The notes under the pieces were generated by a model. It was not told the DNA's origin. It searched no databases and saw nothing but the letters and a program-made list of their open reading frames with translations. This document shows positions 1-64,000 of a stretch of DNA of 64,000 nt, piece after piece. The stretch covers positions 62,001 through 126,000 of the forward strand of contig CALSCP010001735.1 in the NCBI GenBank assembly GCA_943704425.1. The letters run 5' to 3'. The translations under genes were made by a program, and so were the position numbers. The stretch is from Ministeria vibrans ATCC 50519. Lineage: Eukaryota > Protista > Filasterea. The stretch's first letter is position 1; every line of letters starts with the position of its first letter.

Positions 1-911
1 ATAAAAATAAAACAATCGTATGAACCTGAGACGTTAAAGTGCTGATCGCTTTTGTAGTAGACACGCGTTAAGAGTAGCGGCCCGGTTGCGGCAAAGACAT
101 TCTTGGCCAACAGAATGCCTCGCAGTTGATGCATCACATGCAGAAGAAATGGACTGTGTGTGGAACGAACAATCATCACGGCCGTTCCCTACGCGAGAAG
201 TTAGATGAGGGGAAAAATCGGACATGCAGAAGGTACCAGTTTGAGGGGTGAACGCCCTTCAATCCCGAGGGTATCCGTCTGCAGCGGGTGTAAGGACCGC
301 AATACAAACACGTCGGTGTCAAGGTAGACACCCCCAAAGCGATAGAGCAGAGCGTAGCGCAGAGCGTCCGACAGGGTGAGAAGAGGCCAGTCGCTGTGAG
401 CGTACTCGCCACTGGCGTAGTAGCCTTCAAGAGGGGTGGTGTGAAACGCAAGCTCGTAGTCAAATAACACAACGTGCACGTTGGTGTGATTCGTCCAGAC
501 ATTGAGAAGGGGGGCTGACGCGCGGGCGAGGACAACAACATGGGCGCACGGATGGGCAATGGCGGCGGATATCACGGCACACCGCACGATATCAGACACA
601 TCAGCAGAGAGCTGGGCCATGAATACATGCTGGCGTGGACCCGTCGCTGTGGAAGAGGCGTCGCCCAGCGGGAGTGTCGAATGGCACTGCGTCACTGGGT
701 GTTTGAGGAGCCAGTTGAGCTGCTCTTCGAACTGGTGCGCGGCAGTCACAGTGATTGTGACCTGCGCTGCGCCGGGAGCAGATTGCGCAGGCGGGAGTGG
801 AGTGTCTTTGGCTGTACGCTGGGGTTCCAGTGAGAGTGTTGTGAAGAGGTGGACCAGAGCAAAGACGACGATGCAGAGCGTCAGCAGAATGGCATTTCGA
901 CGTGGTCGCAT
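1..911 (-). CDS. Glycosyltransferase family 32 (DxD, alpha-1,4-GalT/GlcNAcT-like), type II membrane protein; 3' end probably outside the window
   Basis: N-terminal TM anchor; motif SDALRYALLYRFGGVYLDTD; a downstream exon (~33-188) reads ...FAATGPLLLTRV, typical of GT32. Confidence 0.85.
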
Positions 912-1308
912 TTTGAACGACTTATGGATTTTGTTCGTGTAAATATATTACACAAACTAAAAGACCCACGGTCACACAAACTGTTCACTACACAGCTCGT
1001 GATCCCTTATCGTCAAAGAGGGAGTAATAAGTCTAATAACAAAAGTGAGAAGTGAGAACTAAATTTAGAGTTTCGGTCGAGTTTGCAAGGCGGTCTGGCT
1101 GTGTCTTCGCGTGGTGACTGTATCATTAATAAATGGGTTGTATTCTTCTTCTAATTAGGTCATTGGGTGCGTATTATTATTATTTTATAATTATTTTATT
1201 GTTGTAGTCTTCTTCTTCTTTCCTCTCGATTCTCTATTAATGCTGTACATTATTATCATCATAAAACATTATTATCATTGCTACTATTTTAATTATTGGT
1301 TAATTACA

Positions 1309-2955
1309 TCACGGCGTCTTAGCGTCAATCATGACACTGCCTTTGGTATCTTTTGTTCGAAGAGAGTACTGTGCAAGACGCTTCCACAGCGGAATTTCTC
1401 GTGTAAACCGCCTGAGCACAACAGGACATCGGGCGTCGTGGACACTGCGCGCAGACGATGGATCGCACGTGCATGTGCACTTGCTCCCATGCTTGCTGTT
1501 GTGACCCACCACACGCGAGCGTTGGCGTTGCCTCTGTTCCGGACTTGGCACTTCAATGACCGTGGTGGTGTCAGCTGTGGGCTCATGCACCGTGTCATCT
1601 TCATCCACGCTCTGTTCAAGCCTCTCCAGCATTTTAGCAAGAAGTTGCTGACAAATGGCAACAGTGTCTAATCTCTCCGATTCATCTCCTACGTATACGA
1701 CATGATCAGCATTGCAAAACAATTGAATCACATGAAATCATATTAAAACAATTTTTCTTATAAATAATTATTTTTTTTAGTATTATTACCTGCGTGACAG
1801 CCGCGAATGGACTCGGTGACGTCTTCCTTTGCAAGAGCAAGCAAGGTGGTTTGACAATAAGGCGTGCCTGTAGTTGAACCGTAGGTAACAAGTGCTTTGA
1901 GGGCTTCGGGGTGAGAATAGAGCGCTGCAAGATGAACGGGCAGAGCACCGCGCGCGTCCAAGGTGTTGACAATGCGCGAGAGCGTGTCATAGTCTTCGTC
2001 ACTGTAGAAGAGGAAGAGCTTACAGGCCATGTGGATGAAAGCGGGAAAGCCATGGGACGCAGCGACATGCATGACGGTTTGATGCTGCGAGTCGCGGCAA
2101 TTCAGTTCGGCACCAGCGTGAAGCAACACTTGCGCCAAACGAAAATTTTGTGTTTTCACCGCCATCATGAGCGCAGGCGCCTGCACCTGCGACCCGACGT
2201 TTCGGTTGGCATAGACAGCCACGCCAGCTTTTCGCAGACGCTGAGCCTCTCGCCAATCGCCGGTGATTTCTGCGCGTGCGAGGCGTTCAATGGCGGCGCG
2301 CGCCAATAAGCGCGCGCAGTCTGTGTACTGTCCTCCTGCATGGAGGGAGCCCTTCTTTTGGCGCAAGCTCGAGGCTATCTCAAAAGCCGTGTGTCCATTC
2401 ACGTCGGTGCTCGTGACGTCGCACTTTTCTTTCAAAAGTTTCTGAGAGTTTAAGAAAAAAAAGAAGAAAAATTCAGTGCTATTGGTTTGCTGTGCGCAAA
2501 AAAATAAAAATATCTGACACATTGAAGCGATAGAGGGAAAGTCACATGGAATTTTCAATGGTATTAGAATAAACTTTAGATGATCAACGTGATTACGTTA
2601 CGGAATCGCAGTTGATAACGACGAGGCGAGCGAAATATCGAGGAACACAATCAAGCCGTTGCAGTGAACTTGATGTTTACTTTCGCCCACACGCCATCAA
2701 GAATAACAAGGAAAGCACTGCACGTCCAATTGAACCACACCCACACTACCCTTGTGGTGTGTAGAATGGTGCACATGTATGTCGAGTGGGGCGCCGCGTG
2801 CGACAGGAGGCGGAGAGAGAGAGAGAGAGAGGCGAGTGCAGACGGAAGCCGTGTCTCACCTCGACGGTCGCAGTGGAGCCACAGCGAGCAGCTTGCAGCA
2901 AAAGACTCGCGCCACTGTCTGTCGTGTCTGAAGGGGCTGCTGCACATTCTGACAT
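1309..2955 (-). CDS. Ankyrin-repeat protein, multi-exon
   Basis: Ankyrin motifs DVNGHTAFEIAS, PALMMAVKTQNFRLAQVLLHAGAELN, DSQHQTVMHVAASHG, GALPVHLAALYSHPEALKALV in the ORF at 1758-2558; start and end inferred. Confidence 0.75.
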
Positions 2956-3278
2956 TATGGGGTCTGACTGTTGAATAAGACCAAGAGGGAGTTGCAAGAA
3001 CACAGGAATTAAACTGGATTATACTCATTACATTACGACATCGGTAAACGCCAAACATGAAGTAAGAGTACTCGGCAGGTGCCAGTGACTAATCACCAAA
3101 TAATAAATACTGTGACTTACGTACTAACTGTGAGTCTGTGGCTGCAAGGCAGTGAACGGCTACGTAGGGACTACATAGTTCCCAGCGCAGAGAATAAAGA
3201 GATCTATCTGTTGAATCACTTCAATCATAAATCACTTTGCTATTCCGAGCTGACCATCTTTTTCATCACAACATCAGT

Positions 3279-5104
3279 ATGATGAGGTTGGCAGCCTTAA
3301 GAAGAGGCAGTCCTTTATTATATCGACGCGTAAGGGAACGAAAACGAAAATCGTCCGGTTTGACACATTCGCACAGTTCTTCAGCAGCGAAGCCTCGCCA
3401 CCACCTCGTCACGCCGCTAAACGGGCAGCGGCAGCATCCACTGATGCGGGCGAAGCGTCGGTACGAGTAGAGAGAACGCTCGTTCCACCTTTCTGCTTCT
3501 CACTCGTCCTTTTCTTCCAGTCTGAGCGAACCACAGCGTTCTCGACACGCGAACCGACCGGGATACAGGATACGACGACCGATTCTGGTGCCGTCGAGGT
3601 AGGCAATCAGAGAGTGCGATGCAGACATGAAGACAAAACACAAATCGTTTGTGCTGATTTTTTTTTTTTTTTTGTCAGGAGAAGCGTAAAAGCAAAGAAG
3701 CGGTAAGAGGACTGCCGACCATTGGCATGCATGCATATATATATACATATATATATATTGTGTGTGTGTGTGTGTGTGTGTGTCTATGTCTTTGTGGTGT
3801 GTGTTCCTAATACGGTTTGTTGCTGCACAGGTGCGACTGTCGTCGGGCGGTCTCAGTGGCGTGAGTGGCAAACCTGATCTGCCCCAACACCACACGGTTG
3901 TTGCGCGCTCAACCGATCCGTTTCTTCTACGCCTGGAGCGCGTTGTCGAAGTGAACCGCGAAATTGAGCAGGAGCGTATGGAGCGGTTCAGCAAGGCAGG
4001 ACGTGGACCGACGCTCAAGGCCTACGAGCAAGTGCCAGCAGCAATACAGCCGGACTATGGAGAGGAGCTGTCGCGCATCAACCATGAGGAGAACCGTTGG
4101 GTGCACGACAAGGAGTTTGCGACGCAGAATCAGAGCAAGTCGTTTATGGGGGTATGCCACATGACAATGACAGAACACCACTCACAATGATTGCCTCAAC
4201 TACTGCACAGATTGATACAATGATTCACATGAGCGGACCCAATTTGGCACGATATGTGGCGGTGTTGAAGGCGGCTGCGGCACGGCGAGGCCCGCCATTC
4301 ACACCACCCACAGCAGAACAGTGTGTGCGCGTGCAGACAAAGACAATGCTCCTGACGGAGGAGCAGGAGATCCGACGGATGCGCAAGGTAGCTATGCAAA
4401 CGCCAGACAGCGGTGGGGTCTTATTGTATGTGCACATGTGTGTGTGTGCTTTTAGTTGCATTCGACGCGTAAGGTGACGACAGAAACGTTCGTTCCTGGA
4501 CTGCCTCTGGATGCAAAGCAGCGCAAAGTGCTTGAGCTGGTTGCGGGTGAACGGTACAATGCCGACACGCAAGTAGTGAAGATTCAAAGCCAACGGTACT
4601 TTGATTGTCTCAGCTGTGTGTAGAAAACGTGTGCTGACACACGTACGTTCTGTATATTGCGTAGATATCCGTTCCGCGCGCAGAACCGGGTGTTTGCCAA
4701 GCATACAGTGCGCGAGCTGGTGTGCGCGGCGCGTGTCTACCAGGGCGAATTAGCCGAACCTAAGCTGACTCGCGCATCGCGCAAGAAGCTCAAGGCGCCC
4801 CGTAGTGCCGTCCAGGTACGTCACTCACTCTCTTACCTCGCTTACCCAATCTTTGACTTTACTTCTGTCCCCTACCTTTTTGTTTCTTTATCACTGTGTT
4901 CCTCTATTCGTCCCCTCTCTATCACTTTGTTTTTTCCCCCTCTCACTCTACCTTTTCTCCTCATTTATCTTCTTTGGTCAGATGGCTTTGATGGAGCGGG
5001 ACCGTGAGGTTGAGTCTCTGGCCATTCCATTGCCGCCTCGCCCGACGCTTCCCAAGCCGACCACGAGCGACCAGGACAAGGTCATTGCCTTTCGTGGTCT
5101 CTAG
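3279..5104 (+). CDS. MRPS35: Mitochondrial small-subunit ribosomal protein mS35-like, multi-exon
   Basis: Arg-rich targeting-like N-terminus MMRLAALRRGSPLLYRR; spliced C-terminal part LELVAGERYNADTQVVKIQSQRYPFRAQNRVFAKHTVRELV resembles the mS35/Rsm24 domain. Confidence 0.65.
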
Positions 5105-5153
5105 TACTTCTCCTGTCCAGTGTTATTATATTCATTTTAATGCACGAATCGTT

Positions 5154-6005
5154 TTATACACACACGTTTTTACAGTTGCTTCCGTCGCATCGCAGCTCTC
5201 TCTTTCCCGCACACGCAGCTCTCTTTGCCTTTGTCGGCTTGCTCTTGGGTTTGGTATTCGAATGAGTCTGTCTCTGTTGTCGTTGCTGCTGCTGCTGCTG
5301 TCGTTGCTGCTGCTGCCGTTGCTGCTGTTGTCGTCTCCCCTGCGGCGCCTGTTTCGGTCTTCCTCTCCCCGCTCGAGGCGGTGGTTGTGCTCCTCCACCA
5401 CCAAACATGTTCCCAAACTGGCTGAAAAGCGACTCAAACCCTCCTCCTCCTCCTCCAGCACCACCATCGGCACCACCCCCACCAAAGCTAAAGGTGAACG
5501 CCTGGCCACCACTGCCAGCGCCCCCTGCACCAGCGCCCGGTCGACCGCCAAAGTTGAACATGTTGGCGCCCCCACCACCGCCTCCGCCTCCGCCTCCGCC
5601 AAAAGAAGACGCACCCGGACTCTCTTCACCTGTCTGGTCGTAGGCTCGTCGCTTCTCTTTGTCGCGCAGCACTTCGTATGCTACATTGATCACATCACCG
5701 TCAGAAGGGACAGAATAGTCTCGCACTTTCGAACCTTTGTTGATGGTCATCATCTGCTTCTCGGCCCACTGGGGACGATGGGCGTTTTTGTCGGGATGGA
5801 ACTTAAGGGCGAGTTTGCGGTAGGCCTTCTTGATGTCGCGTTGGGTGGCGCTCCGTTTAATGCCGAGAATTTCGTACAAGTCGCGCTTTGCCTTTTTCGC
5901 CTGACCCGTCTCTCTACCACCTCCTCGCGCCGTGCGCGCCTCCACGTACGATGCAAAGAGCACAAGGGCCAGAAGGAGCAGCAAGAGCCTCGTGCCCGTC
6001 CGCAT
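5154..6005 (-). CDS. Secretory-pathway DnaJ/Hsp40 co-chaperone (signal peptide, J domain, G/F-rich region)
   Basis: Hydrophobic signal peptide; DLYEILG...[16 protein letters not shown]; G/F-rich and poly-Q tail; probable 54-nt intron at 5681-5734. Confidence 0.9.
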
Positions 6006-6728
6006 TTTGATGTTGTTTCAACGTCGGCCAATGAGATGCCTGCGCGTCACTTGGCGGTGGAAGTTCAAGAGAAATTCTCTTCTCTTCTGTCAACAACAGG
6101 ATGGAAACGAAAAGGTTGTACAGTAATGTATTAAATGAATTGGACGCTTTCAGGAGCAGAAAAAGGTGAGATAAAAGTAATAATTCAAAAATTGGACTTC
6201 TTCTTCATGAAATCAGAAAAACAGTTGAGGGTTAATATTGATACAATTTTACTCTGTGCACGTCACTAGCCTTGCACTCTCGCCCACGGTTATAGTAATA
6301 CAGCTCTCCGTCGTGTGGTGGCGCACGAAAGAGCTTTTTGATGCGACCATTGTCAACCCATCGATCGATGAAGGCGTGTGCGCGCAGGTACTCTCGCTCA
6401 TCTCTCCACCCCGCCGTTTGGAAGCGGTACGCTTGAAATGGAGAGAGAAAGAGAGAGCGAGCGAGTGAGCGAGAGAGTGACGGACTGTCACTCTAAGTAG
6501 TTGTCGCTACCTTCTTCCACCGCGTCTGACCACTCCTTTGCGCGCCGCAACGATTTTGGCCGAGGTACCTCGTCGCCGCCCAGTCCGCTGTGACTTGCGG
6601 AAAGGCGACGCTTTTCAGCCGACATTGCAAAAAAGAAAGAGAGAAAGTCTTTTTTATCAGTTTCACATTACAACGATTAATATTTCAATTTTACTCATCA
6701 GAACAATAAAAAATTCACGTATACCGCA

Positions 6729-9346
6729 ATGGAGATGGCTGTTCTGCCGCGCGGGCATGTCGAAGCCATTCCTTCGACAGAGGGTGCGGGAGTCGCGCGG
6801 GCGGCCCCATCGGCGTCGGGTGTTGACGAGCACCGTCGAGAGCCGCTCGTCGTGCGTGCGCCCCCCACAAGCAGCAACCAAGCGCAGCACAGCGCGGAGG
6901 AGGATGCTCACCATGGCGCGCCGCTCTCGCTGCTTGAGCTGGCCATTTATCAGGTCGGTCTTTGGACAAACTCTCTTTCTCAATGTTTTGCTCTTTCTCA
7001 ATGTTTTGCTCTCCCTTCTAATGTGCGTTCGTTCAGGCGGTTGCACGGCGCGACGAAGGCGGCATCGACACCCGCCATCAGTCGCGTCATCTAAAATCAT
7101 TCGACCATGCTTTTTCGGGTGCGCAGTTCGTTGACTGGCTTCTCGAGGTGAAAACAGCGAACGCGAAAAGAAGAAAAAAAATCAAAAACGTCTCTCACTC
7201 TCTCACTCTGTCTCTCTCGCTCTGTCTCGCTCACTCTTTTGTATGTCAGCGAGCGCCACGAAACAAATGGCCGCTTGCCACCCGTGAAGCATGCATTGAG
7301 TTTGGGCAGAAGCTGCTGGACATTTCGTTTATGGTGCGTGCCAAGGGGATCGCAGCAATGCAGCTCATGAAGGACTCGGGGACGCTGTACATTTGGACGC
7401 GCACTGGGGCGACGTGGGCGCGCAAGGACGTTGATTTTAGTGACCTCGATCCCGAGTCTGGCGGGGTGGTGCGTCATACGCTTGTGACGGACCACTTGGC
7501 GCGGGCAGTGTTCACGCAGGAGACACGGCGACGCGAGCGCGAGCGGCGCCTCAATGAACACACGTCGTATATTGGGAACCTTTTGGCGGAGCAACGCCAC
7601 GAGAGCGAAACGCGACGTGCAGAGGTCACGGTCAAACAAGCGGAGCGCGTGGCAAAGGTGTTGCAGGAGCACACGGCGATTAGACAGGCGTGGGAGGTCA
7701 AGCTGAAGGAGATTGAGGCGGTGCAGCAAGCGCGCATCGAACACCTGGCGGAGTGTCGACGGAAAGATGCGCTGACAGACAACAATACTGTGTCGCGGGA
7801 GCGAGACGAAGCACTCGAGCAGATGGTGCGTGATGTGCTGGCGGCCACACAGGAGGCGCTGGCACTGCGCGAGACGTCGCAGAAGCACGCGCACTCAAAA
7901 CGTGAGATTGCACATGACCAGATGGTACAGGTGGCGACGGAGATGACGAGCCAGCGACGCACCGAGCAAGAGCAAGCGATGGCGAAGCAGAAGGAGCGCG
8001 AGCTGGAGGTGGGACGCCTCGTAGAGGTACGCATGAAGGAGCTGCGGGACGCAACGGCGACGGTGGCACGACTGGAGACGGATGCGACGGAGGCAACGGC
8101 ACGCGGGGTTGAGGTGACGGAGCGGCTGCGGACGCAAGCTCAGCATCTTATTGAATTGCTGCTGGCGGAGGCGACGGAGCGCGAGCGAGTCAGACAGACG
8201 GCTGTGGAGCAGTCGCGACGGGACATTGAGGAGCGCATTGAGCACGAACGGGCGCATCTGCGGGCGAACCAGGCCGACGACGCGACGTTGCGTGAACAGC
8301 GACAGGCGGACCTGGTGGCATTCTTGGCGCGTGTGGAGGCGCAGGTGGACGAACGCAATGGCGCTACACGTGCCCACGTACAGGAGATGCGGGAGATGCG
8401 CGAAAAGGATGGCGTGCGGTTGACTCGGTTGGTTATAGACACGTGGGAGACCCTGCGAAAGGTACAGCGTGAGTATGAGGAGCGGGAGCGGGATCGACAG
8501 CGCACCCTCATGGACGACATGCGCAAGTTGTATGCGGCGCGCCTGGACATGCTGTCGAGCCTGGGCATGGCGCGCGTGGAGCAGCGTTTGGCTCTACGTG
8601 CCGAGTGGGATGTGGTGTGTGTGGCGGCGGTAGAGGCGGCGCGACTGGCGAGCGCCGCAGACGCCGAGACAGCCGCGGCCCTGCGCGAGACGGCGCACGC
8701 CATGGAGAAGGAGCGTGAGCTCATGCTGGCCGAGGCGCGTGACGAGGAACTCACTTTACAGCGCGAGATTGCGCGAATGCGCGAAGAACATGGGGAGCGG
8801 CATCGCCAGGCACGAGCGGCCATTGATGCGGCGCTGGTGGCAACGGGTACCGACTACAACGACATGACGGCGCAGGTGCGCACCGAGCGGCTGCTCAAGG
8901 CACAGTTGTTTGCCGAGGAATTGCGTGTCAACGACGAGGCAGAGCGCAAGGCGTTCTTGGAGAAGCACGAGCGGGAGCATGCGGAGAATGTGCGTGCGGC
9001 GGCGGAGCGACGGGCAGCGCTGCTGGCACGCCAGCTGGAGCTCAAGGGTCTCGCCACTGACAAGTTGGCGGGGGCCGTGGCGTTGTTTCGCGAGCGCGAG
9101 GCGGCCCTCGAAGAGCGCGAAAAAGTCCTTGAGGCGGAGAAGCAGGCGGAGGCGGATGCGTTTGCGGCGCGCCACCAGGAGGCACTCGCGCGCGAGACGT
9201 CACGGCGCGCCGAGTCGAAGCAACAGCAACTCAAGCGTACCGAGCAAGTCGTACAGCTGGCCGCCGACACGGCTATGATGGGAATCGGCGTGCGACACAC
9301 CTTTGTTTTGTCGGGTGAAGGGGCATCTTCTGCAACACACAGATAG
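6729..9346 (+). CDS. DEP-domain protein with a long C-terminal coiled coil
   Basis: Spliced exons give GIDTRHQSRHLKSFDHAFSGAQFVDWLLE|...TREACIEFGQKLLDISFM...KDSGTLYIW (DEP-like), followed by ~600 aa of E/R/A-rich helix. Confidence 0.7.
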
Positions 9347-9484
9347 CATGATTACAAATTAATAATAATAATAATAATAGTACTAGTCCGGTGTGGTTTG
9401 GAGAAATTTGAAATAATTATCAGTTTACTTATTTTGAATTGAGTGAATTGATTTGATTGTCAGATTGATTAATTTATTTTTGTG

Positions 9485-10498
9485 ATGATCAGGATTTGTG
9501 TACTACTGGTGGCTACATTATTGTGTTGTGTGTCCGCCGCTTTGCATTCGATTGTGCCACCGGCGAAATGGAAATTTGAGCTGGAAGATCCCAAAGGCGA
9601 AAACTTGTCGAAATGGTCCTTTGTCGAGGTACGTAGGTCGTGGCGTGCCACTGAGCGGCTGGAGGCTGGGTCTAAATAGTATAGTTGTACTGTAGGAAGG
9701 CAATGTGGTAGGGTGTTGATGTGCCGGAGAAGAGAGAGCAAAGAGAAACCCAAACTTCACTGTAGGTGGTCCGCGAGGTTGCACTCAAGTTTGCAATGCG
9801 GTACTTGAGCCACAGCAAACCAGGCGACCCACTGGAGAACTTTTATTTGATTGCAGCATTTGGCAAGGTCTGCCTAAGAGAGAAGAAGAGAGATCAACGA
9901 GCGAGAAGGAGGAGTGAGCATGAGTTTGACATTATCATACGTTTTTTTTTTTCGTCTGTTTTTGACACTGATTGACAATTTTGAAGGTGGTTCGTGGTGG
10001 AGGCTATCCACGCCGGTATTACTTGCGTATTCGTACACGAGGTGTTGTGGCAGTGACTACGCTGGACAGCGACAATAACGAAGTGTTTGGGGATGTAAGA
10101 ATAATAATTATTATTATGTTGAACAAAATTATTTTGTCAATAATTCTAATACAGTTATTGACACTACAAATCATGATTATTGTTTAGCGCTTTGTGTTTA
10201 GAGTTTACGATTGCATCTGTACAATAAGCGCACCGAGTTCAGAAGGGTTCACAATGGACGCTACAAAACTGCTGAGCGAATCAGAGGTGACTGCAATTAA
10301 ATACATTAATTATAAAAATAATTATATACATCTCATGTGTTTGGATTTTTGTAGGGGGAGCTGATGCCGGCACGTCAGGAGAATCTTCCTCAAGATGCAA
10401 AGAACGAGCACGTAGAAAAGTTTCAAATGAATATGGAGAAGACGGAAAAGGATGGAGAGCAGGTGAGGACTTTCACCGCGAAAAAGTCAGACTTGTGA
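9485..10498 (+). CDS. Small secreted protein, possibly cystatin-like fold; five or more exons, 3' end ambiguous
   Basis: Signal peptide MIRICVLLVATLLCCVSAA; GT-AG bounded exons; helix followed by KVVRGGG...YYLRIR. Confidence 0.55.
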
Positions 10499-10771
10499 CG
10501 AAATGTAGAATGAAATATTTTGAGGTCGAATTTGAATAAAAGAGATGAGAAGATTTATATATATATATATATTATATCGTGATGTTGAGATAACGTTGTA
10601 CGCGTACGTACATATATACTGAATCATTTTTTATGCGACAGGTCGAGCATCGACAGAGAGCGGACAGGGTTTATTAATGATTATTATTATATAACTTTAT
10701 TCTTATGTATACTCGTCTGATCATGGGTCCCATGGATGTCGACCGTACAAACAGTATTACTCCACGTAATC

Positions 10772-11901
10772 TCACTCGTCTTCGTCATGTAACGGCACAA
10801 ATTGATGCTCGAGCGGCGCGCGATCGATATCTTCGTCGCAGCTCTCCTGGATCGATTGAGAGTCGTCGAGTGGACCCTTACAATTGGGATGAGTTAAAGA
10901 CACTCGCTGACTACGTTGTCCTCTCGTAGGTGTGCAGGTAGAGGAGGCACGCGCACTGCGGCTTGAACCCGCGAGCTTTGCAATGGTTTGTCTTAGGCGC
11001 TGCACGCCTGAGCCCGCCTTGCGCTGGCCATGGGCGACGCAAGTGCCATTGAAAATAGAAGCGGCTGTTGCATCGTTGCCGTAGGCTTCGCGCATAGCAG
11101 GCATGTTGATGGTGATGCCAGTGAACTCGAGGGAGAGGCCGCCGTAGAGGCCCTTGCTGTGTCCAATTGACATGGTTGCCGTGTCACCGTCGACCACCGC
11201 ACCCTCGCCCTCGTAGCCAAACGGCCCAATGCAAAAGCTGCCATTGAGGCCGATAGAGCCTGTGGTGGATGTGAACGCGTGCAGGTCCCCGGGATGTTTG
11301 AGTGCAATAATCACGTCCGTCATTTGCAGACCAATGTCTGCGCCAACCGCAACGCCCCCCATCTTCAGCGGCACCGGATCGGAGAATTTGCCATTGTCAA
11401 GCTTGGCGACAACAACACCTCGTCCACCGCGAATGGTGACAATGCAGCCGAGTCGGAAGACCCGTAGCACAACTATAATAAATATTAATTATTATTATTA
11501 ATATTGCGCGACTATCTTAGTAGTATTTTTTTTTTTTTCTACCGATTCCGGCGACTACAGACCAATCGGGCACGGCGTGCATGTCCCAACTGTTTTGATT
11601 AGCAGGAAGGTGTTGTGCAGCGATTCCTTATGAGAAAAACAAAACAAAAACAAACAAGGGGGTGAGAAGGGAGAGGAAGGACTAAGAGAGAGAGAAAGTG
11701 AGGGAGAGAGTGTGCGCGCGTGAGAAAAGACTCAAAAGAGGGAAGGGGTAGGTAGCAACAAAGTCACAAACTGACAACGACCAAGGGAGAGAGTAGTGAG
11801 TGAATAGTTCGAGAATAAATAAATTGGATTCGAATAATAGGCTTCAGATCTCTCTCACCTGCGGAAATGTCAGCAACGTGATCCATGACGAGATAGGGCA
11901 T
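10772..11901 (-). CDS. SYLF/Ysc84 lipid- and actin-binding domain protein (SH3YL1-like, no SH3 seen)
   Basis: GGRGVVVAKLDNGKFSDP...GADIGLQMTDVII...SKGLYGGLSLE matches the Ysc84/SYLF domain; ATG at 11901 with short upstream exons. Confidence 0.85.
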
Positions 11902-12139
11902 GAAGAGTGTTGTTGGAGGTAATAATGTTGTGTTAATTTGGTATGCGTAGAGAAAGAGAAATATTAGTGAAGCGAATTGAAGTGTTCGCGCTGAAATAAT
12001 GTGATTTTCCGCGCACGTTCAACTAAAAATAGAAGTTCACGTTCCGCACTAAAAATGTTATACTACCCTAGGACCTAGGTAGTGTGGTGTGTGTGTACAT
12101 TGAACAGTTAACACATCACTGATTACTGATTAGTAATTT

Positions 12140-12283
12140 NNNNNNNNNNNNNNNNNNNNNNNNNNNNNNNNNNNNNNNNNNNNNNNNNNNNNNNNNNNNN
12201 NNNNNNNNNNNNNNNNNNNNNNNNNNNNNNNNNNNNNNNNNNNNNNNNNNNNNNNNNNNNNNNNNNNNNNNNNNNNNNNNNNN
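12140..12283. other. Assembly gap (N run)
   Basis: Run of N. Confidence 0.99.
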
Positions 12284-12359
12284 CGCACACACTCACACGC
12301 AAAGGCGTACATAAGACACAGTGCACTTGTTCATCTGCACGCGCACCCCCTCACCACTG

Positions 12360-14041
12360 ATGCGTTCCGCCGTTGCCCTTGTACTCGTTCTTGCCTCTGT
12401 GGCCCTTGCCTTGGGTACTTTCCCGTCCTCCCGCCTCTCCCCCTCCTGCCTGTATTCATGTTGCTTTGATGTCTGGATGTGCAGGTCAGAGTGCCGAAGA
12501 GAAGATTAGCGCCTGGTCCAAATTCAAGAATTGTCAGGTTCGAAATATGCGACACAGTGACGAACTCGCCTCATTCCTTGCCTGCTTCATTTTAGGAGTG
12601 CACGGCAGCCGGCAATGGCTGGTGTCCCCTCGCGCGACGCTGTGGCGGCTTTGCAAACCAGCGATGTCGGTAAGGAACGCCAATCGGCGGACGCTGACGT
12701 AAGGCTGACGACGAATTTTCTCGATAGCGGTGATCACACAGACTTTCCGCGAAACGACGAGGAGAACAAGGTGTGTAGGTGTATGAGTGTGCAGCATCAG
12801 TCGCAGAGTGTACATGGGGCTGACATGATGGCGCGTTGATCCCGTAGGAATTCGAAGCACAGCGAGCGGCCGCCGAGCTGGTCAAGCAGCCCTTTCCCTT
12901 TGGTGCTCCCGTCGAGTTCAATCGGACTTCTCAACAGCGTCTTGTGAACCACCGATCGAGTCCGCAAGTCTTGGTCATGATGGACTCAACAGTACGAGCA
13001 TTGGTATTTTGGTGAGAAGAGTGCCACTCATGTTGCGTGTTTTCGTTTCAGGACCAGTACACTGACTCGCAGTTGGCACCTGTCCTTGACCAAGCAGCAT
13101 CAATGGTGGGCGCTCGCGCTCTCATTGTGAAAATGCCCATAACCAGTGCCAATGAAGGCATTCTCCCGCGCTTCCTTGTCGACCGTGCCAGCACCCCTCT
13201 GCCTGTCATTCGCATCGCAAGTTTCATGCGAAACAGACTCGAGGCCTTTGGCTTCATCCTACGCGACCCGGATCAGGTCACCCTCGAATACATCACAACG
13301 CTCGTAGACTGGTACCTCTCTTCCCAGCAAAAAGAAATCAAATCATATCATGGCTCACTCATATCATTTCCAACTGCTCAGCTTCCATGCGGGGACTGCG
13401 CCGCGTCTGCTGCGCTCACAGTCGCCTCCACCACCCCCACCGGCTCGCTACGACGGTGCTGCCATCCACCACCTCAGCGGCAATCTCTTTGAAGTGTTTG
13501 TCTTGAACCCGTCGTAAGACCAACAGAAGCATTCCACACACACACACACATACACATATTATACCTGCATGCATTCCCACATATACGCACGTACACCGAC
13601 GCACACACGCTCAATCTGTGTTCTTGGTTGTGTATAGGAAGCACGTGATGGTGACGCTGTCCATGCCTGGATGCAGACCGTGCCAGGACATGAAGAAGGA
13701 TTATGAGCAACTGGCTCTTGACGTCGCATATGACTCTCTTGTAAGTACAGCACATTCGTCTCGACTTCCACTCACGGGTTTCTGCATTGCAGCTCAAGAC
13801 ACGCCCCATTGTGCTTGCGACCGTCAATGCAGGCAGCAACGACGTGTACCTGCCGCAGATGCCGCAAGAAGGCTACCCCTCCATCTGGCTGTTCCCCATT
13901 GGCGCCAAGGACGCCCCCATCGCGTACACCAGTCGCAGCCGTTCTACGCGCGACATGATGCGCTGGCTCGTCGAGCACACAGCCCCTTCCAACGCCATCG
14001 CAGCTGAGCCTGACTCCGATTCCCATCGTTCCGACTTGTGA
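12360..14041 (+). CDS. ER thioredoxin/PDI-like protein, multi-exon
   Basis: Signal peptide; PGCRPC CxxC motif; GYPSIWLFP...YTSRSRSTRDMMRWL thioredoxin tail; ends in HRSDL*. Confidence 0.8.
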
Positions 14042-14091
14042 TTACATTTATTCCTCCATACGAATTATTCTATACGTCTTTATACGATGCT

Positions 14092-15329
14092 CTACAAATT
14101 GTTCAGGCGCATGCGTGCGCGCTTGTACACCGCCTCCTTGTACGACTGCGCGTCCACGTCCAGTAGCGCATCCTCCTTGGCTGCTGACCCTAGCCCCGCC
14201 CCCTGCACATACCGCTCTGCCTAATGGTACAGCATGAGGATGCACGTGTGTGTGTGTGGGGTCAGTCGGAGAGACAGGCAGATCGAGTGCCAGTGCATCT
14301 ATCAATCTATCTACAAACCTGCACGGGTGCGCGAATACCGTCGCTCTGTGCGCCCAGCCCTTCGCCTTTGTTCCAGCCCATCTTCTGTAGCATACGATTG
14401 CCCACATTGCGTTCGTCAATCTCGGTTGTGCTCGACGCCCGCTCAGTCACCACAGGAGCAGTCTCTACAACCAACCAACAACAACAACACCAGCAACAAC
14501 AACAGATCAATAATTTCAATAATTTCATTGTTCGACTAGAAGACACGTACCTTTACTCTTGCGCTTGACACCTGCACTGGCACTCCGTCGTGGTGCCTGC
14601 GGTTCGCCCGTCTCCAGACGCCGCTCAGCCGCCCGGTCGCGATAGCCCGACGCGAGGACGCCCAGTGACTGGTCGCGCGCCCCCAGTGCTTCTCGCTCCA
14701 CCTGGTCCCGCTCCACGTTGCTCAAGTGCAGCTGTGACTCGCGTGTATGACGCTCCAGCACCTCTACACTCTTAAACTTGCGCTTGCATAGCAGACACGC
14801 CAGCTTCTCCCGGTCAATGTACACCTCGGTGTTGTCTTCTTCAGCACATGCCAGCATCTCCTTCTCCTTGTCACCCTCGTCCAGCGGTGGTATGCCCACC
14901 CCCGTCTGCTCTACCTCACTGCCACTGCCTCCGCCCAGGTCAGTCTGCGCCGTCTCCCGCAGCATTTCCAAGTGCTTCGCCTGGGCCTGCGCCTCCTCGT
15001 GCTGCGCCTCGGCGATCTTCTTTTGCTGCGTCTCCCATCGCTTGAGATCTGCCGCTGCCTTTTTCGCCTGCAGCGATACCCGCTCCTTAAGTGCACGTGC
15101 TTGTTCACGCTCGCGTTCCATCTCCTTCTTGCTCGCACTCTGCGTCGCACTGCCATCGTTTGTCGCTGGGGCACTGGTCTCTACCACATACGTGTTGGTG
15201 GTTCGATCAAGGCGATAGGTGACGCCTTCCTTATAGTAGGCACCCGTGGCACTGTTGTAGTAGAAGCCCGAGGTAGCGTCATAGTAGTAGCCGGTGGTAG
15301 GGTCGTACACAAACGACGACTGCTGCTGC

Positions 15330-15365
<36 letters not shown>

Positions 15366-16192
15366 GATGGAGCGTACTGTTGGGAAAGTGCACAGGCTGC
15401 GGCTGCGGCCTCAGGCATGGCACGGTAGGGTCGCGATGGGCCTCCGCGATGCCTCGCCTGGTGGGGGTGTTCGTCACCGTAGAACTCGTCGTCGTAGTCT
15501 CGATCGAGCTCACGGTCGCGTGGACGCTCTGCGTTCCATCTGCCATTCGATTCGTACTGCGATCGGCCAGTGGCGGAGGACGAAGACGACGCATAAGACG
15601 TTGTCGTAGTTGTCGATGAGCTCGTGGTGGAGTTGGTGGGATTTGCAGAGGAGGAAATGGAGGAGGACGTCGACCAAAACGGCCAGAGACGAGCATAGCC
15701 AGTCTCGACAGGAACGTCGTCCACTAGGCGGGGCGTAGACGTGCTCGCTGCGAGTGCTGTAGTCGCCTGAGCCTCGGAGGAAAACTTCAAAAACCCATAG
15801 CCCATTGAGGTGGTGCCGTCGGTGGTGCTGCGTACAACTATGGCGTCGGTAGCGGAGGGAAACGCGCGACGCAATCGTCGCGAAGATGTTTCCGGCGACA
15901 GTTTGAGAACGCACAGGCACCGCACGGGCTTTGCCGTCACATGGTACGTTCGTAACTCTGCCGTGTCCCGACAGCCAAGCATGAACAAATCAACGCCGCA
16001 GTCAATGCAGCTGCGACGCCCAAAGTTACGCGCAAAGCAAATGATGCACTTCCATTCGTCGTCATGGCGCATCGTCTGCTGCTGCTGCTCCTGCTGCTGC
16101 TTCTGCTGCGACTGGTCCATCAGTGCTACCTGTTCAGCGGCAATCGCAGCAATGTCTTGATCTCTCCATCCTTCCTTCTCGTCCGTTCGCAT
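14092..16192 (-). CDS. RBM5/RBM10-like splicing regulator (RanBP2 ZnF, RRM, OCRE, C2H2 ZnF, G-patch)
   Basis: WKCIICFARNFGRRSCIDC; GYGFLKF; YDPTTGYYYDATSGFYYN; CLLCKRKF...H; NVGNRMLQKMGWNKGEGLG. Confidence 0.92.
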
Positions 16193-16272
16193 AGCGTTTG
16201 AGAAAATTACTAATAAAAATTAATTAATAATATTATTTTTTCATTTATTCTTTTCTTTCAAGTTTCATCGGA

Positions 16273-16946
16273 ATGGCTACGCTGGGCAAACACTTGTTCG
16301 ACTCGCTTCAGGGAGACTTGCGCACCCTGAGCGCCGAGAGTAAGCTCAAGAAAGCGTCGGGAAGCGAAGTCAGAGACTCCGCCGGTAAGCTGTTGATGTG
16401 TGACCTTGGATAGCTTGTCGCAATCCAGTGCCACGCGTCCACGCCCCTCCATCCTCTTGTTTTCCTTTCTGTCTCTTTCATTTGTGTCGTTTTAATTTTT
16501 GTTTCGTTGCACTTTCCCGTCAAGAAAAATCCCCTTTCTCCTTCCTCTACTGTCGTTCTCTGCGCCATAGCGCCACGCACGGGAGGCTCATCTGTTCATT
16601 GCTAACCATCTGCCGTCCGTTGCCCTTCTCTTCTTGTGTCTTCTTGTGTCTTCTTCTGTGTTTTTGATTGTCATCTCTCGCAGAACGAGCGCTCTTGCGA
16701 GTTCTTCAAGCACGCAACGAATCCGCTCAATCTGCTGGCGCCATTTCGCACGGGGATGCTCTCTCACGCGGTGGTGATGTTCTCGAGCCGTTTCTACTGG
16801 CCTGCGACACGCGCAACGCAAAACTCGCTCAGCTTGCAGCCGAGGGTATCTACAAACTGGTGCGCCACGACTGTGTGCGCTCTCTCGAGCAAGTGGACCG
16901 TGTCCTGGCGCGCCTCAATGTCCTTGTTGAACAGTCTCTTGAGGAG
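16273..16946 (+). CDS. MON2: MON2 5' exons (DCB region), separated from the rest of the gene at 35249-40945
   Basis: LQGDLRTLSAESK...VLEPFLLACDTRNAKLAQLA...LEE followed by a GT donor; matches the MON2 N-terminus. Confidence 0.85.
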
Positions 16947-16983
16947 GTACCCGTCTCGTTGGTCGTGCACCTCAATCGCATCT

Positions 16984-16984
<1 letters not shown>

Positions 16985-17050
<66 letters not shown>

Positions 17051-17057
17051 NNNNNNN
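16985..17057. repeat. (CA)n microsatellite ending in a 7-N gap
   Basis: Seen directly. Confidence 0.98.
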
Positions 17058-17625
17058 ACACGCCACACTAACAAACACAAGAGCAAACAAACAAACACAA
17101 CGTGCTCAGCAGGCACTCAAAGCCACAAAGACTCATGTCAAAGCTTAAATGACTGAACCGCACCATCCAAACTCAAACTTCATCCATTGCAACCAAGAAC
17201 ACCCAACCAAACGCCACCACCATCGCCTTGGCCAGCCAAAACTGCCAATACCATGCCAGCATCCACCGCCACAGACCCACCGTCCGACATTAGCAACAAA
17301 CTCAGACTCTATCTGCCGCAACAGAAAATCTTCGTTTGGCCCACATCTCATACCACGTCACCATGTCTTTCACAACATTTGACGCCATCTTCTTCAGACG
17401 AACACGCTCACTCTCACTGAAACGCTCCAGCACCGCTTGTGGCCACATTCCTGACACAAGAACCGATGGACGCATCACTTGAAACGGCACAAGCCACAGT
17501 GCAACCTGCGCGCTCGCACCATCCTGTGACGCATCCTTCAACCATTCTTGAAAGCCTGCCTGTAGTACGCCCAGGGCGCGCTCTATACCACTAACCCCAG
17601 ATGCAGTGCACGCAAACATGTGGTC
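17058..17625 (-). mobile_element. 5'-truncated non-LTR retrotransposon copy: ORF2 C-terminus plus GT-rich 3' UTR
   Basis: Starts at a (TTAGGG)n junction with VDHMFAC (end of a CCHC knuckle) and ...WYEMWAKR; 17060-17217 is repeated at 18374-18528. Confidence 0.65.
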
Positions 17626-17659
17626 AACCCTAACCCTAACCCTAACCCTAACCCTAACC

Positions 17660-17730
17660 GAGACATGAACTTTACGATTGTATTCAGACGTTTAACACAT
17701 ACTCAAGCAGCTTATGGGGCCCACTCGGAA
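17660..17730 (-). mobile_element. 71-bp 3'-terminal fragment of the telomere-associated retroelement
   Basis: Near-identical to 18138-18208, with the same junction ...AAAGTTCATGTCTC|GGTTAGGG. Confidence 0.75.
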
Positions 17731-17762
17731 TAACCCTAACCCTAACCCTAACCCTAACCCTA

Positions 17763-17966
17763 GAGACCTCAAAGGGAATCTCCATTACCCCCTCCACTGC
17801 ACCATCACGCACGCTCCACCGACTGGCACCCCACGCACGATTGTGGAACACTTCGGGCACCAACATCCGTTGCTGGCGAGGCACCAGCACCCCCGCTGTG
17901 GCCATACGCCCGCTCAAATCAAACGACGCGTCCGTCACCATCAGGATCACACCGTCACCATTGTCA
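17763..17966 (-). mobile_element. Internal retroelement fragment, RNase H-like N-terminus
   Basis: Translates as VILMVTDASFDLSGRMATAGVLV, resembling the RNase H TD(G/A)S...GxG start; flanked by telomeric tracts. Confidence 0.5.
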
Positions 17967-18137
17967 AACCCTAACCCTAACCCTAACCCTAAGAACGACA
18001 TCCGCGCGCTCCACTCGACGGCCCCGGCCATCGCAACCCAAGCGAATGTACACGCCACTGATTGGCGTCGACCCTAGTAAAGCACACCAGTCCCAACGCA
18101 TGGCCAGGTCTGCCAATTAGTAACCCTAACCCTAACC

Positions 18138-18529
18138 GAGACATGAACTTTACGGTTGTATTCAGACGTTTAACAGATACTCAAGCAGCTTATGGGGTCC
18201 ACTCAGAATACATCGCGATCCTCAACACACACATCAAACACAAACACACACAAGAGGATATTACAAGCAACACCAAAGAACAAATTTAATTTCAAGACAA
18301 CACACTTAATATCAAAAACAAACAATCACGAACATTAAGAGAACAACACAGTCACACACAAAGCAATTAAAAGCGCCACAATAACAAACACAAGACCAAT
18401 CAAACAAACACAACGTGCTCAGCAGGTGTCCAAAGCCACAAAGACTCAGGTCAAAGCTCAAATGACTGAACCGCACTATCCAAACTCAACCTTCATCCAA
18501 TGCAACCAAGAACACCCAACCAAACGCCT
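18138..18529 (-). mobile_element. ~390-bp 5'-truncated 3' UTR copy of the telomere-associated retroelement
   Basis: Links the two repeat blocks: shares its 3' end with 17660-17730 and its 5' part with 17060-17217; telomeric tracts on both sides. Confidence 0.75.
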
Positions 18530-18976
18530 CTAACCCTAACCCTAACCCGGTCGTATCTTGGCTCGTTAGGAATGGCTGACTGACGATAATGTTTCAGTGG
18601 TAGACGTATTTCTCTGTCGCAGGTGTTCTTCTTGCGAGGATGAGGATGAATCGGATGACTAGTTTGTCTTGTGGGACACGGAGTGTTGGCCAGCCGTTTA
18701 ACAGTACTTGTTATCATGTCGTTAGTATTGTACTTACAAGAAGACACGTAATACGGGAAAGCGGAAAAGTACATATTTGACACCTTGTAACATACGATCT
18801 TTTTTCATTTGCACGTACGTCGTTGACATCCTTACAGCGTACAAGTGACTATGTGTTTTGTTCTGGTGTGCACGAGTCAAAAGACGTCAGTCGTCATGAA
18901 TCTCACACTACCCCACCACACACAATGTCTGGATCATGTCCATCTTTCTTATTGTACATATATTTTACTAAACGTT

Positions 18977-21900
18977 TCAACGGTGCTTTCTTCTCGACCC
19001 CCAGATTGACTTGTCCTTCTTTCGTCGAAAAAAAGGGCGTCGATCAAGAAACTGCTGAGATGGACAGAAAAGGTCGCTGAGCATACCATTGCCAACGCCA
19101 TCTTCTTCCTCGTCTTCTTCATCTTCATCGTCATCTTCTTCCTCGTCGTCATCCTCATCATCATCTTCCTCGTCTTCGTCTTTCTCCTCATCATCTTCTT
19201 CGCTCTCCTCCTCACTCATCGCACCATGTTCAAGCAGTCGTGCGAGACCACCAACACCAAATCGCGGAGGAAACCATACCGCTTTGTCCTCTTCCTCTTC
19301 CACCTCAACCACGCGCCGAATACGAATCGCTTTCCTGCGCTTATACTTCTCCAACAATCCATCACAGTCCGTCACGAGCTTCTCCAGCCTCCCATCAAGC
19401 GCTTCTTCCCTCTGCGTAAAGTACTTCTGCAGCGCCTTGATGTGATTGCTCGTCTCGCGCTCCTCCTCTTGCATCACGTGCTCGCCCTGTCCCGCTCGTG
19501 TTCGCGGCGCCTGTTTCTCCCGCCTCAGATATTTGACCACTCTCTGCAGTCGCTCAGTGGGTGTCAAGGGCTTCTTCTTTGGCTCACTTGTCGCTTTCTT
19601 TGTCGATGCCTTCGCTTTGGCGGGCTCTGGCACAGTCGATTTCAGTAACACGCTCGACGTGGGCTGTGTCCTGCCCATCCGCAAGAATGCAGCATGTGCC
19701 AGTGCCGCATTCTGATTGCCAAAACGTCTGTGAATCACTCCGGATGGGGACACGACAGTTGATGCAAGCGAAGAGCGCGGTACAGACTCAGTCACAAGGC
19801 GGCTTGCGTGAGGGACGGCGGGCGCTCGTGTCGCTGCTGAGGCAGCAGAGTTTGGAGGCCACGGAATAGACTGAGTGTCGAGATGACTCAGATGAGCAAC
19901 CGACGTCGGTCGTGCAGTGACTGCGGAGGAAGTAGAGGCCAACGACTGAGGGGCAGAGTGTGCTTGTGCTCGTGTAAAGTCAGAGGCGGCTGACGCAGTC
20001 GACACTGGAGGTCGCAGCGTAGACTGAATGACAAGACTCGGATGAGTGATAGATGTGGGTCGTGGGGTGGCTGCAGAGGCAGCAGTGACCGGCCATTGTG
20101 GAGCAGAGTGCGCCTGTGCTAGTGTGGAGGCAGTTGCGGCTGACGCAGCCAAGACTGGCACTACGGGCGGAGCCAGTCGGCTCGCAGGCGCAACTGTGAC
20201 CGGTCGTGTCGCAGCTGCCTTGACGCCTGTCGATGTCTTGGCGGGTTTGGACGGAGGCGTTGTGCTGGCTAAACTCGTTGTCGCTGTCACTGTCGTCACT
20301 GGCACGGCGGCGACGCGCGCTCGTTTCGTCCGCTCCTTTTCCTTTCCCTGTCCATCGCTACTCCCAGACGGCCGTTTTTTTGTGCCCACCGTCTGCGACA
20401 CCATCACCACATCGCCATCGGCATCTTGCAAATCGTCCACCACCTCAATCACATCGTCTTCCTCAAGGTCCACCATCACAAATCGCAGTCCCCGTCCAAT
20501 GCGCCACCACACCACGCGCGGCACTCCACGCATCCCCAACACTCCCGCATAGTACGGTGTCACATCGTCCACGGTCCAACTGCAGTCGCGCAGTGCCGCT
20601 GCATTGATCACCACACGTGTCACACGGTTTGCATAGCACGCGCGGGTGCACGCCATCGTGCGGTACACACTCGCCAAATCCAGTGTGTTTACGGGTCGTA
20701 GAAACAGCGCCCACTGTGGCATGTTTGTAAGCGCGGCCATGTCCACCTGCGCCTGCGTGGGTACACGCTCGGCCAGTGACCAGTGTGTCAGATCGACAAA
20801 TGGCACACCACACCGCTCGATAATCTCCACCAGCTGTGTTCGGTCCAGTGTCGCATCGGGCACACCGCTCTTGAGTGCACGCATCTCATCTGGAGACGGG
20901 GCATTTTCCATGCGCAAACCGCGTACCAGGGCGCCTCCTCGCCGCTGCAGCTTCACCTGCACAAACGCCTGGTACTTAAGCACCGCGAGTCCCGCTCGCT
21001 CGCAGTCCGCTGCAAATTTCAAATCCTCGCGAAAGGGCCACGGGCGAAACCAGACATTGCGCGCGACACACGCACTCACATGCACCAGTACAAGGCTGTA
21101 CACGTAGGTGCGTCGAAAGGATGAGGTCGCCACATGATGCCCGTTCTGTCGGAAGATCCCCAACATGCCATAGCGCTCGGCCTTGCCCGCTCGCTCAGGC
21201 ACAGTCATGTTGAAGGTCGACTCGTAGCGATAGGGCACATCGGGCTCCTCGCCCAGCAGCTGACGCTCCAGATGCGCAAGCACGTCAAAGAAGCTGACAG
21301 GTTCCACAGCGAGCACAGGTGAGTGGGGTGAAATGCGGTCGCCCGTCACCGCCGCCAAATGGTCAATATTGTCGTCGCACAGAAACATCGTCTTGAGACT
21401 AAAATAGTGCGCCACTCGCTGGCACACAAGTCGCGCATATCCAACGCCACGCGACACATCGCACAATCCCGTCTCGTGCTCAACTGTTTCCGGCAATTGC
21501 AACACAAGCGCCACATGTCCAACTCGCGCCACAAACCCCTGATACTGCTCCGCGCGCACCACCACCACCCGCACAATGGCCGTCTCGTCAACACCCAAAG
21601 CGCGACTCCAGTCGTGTCGCCCGTCCAACCGCACTGACGGTACAAACACCCACGAGCGCAACAGCCGAGAATTAGATTGTCGTCCCACACCAACGACACG
21701 ACCCTGTTCCAACTCAAACACGTCCTCAAATGCCTTCGGTATCCACAGTGGACTCTGAAATCCCTCGACCTCGAGCACCTGATGTTTCCCCTCCACTGGC
21801 CCTCGCACCACAGCGGCTGCCGTGCGAAAGCGATATAGCTCCTCCGACTCACGTACAGAGAGCTCTGTCAAGGGCACAACCTTTGGCGGGAGCGCAACTG

Positions 21901-24900
21901 TGACATTTTGACCGGAAAATCTCTCGAGTTGCGTCGGCGAAAAGACAAAGTCGGGTGTGAATGGCTCGCTCAGAATGCCGTCGTATTTGCTTGCCGACAC
22001 AGACCAGTCGAAGCGCTCCCGGTCAAGGACTGTGCTGGCTATTGGAAAGAACCAGTCGTCGCGCACAAATGACACACCGGGACTGAGCGTGATCCGCGGC
22101 GCAATCACAGCACATCGTTCGCACTCACGTTGGGCTGTCACACCGTCCGTCGCCGCTTCACCCTCCACCTCGCTCTTGAGCTGCACCAGTAACGACGCAT
22201 ATGTGCCTGTCTTTCCAATTTGTGGCGCAGCCTGCAACACCAGTCGTCGCGTGTGCACTTCGCCCGCTGCATTCTGACCGTCGTAGCTCTTGTTACCACG
22301 CACCGGCTCAAAGTGGCTCCACATGTGTGTGGTAGTGTCCACTCTTTGACCTGCAATGCGTGTCATGGTCGTGTCGGGACTGCTGATGATCGCCTCAAAC
22401 GACGCGGCCCTGTCGCGCTTCCTGTGACAGGGACCAAAAAGTCCATTGCCCACCAGAAGCGACGCATTGGGTGTGGACGAGGGTGCATAGCGACAGACAC
22501 GACCGAGATCCTGAACAACTGACGAGAGCGAGCTGGGCGTAGCAGAGTAGCGCGAACGCAAGTCCATAGTGGAGAGAGACACCGGAAAGGTGTCGCCAAG
22601 ACGGCCCTTTTCGACCACCAGAAGCAGTGTGGGAATGCCCTGCAGGTGCGAGTATTCGCGGATTGGCCGATGCACATGACCACAGTCGGTGCAGGTCACA
22701 TGAAAGGTCGACGGTAATTGCGGTGTGGCACACTGATCACACGTGTCGCACGCGCGTCCACACTGCAGCCGATGGTTCCAGTAGTTGCATGCCATGTTGC
22801 GCCCTTCCTCACGGCGGAACATGGTGTCCAGACTCATTCCGCCAAAGTCACATAGCAGAAGAAAGCGTCGCTGCCAGCCCACCAGATCACGAGCCTTGCG
22901 CACCATTTGCCACATTTGCTTGCCCATGGGAATGTCTTCCACGCGCACGAGGGCCATTTTTCCATGCTCAATGGTCAGATCCGCCACAACCCGCTCCGTC
23001 TCGAGTCGCGTGTCAAAGCGCCAAAAGGACTCGGTGAGTCGCGGTCTCTCACGCAGCCAGCTCCAGAGTAAGTCTATCGCGTTGGCGACAGTGTCGAAGT
23101 CCTCGAGGGCAAAGCAATGTTTGACAAGCTGCATGCGAGTCGCGTGGGAGTCGCTCTCTGCGAGGTGCGTGGCATAGTGGCGCGGAAAGAGGCGAATGAG
23201 TGAGCGAATGCTGTCTGGCACAGAGTCAACAAGTGTTGACCAAATCTTGCGCATCGCATTGTGACATCCAAACCAAAAATCACGACAATCTTGAAGAATG
23301 GTCTGCCCAAAGGCCAATGAGAGGTCTGGGTAAAAGTCGATACGGGATTCGAGCACGGAATTGACCACGACAGAGAGAGCATAGTCACACATGTGGGCCT
23401 GCATGCTCTTGGACTTGCCTGTAGCGTGGCTGGCGAGGCGCGTGAGAAGCGGGTCGGTGCGGAAGAGACGGCGGTGGGGCTCGGGATAGCGCATGGAGTT
23501 GAGGTAGAATGTGAGCGAGCGGTAGAGGGGTGTGTTGGGCGACACGGGCGCGTCGTCAATAAAAAAGTGCTCGCTCAGACGATTGCGCGACCGATCATGT
23601 GTGAGGTGCAGTCGAGCGGGCACAGTGTCGTCTGCAGTGACACTGAAAAACAGAGAGCCAGCACTGAGCGAGACCATGCCGTAGCCCGGCACGCGATGGA
23701 CCGTAAAAAGGTGGTCGGGGCGGGCGGTCAGCGCGGCAGTGAGCTGCGAGATTCTCAGTGAGTGTGTGTCGCTGTGTGACTGGAGAACACGATCCGGAGT
23801 GCCGTTCTGGTCGCAGGCAAAGAGCATCACACGAGTATGGTCGGAACTGGCATCACTAGGGAGTGTCACAAACAGCCACGCATGTTCCCAGTCAAAGGTG
23901 CCTCCCATCGGCTCAGTCTCGTCCACACAGACGACGCTGTCGGCGCGTGGACTCACAACGAGCACAGCATCCGACTTGAAGTGGCGCAGGACAATGCGAC
24001 GAGCCACATTTCGAATGCGCTGTTGCAAGTCGGCCAGACAAGTGGTAGCGTGCAGGGTGAGCGGGTGAAAGGCCAAAAGTGAGTCGGACCAGTCCACAAT
24101 GTTGGCGGGCAAGACACGCGAGCGACAGGTCAGCACGGCGTAGGGAGTCGCCGACACGAGCAGGACAATGACGTTCTCTTGGTCCAGCAGGGAATTGACG
24201 AAACAATGATTGGCACCTTCGTTTTTTATGCCCCAGTGACACTCGTCAGCAATGAGGACAAAGAGCGTTCGGGGCGACGCTTTTGCCTCGAGCTGTTTCA
24301 TTTTGGGGTTATTGCTTGTGTCGTAGCGATGTATGATGTCGTGCGGTGTGAGGCGTGCCTTGCGCAGACGATCGTTTGTCTGCTGCTCCAACGTGAGATA
24401 GTTGGCGGTGCCAACGCGAAAGCTGATCTTGTTGAAGCGCGCGAGGGAGCCGCCGTAGAAGCTGCGGATGCGCGTCAAAAGAACGCCCGCGAGATCGCGC
24501 TGTGCCGGAAAGATCCCCAGATGATCCGCACCGGGAGGTTCGGGGACATCAGGCAGTGGTGCAGAGTCACTTTCGTCGACATGGTCGAGGTCAATAAGGT
24601 CCAGCTCGAGCGTGTCTTGCGTAGCGCGCTTTGAAGACTCTCGAACATCGACGACGGCGCTGTCATCGGGCTCTTCGTTACCCAGCTCGATCTCACGGTA
24701 GAGAGATTCGGACACTGGGATTTTGTAGCCAATCAGAGTGCCCTCGTGGTATATGTCTGTGTCAGAACAGTTGCGGTGCAAGGGCGCTAGGTGATCGGGC
24801 GACAGCACGCAGTGATATCGCATTCCCAGTTCCAGTTTCTCCAATAAGTCGCTCAGAGTCAAAGGGACCCTCCGCAACAGGGGGAAAAGACCGCGGACAA

Positions 24901-25042
24901 CACTCTCAGCGTGTGCTTCGTCGCTGTCGTCGGCCCGGATCGGCTGAATGAGCTTGGTCAAATCAATGCCGGAAGGCGGAACAAACTCATTGAGGCTAAC
25001 CACATCGCGCATCAAGCACGCGTACAAAAGATACATGGTCAA
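18977..25042 (-). CDS. GREB1-like protein: circularly permuted SF2 helicase plus TET/JBP-associated glycosyltransferase (TAGT), low-complexity and acidic tail
   Basis: LIADECH (II), VSATP (III), KGRLGDTFP (V), QDLGRVCRY (VI), then Walker A AAPQIGKTG; then FVPS, VVVVRAEQY, GVGYAR, LCDDNI, FREDLKF (GT-A/TAGT); true ends may involve introns. Confidence 0.85.
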   Translation of the reverse strand: MTMYLLYACLMRDVVSLNEFVPPSGIDLTKLIQPIRADDSDEAHAESVVRGLFPLLRRVPLTLSDLLEKLELGMRYHCVLSPDHLAPLHRNCSDTDIYHEGTLIGYKIPVSESLYREIELGNEEPDDSAVVDVRESSKRATQDTLELDLIDLDHVDESDSAPLPDVPEPPGADHLGIFPAQRDLAGVLLTRIRSFYGGSLARFNKISFRVGTANYLTLEQQTNDRLRKARLTPHDIIHRYDTSNNPKMKQLEAKASPRTLFVLIADECHWGIKNEGANHCFVNSLLDQENVIVLLVSATPYAVLTCRSRVLPANIVDWSDSLLAFHPLTLHATTCLADLQQRIRNVARRIVLRHFKSDAVLVVSPRADSVVCVDETEPMGGTFDWEHAWLFVTLPSDASSDHTRVMLFACDQNGTPDRVLQSHSDTHSLRISQLTAALTARPDHLFTVHRVPGYGMVSLSAGSLFFSVTADDTVPARLHLTHDRSRNRLSEHFFIDDAPVSPNTPLYRSLTFYLNSMRYPEPHRRLFRTDPLLTRLASHATGKSKSMQAHMCDYALSVVVNSVLESRIDFYPDLSLAFGQTILQDCRDFWFGCHNAMRKIWSTLVDSVPDSIRSLIRLFPRHYATHLAESDSHATRMQLVKHCFALEDFDTVANAIDLLWSWLRERPRLTESFWRFDTRLETERVVADLTIEHGKMALVRVEDIPMGKQMWQMVRKARDLVGWQRRFLLLCDFGGMSLDTMFRREEGRNMACNYWNHRLQCGRACDTCDQCATPQLPSTFHVTCTDCGHVHRPIREYSHLQGIPTLLLVVEKGRLGDTFPVSLSTMDLRSRYSATPSSLSSVVQDLGRVCRYAPSSTPNASLLVGNGLFGPCHRKRDRAASFEAIISSPDTTMTRIAGQRVDTTTHMWSHFEPVRGNKSYDGQNAAGEVHTRRLVLQAAPQIGKTGTYASLLVQLKSEVEGEAATDGVTAQRECERCAVIAPRITLSPGVSFVRDDWFFPIASTVLDRERFDWSVSASKYDGILSEPFTPDFVFSPTQLERFSGQNVTVALPPKVVPLTELSVRESEELYRFRTAAAVVRGPVEGKHQVLEVEGFQSPLWIPKAFEDVFELEQGRVVGVGRQSNSRLLRSWVFVPSVRLDGRHDWSRALGVDETAIVRVVVVRAEQYQGFVARVGHVALVLQLPETVEHETGLCDVSRGVGYARLVCQRVAHYFSLKTMFLCDDNIDHLAAVTGDRISPHSPVLAVEPVSFFDVLAHLERQLLGEEPDVPYRYESTFNMTVPERAGKAERYGMLGIFRQNGHHVATSSFRRTYVYSLVLVHVSACVARNVWFRPWPFREDLKFAADCERAGLAVLKYQAFVQVKLQRRGGALVRGLRMENAPSPDEMRALKSGVPDATLDRTQLVEIIERCGVPFVDLTHWSLAERVPTQAQVDMAALTNMPQWALFLRPVNTLDLASVYRTMACTRACYANRVTRVVINAAALRDCSWTVDDVTPYYAGVLGMRGVPRVVWWRIGRGLRFVMVDLEEDDVIEVVDDLQDADGDVVMVSQTVGTKKRPSGSSDGQGKEKERTKRARVAAVPVTTVTATTSLASTTPPSKPAKTSTGVKAAATRPVTVAPASRLAPPVVPVLAASAATASTLAQAHSAPQWPVTAASAATPRPTSITHPSLVIQSTLRPPVSTASAASDFTRAQAHSAPQSLASTSSAVTARPTSVAHLSHLDTQSIPWPPNSAASAATRAPAVPHASRLVTESVPRSSLASTVVSPSGVIHRRFGNQNAALAHAAFLRMGRTQPTSSVLLKSTVPEPAKAKASTKKATSEPKKKPLTPTERLQRVVKYLRREKQAPRTRAGQGEHVMQEEERETSNHIKALQKYFTQREEALDGRLEKLVTDCDGLLEKYKRRKAIRIRRVVEVEEEEDKAVWFPPRFGVGGLARLLEHGAMSEEESEEDDEEKDEDEEDDDEDDDEEEDDDEDEEDEEEDGVGNGMLSDLFCPSQQFLDRRPFFRRKKDKSIWGSRRKHR

Positions 25043-26214
25043 ACGTCAACAGGAGCGGTGAGCGGTAGGGGAAGAGAAGCAGAAATGAACCCAGACCAGA
25101 GAAGCGCACGGGCGAAAATAAGCAAAGGTTCGCGAATACACAAGATTCGTGCGTCCGACCAGGTCAAAGACGATACGAGTTGGTGAAGCTTGCCTGTAAA
25201 CCTAAGTAGGGCAAGGAAAAAGGCGAAAGGGACTGATCTGAGGCATTTTGAGAAATGAGTAGGGGTTTAAAAGCGTCGTTGATTTTCAACGACGAAATTT
25301 CTCTTGCGTCCCGATTTGTGGCGTCAATGTCTGGTACCAGTATGGACTCTCTGTCAGCTCTGGAAACTCGTGACTACCCGTTTGACATGCGCACTGCGGA
25401 AATTGCTGGTGAGTCTTATCCTATCTCTTCCCAAGAGCGACAACTTTTGCCAAAGTGTTTTTGGGATGACATTCACTGAGTTCTTGGCGGGGGGCGAGTC
25501 TATTGCCCATCCCGCCCTTCTTGAGAGTGACGTTGTCAAGAATGAGCAGAAGATTAGCATCTCAAGCTTTTGCAAGTAGATAGCTCGAGAGGTGTGTTGG
25601 ATTTTGTATTTTATCTTGGGATTTATCTTCTTTTTAACACATCTTCTCAACACACTATAAAGGGTATCACTTAGTTCGTCAGACTAGCTAGTCACTAAGA
25701 CTAAGACTAACTAAGAATTAAGATCCACAGACAGACACAGTCACAGGGGACTTTGTAGTTTGTAGTCACATATGGCCAGGGTGGCGCTGCAGAAGTGCCC
25801 CGTACCGCATTTCGTACAGGACCTTCGTAGTCAGCAAAAGGCGGCAGTCCGATCTCTTTTTTATTTTCACACACACTTTTTAGCACTTCTTCTCAAACAC
25901 ACTACAAACGGTATGCGCTCTATTGGAGTTTGTGTTAAGACGTTGCCTGGCGTCCTGCTATCATCGCGAACGACCGCCTCGCTTTTTATTGTTCTCTTCA
26001 GCCAATGAGCGCTCTTCTGCGTTTGCGACAGATTCGGTGTCATCCCCGCCCATATCGCCTTCATCGTCGTCGGTGTCGCCTCCCCTATGAGTATAGCGGA
26101 TATGGTGGTGCTTGCATGCGTGGAATGTCGTCAGCGACACGCTGTTGGGGGCCGGAGGACGGGAAAAAAAAAACACATTCTTGATGCGTGTTTTTGGCAT
26201 TTCTGTAGACAATC

Positions 26215-27172
26215 ATGGGCGGCGGACTTACTCTTGGCGCAGAGATCCCTAACTTTGAAGTGGATTCGACTCAGGGACCGATGAAGTTCCACGATTACCT
26301 CGGCAACGGCTGGGGCATTTGTAAGCGACGATCAACCCAAACAAACCGCCGCTTATCCGTTTGTTTTGTTCCATCTCAGTGTTCTCCCACCCTGCCGACT
26401 ACACCCCTGTCTGCACGACTGAACTTGGCACTGTTGCCAAGCTTGTTGCCACGGGCGAGTTTGCCAAGCGCGATTGCAAGGTGAAGGATGACGTGTTGAA
26501 TATTTATGGCCTGACTCTTTTTTGTTAGGTCGCGGCACTCTCTGTCGACGATATTGAATCTCACAAGGGATGGGTCAAGGACATCGGTATGCTTCTGTTG
26601 TATCCTATCACCATCGTAACGTCATTGCGTTTTTTCAACACACAGAGGCGTCGCAGTCAACCACTGTTGCATACCCCATCATTGCTGACCCCAACCGTGA
26701 GTTGGCTGTCAAGTTTGGCATCCTCGACGCCGACGAGAAGGTATACGAATGTAGAAGAAGTGGGGAGGATCACTCAAGGAACGGAGGTTCATGTCGCGTA
26801 GGACAAGGCTGGCGTTGCCGTGACTGCACGCGCTGTGTACATCATTGGCCCGGATAAGAAGCTCAAGCTGTCCATCCTCTACCCGGCCAGTAAGGAAGAA
26901 AAGTTGAAATTTACAGAAGAAATTGACTATGTCCGTGTGTAGCGACGGGACGCAACTTCAACGAGATCCTGCGCGTGCTGGACTCTCTGCAGCTCACGGC
27001 CAACCATAAGGTGGCGACGCCCGCCAACTGGCAGCACGGCGACAAGTGCATGGTTGTGCCGTCGCTAACCGACGAGGAGGCCACCGCGCGCTTCCCCAAG
27101 GGTTTTGAGAAGGTCGCGGTGCCCTCGGGCAAATCGTACATCCGACTGACTCCCCAGCCCAACGTTGATTAA
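26215..27172 (+). CDS. PRDX6: 1-Cys peroxiredoxin
   Basis: [50 protein letters not shown]; ends PSGKSYIRLTPQP. Confidence 0.96.
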
Positions 27173-27639
27173 ACGCGAACCGCCCTTTCATTCATTATTG
27201 TGTGTCTGTATGGTGTGCGTGTATGAGTAAGTGAGTGTGTCATTTGTGCGTGTTTCCTATGACGGCATTCATGGCACCCCGCACATTGATGAGGCGCGAT
27301 GCAGCAAACTTGAGTGTTTTGGGGAATGCGTCAAAGAACGGGATGAACATACAGGACTGTGGGCGACAAACTGTGTCACTGTGCTTTACAACGAAAAGCA
27401 AAGCTGGAGGTGATTGGTACAATTGGATGCATTGGACGTCGAATTTGTCATCGACAGTAGTTCTACTCACTATATGAGTCTTGCCTCTTGAAGTCTACGG
27501 CGGAAGTATTGTTTTCTTTTTATTTTGTTTCAGTCTTTTTGGATTGAGTACAGCTCTTGATTCTCGATAATAAATATTTTCTAATAATATTTTTTTTTTT
27601 GCTCACGGGAAGCTATCGTTCTCTGTGTTTGACATCGCA

Positions 27640-30600
27640 ATGGACAAAATCCGAACCCTAAAGATGAGGCATCGCGACAGCATTCGTACGCTCTTGCTCT
27701 TGTCTCTTTGACGCTTTTTTTTCGAATTATCAGCTCCACTCACTCTCTCGTGGTTTACAGCCGATGTCCAGCGAAGCATGTCCACTGTGTCTGCCGACTC
27801 GGCCGTGTCCGACGAGACCAAGGCGTTTTTCGAGCGCTTTCACGCCGTCCGGCAGTCCGAGCCAAACTCGACCGGTTCGTCATTCCCCATTTGCCCGGCC
27901 CCTTCTCGTTTCTCCGTTGGTCAGCATTGCGCTGTGCAACAACCAGCGCTACTTCTGCGTTTCACACCAGCATTTGCACACTGACCTTGCGACACTTCGC
28001 TTTGTTTCTGTTTTTCTGTTTTTCTCCCATTCCATCAAAATACGCCGTTTAGAGGGTAATGCAACGTGGAATCGTGTGCGTAAGACAGTACAAGCCGCAC
28101 GTGAGGCTAGCTCCAAGCATGTCGCGTCCGCTGTCGTGGACCTTCTCTCGAAACGAAACGAGATGAAGGACACAAAAGCGCTATTTAACGAGACGTTTTT
28201 GCCGCCTGTCAAAGGCGACGAGGTGAGGTGGTGTTAGGGTTAGGGTTTGGCTCGTGTTGCCGTAACTATGTTCATTCTGGTTCTTTTCTTCTCATTCATT
28301 GCAGTTTGCGACGTTGTATCGAGCACTCGTGGCGGCCGTCTTGCAGCGAGTGGGCGCTGTCAAGGAAGGGACGACGGACGCACAAGTGTTTACGTACATG
28401 CGCGAAGTGTTCAAGATGGACAAGAGCGCACACGATGCTCTGGTCGAACAGGAGCGCCGTCACCAGCGAGAGAGTGGTGACGCCCAGCATCCCGTTCTCC
28501 ATGTTGACCTAGTGTCGGCGTCGGGTGTGTACCCAAAGGACGCGACGGGCAAGAGTGATCCCTTTTGCATGCTTGGTGTCGTGCCATCTTCGTTGCCTCT
28601 TGATGACGTTGATACGAGCAACCTTGACAAGTCGTCTACTATCGATCAAAATCTCAATCCAGTCTGGAACGAGACCTTCTCTTTGTAAGTTTCATTTTTA
28701 AAGTGTGTCTGTCGAACTGTACCGCTGTGTGTTTTTGTTGTCGTTGACTCTCACTCACTAATTGTGTGTGCGTGTGTATGTGTGTGTGTGTGTTTTTTTT
28801 CTTTACCTTTTCTTTCATCTCCATAGTTCGCTACCTGAAGACCCAGCTGGTCTCTCGCTATTTCTTGAAATGTGGGACGAGGACGAGGAGAGTGTTGCAA
28901 GTCTGTTTCTTCACAACAAACTCTTCAAGAAGTTCCATAAGAAGAGTGTGTACGTGCTCAAGCGTACCAGCAACTACGCTCATGACCTTTTTTGTGGTGT
29001 GTTTGCGTGTGTAGAACGGACAACACGCAGTTTCTTGGTCGAGTGGTTGTGCCCTTGTCAGAGATTACTACAGATGGCATTGCTCGTGAATTTGAGTTGC
29101 AAAAGCGTTCTCGAAAGTCTCACGTGAGCGGCACGGTCTTTCTCAAAATTCGCTTTGTTTACGAACGCGTACGATGCTTATTGTTTTTACATCATTTGAT
29201 GATTGTTCTTTTTCCCTTTTTATATTTTTGTCACCTTTGTAGATGACCGACGTGGAACGCTTGAACAAGGCTGTGTCGTCGACGACGGGGTCTGTCACTG
29301 ATACATCCCAATTGTTCGAGTATATTGTCGGTGGTGAGTCACACGACGTGGCTTCCTCTATCGCTTCATGACTTTTTTGTCTTCCTTTTTGTCTTCCTTA
29401 TTACAGAGATTGTTGCACACGACAGCGTTGCCTACATCGACCCAGAGTGCACACGAGTATGGGATGGTCAGCTGTCAGCTCCTGCACGCTTTCTTCTGCG
29501 CATGTTTGCCCTCCTCAACAATGTGTCCCCTTCGACGCAAGCAACAGCGCTCCTGCGTCATCGTGTGCGCTTTCTCACCCGCTTCCCTCTTGCACTTGAC
29601 CTTCACTCGGCTCTCGACTCCTCCGAGGACGGCATCAATGCCATTCGTACGTCTGCATTGACCGTCGCGGGCCAGACCATCTTTCACTCTACGTTGAGTG
29701 TGCTCCGCGTCACGCTCCTTGAAATCCTACGCCAATACAAGCTTTTCTATCCGTCGAGCGACAGTCTTGGTCAACAGCGATTTAGCGACTTGGTTGGCCT
29801 TCTCATCACTCTCGACGCTGTGCCTATTATGCGCAAAGCTCGTGGTCGTCTGCGTGATGTTGAGTCCACCTCTACTCTGGTCGAAGATGTTCGATTGGCC
29901 CTCTTGGTATGCCTAGCATGATTCCTTTCTCGCTTTGACCTTCTTGATTCTCTTTTTTTTTTCTGTTTTTGTATTCGTGTTTTGTCTCTAGACTTGTGCA
30001 GGCAACACTTATCGTCTCATGTCGGCCGAATGTGAGCGCGACACTCCCGACCGCACCGACGCGACGGTAGCCAAACTCTCCCGCCTGGCCTCGCGCATTG
30101 CCAAGGAGCTCAAGATCACACACACGGTCTACTCCAAGGCCTTCCTTCAGTACGTCATTAATAACAAAAATAATAATAATACTACAATAAGGCGTGCTGT
30201 AATAATAATATAATAATAAGAATAATAATATCATTAATATTATTAGAGTAATAATAATCATTAATTTGTTTTTACTTCCTTCCCTCCTCTATCAAGGCTC
30301 CCTGGTGTGGACGTGTTTGCTCTTGAGGCTGTCTGCTTCTCGAACCCACTGCTTGACGAAGTGGTCAATTTGACAGAGCAGAAAAAGAGGAGTGCGGTGG
30401 ATCCTACGTTGATGACGCTTTACCATACGCTGCGTGAACTTGACCGCGATGTGTGGTCTCTCATGTCTCCTGTGTACTCACAAACTTGCATGCATCCCTG
30501 AAAATATACTTATTTTTATTTTTATCTCGTTTTCTTTTTTCAGATCTCGAAAGGAGATCGTGCGTTCCGAAAGCTACTCGGAGAGGTTTAGTCCGTTTGT

Positions 30601-32185
30601 CATGGACTTTTTGACGGCAAGTGCTAGCAAGACAGAGGAGTGGATTCGTCGTGCCATTGCTGAAGACAAAGTACATCTCTGCTCCTTTGTCTGTTGCAAA
30701 CATTGCACTTTCTCATGAATAATTTATAATTTAATTATTTCTTATTGTTATCAATGCTTCTTTATGATAGGTTGTCCGTGTTGGTCAGGAGCTGCACTCA
30801 TCGAGTGTTATCGACATGTTCACCGCCTTTCATCAGGTAATCTCACTGTTTCTCCCGGTCTTTTAGCTTTGTACTGCTTCTGTTTTGCTTCTGCTTTGCC
30901 TCTGCTTTGCTTCTATTCGTCTATTTTATCACTCATCATGTTTTTAGACGTACACTGTGCTGAACAACCTTGACTGGCCTGAGCCCATGATGAAGCACAT
31001 TTTCTTTGTAACTTTCACTCAGGTACGTGTGAACTTTCTGTGAATTAGGGTCAAATACAAGTCTTACTCTCATACACTGCTTTGCTCGTCTGGCGCAGAT
31101 CGTTACGACGGGTGTGAGCATGTATGGCGAAACAATCAAAGAGACCCTCAATGCGAAAGGGTTCTACGACACGGAGGGACAGTTTGACGTCACCGAAGAG
31201 GTAACCTTTCAGTATCAGTGCTTCGAAATTATTAAACGCGCTCGTTCTCTTTCTTTTACAGTTGTGTGTGACGCTGAACAATCTTGAGACGGCCCGGAGT
31301 CATTTGGTAGAACTCTTTGATCAAGTTGATGGGGTTGCACAAGTGGAAACGGTATATAATATACATTAAGGCGTATGTTTTCCCTTCTAAAAATTTTGCC
31401 CATGTGAACTCTTGATCAGGTTCGCAAATTACCAGAGTTTGCCCACTACGAGTCACCCATGCCATTGCTCCTTGACGAAACGTACGAGTCACTGCGAATG
31501 ATTCTCGATCAACTTGTCGAGGTCGTCGTCAAAAAGGTACCAACGAGCAAGAGCAATGTTTGATTTTTCTTTTTAGTTGTCTTCGTTTGGTGACTTTTAT
31601 GTTAATTTTATGGGTGTTATTCTTCTTTTCTTTCTCTGTTCCGTCTTAAAAATTAATTGGAAGCGTCTTCTTCTTTAATGGATATTTCTCTTTGTAATGT
31701 TGCTTTTGGTTGGTTTTTAGATGTCCCCTGACATTACAGGATATCTGCGTGCGGCAATCACGGGCGATGTGGAGGACGATGGGGCATCATCTTCCTCGTC
31801 GTCGCTTCTGCACTCGCTCTTTACCGTGCGCTCGCGCGGCCATCGTCTGCGTACTGCGACCATGAGCTCTGATGACATACACGCTCTTATCCAGCCGCTC
31901 CTTGACTATCTCGACAGCAACCTGAGCACACTCAGCGAGAATTTTTTCCCAAACATCTTCCAGGCGATTTTGAGCGAGTTGTGGACAGGGGTTCTTGAGA
32001 GCATGCATACACTGCTGCTGCCCCCCTGTGGAGGCGGGGACACCGAATCACCATTTCCCGCCGAGGCTGCACTTGCTGGCACTGCCCTCAAGGTAATAAT
32101 CGTAAAAAGAATATGTCACAAACAAAGACGGAACAAAATAAATTAAGTAGTTATTATTATTATTTGTTGTTGTTGGTGGTGGTGG

Positions 32186-32229
<44 letters not shown>

Positions 32230-33369
32230 GTTTGTTTGTTTATTTTTGTCATCATCATTAATTTGTATTATTGTCGTTTTATGACCTTTTTTAGTATTCT
32301 CTACTTCAGATTTTGTATCAGTTCTTTTACTTTGTTTATTTTTGTAATCATCATTTTGTATTATTGTCGTTTTATGACCTTTTTTTCTTTTACTATGTTT
32401 ATTTTTGTAATCATCATTAATTTTGTATTATTGTCGTTTTATGACCTTTTTTTGTTATTTTCGACTTCAGATTTTGTATCAGTTCTTTTACGCGGATGGC
32501 GATGGAATGAAAAATGCAAAGTTGGAAACGGAACTGTACGCGAGCGTGTGTCACTTGGTGGAGCTGTACGCGGTCAAAACACCCGCTCTGGTGGAAATGT
32601 ACTGGAAGGAGAAGAATCGTGTGCGCAACGACGAGAGTGACGCGACGTCCAAGTTGGGCGAGAGGAGCGACGCGGGGTTGGGCACGCTGGTGGTGGGCAC
32701 TCGTTTGGCACCCATGAAGGAGCGTGCGCGCATTATCGTGCACCTTTTCAGTGCCCACGATCTGCCTGTCATGGACAGCAATGGCCTTTGCGATCCCTAC
32801 GTCATCGTCAGTCTATTACCATCAGAGCTCATCAAGTGTGATCAGAAGAAATCCAAAGTTGTCAAGAAGACGCTCACTCCCACCTTCGACCAAAGTCTTG
32901 AATTGTATGTTGTTTTTCAGTTTCCGAGCCCAATTTGACCATCATGACGTTTGTCTAATTGGTGTGTTTTTGTAGTGTTGTGCCAATTGTCCACGCACAT
33001 AAGGTTGTTGTCCATTTGGAGATGTACGATTACGATCTGTTCAGTGGCGATGATTTTATCGGTACGAATCAGTTGTGGAGGGACAACATCCTTTGTTGTG
33101 ATGAAACATTGTTTGTGTTGTTTTTTTTTTCTTCTTTCTTTTCTTTCCTTTTATTCTTCTTTTAAACATGTTCAGGAGAGGCAATCGTACCGGCTACGCT
33201 GACGCCGAGCAAAGAAGAGAAGCTTAAGCCAGTGTCGGTGTTCTTAGCACCAAGCCAACGTGACAACGAGAGCAAAGAGGCTTCGACTCTGTTTGGGCTG
33301 TTGAAGCAGCGCAGTGACGCCGGAGACGAGTCGGCAGCTGCCTTTGTCAAGACGGCCACACGACACTGA
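27640..33369 (+). CDS. Munc13-4/BAIAP3-like C2-MUN-C2 vesicle priming factor, many exons
   Basis: C2A PKDATGKSDPFCMLG; MHD segments KTEEWIRRAIAEDK, CVTLNNLE, IQPLLDYLDSNLSTL; C2B DLPVMDSNGLCDPYV. Confidence 0.9.
32186..32490. repeat. Intronic (TTG)n plus three ~55-bp AT-rich repeats and a duplicated splice acceptor
   Basis: Unit tttatttttgt(c/a)atcatcatt...gtattattgtcgttttatgacctttttt occurs three times; ttcagattttgtatcagttctttta occurs twice. Confidence 0.85.
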
Positions 33370-33505
33370 ACCAGTGCGACCCTAAAGTTTTTTTTTGTAT
33401 CTTGATACAGTTGTTCAGACACCCTCTTTTTTTGTCTTTTAGAGCCTGTCCGTCGAGTCGAAAAAGAATTGAAAATTATGTTTTTTTTTTTTGTATTTAC
33501 GCATC

Positions 33506-33850
33506 TCACTTGTTCACTTTCCTCTACAAATAAGAAGAATAACGAGTCAATTAACCAATTTAATATCAACACAACCAAAAAAATTGAACAAGTGTGCAGT
33601 ACAACCACGACACGTTTAGCAACTCATTTCTTGTTTGCTGTACCTGGAGATTGGACACCATGTCGATATAGGAGACGGCCGTGTCAGAGCGGTCATCCTG
33701 CAACATCTGCAAGAAGTGCATTCGCATGCGCTGGTTGTCTTCACGGATCACATACAAAATCGGATAAAGACTGGACCGCGCGCGAATCGCTTCAATGCAC
33801 GCACGCACTCGAACATTTACTGGGCTCTGATCCAATGTCGGAAGAGCATC
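33506..33850 (-). CDS. SEC24: SEC24 last two exons, displaced from 42024-45875
   Basis: DALPTLDQSPVNVRVRACIEAIR...MLQDDRSDTAVSYIDMVSNLQ|RKVNK* matches the SEC24 C-terminus. Confidence 0.85.
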
Positions 33851-33853
33851 CTA

Positions 33854-33901
<48 letters not shown>

Positions 33902-34431
33902 GGGTTCTTGGACGAACTGTGCTTTGTTCGCAGTCATGGCGGAAGTATTGCATGCTTGAGAGGATGCGTTGGCGGTGGGGGTTGACCCGGCGCGTTGCTT
34001 TTATGGCAGAGTCAGAGAAGAAGACAGAGAGAGAGAAAAAAAAAAAGAAGAAAAAAAAAACGAGCCATCAACAATTGCAAAATTGAGACTCCCTGCTTGA
34101 CTTGTGGGGACGCAAGTGATGCACGGCACGCCGCTGGTGTGTGAGTGTCCCGCTTGTACTTTGTGATGACGGTGTCGCCCGATACGGTTGCGATGTCGGA
34201 CGGGATTTTCCGAGTTTCATCCCAGGTCGCTCGCGTTGAGCCCATTCGTATCGGAGAATCGGGTGTGCTTTTCCCGGGAATGTGTGTGGTGTAGGACATT
34301 AATTGCATGTGGTGACAGAGGAACGGTGGGGCCTCTCTGTATTTATGAGTCTGACTGGGTCGCATTACTTACTTGTCAAGTTTCCTACTGCATCTCATGA
34401 AATAAATAATATCATACAATATTCTCTTTAG

Positions 34432-34975
34432 TCGTTTCTTGGCCTGGGCAACACCGCCACGATTGACGTGGATTTGGACAATGCGGACCAGCACAAGATG
34501 GTGGACATTCGAAACCCTTTGTTGGGACGCAAAGAGAAACTTCCTTTGTACTTGGACGGTGACACAGTGAGCGGCACGGTACGAAAGAAAGAGTATCGCG
34601 TGGAGGACGAGCGAGTTTACGTCATACACACTCACACACCCATACTGCCCCTCCTGTTGATTTTTTCAGGTTGATCTGCGGTTGCGGAATCCCGGAAAGC
34701 CTCTGGAGCACCAAGGCATCACAGTCGAGTTTATCGGTCACATTGAGGTACACCAAATGCCCTCCTTCTTCAACAGTAACCGATACAATTTCTTTATTTG
34801 TATGGCGCGTTGCATTTTAGTTGTTTTACGATCGAGGGAACCACAGCGAGTTTACGTCGCTGATCAAGGAACTTGCGCCTCCGGGCGCACTCATGCGCAA
34901 CCAGTCATTTCCCTTCAAGTTTGAGAATGTCGAGAAGCCGCACGAGTCATACAACGGAATCAACGTCCGTCTGCG
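34432..34975 (+). CDS. VPS26: Retromer subunit VPS26, 5' part only; stops at a (CA)n tract; start codon not located
   Basis: LYLDGDTVSG, LEHQGITVEFIGHIE|LFYDRGNHSEF, FKFENVEKPHESYNGINVRLR. Confidence 0.93.
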
Positions 34976-34979
34976 GTAC

Positions 34980-34980
<1 letters not shown>

Positions 34981-35058
<78 letters not shown>

Positions 35059-35064
35059 ACACAC

Positions 35065-35095
<31 letters not shown>
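34981..35095. repeat. (CA)n/(TA)n microsatellite at the VPS26/MON2 junction
   Basis: Seen directly. Confidence 0.97.
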
Positions 35096-35099
<4 letters not shown>

Positions 35100-35248
35100 A
35101 TTATAATATTAATATAATTATAATCATTATAATTATTTTATTATTATAGTTATTATTTTATTATTATCATAATAATATTATTATAATTATTATTATAATT
35201 ATCTTGATTCTCTATTAATTATTTTTCTTATCTCTTTTCTACCTCTAG

Positions 35249-38200
35249 GTCAAAACACTTCAAATTCTCATGTCCATGTTGACCGTCTCGAAAGACCTTC
35301 TCGTCGACACTCAACTTGCCAGTGCCTTTGTTCTCTCGTTTCACCTCTATTTCAGCAAAGACTCACTCGTGCAAAACACCGCCGCCGCCACCATTCGTCA
35401 GATGGTCAGCGAAGTTTTTGAGCGTGTTGTCGACGAGGATACCTTCACCAACGGCAGCAGCTCAAGCACCGCCACGCAACTTAGTCGACAAAACAGTACT
35501 ACCGCCAATGACGAAGATGCGACCGACGCTGCGTTCACTCCGCGCCTGCGTCATCGCAAGGCACCCTCGTCACTGCTCCCTTCCGCCAGCAACGCCTACC
35601 TCCTCTTTCAGGACCTTTGTCATCTTACCAACGCGGATCCTCCCTCATACTTGGTCGGCCTCAACGAAATGTCGCGTCTTTTTGGCCTCGAGCTCATCGA
35701 GTCGGTTCTCTCCGAGTTTCCCAACATGTTTTTGCAGCACCCCGAGTTTTCATTTCTTCTCAAGGAGCGCGTGTGTCCCCTCGTCATCCGTCTCTTTTCG
35801 CCCGGCACTCACGGCCCAACTACCTCATCCGCTACTTCAGCTGGCGCCGCTTCTTCTTCGACCGCTGGCGGTTCAGGTGCCGCAGGGACTACCTCGTCAG
35901 TGGCAACACCGGCATCGGCAATGGCAGGAGGTGGAGTTTTGGGCATCGTGTCTGCTTCCTCCTCCTCCTCCTTCTCCTCAACCTCGCGCAACACCAGTGG
36001 TTTGGGGACTGGCGAGTCGGGTGGCGCGTTGACCGGCAGTTCGTCGGCGTTGAATGCCGCCGAAGAGCGCTCGGCCTTTGGTGTTGCCGTGCGTCTTCTT
36101 CGCATTGTGTCCATTCTCGTGCAACGTTTCTACTCGCTGCTCGTGACCGAGTCTGAGATTTTTCTCTCGATGCTTGTGCGATTCCTCGAGGGCGATCGTG
36201 TCATGTGGCGTCGCACACTTGCTGCCGAAGTCATCCAGCGTCTCTTTGCCCAACCCGAGCTACTGCGGTCCGTCTGCATGTACTACGACATGCGCGAGCA
36301 CTCGGCGAAGATCTTCCAAGGCATGGTTAACGCCCTCAGCGACTTTATGCAGTCTCTCCAGCGACGCGCCGCTACCGCTTCGACTTCGTCTGGCTCCGCA
36401 AGTGGCGGTGGCAGCGCTGGTACCGGTATCAACAACAACAACAGTGGTGGTGGTGGTGGTGGTGGTAGTAGTAGTGGCGGCGGCGGCAATGGTGGTAGTG
36501 GTAGTGGCATTGGCATTGGCAATAGTGGTCCTAGTGGGACAGGTGTTGGCGGGTCAAATCTAACTGGCGGCTCGTCGTCGGGTGGTGCCGCTTTGGGTGC
36601 TTCATCGTCGCTTGTGGGCAGCGGAGGCAACCTGGGCGGTATGCTTCCGGGACCCCTTATTGTCAACAACAAACGACACATGCTCATTGAGATGCTCGAC
36701 AAGCACGACTCGCCCTTTATCAGCGATCACTATGGCTTTTCCGTGGCCTTTGCTTGTCTTCTTGAGCTGGTCAACACCGTCTCGTCACTTGTTATGTACC
36801 GCCCGAGCGACCCGTCTTCAGTACCCGGCACGCCTGCTTCTGGTTCGACCGCCGCCCTGCCCTCGACCCAGTCTACTGCTTCTCCTTCTGCTTCTACTAC
36901 AACGGTTGCCTTCTCCTTGTCGTCGTCCACATTGCTGCCCATGCATCCAGTTGTGCGTGACGTGAAGCGACACACCGATGAAATTGCCGAAAACGAGGAC
37001 TTGAGTATCTGGCGCGAAATGGTTGCTTCTCTGTGGCATGGAGTGCTTGCCGCCTTTGCACCGCTGCTTGACAGTGGCAAACTTGATGAAAGTGGTCTCC
37101 AGGCGGTCCTCAAATCCTTTCAGACTCTTACCAACTTGTGTGGTGTACTCAATTTGGGTACGCAACGCGATGCGTTTGTGACGGTGCTCTGCCAACGCTC
37201 GCTCCCCCCTCGCTACGACCCCAGTGCCCGCATGACCACGGCCAATGTTCAGTGTGTGCGTGCGCTGCTCAACGTGGCACACTGCCTTGGAGCGGTGCTC
37301 GGACCGAGCGCCTGGTATTTGGTGCTGGAGACCCTGATGGAGGTCGATGCCGTGTTGGGTCTGAACACGGCTGGGGCTAGTGCAGCCATGTCTCTTAGCA
37401 TGGGCGCAAGTATCAGTTCGTCGGGAGTCACGCAGGTTGCGGCGGCACCGGTTGTTTCTGCATCGGTCAAGAGCAGTCTGCCGCAGCACGAGTTGTCGCT
37501 GTTGTCGTCGACTTTGGCGCGTCTGTTCGAGTCGAGCGAGTACCTTTCCGACGCGGCCCTCAACCACATGCTCAATGCACTGTGTCGTCTGAGCCAACCG
37601 TCGTCTTCGACGTCAGGTGCGGCGGACAAGAAGAAACTTTCCAGCGGTGAGATGGTCTTTGCGCTGACTCGCATTGCTGAGATTGGTGTTGTGAACGCTA
37701 CGCGTGTTGGGTGCTTCTGGACGCCGGTGCGCGATCACCTTTTGTCAATATGCAGTGACACTGCGGCCATGCCGGTGGTACGAGAGTGTGCCGTGGATGC
37801 ACTTGCGGCCATTGGCCAGGCGGCACTGACTGCTTCTGTGTCGCTCGCGACCAATTCGTCGTTGCAATTGATGTGTCTAGAGCCGCTTCAGGCGCTGTGC
37901 ACTGCGTCGCAGCAGGTAGACGTGCGTGCACGTCAAATGGAGGCGTTGGTGGCGATTCTACGGACGCACGGGGACGCAGTGCACGCACACGCGTGGCCCA
38001 TTCTCTGCGAGATTGCGTCTAGTGCGGTGCAAACGGAGCGAGAGGCGGGCAACAGCGACAACGACGACACCACCATTAGCATGGTGAGCACCACATGGGG
38101 TGCGCGTGTGGTGCGACCGGCGTTTGTTGCGTGCGAGCTTGTCGTCAAGGACTACTTGCAGGTAGTGCCGTTGGTGCAGGTTCAGTCTGTCGTGGCACTG

Positions 38201-38544
38201 TGCGGACGCTTCTTGCGACAGCGCTACGACATGAACATTTCACTGACGGCCAGTGAATTGCTGTGGAATGTGAGTGACTATGTGGCGACGCGCAAGGACG
38301 CGGCGCCCATGGCCGACATGTGGATGAGTCTATTCGAGGAGCTCAGTAATGGGTGTGTGCACGAGCGACCCGAGGTGCGCAAGAGCGCCAACCAGACGCT
38401 AATGGCGACTGTCACGTCACACGCCAGCGCCGTAAGACAGAGAAAGAGAGAGGATGGAGGGAGGAAGAACAAATAGAGAGAGGGAGAAAAAACAAATTGG
38501 GAGAGGAAGAAAGGTCAAAGTGATGGAGAGAAAAAAAGAACGAT

Positions 38545-38634
<90 letters not shown>

Positions 38635-40945
38635 GAGAGAGAGAGGTAGAGAGGGAGGGAGACAGTCCATTATTGTGTTTTTTCTTTTCTTTTGGTTGAT
38701 AATTGTGTGTGTGTGCGTGTGCGTACGTGTGTAGTTGACGGAGGAGACGCTGGACGAATGTGTGTGGCGCATCTTCTTTCCGCTGCTGGAACGTGTGCGA
38801 CAGGCTTCGCTGGCAGCTGACAACACTGACGCGAAGGCATCCGGCAAGAGCCACAACGGTGAGAAAATAACACAATAATACGTCTTATGATTTTATTAAT
38901 TATAATTATTTTATTGTGGGTTTTTATTTCTTTACTCAGTGGGAAATCGAGCGAACATTATTGTACACCACACTCGTGACACCGAGAGCAAACAGTGGGA
39001 TGAAATGAGGGTGCTTAGTCTGCAAGGGATTGCGCAGGTAGCTTCTTGTGCAAAATTCGGTGGAGTGATCTGAGTGACTCATACACGTTCTGCGTGAAAT
39101 AGATATTCTATGGGTTGCAGGGGCGCCTGTCCGCAAGCAAACGCTTTAACGAGGCGTGGCGAACTCTTCTCGATGTCATTCAGGTCAGAGAGGAATTGTA
39201 TTTTAAGGGGGGCGAGTTTTTTTTTTTTTTTTACAAACTGCGAGTGTTTTTTTTTTGTCTTTCTTTTTTTAACAGAGCTTGGCATTAAGCGACAGCCAAG
39301 AAGTGGCCCTTGCGGCGGTGAACGTTTTGCGTGATCTGGTGCGCACCGAGCCGAACACTGCAGCAACAACTGGGTCGTCGTCCGTTGCTGCGACCAAATG
39401 GCGTGATACGCTGCAGGCGTGGGCTGCTGTCAATGCGGCAGCCTCCATTTCACGCACGAGTCCACCATTTTTGCCGCAACCTTTTTTTCATGCGCTTGCC
39501 ATGACCTTGATACCTGTGAAAAGGGCGCTGGGAGTCGAGTTTAGTGCGTCTGACGTGCACGCGTGCGCGTCGCTGCTCGTGCAGCTCATGGCGTATCCGT
39601 CGTCCGAGGCCTTTGTTGACCAGGACCATCCGTCCAAGCTGCAGCAGCTCATTCTCGATGCGCTTGTGGAGCTGCCGAGTGGCGTGGGCAAGGCAGACGG
39701 TACACATGGCAAGGCGGTACATAGTGTGATCGTGGCGCTTTTGGAGTGCGCGGCTGTGTTGGAGCACAAACAAGTGGAACAGCAGTCGGAGCAGCACGCA
39801 CGCTTTCCTCTGCGCTATGCACCCATGGCGAGTGAGGCGGTCGAGCGTGCAACGGAATTGTTGGTGACACTTGTCAAAGGAGGGGGCGATGCGGCAGTGC
39901 GGGAGTGTGTGCGACTGGGCACGGCGATGGTGGTGTTGCGTGCACTGTCGCGTGGGTTGCGCCAGGTGCGTGTGACTGTGCCTGCTAGCCATGCCGAAAA
40001 GTGTGGCTTGCTCATGATGGAGCGTCTCTTTGAGTCTGGGGTGATCTTGCAAGTGGTCAAGGCATCGGCGGCGCGCGTGGACGCATACGGCAAGGGCAAC
40101 AGTGACGGGGCGGAGAAGACGACGGCGAGGGTCGCCGAGGCGGATGAGGACGCGGGCGACGTGGCCACGGTGATGCGTCATGTGTTTTCGGCGGTCTACG
40201 ACGACATTGAAGAGTTTTTGTATGAGGTGTCGGCGACGCAGGATGCTGGGGAGGCGAAGAAGAAGAGGGGGGAAGATGAGGCAGTGGAAGGGGTGGTGCG
40301 TGCGCTTGAGATCCGTCTGGCCGACTGCATTGTGTCGGGCATTGTGCCAGCGGTGCAGGCAATTTGCGATGAAGATGCAGGCGAGACGGAGCGCATTGTG
40401 CAGCAGTTGATGTCGCTGCTTGACCGGGGTGCAGCGGCTATTAGTGCAGGAGAGCAAGCGGGAGTGATGGTGCGTCAGGACTTTGCCAAGGCGTGTTTTG
40501 AGGCCCTGCTTCGGTTCTCGGTGAGAGAGGAGGAGCGGCAGAGCGGCGGCGAAGGAGGAGCAAGAGGAGAAGGGAACAACGTGTCGTCGACGGATGCGTT
40601 GATGGAGCGGTGTCGGGTTGTGATTGGGGCGTTTCTTGCGGACGCGAGTGAGAGTGGAGCCGGTCCGACGACGCGCCCCACTGTGGAGGTGGTGCTTGTG
40701 CTCAAGGCTATGAGCGGTCTTGTAGGGTCTCTTGTACTTGCATCCAAAGGTAAGACTGCGAAAAGGTGTGAGTGAGAGTAAGATTTTAATTTTTGTTTGT
40801 TGTAGATTCGGATGCGGATCGCAAACGAAACCGACGGATTGTGCTGCAAATGTATCCTCAGCTGGTGGACTGCGTGACGTGCCGTGACGAGGGTGTGCGT
40901 GCGATGGTGCAGGCGATTCTTCGCGGTATCGGAGAGCTGTTGTAA
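35249..40945 (+). CDS. MON2: MON2 main body (HUS/HDS and C-terminal domains)
   Basis: VQNTAAATIRQMVSEVFERV; FGLELIESVL; DMNISLTASELLWNVSD; RPEVRKSANQTL; ends MYPQLVDCVTC...GELL*. Confidence 0.93.
38549..38630. repeat. (GA)n intronic microsatellite
   Basis: Seen directly. Confidence 0.97.
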
Positions 40946-41194
40946 TATTTTTATCATTTTCCTTTGTGAAGAACGCTCAAGTCTTTCTTTTTACACGAAT
41001 ATTACGATCGGCTCAATGATGATTGATGAATGATCAGAATCATCAGTATTGTTAATTTACTTTCGCTATAATAATTACGATTATTATTATTCTCATTCAC
41101 GAACTAATAATTGAATAAAATTATTTTTATGATTATTGATAACTATTTCCGATTTCAGATTAATTATTAATTTTATTTTCGCTGCTTTTTTGAT

Positions 41195-41755
41195 ATGCCT
41201 AAAGTTCGTGTTCCGAAAAAGGCAGCTGCAGTCAAGGCTATTATATCACCGACGGATCCACGGATCAAGGTGAAGGAGCAGCGCGCCAAGCAGAAGGCGG
41301 CTGCACGTGCCCCGACGGCAAAGAATCTGCCGGCTGTTTCGTCGTCGCTGTTCTTCACGTACAACGAAGCGCTTGGGCCGCCCTACCACGTGCTGGTGGA
41401 CACCAACTTTATCAACTTTGCCATTCAGAACAAGCTGGACCTGCACAAGGTGAGAGGACGACGCGTCGAGAGAGAACTTGCGAAATCACATTCGGTGTGT
41501 TGTGTCGCGCAGGGTGCCATGGACTGCCTCGTGGCCAAGTGCTCGATCTACATCACAGACTGTGTCATGGGCGAGCTGGAAAAGGTGAGGAAGCGTGGGG
41601 TTGAGCCGTCAACGTGACGCACGCATTCCCTTGTGTAGCTGGGGCCCAAGTATCGCGTTGCGCTGCGTATGGCGAAGGATCCGCGGATTGTGCGCTTAAA
41701 GTGCACTCACAAGGGCACCTATGCCGACGACTGTCTGGTTGACCGAATTACGCAG
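41195..41755 (+). CDS. FCF1: rRNA-processing PIN nuclease FCF1/UTP24; 3' exons missing at a (GT)n/N gap
   Basis: [24 protein letters not shown]; [11 protein letters not shown]; [13 protein letters not shown]. Confidence 0.95.
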
Positions 41756-41842
41756 GTATCGCAGAGAGTTTGAGAGAGAGAGAGAGAGAGTTTGAGAGAG
41801 AGAAAGGAGGGAGGGAGAAAGAAACAAAGTGATAGAGAGTCT

Positions 41843-41982
<140 letters not shown>

Positions 41983-42023
41983 CGTATTAATATTCATCCG
42001 TTTGTCTCCCTCTGCACACATAC

Positions 42024-45000
42024 CGCAATTCCTTCAACACTCTGCACGTTGGCAGCACCAAACAGCTGTTGTACGAGGTCATCGGACGCTTGCAATCCCA
42101 GCTAAGCACACAATGCGTCATCAGTCACGACACAACAATACACACACACACTCTCTCTCTTCCTTCTCACGTACCCACACAAACATGTCAATTCCATTAA
42201 AGGCAAAGTAAACTCCATGGCGTGCAATGTTCTCCGAGCACAGGTGCAGACGAGGTGGCATAATCACTTCGCCCTTTTCGTCAAGATGCCCCGCCTGAAA
42301 CAACAAACAACAACCAAAAAAAAAAAAAAGTTCAGTACACTACTTCTTCTTCTTCTCTTTTCCCCCCCGGTCCGTACCAACTGTTTCATGTCGTGGACGC
42401 CGTAAAGCAGCGGGTAGATGCGCGCCATGAGCTGGTTGAGAGGAAGCGTGCGTACGGCGTTGATGGCAAAAGAGCGCGCGTCGAGGGACGTGTTGAGTCC
42501 GACACGGAAGGCAATATTCTTGAGCATAGCCGACGTGTAGAGCGGCAGACAGCGCAAAGAGAAAGGCGCCGGTAGCGTGCCCGGCTGATTCTTCGCAAAG
42601 TTCATGCGGTAGGCACTGAGCACGTCAACACAGAGGTTCTCCATGGCATCGCGCGCGTCGCCCAGCTTGGCCGTCAGCATGCGTTCGGCCGCCATCTTCG
42701 CCACAAGGCCACAGACGGCCTCACAGTCACTCAATGTGAACATATCGTGCAGATTGGTTGTGGTAGGTACGGCAAGGGTGTGCACACGAATGCGTCGTTC
42801 GCCGCTACTCGACGTAAACAGCAGAGCCGACTGGAAGCACACCATGGGAATCTTGTCAAGCGACTCTTCAATGTTGAGTTGCACCGCGTAGGCCAGGTCC
42901 GGCGAAATGACTGGCAGTGACAAGAGATCGGTGGAGCGCAGGAAAAAATGCCCGTGGTACTCGCTGATGCCGACACCCTTGGTGCAGCGGATGCGCATGA
43001 CTGCCTCGAAGCCGATGGGACGCGTGAGGTAACGTTGAAACTCGATGAGAAAGCGATCGGACATGGCCGGGAACTTGGACGCATTAAAGCCGACATAGCG
43101 GTTCACGTTGCCACCCGTGTACTTGGCAATGCCACCCAGGGTCGCCAGGTCAAGGTATTGGTCGCTGAAGACAAAAAGATCCACGGCAATTTGCACGCGC
43201 GAACACTCGGCGGCGAGTTGCTTGTAGAAATCGTTAGCTGGCTGCTGCGCCTTGATCTCCTTGTCGGTACCGCGCACGTCAGGATTCTCGCGCACATCCA
43301 CGGCACCAGGACCAATGGTGGCGCGCGCCTGCTGCAACACCGTCACGCGACCACCCGTGCTTTTGAGCAGCTCAAAGGCCGCCTGAAGAGCGGGACCCAG
43401 ACACGAACCAGGACGCACCGTGTCGCTGAACATGGCGGGGAGTCGCTGGAGCAGCGACTCAATCATCTCACGGCCCTCGTCCAAGTTCACAAGAAGATCG
43501 TCGGGCGACGGCAAGAAGATGTCTTCGATGTCGGAGACGACGAGCATTTGCGGTTGCGACTGATGCGACTTGAGTTGGTAAAAGTGCAACACATCGTCGA
43601 AGGTGATAAAGCCGATTTTGGTACGTGAGTCGCCGGATAGGTTGGACAGGTTGTCGAGCAGCGAGCGACACGTAACTTCGAGGATGCCCGAGGCAACGGC
43701 CGTCTGACTGACGTCGACCAGAAAGAGGTAGATGGCGGGCTGCGGGGCACGCACCATGTACTCTGAGGGCGCCACATACTCAACGGTGCCGCGAGCGAGC
43801 TCGGGACGTGTCTCGCGGTCAATGACCTGGCGCGTCTCCATGTTGGTGTCGTAGTCGGCGGGCAGGTCATTGGTCATGAAGCATAGATTGCACAGCCAAC
43901 GACGACCCTGGTCGAGAAAAGTCACAAAAGGATTGATGTAGCAGCGACAGGCACGACAGCGAGTGATGTGGGTGGCGGACACGAGGGGCAGTTCGTCGGG
44001 ACTCATCTCGGCAAAGGGGTGGAGATGCAGGCCAAGGGGAAGTTTGCTCTTGCCCAACAGATGATGCGACTTTGGAATGCAATTCATCGTCATTCGCAGG
44101 TACTTGGGCGAGCAATTCTTCGCGGCAAGGTGCGCCGGCAAGGGAGGGCCGCACACGGGCTCGTCAATAGGCGCGAGAACATTGCGTACGGCCATAAGGT
44201 TGAGCTGCTGCTGTTGCCTCTGGTAAAAGGGCGACGAAGTCAGTGCGTTGCCGGGCGGACCCGTGGCGGAGGGGGCGCCAAACGTGGCGGATGGCTGTGG
44301 CGAAGACGCAGTCGGCGCCTGTGAGTGCTGCTGTAATTGTTGTGATGGTTGTAACTGTTGAGGGTGGGGATGGTGAGAGGAAGGCGGGGGATGTTGAGTC
44401 TGGCCCATTTGCGGTGGGCACGGTTGCGAAGGAGCGCCGCGTGGTTGAGGCGGCGTACTGCCTGGTAGGGCGGCGACGGCGTTGCGGTCGCCAGGCACAA
44501 AAAACTGTGGTTGGTGAGAAGCGGCAGCGACGGGCGCGGCAGAAGAGGCTGCGCCGGACGAAGCAGGCGCAGCAATGGGCGGGGTGGTCGAGGAATACTG
44601 AGGAGTGGGGTACATGCGACGGTTGCTATTCCGTCGACCTTCGGCACCGGGAGGAAGGGCATGGAAAGAGGCGGAGGGGGCGGGTGGAGGACCATTGCCA
44701 ACGGGTGTGTGTTGGCCCGACGACGGGTTGGATGGGAGCGCCGAACCGGGCTGCGTCGATGGATTCGTATTGAGACCACTCTGCCACGACGACGTCGTCG
44801 AATGTGGGTTCGTCGGGATGCCAGGGTTCGACTGGCTGCGTACCATTGAAGGTGGTGCACCACCTGCCATATGCGGCTGTGGTGCATGAAGGGTCGGCGG
44901 GTTGCCTGCTGCCATGGACGGTGAAGAGGCATTGCGTGGTGAAATGGGTTGGGATGAGTGAACCTGCGGGGCAGGTCGCATCTCGCTCGACAGCGAGTGT

Positions 45001-45875
45001 TGCATGCCGCCGGGCGGGGGTGGGCCAGCCGAAGCAGCGGCAGCAGCAGGAGGAGGAGTGTACGTTTGCACGGGTGGGCGAAACTGCTGCGAAGGCTGCG
45101 ACAGCGGTGGTGGCGCTCCTCGACTGGCGGAGGAGAAGGCGTTGGGAGGAGCACTCTGAGGCGCAAAGTTACCGCCACCGGAGGAAGGGGCGGCAGTTCC
45201 CCACGACGGTGGCGCGCCACCAGTGCTGACAGATAGCGGCGGTCTTGCGGGGTGCCCTTGGGGCGCTGGAGGTCCTGGAAGAGTGCGTTGTGTGTCAAAG
45301 AATGATCTTTTTTTTTTTTTTNNNNNNNNNNNNNNNNNNNNNNNNNNNNNNNNNNNNNNNNNNNNNNNNNNNNNNNNNNNNNNNNNNNNNNNNNNNNNNN
45401 NNNNNNNNNNNNNNNNNNNNNNNNNNNNNNNNNNNNNNNNNNNNNNNNNGGAAAAAAAAAAAAAAAAAAGCTCTTTCGTGAGCATCAGAGACGATAGATA
45501 ACGCCATGCGCGTGCACAAACCCATTGATTGAAACAGGGCAAGGCGTAGATGGGGCGCTGGGAGGGTAGCGCGTCCCGAGAGAGCGACGACAAGGATGAG
45601 AGAGAATAGCACATTTTTCAACGTTTTGGGGTTTGGACAAATGCCAAATACAAATAGAGCGCAACCCGGTGTCAAGAGGAGACGCACACTCAGTATGGGC
45701 GATGGGCGGGGGCGTTGAAGCGGGCAGAGAGGGCAAAGAGAGCGATGGACCGATCCAAAACAAAAAATTGCACTCGGCGGAAGCTGAGCGACGACTTACT
45801 CGTTGACGGTGGCCCCGGCGGCCCTTGGGGGCCGGGAGGATACTGCGAGCCGGGACCCCTCGGTGGCAAAGACAT
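42024..45875 (-). CDS. SEC24: COPII coat cargo adaptor SEC24 (A/B type); contains an N gap at 45322-45449
   Basis: Pro-rich N-terminus; RCRACRCYINPF zinc finger; YLFLVDVS trunk; GFEAVMRIR; GERRIRVHT. Confidence 0.96.
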
Positions 45876-46029
45876 GAATAATTTGATATTAATATTGATC
45901 AGACTTGATCTTTTGTTTAATGTGTATTGGGTTACTTGACCGTAGTCGCCAAATGACATTTTATTATTATCAATCGGTATGTTTTGTGTCCATGCCCCCT
46001 TGATTCTCGCTCATCTTAGACTGCTGTGT

Positions 46030-47006
46030 AGACCGCTACGCCTTGCAGTTGACAAAGAAAGAATACACGCTTATGCCTCATTTGAATGGCTCCGGTCGAG
46101 CAGCTGCGGCGCTTTCCCGCGCCGTAGGACGCATTGCGGGTGTCGGGGGAGTTGTACAATTGGTCCATCTGACGCAAAGTGTCCCCGAGCAGCTTGCTTC
46201 CTCCGATGTGCTTGTGCGGTATTTCAAACGGGCCGTCGCTTGATTTGAACCGTACCACTCCTTAGGCGGCTGTGCTGCACGAGCTGCAGTCTCTCGCTCG
46301 TGACAAGTCTGTGCAGGCGCTCTCAGCATACACCATGCCCTCGATGGGCACCTTCCTCTGCCTGCTCAACGTCCACAGCACCAATGTGCGCGTCGCCCGT
46401 CCGCTCGTTGCCATCCTCAACCAAACCATTGACACATCAAATGGTACCATTGAATTTGCACACAAAAAGTCATGGACCCGTAGACGCCCCTGAAGTATAA
46501 CACTTTGTTATCATCCTCTGAGTCTGAGCGGCCGAACTGTGTTTAATGACTTTCCCTTATGTCACCATCTCACATTCGTTTTGTTGTAGCTCCATACATT
46601 GCGGAAGTTGGCCCACAGCTGCTTCCCACCCTCTTGACCATCCTCAACTTCTACCATCCCAACCTCAATGGCCGCGTGATTGTCGTCATGACAACGACCA
46701 TTTTGCAGCTCATCCTCAAACTTGTGAGCCATCGCGAAAACATTGCCCTCTTTGTGCGTCTCAATGGCCAGCATGTCATGTACAAACTTCTTGCAAAGTG
46801 TCGCGACTTGTATGCCCTCCTGCGCTCCCTCATTGAACGTGTGCTCACGTCCACTACTCGCTTTGCATCGCACTTGTAAATATAAGGAGTAGTTGTGTAA
46901 CAAACTTGTAATGTAATCAATATTATCCAGCGCGCGATCGCAACGAAAAAATCATCTATCGCCAGGAGCCGGGGCCGTCCTGGGATGGCTTTGGCAAATT
47001 TGTTGA
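46030..47006 (+). CDS. Uncharacterised helical (ARM-like) protein, multi-exon; ends uncertain
   Basis: Consecutive GT-AG bounded amphipathic-helix exons, e.g. ENIALFVRLNGQHVMYKLL. Confidence 0.45.
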
Positions 47007-47185
47007 GCGCGAAATTATTGAAATAATCGTATTTTTTTCTTTTTTTTTTACTGTCGAACTGCTCCCTCTAACGTTTCGACTATACACACCACAATAAAAT
47101 TGTCGCTTTTGTATTGAGTTGAGGGAAATAAAAACAGGGGGTAGGGAGGGAGGGAGGGAGGGGTTGAGCAGCAGCAAGAGACAAG

Positions 47186-47252
47186 TCCATTCATCCGCCG
47201 TCGCACAGTCACTCGCGTGTGACTTTCGCGCAACAGTTTCATCCGCAGAAGA
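47186..47252 (-). promoter_or_regulatory. Type II SECIS element in the SELENOK 3' UTR
   Basis: AUGAA core, 10-bp helix CUGUUGCGCG/UGUGCGACGG, unpaired AAA, apical stem GUCAC/GUGAC, GGAU on the 3' side. Confidence 0.9.
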
Positions 47253-47390
47253 TTATACATCGCAATGCACATCTCCGTCTTCAAAACTTGCTCACTGACA
47301 AACTCGGGTCGGAACGTCACTCGAGCGCGCACACGCACAACACACATTCACATTCAGCGTGTGCGCGCTCGTTCATTGAGTGCGTTCCGT

Positions 47391-47842
47391 TTAGCCTCCT
47401 ACCAGCGGAAAAAGAAGAAAAAAAATCATACAAATTTTAATACGACTGGCAGGCAAAAGATATGGGTGATTGATATATGTACCTCATCCACCCGACGGCG
47501 GCGGTGCTTTTACTCCGCCAATCGCTTGCAGGAGAAAAGATAAAATTGCAATAAGAAATATATAAGAAGAAGAGAGTCTCCTGTTACTTACTGTTGATTC
47601 GGCCAATCCGTCTGCTCCCACCGCCACCACTACCGCCGCTACCGCCACCGCCACCACCGCCCCCTGGACCACCGCCACGGCGAGTCTCGTTGGGACCAGT
47701 CGGAGCATTTGATGCGAGATCGTCAGGCTGGAACACACAACAAACAACAAGTCAGTCAAGTCAAGTCAAAATCAATTCAAGTCAGTGGCACACTCACAGC
47801 TACGGCGACGACGCGTGCGCTCTCACCACCGCAACTAGCCAC

Positions 47843-47932
<90 letters not shown>

Positions 47933-48368
47933 TCAGAAGGAAAACATGATAATCGTTCGTGAACAATGTGAAGAACAAAAAGTTCAGTGACGAAAAACAC
48001 ATTTCACAGACACACGCAATTAGCACGACCTCCCCAATACACCAGGCCCGGCAAGAAGGCGTCCAACCACAGGCGTCCGCAGACGCCACTGGGCAATACA
48101 AACGCCAAATGCGACGCATTAGAAGGAAAAAGAAAAAAAAAAAAGACAAGTTCCACATCAACCAGTCGATTGGACGCACCCACGCATGCCACACGCGGCA
48201 TACCCCACCTCCCTAGTCCAGCCGTCGATCCCCCAGACTCCTCACCTGAAACATCGACTTAAGAAAGAGCGCAACGAAATCGAAAATGCCCCAAAAGATA
48301 TCGGCGGGAAGCGACCAGCGCAGGAGCGGGCGCGAGCGACGCACTTCGCCTCCGCTGATGTACACCAT
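47391..48368 (-). CDS. SELENOK: Selenoprotein K, 102 aa; exons 48368-48246, 47727-47592, 47524-47483, 47398-47391; Sec UGA at 47484-47486
   Basis: MVYISGGEV...DIFWGIFDFVALFLKSMFQ, Gly-rich linker, RRIGRI, ...PPPSGG-U-GG*; exon phases sum to 309 nt; SECIS downstream. Confidence 0.93.
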
Positions 48369-48502
48369 GGAGGGTTGCACGCGCGAAAAGACTCAAGCGC
48401 GTATTTTTAAAAAAAGAAATGTCATAACTCATAACTGAAATATGAGTCAATCGCATTTTTGCACCCAATCGATCGATCAACCAAATATCACAAAATTGTA
48501 CA

Positions 48503-50197
48503 ATGTCAACGTTCGGAAAGGTGTTCCGCGTGACAACATTTGGCGAGTCGCACTGTGCAGGAGTCGGCGCTATCATTGATGGCGTGCCACCGCAGGTTTG
48601 ATCCGTTGCACTTCTGATTGCGTCTCCTCACACTAACTGGAGTAGATGCAACTCAGCGAAGCGGACATCCAGCCGCAGCTTTCGCGCCGCCGACCGGGAC
48701 AGAATGCATTGACAACACAGGTGTGTACCAACGAGAGACAAGAAAGAGACTCACTCATGGACTGCACAGCGTGACGAGAAAGATCAAGTCAAGATTCTGA
48801 GCGGCACTGAGTTTGGAAGAACACTGGGCACTCCCATTGGGCTGATGGTGGCCAACCAAGGTGACTGCTGTGTGCGCTTGCATCCCGTCTTTCTCACCGT
48901 TGCCTCCGTCCCCTGTGTGTTCCTCCTAGACCATCGACCGGGTGACTACGCCTCCATGAATGCCATCCCACGGCCCTCCCATGCCGACTTCACGTACTTT
49001 GCCAAGTACGGCACGCACGCGAGTAGCGGGGGCGGCCGCAGCAGTGCACGCGAGACAATCGGACGAGTTGCCGCCGGCGCCATTGCCGAGAAGTGGCTGC
49101 GTCTCCGGTTTGGTGTGGAGGTACAACACCAGCACTCTTCTGTGCTCCGCTGCCCTGTGCATTCATTTTTGCCTTTGTTCCCCTTGTAAGATTATTGCGT
49201 TTGTCAGTGGCGCAGGCACCGAACGACTTGCAGACGAGCACGTTGAATTGGCCACCATCTCGCGAAGCGATGTCGACGAAACACTTATGAGATGTCCGCA
49301 CAAAGAAACGGCAGAGCGAATGATGAAGCAGGTCGAAGAAGGTAGCGACGCATGTTGATGAAGTTGAAAGATGTCAAATTTGCATTGTATCACAGCCAAA
49401 GAAGCACACGACAGTATTGGGGGCATTGTGACGTGTGTGTGCCGAAACGTCCCGGCAGGTCTGGGAGAGCCGTGTTTTGACAAGGCACGTCACACTAAGA
49501 GCCCGCACGCTCATTCATTCCTTACTGACACCAGTCTCTGTGCCCCCTGTCCTGTGTTACCGTGTAGCTTGAGGCGATGTTGGCACACGCCATGATGTCC
49601 ATCCCCGCCACAAAGGGATTTGAGATTGGCAGTGGATTTGCCGGTATTCAAAAAAACAACTCAAAGAAACACAAGTCCAACCCTTCAAACAGCTAGCTCA
49701 ACCAACCAAAGCCAAACAACTCTACCAAATTAGATTAAATCACCTCAAAATAACCACAAAAAAAAATAACAGTGCCAAAAAATTTGTGTCATGTAGGAAC
49801 TCGGATGCACGGAAGCGAACACAACGACGCGTTCGAAGGGCGGGCAGACGGTACACTGGGTACAGTGACGAATCGCAGCGGAGGCATTCAAGGTGGGATC
49901 AGCAACGGCGAGGCCGTGCTCATGCGCATTGCCTTCAAGCCCCCGGCGACCATCGGCCAGGCTCAGGCGACCGTCGACTATGCCGGCACCCCCGCCGAGC
50001 TGGCTGCGCGCGGCCGCCACGACCCGTGTGTCGTCAACCGTGCCGTGCCCATCGTGGAGGCTATGGCGGCGCTTGTCCTCGCCGACGCAGCCATGATCCA
50101 GCTGGCACGTGCTGCTTCTATTGCCCCGCGCGACGCACTGCCCCTCTCCAACTTGCGCGACACCATAAGCGAAGTGACCGAAAGAGCTCCCAAATAA
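48503..50197 (+). CDS. aroC: Chorismate synthase, multi-exon
   Basis: [10 protein letters not shown]; PRPSHAD; [17 protein letters not shown]; [11 protein letters not shown]; RGRHDPCVV. Confidence 0.97.
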
Positions 50198-50230
50198 AAA
50201 CAGAATAAAACTTAGTAGTATAATGTCCCT

Positions 50231-51100
50231 TCATTGCATTCCCGTCTCGTCAATGTGCACGGGCGCCTCCATGACACTCGCGTCGACCACGAGCGACTCC
50301 TCTTCGCCCTTGACCAACTCCCAAAACTTGGCCTCGGCACAGGCCACGTCGTTCTTGCGCTTCTCCATCCCCTCCGTCGTCTCCGCCGGCGACTCGTCCG
50401 TCCCGCCTGCTCCTCCGCTACCCCCCTCTCGTTGCTTTAGCCGCATTTCTTTGGTGCGCGCCTCCATTAGCTTTTCACGCTTCGTCTCGCGATCAAACAA
50501 CGCTCCGACCGTCTGCTTCTCTGTTGCACCCGCCACCACCAGCGCCCCTCCCAACTCCACCATTGTCACCGTTCCATCCGCTCCCCCGCAAGCCAACAGC
50601 CGTCCCGTGTCTGGCACAACTGACAGCGACTGCACGGCTACGTCGCTCACGCTGACCGTGAGCGCAGGCTCGCTCTGGCGTACCAAATAGTCCCACACGT
50701 CGACAGTTCCGTCCATCTTGCTCGTGAAGAAGACGGCAGGGCGCACGGGACTCCAGCAGCCGTCGGTCAGGTAGGCCTGGTGATAGCGCGTCGACATGAT
50801 TGGCGTGCGCAAGTCCTCATTCCACACGCGCGCCGTCCAGTCGCCCACCGACAAAAAGTGCTTGGGAAAGAAGGTGTTGCGTGCAACCGCGTACACCGGG
50901 CCGTGGTGTCCGCCGTATGCCCCGACAATCCGCTCGCTCGCTGACTTTGCCTTGCGGTTGCATGCTACCACCGTTCCCTGCTCGCATCCCACCATAAATT
51001 TCGTCGGCTACTCGTACGCATCCAGTGTACAAAAAAAAGTCAGAAAAAAAACAAAATAATTAATAATCATAAAAATAATAAGTAAAAATTCATAATAATA

Positions 51101-51132
<32 letters not shown>

Positions 51133-53041
51133 ATTATGACACTGATTGTTTTTGTTTTCTTGCTTGTGACTGACCATTGTAGACTCAAACTCGAGTGTCA
51201 CTCCGCCCATTAAACGCCCCGTCTTGCCCACGTCAAGCACCAGTGAGTCTGTTGGTTCGCTCAACTTGCGCGTGTCCCACCACAGAACCTTCCATTAAAT
51301 GAAAAAAGAGTTATTTTTAATAAAAAAGAAAAACATCAAAAGCGTACCATTCCATCAGTGGACGTGCTGAAAAACTCGGTTCCCGTCTTGCTGTTGTTCC
51401 ATGCAACGCGATGAACAGGGTCCCGATGGCTCTTCTCAATGGGACTTGCCTCCACTGCATGGGAACCCTTGCGCGTGTCCCAGAACGCAACAGAGCCATT
51501 GTAGCAGCCGCCTGTCAATCGACATCATGTAAAATCATTCATTTCATAATAATTATTATTCACTTCCATTCCTAATAACCCGTCGTTTGTACGTACCAGC
51601 CAAGATGTTCCCGTCCTTTGGATTGTACTCAAGAGAAAGCAAGGCCGACGAAGGTGTGATTGTCATCTCAGGCGCAATCGGGCGTTCAATGTTCCACAAG
51701 TGCGAATCCAATGACAAATCAGAAGGTGCCTGAAGTAACATTAAAACGAAGACGACATGAACAACAATAACATGAATAATAATAAAACACATTAATGATT
51801 GTCATTAATTATAAATAAATAATTATAATAATTTATAATTATTGAAAAATATAAATAATTTATGCCTATACCTGGTTGAAAAGAGCGACAACAAAATTGC
51901 ACCATAGTTGAACAGGAAAAAAAACAGTAATTTTCATCGTAAAACATCAATAATTTAAGCAATACGTATAAATGCATACCTTTTGAAAGTCCAACACGGA
52001 GTAGCTGACTGCAATGCGGCGAGCACCGTCGGGTTGCCAGGACACGTGTGTCGCAGAGCGCGACACGGACGTCTCCTTGGCATGGGGGTCGCGGAAGAGC
52101 TGCACTGTCTTTGCCGTTGGTGTCTCGTTTGTGGGCGCGTTCAACAGCGCTTGCGTTGCATCGTCCGCAAAATACTCCTCGTAAATGTCAAGTGCATTGT
52201 TTTGCTTTACTACATGCTCCATCGTCTACAACATACACACATACATATAATTGTATATTTAATATTAAATTTATGTGCTTGACATATACCAAATCCAGGA
52301 TATATTCAGCGTACCTTGCCCAACGAAACCACCGCCTGAATGTACTCCTCTTCCTTCTCCGTCTTTTTTCTGTACCGGATTGTCTGCTCTGCCTCACTTG
52401 CATCCACATCCTTGGGCCAGCCGCCCTCAACATGATTGATGCCGCGCGAAACGTACTCGACAACTTCAGTGTTCACCTACAAAGCAATTTTGCCATTGTT
52501 TTAATAACACCCAGTGCAACGACTGATTCTTCCAGATGTGCACATTGGCAATAGACAGCGTTATTCCCTTGACTTCATGCATACATATGTACGTGTGACA
52601 TATATACGCAACACTTGAGCGCACGAATTGCAGAGGTCCAAAATCATCGTTGCCAAGGCGACGAAAGGTGAGCCAACATTTGTTTTGCCAAAGTGAAGCA
52701 GTTCTAGCGCTAAATTCTCCTCAGATCCCTGCCCCACATTATAATACTCCCCTCATAATACCCATGCAAACGCACCCAAATCACACAGTTAACGCTGAGC
52801 CTCAAACAGTTTGGAAAAATAAAACAGCGAAAAGGTCACGCAAAACTACAATGCTCACTTCATGCTCTGACTTCTCAGCAGACACCTGGACGCCCGCACT
52901 GGGATGGCTTGAAATCACAAAGTTGTCTTGTAGCTCTTTTTGAGGTGACAAGTCGATGATTAGCTCAGGCATTGTATCACTAAAATGACACATTCGACCA
53001 AAGTCGGAGCGCTTCCGCTGATACGCATGAACAATCTCCAT
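50231..53041 (-). CDS. DNAI2: Axonemal outer-arm dynein intermediate chain 2 (WD40)
   Basis: [16 protein letters not shown]; VEGGWPKDV; [13 protein letters not shown]; [12 protein letters not shown]; [11 protein letters not shown]. Confidence 0.95.
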
Positions 53042-53173
53042 GTCAAATGACAAAATAATATAGTATATGATTCTGCAAGGAAAATTGAAATTGAAACGAT
53101 AAACTATAAAATATGAATAATATTTAATAATAACTTTGTCACCTTTTTTTCCTTCGTTAGTTTACGTCGGAGT

Positions 53174-53883
53174 ATGCGGGGATGTTGCCCACGATTGTGT
53201 GGCAACAGACTGATCAACACCAATGTGGCAATCATTCCCGCAAGCAAAATGTGTGCGACAGATTACCGCGAAATTGACTGGGCCTTTTGGGGGAATGTCT
53301 TCTTCGCCCTCGGCTCCGCATTGTACCTTATCACTGGCATCATGGCGTAAGGATCCCTGTCACGTTTCGATTTTTGAACTTGTGTCGCGTTTTCACACAC
53401 ATTCCCATCATTCTCGTCCAACTGTTCTCTCTCTCCGACGCCCCACACGCTGACACACGCACCCATACATGCACGCACGCATGCCCCGACTCGCCCACAC
53501 CCACACTCGCTCACGCTGGTCTGTGTCGTCGTCCCGCTGTAGATTCTGGAGCGGCAAGGAAGACACGCTCGTTGCGTCGTACCTCAATCTGCTCGCGAGC
53601 GTCAACTACATCTTCGACGCTCTTTTTTACCTGCTCGCCTGGTATGTTGAGAAGCGGTTTGTGACGCCCGTCAAGGTTCTCGAAGACGTCGCAGTGGACA
53701 ACGTCTCGCGCGACTACGACCTTGTCGTCAGCGAGCTCCCTACGTGGTTTGAAAAGGCCGACTGGACCTTCTGGGGGTATGCACACACTAAGCTCTAAGC
53801 ACACTAAGCACACACACGCGCACACACCCCACATATACCACACACACGCACACCACATATACCACACACACACACCACATATA

Positions 53884-53964
<81 letters not shown>

Positions 53965-54836
53965 ATGTCTTCAAACAATAATCGAAAACAACTTTTGCTG
54001 TAGTGCATTTCTCTTCGTCGTAGCTTCCATTGGTTACTTCGCACAGTCCGTTCTGAGCATCTGGTTTCCCAATGAAGGCTTTGCCAACTTTATGAGTGGC
54101 ACTCTGGGCGCAAGTAACGCACCACACAGCAACATCAATGCCTGCTAAATCGCGTCTTACTCTTCATTTTGTTCCTAGTCATCTTCTTGTTCGATAGTTT
54201 TGCCTATATCGCCAGTTGGTGGCTTAACAAGCGCGCCACGGGTGGCACCGAAGACGAGCGATTCATGTTCAGCACAAAGGGCGATTGGAGGTACTCCTAC
54301 CGGCAATCGCTTCAAAATTAATTCGTGTTTCTCTCTAGACTATTCGATTGGTCCGGTTGGGGCGACTGGTACTATCGGTGTTGTAATCGGTGTTGTATTT
54401 GTGTTATGAGTGTGACCCTAATTCACATCTTCTCCTTCATCATCATCATCTTTTTCTTCTTCTTCTCTCTCGTAGGCTGTTTGTGATAGGATCTGTGCTC
54501 TACATTGCGAGCAACTTTGATCTTGAGTATGTGGATGACACACTGGGCATTCTCATTTCAAACATTATCAACCTGCTCGCCGGTACGTCTCACAACCCAT
54601 GGCGCTTTTTTGGCACTTACTCCATGAAAATAGCCATTCTCTTTATGGTCGATCCATTTTTGTACTTTGTGTCTGGTTGGGCTGAGGAATCTCTGGAGCG
54701 CGAATTCGGGTTGGAAGTGGACTACGACAACGAAGAGGACTACGAAGTCGACGTGGACGAGTACGGCGACAAGGACGACATCAACGACGACGACGACCAA
54801 CGCAGTGCGCGACGGTCCCTCTTGCATCATGTATAG
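53174..54836 (+). CDS. Multi-pass membrane protein with three YrhK-like DWxxWG repeats and an acidic tail
   Basis: IDWAFWGNVFFALGSALYL, ADWTFWG, FDWSGWGDW|LFVIGSVLYI. Confidence 0.6.
53887..53963. repeat. (CA)n intronic microsatellite
   Basis: Seen directly. Confidence 0.97.
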
Positions 54837-55060
54837 GCTATCGTCGGACGCATCAGCGTCAACCCCAACAAGCAACAGAAACAACTTATGCCATTTTAGG
54901 AAAATGAAGTGAAAAGACGTAATAAGTAAAAATTAATAATAATAATAATAATAATAATTATTAGTATTATTATAATAATTATTTTACTATGTTTGGACTT
55001 TTTAAGCAGATCGAAAAAGGGATTTTTTTACCATAAATACCACTTTATTTGATAGTTGCG

Positions 55061-58000
55061 ATGGTCCTGCGGAAGGCCTTCCGCGTCAGCGTGGCGTCGT
55101 CAAAGCTCGTCCAGCGAAGTGTCCTCGTCGAGAACCGCATCGACGACTCGGCCATTCTCCTGCAACCCGATTCCGTCGAACAGCTCAGTACGGACGCCCG
55201 CACCGCCGCCTCTGCTCGGCCACGCATGCATATGCACCTGTGGTCTCCCGCCCTGCGCCAGCACCGTGCGGCGGATTCGCTTCGTCTCCTCTCTTCATCG
55301 CATCTCTTATTTTTGACAACGATCGAGTGATAATACTTATTATTGTCTCCTTTCAGCACCCGATGAGCTCACTGTGCTCCGCTCTAATAAGCAACACACT
55401 TTTGCGACCGACGCGTACCACTGTCTGGGCGTTTTGCGCTGTGGTTCGCACGGTAAACACTCAAAGACGCCTCTTTTTTATGGTGTGAGTGTGTGTTGAT
55501 CTGATTTGCTGTGGCGCCTTTCGACTAGGTCTCTATCTGATGCTCATCACTCGCTGTTGCTCGGTTGCCCGTCCATTTGACGGCGCTGAAATATTCAGGG
55601 TGACTCAAGTGGACTTTGTGTCGCTTGTGGATCAGGCGTCGGTGGCAAGCGCCGGCAATGGGGCGGGCGGGAGTGGCACCAGCGACACGGAGGATGTCGG
55701 GACGAAACTGGCGGGAGTGAAGAAGCTGCTCAACTCGGGTTCATTCTACTTTGGCGTTGGTTACGACGTTACTCAGAGTGCGCTCATGTTGTGCAAGGGC
55801 GAAGGCCGCGACACTCGTTTCATTTGGAACCGACACATGCGAAAATTCTTCACGGAACGTGGTAGTGCCGTCCAACCCGACCTGTGGACCACGCGTGTTA
55901 TCCGTGGTGCCGTCGTCTTCTCCACCGTCTACGCCGGCGTGCGTCAAGCCAAAATTGGCGTGTTGTCCCGCATCAGTTGTGAACGCGCTGGCAAGCGCTA
56001 TCTCACGCGCGGTGTCGATGACGACGGATGTGTAGCTAACTTTGTTGAGACGGAGCAGGTGAGAAAAAAAGACAGTTTGACTGTGTTCCCATCATAATTA
56101 TTATTATTGAATTGTTATTGTATTATTATGTATTATTATAATTGTATTATTATTGTATTATAATTGTATTATTATTGTACTATTGGTATTCACCTCGTCT
56201 GCTTATTTGTAGTTGATCTTCCTCGAGGGCAAAATGATGGCATTCCTGCAAACACGCGGTTCGGTACCCGTTTTCTGGGAGCAGCCGGGTCTGCAGGTGG
56301 GTGCGCACAAGGTGCGTCTGTCCCGCTCGCACGAGGCAACGGCACCCGCGTTCCGGCGTCACATAGACCGCCAGTTCACTCTCTACAGTGCCGTCCAGAT
56401 AGTCAATCTTCTTGGCGCCGGTGCCTCTGAGAAGGAGCTCTCCGATGCATACGTGAAACACTCGCAAGAATGGCAATCTGTCGATGACTCGCCCCTTCCC
56501 CTCATCTCTTTTGACTTTCACGCGGTAAGTATTCAAAGTGCTCTTACGTATGTGTGGACTGGTCGAAAGGAGAGAGGGAGAGAGATGCGGAAAAAGAAAG
56601 AAAGAAACAAACAAACAAAGTGATAGAGAGGCAGAGTGCGAGAGGGAAGAACGAAAGTCGAGAGAGAAAACGAAACTCGAGAGAGAAAACGAAACTAGAG
56701 AAGGGGCGCGGCTTCTGATTGAATGTGTGTTGCAGCGCACCAAAGGAGGACGACTCGAGAACCTGAATGAGCTGGTGGACTCGCTGCAGGATTACATTTC
56801 CAGCAATGGCTACAACATGTTCAACGGCCGCTCCGTCGTCAGTGTTCAGGCAGGTGTTGTTCGCACTAACTGTCTCGACTGCCTCGACCGTACCAATGTC
56901 GTCCAGATGACAATTGCCCATCAGGTAGAGAACCTTTTACTAATATTATGACACTCATAATAGTAATAATTCTAAATTCATAATAATAATAATAATTATT
57001 ATTAATAATTATTTATAATTATTTGTGTTTCTTTGCTTCTCCTTTTGCCGTAGGTCCTTGCCTCACAACTGAAAAAACTTGGTCTTCATACCCCTTTGCT
57101 ACGCACACGATTCAGCGAGGTTTTTCGCAAGTTGTGGGTGCGCAATGGCGATGCGATTTCTCGTTGCTACGCCGGCACAGGCGCGCTCAAGGCGGACGTG
57201 ACGCTCAAGGGCAAGCGCACCAAGAAGGGTGCTTTCCGCGACACCATGCGCTCCGTCAGTCGTGCCATTCAGAACAACTTTTTTGATGGTAAGCGCCAGT
57301 TGGCCATGGACGTGCTGTTGGGCACAGACGTCGACGAGAGTGTGTTGCGCGCATCGGAGGAGTCATCGGGACTCACCGGCAGTGGCGGCGGTCCCAGTGG
57401 CAGTGCATCGGGCGTTGGCACGCTCAATCGGCGCATCATTGAGAAGCTCAAGGAACGCGAGTCGGAGTTTTCCACCGTCGAGCAGCTTCGTCTTTTTGTT
57501 GGCACGTGGAACGTCAATGGGGGTCTGGCCAAGAGCGAGGAGGACAAACTCGAGGAGTGGCTCGTCAATCCCGCCTGTCAGTCGTACACATTCAAAGAGG
57601 ATGCGCTCGTGTCGCTTGACGATAACCACCACAACAACACGAACACCGGCAGCAGGAGCAACAGCGACACCAGCGGCCGTAGCACTGCCGCCACCAACGA
57701 CGAACAGACTCCGTCGCCCGATGTGTTTGTCATTGGCTTCCAGGAGGTGGTCGACCTGACAGCGAGCAACATTGTGGGCGCAGCAGACCAGTTCAACCGA
57801 CATGTGTGGGAGAAGAGTTTGAAGCGCACGATCAACGGACAGCAGCATCGAGGCTGGCCCTCGTACGCTCTCGTCGTGAGTCGTCAGCTTGTGGGTCTGT
57901 GTATTTGTATCTTTGCCAAACAGTCGCTCATGCCGTTTGTACGTGATGTGGTCATTGGCACGCAGAAGACTGGTATGCGTGGGATGGCAGCGAACAAGGG

Positions 58001-58839
58001 TGGTATCGCCGCTCGCATCCGCCTGTACAACACAAGCATCTGCTTTGTGTGCGCCCATCTGGCCGCCGGCCAGTCCAATGTGCCCGAGCGCAACCGCGAC
58101 TACCAGAACATTCGCTCGTCCGTCTCGTTTGGCAAAGGGCGCACCATCGACACGCACGACGCCGTCGTGTGGCTTGGTGACTTCAACTATCGCGTCGACC
58201 TGCCCTACGACGAGTGCAAGCAACGGGCGCTCGAAGGCGGCTACGATATCCTTGCGGAGCACGACCAGCTGCGCTTGCAACGTGCCGCCGGCAAGGTCTT
58301 CGAGGGCTTCACAGAGGGACCCCTTGCCTTTGCACCCACCTACAAGTACGACTTGGGCACCGACGTGTACGACACAAGTGAGAAGGCGCGTTCGCCCGCC
58401 TGGTGCGACCGTGTGCTTTATCAGGGCAAGGCCATTCGCCAGCTGCTCGAGTATGGCCGAGCCGAGTTGCTTACTAGCGATCACCGGCCCGTGTTTGCCG
58501 TCATGGTGCTCAATGCTCTTCACATTGACAGTGACGCACGCGAACGCATTCTGTCTCAACTCATCAGCGAGTTTGAGCTCACCGACGGTGTTACCGTGAC
58601 AATGGCACCTGTGCCGCCCAATGTCACGCGCGACCACGTCGAGCTGCTCATGTCCAAGTACGGGACCATTCTGCGTGTGCGGCTCGTCGCCGGCTGTGCG
58701 CACGTCTGCTTTGAGACCATGGACGGTGCACGGGCCGCCGTTGCCCAGGATGGCAGTCTGAATGTTCTGGGCGCCGAGCAGGCCGATCCGGTCTTTATTG
58801 AGTATGCTCGTCCTCGCACAGGTGCCTACGAAGGTACGG

Positions 58840-58883
<44 letters not shown>

Positions 58884-59965
58884 NNNNNNNNNNAATCTCC
58901 TTCACCAACAACGTCAATGACTTTGTTTTGTTTATTCATCTTTTAAAACTGTTGTATTTTGGTTTTAATTTAGGGATGTTGGTGGAGTTTGACCCAGGCG
59001 AGAATCAATTGTCGCGGGCGATGATTGCAGCACCACTGCCGGGTGACGAGGAAGTATTTGATGCGCTGGATGAAGACTACAGCTCGGAGGGCGAGGACGA
59101 AGACGACGAAGGGGACGGCGACAGTCTGCTGGAGCCCGAGAGCGACCGTGACGACAGAAGCCTTAGCGGCGACGTGGAGTTTCGGGCTGTGCCACTCAGC
59201 GCGTCGACTGTCCAACACCAGGATCCTTTTGATGCCGTCGAGCAACAGGCTGTTGCTGCTGCCATTACCAACGCGAATGCTACACCAGCCCCTCGGCCCT
59301 CGCGCCCGCCGCCTCCTCGTGTCGTTGCCAGCTCTTCGTCAACCACACCAGCCAGTACGACGGTATCCTCAGCACCACCCCCGTTGCCTTCGACCCGTCC
59401 CAAATTACCCACGACGGCAACGAAAGCACAACCTCCTGCGCGCCCCGCCCCTCCGGCCAAGCCTCAGCGACCTGCCCCCCCCGTCGTAAAGCGACCTCGC
59501 AGCACTGTTTCGACGTCGGAACACTCAGACAGCACTTCTCAACGTCCACCTTCGACTTCGTCGTCCTACTCCGACGTCACATCACTTGTCAACGACGAGT
59601 CCCCTGCCACGTCCTTTTCCCGTCGGCCGCTGTCCTCCTCCTCGTCGTCGTCGTCGTCGCTCAGTCGTGCCGCTGCGCCTCCTACACGTCCGCCCGCACC
59701 GCGCCTCACCGTGACCCCATCATCATCGTCACCAGCTGCTGCACCTGCCATCCCTTCATCTCGTGGTCCTGCCCCTCAACTCGAGGCCAGCAAGAGGGGC
59801 ACCCCTCCACCACGCCCCGCCCCAGCCGTGCGCGGCCCTCCGCCCCCACTCCCGTCCGCCCCATCGCCAACCTCCTCTGCAGCGCACCGCAAGCCCCCGC
59901 CCCCCATTGTCGCACCGCGTCCCCGTCTATTACCCGAATCCGGCCAAGCGGGTGATGCCGAATGA
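55061..59965 (+). CDS. SYNJ: Synaptojanin (Sac1, inositol 5-phosphatase, RRM, Pro-rich tail)
   Basis: RGSVPVFWEQ; RTNCLDCLDRTN; GTWNVNG; WLGDFNYR; PTYKYD; PAWCDRVL; SDHRPV. Confidence 0.96.
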
Positions 59966-60319
59966 CGTTCTATGATGATTGTACAGCCAATGCAAATTTA
60001 TATTATTACCCTTTCATCAACCAAGGAAAAAAAAATAAAAATAAAAAATAAAAAAAAACGTGTCGGCGACCCGTTTCAAAATCGAAAAACACTGCACAGT
60101 GGCCCTAGAAGGAACGAAACACGACGTGGCGGTGGCGTCGTTGCTGGCATATACTGTGCGTTCTCTGTGCGTGCCTTCCGAACGCTGGTTTGTTGTCGCA
60201 TCACATTGTGTTGTTTTTTTTTTTCCGTTGGCGGCGTGTCGCGATCTCGAAAAAAAAAAACGCTTTTCAGACACAATTTGAATTCAACTTCCCTGCCGAA
60301 GTCGCGTAGCACTACAGAC

Positions 60320-61390
60320 ATGTCGCAGGCATCGATGGAGAACCCAATAGACCGCATTCAGTGCCTGATACAGGCCACGTCGCAAGATATCATTCGCGAT
60401 CTTCAAAGCGACTCAATGGGCGGCGAGCTGCTCGACGGCAGCCTGCGCATGACGGACACCCAGCAACAGTGCACGCCGACCACGGCGGCGGCCAATGCGG
60501 TGGGAGTCCTCGCACAGCCCATGGAAGTGCCTCAAAACGACAGTGGCGCCGAAGACCACCAACATTTTGCAATAGGCGACGGCGACGAGACCGACGAGAT
60601 CGACGGGGCTGTGCGACGAGGAGCCGGGCGTCCCCGGTCGAAGCGCATGTCCGAAAAGCGAAAGTACGCGGCAGCGATGGGTAACGGTCACGAACGAAAC
60701 GGAGACCACATCGACCTTGACGACGACGACGACGACGACGACGATGATGAGGAGGATGACGAGGACGATGATGACGATGAAGACGGTGGCGGGGGTGGGT
60801 ACAATCGTCGTGGCAACGGCGCTCAGAAGGGACGCTCTCGACGACGCCGTCAACGACCGGTCGATATGGACGAGGACGATGAGGGAGCAATGAGTGATGA
60901 GGTCAAGTTGTTTTTGCCGTCGGCCAAACGCAAGCGCAACACCAAGAAGCGCAAGGTCTCCGGTGGTGCAGGTGGTGCTGCAGAGTCCTCTTCGCCGCCC
61001 ACGTTCCGACCGCCGGGACTTTCGCGAGGAGGGCATCGTGGAAGCAGTGTGAGCAGCGGCCGCTCGAGATCCTCCGCCGCCGCTGGTGGTGGTGGGGTGT
61101 TTTCGCCGTCCCTTCCCGAACACGATACTCTGGCAGCGCACAGCGCTCGTCCCCAGCCTAGCGGACCGTTCAATTTCTCTGTGGAGTTGCCTCGTGACAA
61201 GACTCTGGGCGTGTCCGATCGCTCTAAGGCCTGGATTTACTCATCAACCTACAACAGGTATGAATCATATTATTAATAACAAAAAAATCAACAGAATGAT
61301 AAGAAAATAAAGAGATTGTGGAGCTGTACAAATTTATCATATTATTACTATTATTATTATTATTATTATTATATTATTATTATTATTATT

Positions 61391-61466
<76 letters not shown>

Positions 61467-62655
61467 TTGTTGTTGTTTTTGTTGTTGTTCCTGTTGTTTT
61501 TTGTTTTTATTGTTCATTATTAATTTTTTTTATTGTTCATCTTTCTTCTTTGTCAACTGTTGCAGATTATTTGTGAGACCGCAAAAACCAATCACAGTCA
61601 TCTTTGCGGTGCGACGACGACTTCCTCCGGGCTCGACAGCACGCGTGCGCATGGTCGCGCGCTTTGAGGCACCCGAACGCCGACACACACCTATTGTGCG
61701 CTGTCCCCTCCACTTGGTACCCACTCAGTCTGCCGCGCCAGCATTGCCTGGCGCCAAGCCGGTCGAGTCGCCGTCGGCGTCTCCCATCAAACCGACACGT
61801 CGTCAGGCGGCTGTCGCTGCCGCTGCAGCCGAAGCTGCTGCAGCCGCTGCAAAAGCCGCTCCTTCTTCTACCGCCTCCTCCTCTTCGTCGCACAGCGGCG
61901 CTCGCCGCAACCTGGACATATCATCGCGTCAACGCATGGACATCAGCTCATCTGGTGGTGGCGGCGGTGGTGGTGGTGGTGATAATGGTCCAACAGACAG
62001 ATTACTGATGCTTGCGCGCACAGCGAGCATGGCCGACGAAGACAAAATCAGCTTGCCCGACAATGACACACCCGTCGCACCAACGTCGCTCGAAGGTCGT
62101 CGCTTCATGGGCTCGTCCCTTCCGCCCCGCACTCAGTTTTTGCTGGTGCAAAATGACCGTGCCATGTACGAAGCGGTCGACGGTCACGAGACAGTCACTG
62201 TGCCACTGGTGCGTGCCGATGTCAGCTCGGGTACTACCCAGTTTGAAGTGCTCTCCATGGGCTGCTTCACGTCGTGCAAGTCCATCGACAAGCACGGAAT
62301 TGAGTTGCACTTTTCCCTCGAAATCGATGGTGTTGTAAAGGGCACCTACACCATTGGCGTGCGTGTATGTGCATGTCCTATTCGGTAAAAAGAAAAAGAA
62401 CCAACAATTATTATGAATTAAAACATTTTATTGTATTTTTTTTTTTTTTTTTTCCCTTTTAGTGACCATCGACAAGTGGAACAACCGTCGACAAAAAAGT
62501 CACGCAAAAAGTCGGATTTGGCAGCGGCAGCAGAAGCGGCAACGAACAACGGTTGGGAGCAGCAGCACCAGCAACAAACGTCACACCTGAACGGACGTCT
62601 GGCGCAGACACATCAATTGCAAGAACAGGGGGCCTACTATCAGCCTCAACTGCAT

Positions 62656-62697
<42 letters not shown>

Positions 62698-63353
62698 CCC
62701 GGTACTTCTCATGGTGCAGCCTTTCCTCCTATTGACGAGTCAGCACGAGTGCGACCCGCCTCACTTGTTGATGGGGACATTTACTGGCTCGGTGTGCGTG
62801 GCCAGCGCACCTACTTGGCGCTCAAGAGCATTGTCGAGCTCATTCCCAATGGATTAGTGACGCCAGGAACGTCACGAGCCAGTGGCACCACAACAACCGA
62901 CGGTGATGGTGACATTGATGTGGACGGCGACGACAACGACATCATTGCCACGGCGCAAGACAGCGACGCCACCTTTGTCGAGTGGCTCACCAACCTCCAG
63001 TTGTCCTCCTACATCCCCGTCTTTCGCAAATTCGGCTTCAACTCCCTTGCAGCGTGTGCCGATCTCAACGACGAAGACCTCGACATTCTCAACATCACTC
63101 TTGCGGGCCATCGCAAAGTTCTCAAGGTACAAACTTATTAAAAACACAACAAAAAAAGTGAATAAAAAATAATATAATTATTTATGGTATCTTTTTTTTT
63201 TTTCGATGTGTGCAGGAGTACGGGCGACGTCTGCACGAGCCAGTGCCCGTGGGAATTGGCATGTCCTCCGATGCCAGTCCCGTCCCTGCCCTCACGCCCT
63301 CTCAGATACCTACCAGTCGCACTCTTGCCAAGCGAACTCCCTCTCAACTCTAA
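60320..63353 (+). CDS. p53/p63/p73-family transcription factor (DNA-binding domain, oligomerisation domain, SAM)
   Basis: WIYSSTYNRLFV; IVRCPLH; MGCFTSC; GVRVCACPIRD; DGDIYWLGVRGQRTY; SAM EWLTNLQLSSYIPVF...LAGHRK. Confidence 0.9.
61340..61500. repeat. (TTA)n/(TTG)n intronic microsatellite
   Basis: Seen directly. Confidence 0.95.
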
Positions 63354-63483
63354 ACCCTTTGTGTTTTTTTTTTTCTTGTTTTTCTTCCTTGCCCCTTTTC
63401 GATTTGTTTCCCATAAAAATCAATCAAGTTTTGCAAACCGCAACATGAATACATCGTAAGACGTGTCACTTGGAAAAGACAAA

Positions 63484-64000
63484 TCAGTCGGTGGAGTCGG
63501 CATCGGCAGGTGGAAGATTGATGGTGACGCGGTGCCATGCGTTGCTCAGCACTCCCCGCACATTCCACACGGCAGCCGTGTCAGACGGTTGCGTATTGTA
63601 CCTACACACAAAGCCTTAAAAAGAGACAATTCTGGCAATTTGCTTACGAATGGTCGACTGCCTTGCACACAATAGTCACCGCGCTGTCGGCATTCTTGGG
63701 CACGGGTACGTCCGCATGCCACAGTGTCCAGCTCCATTTGCGCCCAAACTAGAAAACAAACAATATTTTATACATGTAGTCTCATCCAACTAACTGGGCA
63801 CATTCCGCTTCAGTGCAACCCTACCTGTTGTGTTTTCCTGCGCTGCCACACCAGCTCATCAGTGTCATCTTTGGCACTATCGGCATCGCCGTAGACTTGA
63901 AGCGTGGCGGTGGTCCAGTGCGCACCCGCATCAGCACTGACGTCAACACGCGCAATACCCTTGCCCCCTCCGCTCCACGCATAGCCCCTCACCGCAATCG
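63484..64000 (-). CDS. Sulfite oxidase-family molybdoenzyme, C-terminal dimerisation domain; 5' end outside the window
   Basis: [18 protein letters not shown]; WSWTLW; CKAVDHSYNTQP; [14 protein letters not shown]. Confidence 0.92.

Follow-up and report, generated by a model that had tools for sequence, protein, structure and literature searches.

The window analysed here is a stretch of 64,000 nucleotides from the genome assembly of Ministeria vibrans ATCC 50519 (contig CALSCP010001735.1, positions 62,001 to 126,000 of the forward strand). In an intron of the MON2 gene, a (CA)n tract and a gap of seven Ns (16985-17057), which mark a scaffold mis-join and lie outside the element described below, are followed by an array that extends to the start of unique subtelomeric DNA at 18549. 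Five co-oriented (CCCTAA)n tracts were read directly from the sequence, all belonging to the minus strand in the sense of the element (17626-17659, about 5.5 repeats; 17731-17763, about 5.5 repeats; 17967-17993, about 4.5 repeats; 18123-18137, about 2.5 repeats; and the proximal tract, 18530-18548, about 3 repeats, which borders the unique DNA). A 12-mer telomere motif gave 12 overlapping matches on the plus strand of the array stretch, compared with 0 expected from 100 shuffles. The original prediction, made from the letters alone, had described five such tracts and five segments between them, and both the direct reading and the shuffle test bear this out. The five segments (17059-18548 including the tracts) are minus-strand fragments of one non-LTR retrotransposon family.

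Copy E (18138-18529) comprises the final 392 nt of the 3' UTR; it is truncated at its 5' end and has the canonical 3' end, GTCTC followed by GGTTAGGG. Copy B (17660-17730), the final 71 nt of the 3' UTR, has the same canonical 3' end. Read on the minus strand, both copies end in ...AAAGTTCATGTCTC and pass directly into GGTTAGGG, with different start points, as had been predicted. Copy A (17059-17625) comprises the C-terminus of ORF2, from the end of a CCHC knuckle to the stop codon at 17302-17304, and the first approximately 243 nt of the 3' UTR; it has a 105-aa ORF end, VDHMFAC...WYEMWAKRRFSVAADRV, followed by the stop. It overlaps copy E over 155 nt at 92% identity, which agrees with the earlier description of a third segment that overlaps the longer one and extends into coding sequence. 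Copy A is interrupted by the N gap (17051-17057, itself preceded by (CA)n), in which its 3' part is lost; a contig joint leading from 18362 back to 17061 indicates that A-type copies elsewhere include the remaining UTR. Segments C and D had been counted as segments but left unexplained. They are internal ORF2 pieces truncated at both ends, including the 3' end, with C (17764-17966) covering approximately residues 1752-1819 and D (17994-18122) approximately residues 1967-2007 of the 2222-aa ORF2. Protein walks place both in the same element as A, B and E and on the same strand; C belongs to the RNase H-like region, in its N-terminal half, and D lies further downstream. The 3' end of D is non-canonical and carries a TTAGGG cap, and the 3' end of C is capped with telomere repeats. 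Poly(A) is absent from the 3' ends of the segments in the array, also in agreement with the prediction.

The 392-nt sequence of copy E has at least 48 matching places in the 29.7-Mb genome to which the window belongs. Nearly all of these 3' UTR matches share the same end base, more than 20 distinct 5' starts were found (query positions 2, 30, 55, 75, 85, 109, 121, 137, 149, 168, 206, 245 and 272, among others), and many of the matches lie at contig ends; the fixed 3' end with variable 5' truncation that had been proposed from the array is therefore found genome-wide. Throughout this assembly, the element marks contig ends. In the same assembly every copy is 5'-truncated, and a full-length copy is absent there. 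The recurrent 5' start sequence is CAGTTTTATTC.

Flank extraction yielded 79 unique fragments in the fetched loci. Enough flank was available for 30 canonical 3' ends, of which 19 continue with GGTTAGGGTTAG in a single register and one in another; GGTTAG is thus the register of 19 of the 20 telomeric 3' junctions. Non-telomeric targets starting with GGT or GAT account for five of the 30, and a 3'-end variant subfamily (...CATGT plus TTT or TTC), which differs from the canonical end in the last three bases only and adjoins GGTTAG-like sequence or non-telomeric DNA, accounts for another five. The upstream (5') junctions use all six telomeric registers. Interstitial copies are bordered by target-site duplications (TSDs) of 7-17 bp that start with GGT (8 bp at locus L012, 17 bp at L017, 7 bp at L023 and 13 bp at L028), with similar TSDs at L010 and L021. 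The expectation that copies are flanked by TTAGGG thus holds for 20 of the 30 canonical ends, the remainder being inserted, with TSDs, at GGTTA-like sites. The fragments abutting telomere repeats run in the same direction as the G strand in nearly every case; L042 (contig C2059), which is followed by (CCCTAA)n, and L035 depart from this. A (TTAGGG)2 match at 28234-28245 of the window was considered as a second telomere and rejected as a short intronic match.

A constant 3' junction, varied 5' truncation and TSDs form the signature of endonuclease-initiated target-primed reverse transcription with a strong sequence preference. Since the insertion point on the top strand is TTAG^GG, the primer is the C-strand end ...TAACC-3'. 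The predicted TTAGGG-specific LINE, with its sense strand on the G strand (SART-like) and primed from the C-rich strand, follows from these junctions. With its reverse transcriptase (RT), constant 3' end, variable 5' truncation and TSDs of variable length, the element is a LINE, and its one fixed position and one orientation in the repeat place it in the telomere-repeat-specific functional class of SART and TRAS. Because the final 150 nt of the 3' UTR hardly differ between copies, they show no covariation, and no claim about UTR structure is made.

Master copies of the element are approximately 8.9 kb long and comprise ORF1, the 2222-aa ORF2 and a 3' UTR of 477 nt without poly(A). All copy comparisons were made on natural copies, and the master copies come from other assemblies; because of 100% identity, these were assumed to belong to the same organism. 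A contig from Tara Oceans (L093), which came up in a scan of metagenomes, is 100% identical to the RT fragment; it has one open frame of 1329 aa with an RT (Pfam RVT_1, E = 1e-16, catalytic motif FVDD) and a zf-RVT match, followed by the stop, the 477-nt UTR, the canonical end and, after 3 repeats, the 5' UTR of the neighbouring element. The complete ORF2 (P0115), found in a homologue search, is encoded on contigs from an NCBI assembly (L094), an ENA metagenome (L095) and Logan (L096), which differ at 2-7 of 6669 nt (99.9% identity). An RT-encoding master copy contiguous with this 3' UTR, which the original prediction called for, is thus present in natural contigs (L093 and L095). On L094, three repeats precede the 5' end of the element and ORF1 begins near position 597; ORF1 contains 20-aa tandem repeats, and a search of it for a Pfam match found none. 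Tandem full-length copies are spaced by approximately 3.5 repeats. The host occurs in seawater and algae metagenomes; an alga as host was considered and rejected, since a search for LHC genes found none. Transcription support consists of a few contigs from one run, whose RNA status is a guess.

It is highly unlikely that the fragments are ordinary subtelomeric repeats (TAS- or Y'-like) spread by recombination and break healing, without present retrotransposition or sequence-specific integration. Such an origin would be in keeping with the arrays at contig ends, with the segmental duplicates among the apparent copies, where fragments recur with identical flanks (e.g., eight that all begin at UTR position 313 and share one flank), and with the 3'-truncated, repeat-capped pieces (at least ten elsewhere in the genome, in several registers), which show that erosion and healing occur. 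Recombination alone, however, predicts neither the combination of more than 20 5' truncation points with one exact 3' junction and register, nor the TSDs at interstitial copies, nor an intact 2222-aa endonuclease-RT frame conserved across assemblies.

ORF2 carries an RT and a CCHC knuckle, and from its sequence it is predicted to have an AP-endonuclease-like and an RNase H-like domain as well. The RT was aligned with APE-LINE relatives at an hhalign probability of 99.6%, and its best Foldseek matches were human LINE-1 ORF2p (E = 2e-14). Among 1.84 billion representative proteins, the best identity was 28% at E = 1e-12, with none above 28-30%. The nearest (long) RT relatives all carry APE domains.

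In an RT-anchored alignment of the N-terminal region, residues N109, Y306, D356, N358, D514, D538 and H539 fall in columns that are invariant across 19 APE-LINE relatives; the catalytic, metal-binding Glu is replaced by Asp (motif QDT), and the other seven of the eight catalytic residues match. A MAFFT alignment of the endonuclease region alone was mis-aligned onto RT columns and was discarded. The Pfam match to Exo_endo_phos (E = 0.025) was below the cut-off, hhalign gave E = 0.19, a custom APE HMM ranked the real sequence third of 1001 against shuffles (not significant), and a PDB sequence search with the endonuclease region gave no match. The modelled N-terminus (mean pLDDT 53) matches the EEP-fold proteins INPP5B, TDP2 and APE1 in Foldseek (E between 3e-4 and 3e-3), a match that is partly circular because an APE-LINE alignment guided the modelling. 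The endonuclease is probably of the AP type. The classification between APE and restriction-enzyme-like endonuclease (REL, or RLE) that had been proposed as a check accordingly resolves toward APE, on the catalytic columns, the EEP-fold model and the sub-threshold Exo_endo_phos match.

Downstream of the RT, the motifs MATDAS, GEVVAIVMAL, IWTDN and KAH...WNERAD supply the D, E, D and H...D of an RNase H-like domain in the correct order, and they are kept in a paralogous family of the same genome at 35-41% identity. The nearest Atlas clusters of this region are RNase_H (0.91-0.93); Pfam and PDB sequence searches with it gave no match, and a single-sequence AlphaFold model reached a pLDDT of 37. 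A word-based homologue search and PDB sequence searches with the C-terminal half of the protein found nothing. The CCHC knuckle shows a weak, sub-threshold match to zf-RVT (E = 6e-5 when the C-terminal fragment is searched, 0.0018 with the whole ORF). [quoted passage not shown]

Even less likely than an origin as recombining subtelomeric repeats is attachment without an endonuclease, with the telomeric 3' overhang as primer, as in HeT-A/TART or in the endonuclease-deficient Penelope-like elements Athena and Coprina. The latter are also telomere-associated, with truncated ends capped by telomeric repeats, and the strict telomere association, the absence of poly(A), the short telomeric tracts between copies and the weak HMM signal of the endonuclease would suit this mode. 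Priming from a G overhang would, however, yield an antisense element on the G strand whose 5' end is distal, whereas the element here has its sense sequence on the G strand and its 3' end on the distal side. The TSDs at interstitial copies need staggered nicks, and the APE catalytic positions are conserved, one as E to D. Athena and Coprina furthermore have a Penelope-type RT, no endonuclease and the opposite orientation, in contrast to the LINE-type RT and the TSDs found here.

It is very likely that the array consists of layered fragments of one APE-type, TTAGGG-targeting non-LTR retrotransposon family and has grown by insertion, erosion and healing. Judged from the junctions, the family would integrate into double-stranded (TTAGGG)n, with target-primed reverse transcription as the mechanism. 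The endonuclease would nick the C-rich strand, probably at 5'-...TAACC^CTAA-3', and the freed 3'-OH would prime cDNA synthesis at the 3' end of the RNA (...GUCUC), possibly helped by read-through telomeric RNA annealing to the primer. Priming from the C strand would put the sense strand on the G strand, always in one register and with the 3' end of the element toward the chromosome terminus, and incomplete reverse transcription would account for the variable 5' truncation. A cut of the second strand 7-17 bp away would generate the TSDs, which would be visible at non-telomeric GGTTA-like sites only. Erosion of the chromosome end, or breakage into the element, followed by healing through telomerase may have produced the 3'-truncated fragments C and D and their caps in arbitrary registers. 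Later copies would insert into the new distal tract, so that age would decrease outward.

The identities to the master copy on L095 are, from proximal to distal, 91.6% for E, 94.2% for D, 97.5% for C, 100% for B and 99.6% for A. Identity that rises outward implies that the pieces become younger with distance from the unique flank, in line with an entry of new copies into the distal tract. The gradient is consistent with stepwise growth at a chromosome end, and copy E is probably the oldest piece of the array.

A chromosome end was also where the original prediction had placed the array. In the assembly this does not hold, as the array lies approximately 79-80.5 kb into a scaffold that measures at least 126 kb, inside the MON2 intron and away from the scaffold end. 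MON2 resembles its animal orthologues most closely, which is consistent with a unicellular holozoan host. In a contig of a run that is probably RNA, the MON2 exon ending at 16948 is joined directly to an exon near 35272. One exon of VPS26 ends at approximately 34994 in gtacga(CA)n, the rest of VPS26 opens contig C238, and the 18-kb block between has (CA)n tracts at both boundaries. MON2 splicing across the block, the split VPS26 gene and the (CA)n boundaries together indicate that the block from 17058 to approximately 34990 is mis-joined and belongs with C238, and that the array is internal in the scaffold because of a mis-join through (CA)n. The array would then form the outer end of the mis-joined block, with CCCTAA on the plus strand as at a left chromosome end and the N gap on its distal side; to this extent the predicted location may stand.

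That the array itself is an assembly artefact, made of chimerically joined telomeric reads, has a very small probability, below that of endonuclease-free attachment. The N gap adjoining the array, the demonstrable mis-join of the scaffold at (CA)n and the 100% identity of copy A to contig C1583 would be compatible with such an artefact. Against it, contigs from two independent samples (X1 record 8 and X3 record 22) span the proximal junction (unique flank, 3 repeats, start of copy E), with an independent 2022 sample reproducing it, and dozens of loci, as well as four other assemblies, show this architecture again.

Among known elements, SART1 (R1 clade) is likewise an APE-type LINE that occupies one fixed nucleotide position in the telomeric repeat, with its sense strand on the G-rich strand and the C-rich strand nicked and serving as primer. 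SART1 works in short repeat tracts, with approximately 3 repeats needed (PMC7265360), comparable to the tracts of 2.5-5.5 repeats between the copies here. Unlike the present element, SART1 has TTAGG as its target, a poly(A) tail and an insect host; ORF2 is approximately twice as long here, and the two elements probably differ in clade, too. TRAS1 of B. mori (R1 clade) is also a telomere-repeat-specific APE LINE, whose endonuclease sets the cleavage site, but it has the opposite orientation in the repeat, poly(A) and the TTAGG target. Given the absence of poly(A) and an ORF1 without a Pfam match, the element would not be filed under the R1 clade, to which SART and TRAS proper belong.

Tx1-1_ACar (L1/Tx1 group) is listed among the LINEs that insert in vertebrate-type telomeric repeats (PMC10088271). 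It differs from the present element in its vertebrate host, and L1-like elements have a C-terminal zf-RVT-type knuckle in common with the present element, where the match is weak. Capsaspora CoL3 was considered as a candidate because its TSD was never determined, and identity with it was rejected: the CoL3 RT peptide and A-tailed 3' UTR (given in that paper's supplement) differ, and the 3'-end motif is absent there.

Least likely of all is a telomeric element of the CRE/MoTeR/FoTeR type. MoTeR1 and FoTeR of fungi share the TTAGGG target, the full and truncated copies between short telomere tracts and the truncated ends healed by repeats, and a CCHC motif downstream of the RT in the present element would suit this type. 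MoTeR1 and FoTeR have, however, a restriction-enzyme-like endonuclease downstream of the RT, no APE and the 5' end toward the terminus (PMC12857005), whereas here the 3' end points to the terminus, the N-terminus aligns with the APE catalytic columns, the nearest RT relatives are APE LINEs, and the region downstream of the RT holds RNase H-like motifs and the zf-RVT knuckle, with no REL-like domain (RHD...E...PD) seen in it. By its sequence, the element thus appears to lack both the C-terminal REL endonuclease and the terminus-directed 5' end that define this group.

The family described here is a new, very divergent telomere-repeat-specific LINE, whereas such elements were already known from a small number of organisms, the silkworm among them. 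With it, the phenomenon is seen in a new host lineage; the analysis also exposes the scaffold mis-join at MON2 and VPS26. Telomere-repeat-specific LINEs are rare, and they are the best models for the reading of DNA sequence by an AP-type endonuclease and for the coexistence of mobile elements with telomerase. The present family targets the vertebrate-type repeat TTAGGG, its intact and nearly identical master copies can be recovered from environmental samples, and its arrays provide an ordered record of insertion, erosion and healing. More tentatively, and with somewhat less than even chances, the family could represent a new APE-LINE lineage at the level of a clade, with a TTAGGG specificity independent of the insect SART/TRAS elements and the lizard Tx1 element, and might likewise be an active and regular component of most chromosome ends at present, in a marine protist that still uses telomerase; the lineage would be marked by the RNase H-like domain, the absence of poly(A), the expanded endonuclease and an RT at most 28-30% identical to any of 1.8 billion representative proteins. 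If true, this would supply a naturally TTAGGG-specific nicking enzyme and, beside the silkworm, a second model for the coexistence of retrotransposons and telomerase.

The scaffold is mis-joined around the array, and the proper place of an 18-kb block (within positions 16947-35270 of the window), which is flanked by two (CA)n tracts and contains the array, is elsewhere. The MON2 exons that end at position 16947 and start at about 35271 are directly spliced to each other in a contig from a probable RNA run. One exon of VPS26 stops at about position 34994 in gtacga(CA)n, and the remaining exons of this gene lie at the start of another contig of the same assembly, C238. The gene nearest to the array is a 2021-aa ORF on the minus strand (18977-25042), transcribed towards the array; a possible parallel is that telomere-linked helicases are reported to adjoin fungal telomeric retrotransposons, as described for the CRE-clade element FoTeR (PMC12857005). 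A (TTAGGG)2 sequence at positions 28234-28245 was rejected as a telomere, being a short interstitial match inside an intron, directly past a splice-donor-like site.

Regarding copy number, the summed contig k-mer depth across the array (positions 17002-18405) was 35-400x that of the flanks (two samples), which is not a copy number and hints that true copies far outnumber the assembled ones. Eight 80-nt copies of the 3' end (L011:2681-2760, L062:2247-2326 and six more places) have one 5' start and one upstream flank in common, and represent a segmental duplication rather than separate insertion events. Another LINE family is present in the same genome (contigs C2581, C1463, C1833, C1111 and C304; loci L071-L074), with an identity of 41-42% in the RT, the RNase H-like region and the knuckle.

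ORF1 of the telomere-specific family, for which no Pfam match was found, carries tandem 20-aa repeats (KERQQGEKKECAVTTAPPER) in the master copy from an ENA metagenome (L095:1-300) and in an NCBI assembly (L094, with an N gap at 1432-1486); the number of repeat units varies from assembly to assembly.

Elements are arranged head to tail in a Tara Oceans contig (L093:4464-4500), in the master copy (L095:8069-8123) and in the downstream flanks of copies L018 and L008. At these junctions the canonical 3' end is followed by about 3.5 repeats and then by the identical 5' start CAGTTTTATTC... of the next element. A locus at C2059:1-140 (L042) differs from every other junction in its head-to-head layout, an ORF2 fragment being followed by (CCCTAA)n in inverted orientation. 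The common 5' start recurs although the copies that precede it differ (three or more distinct ones), and may correspond to the transcription start, or else to a rule requiring about three repeats.
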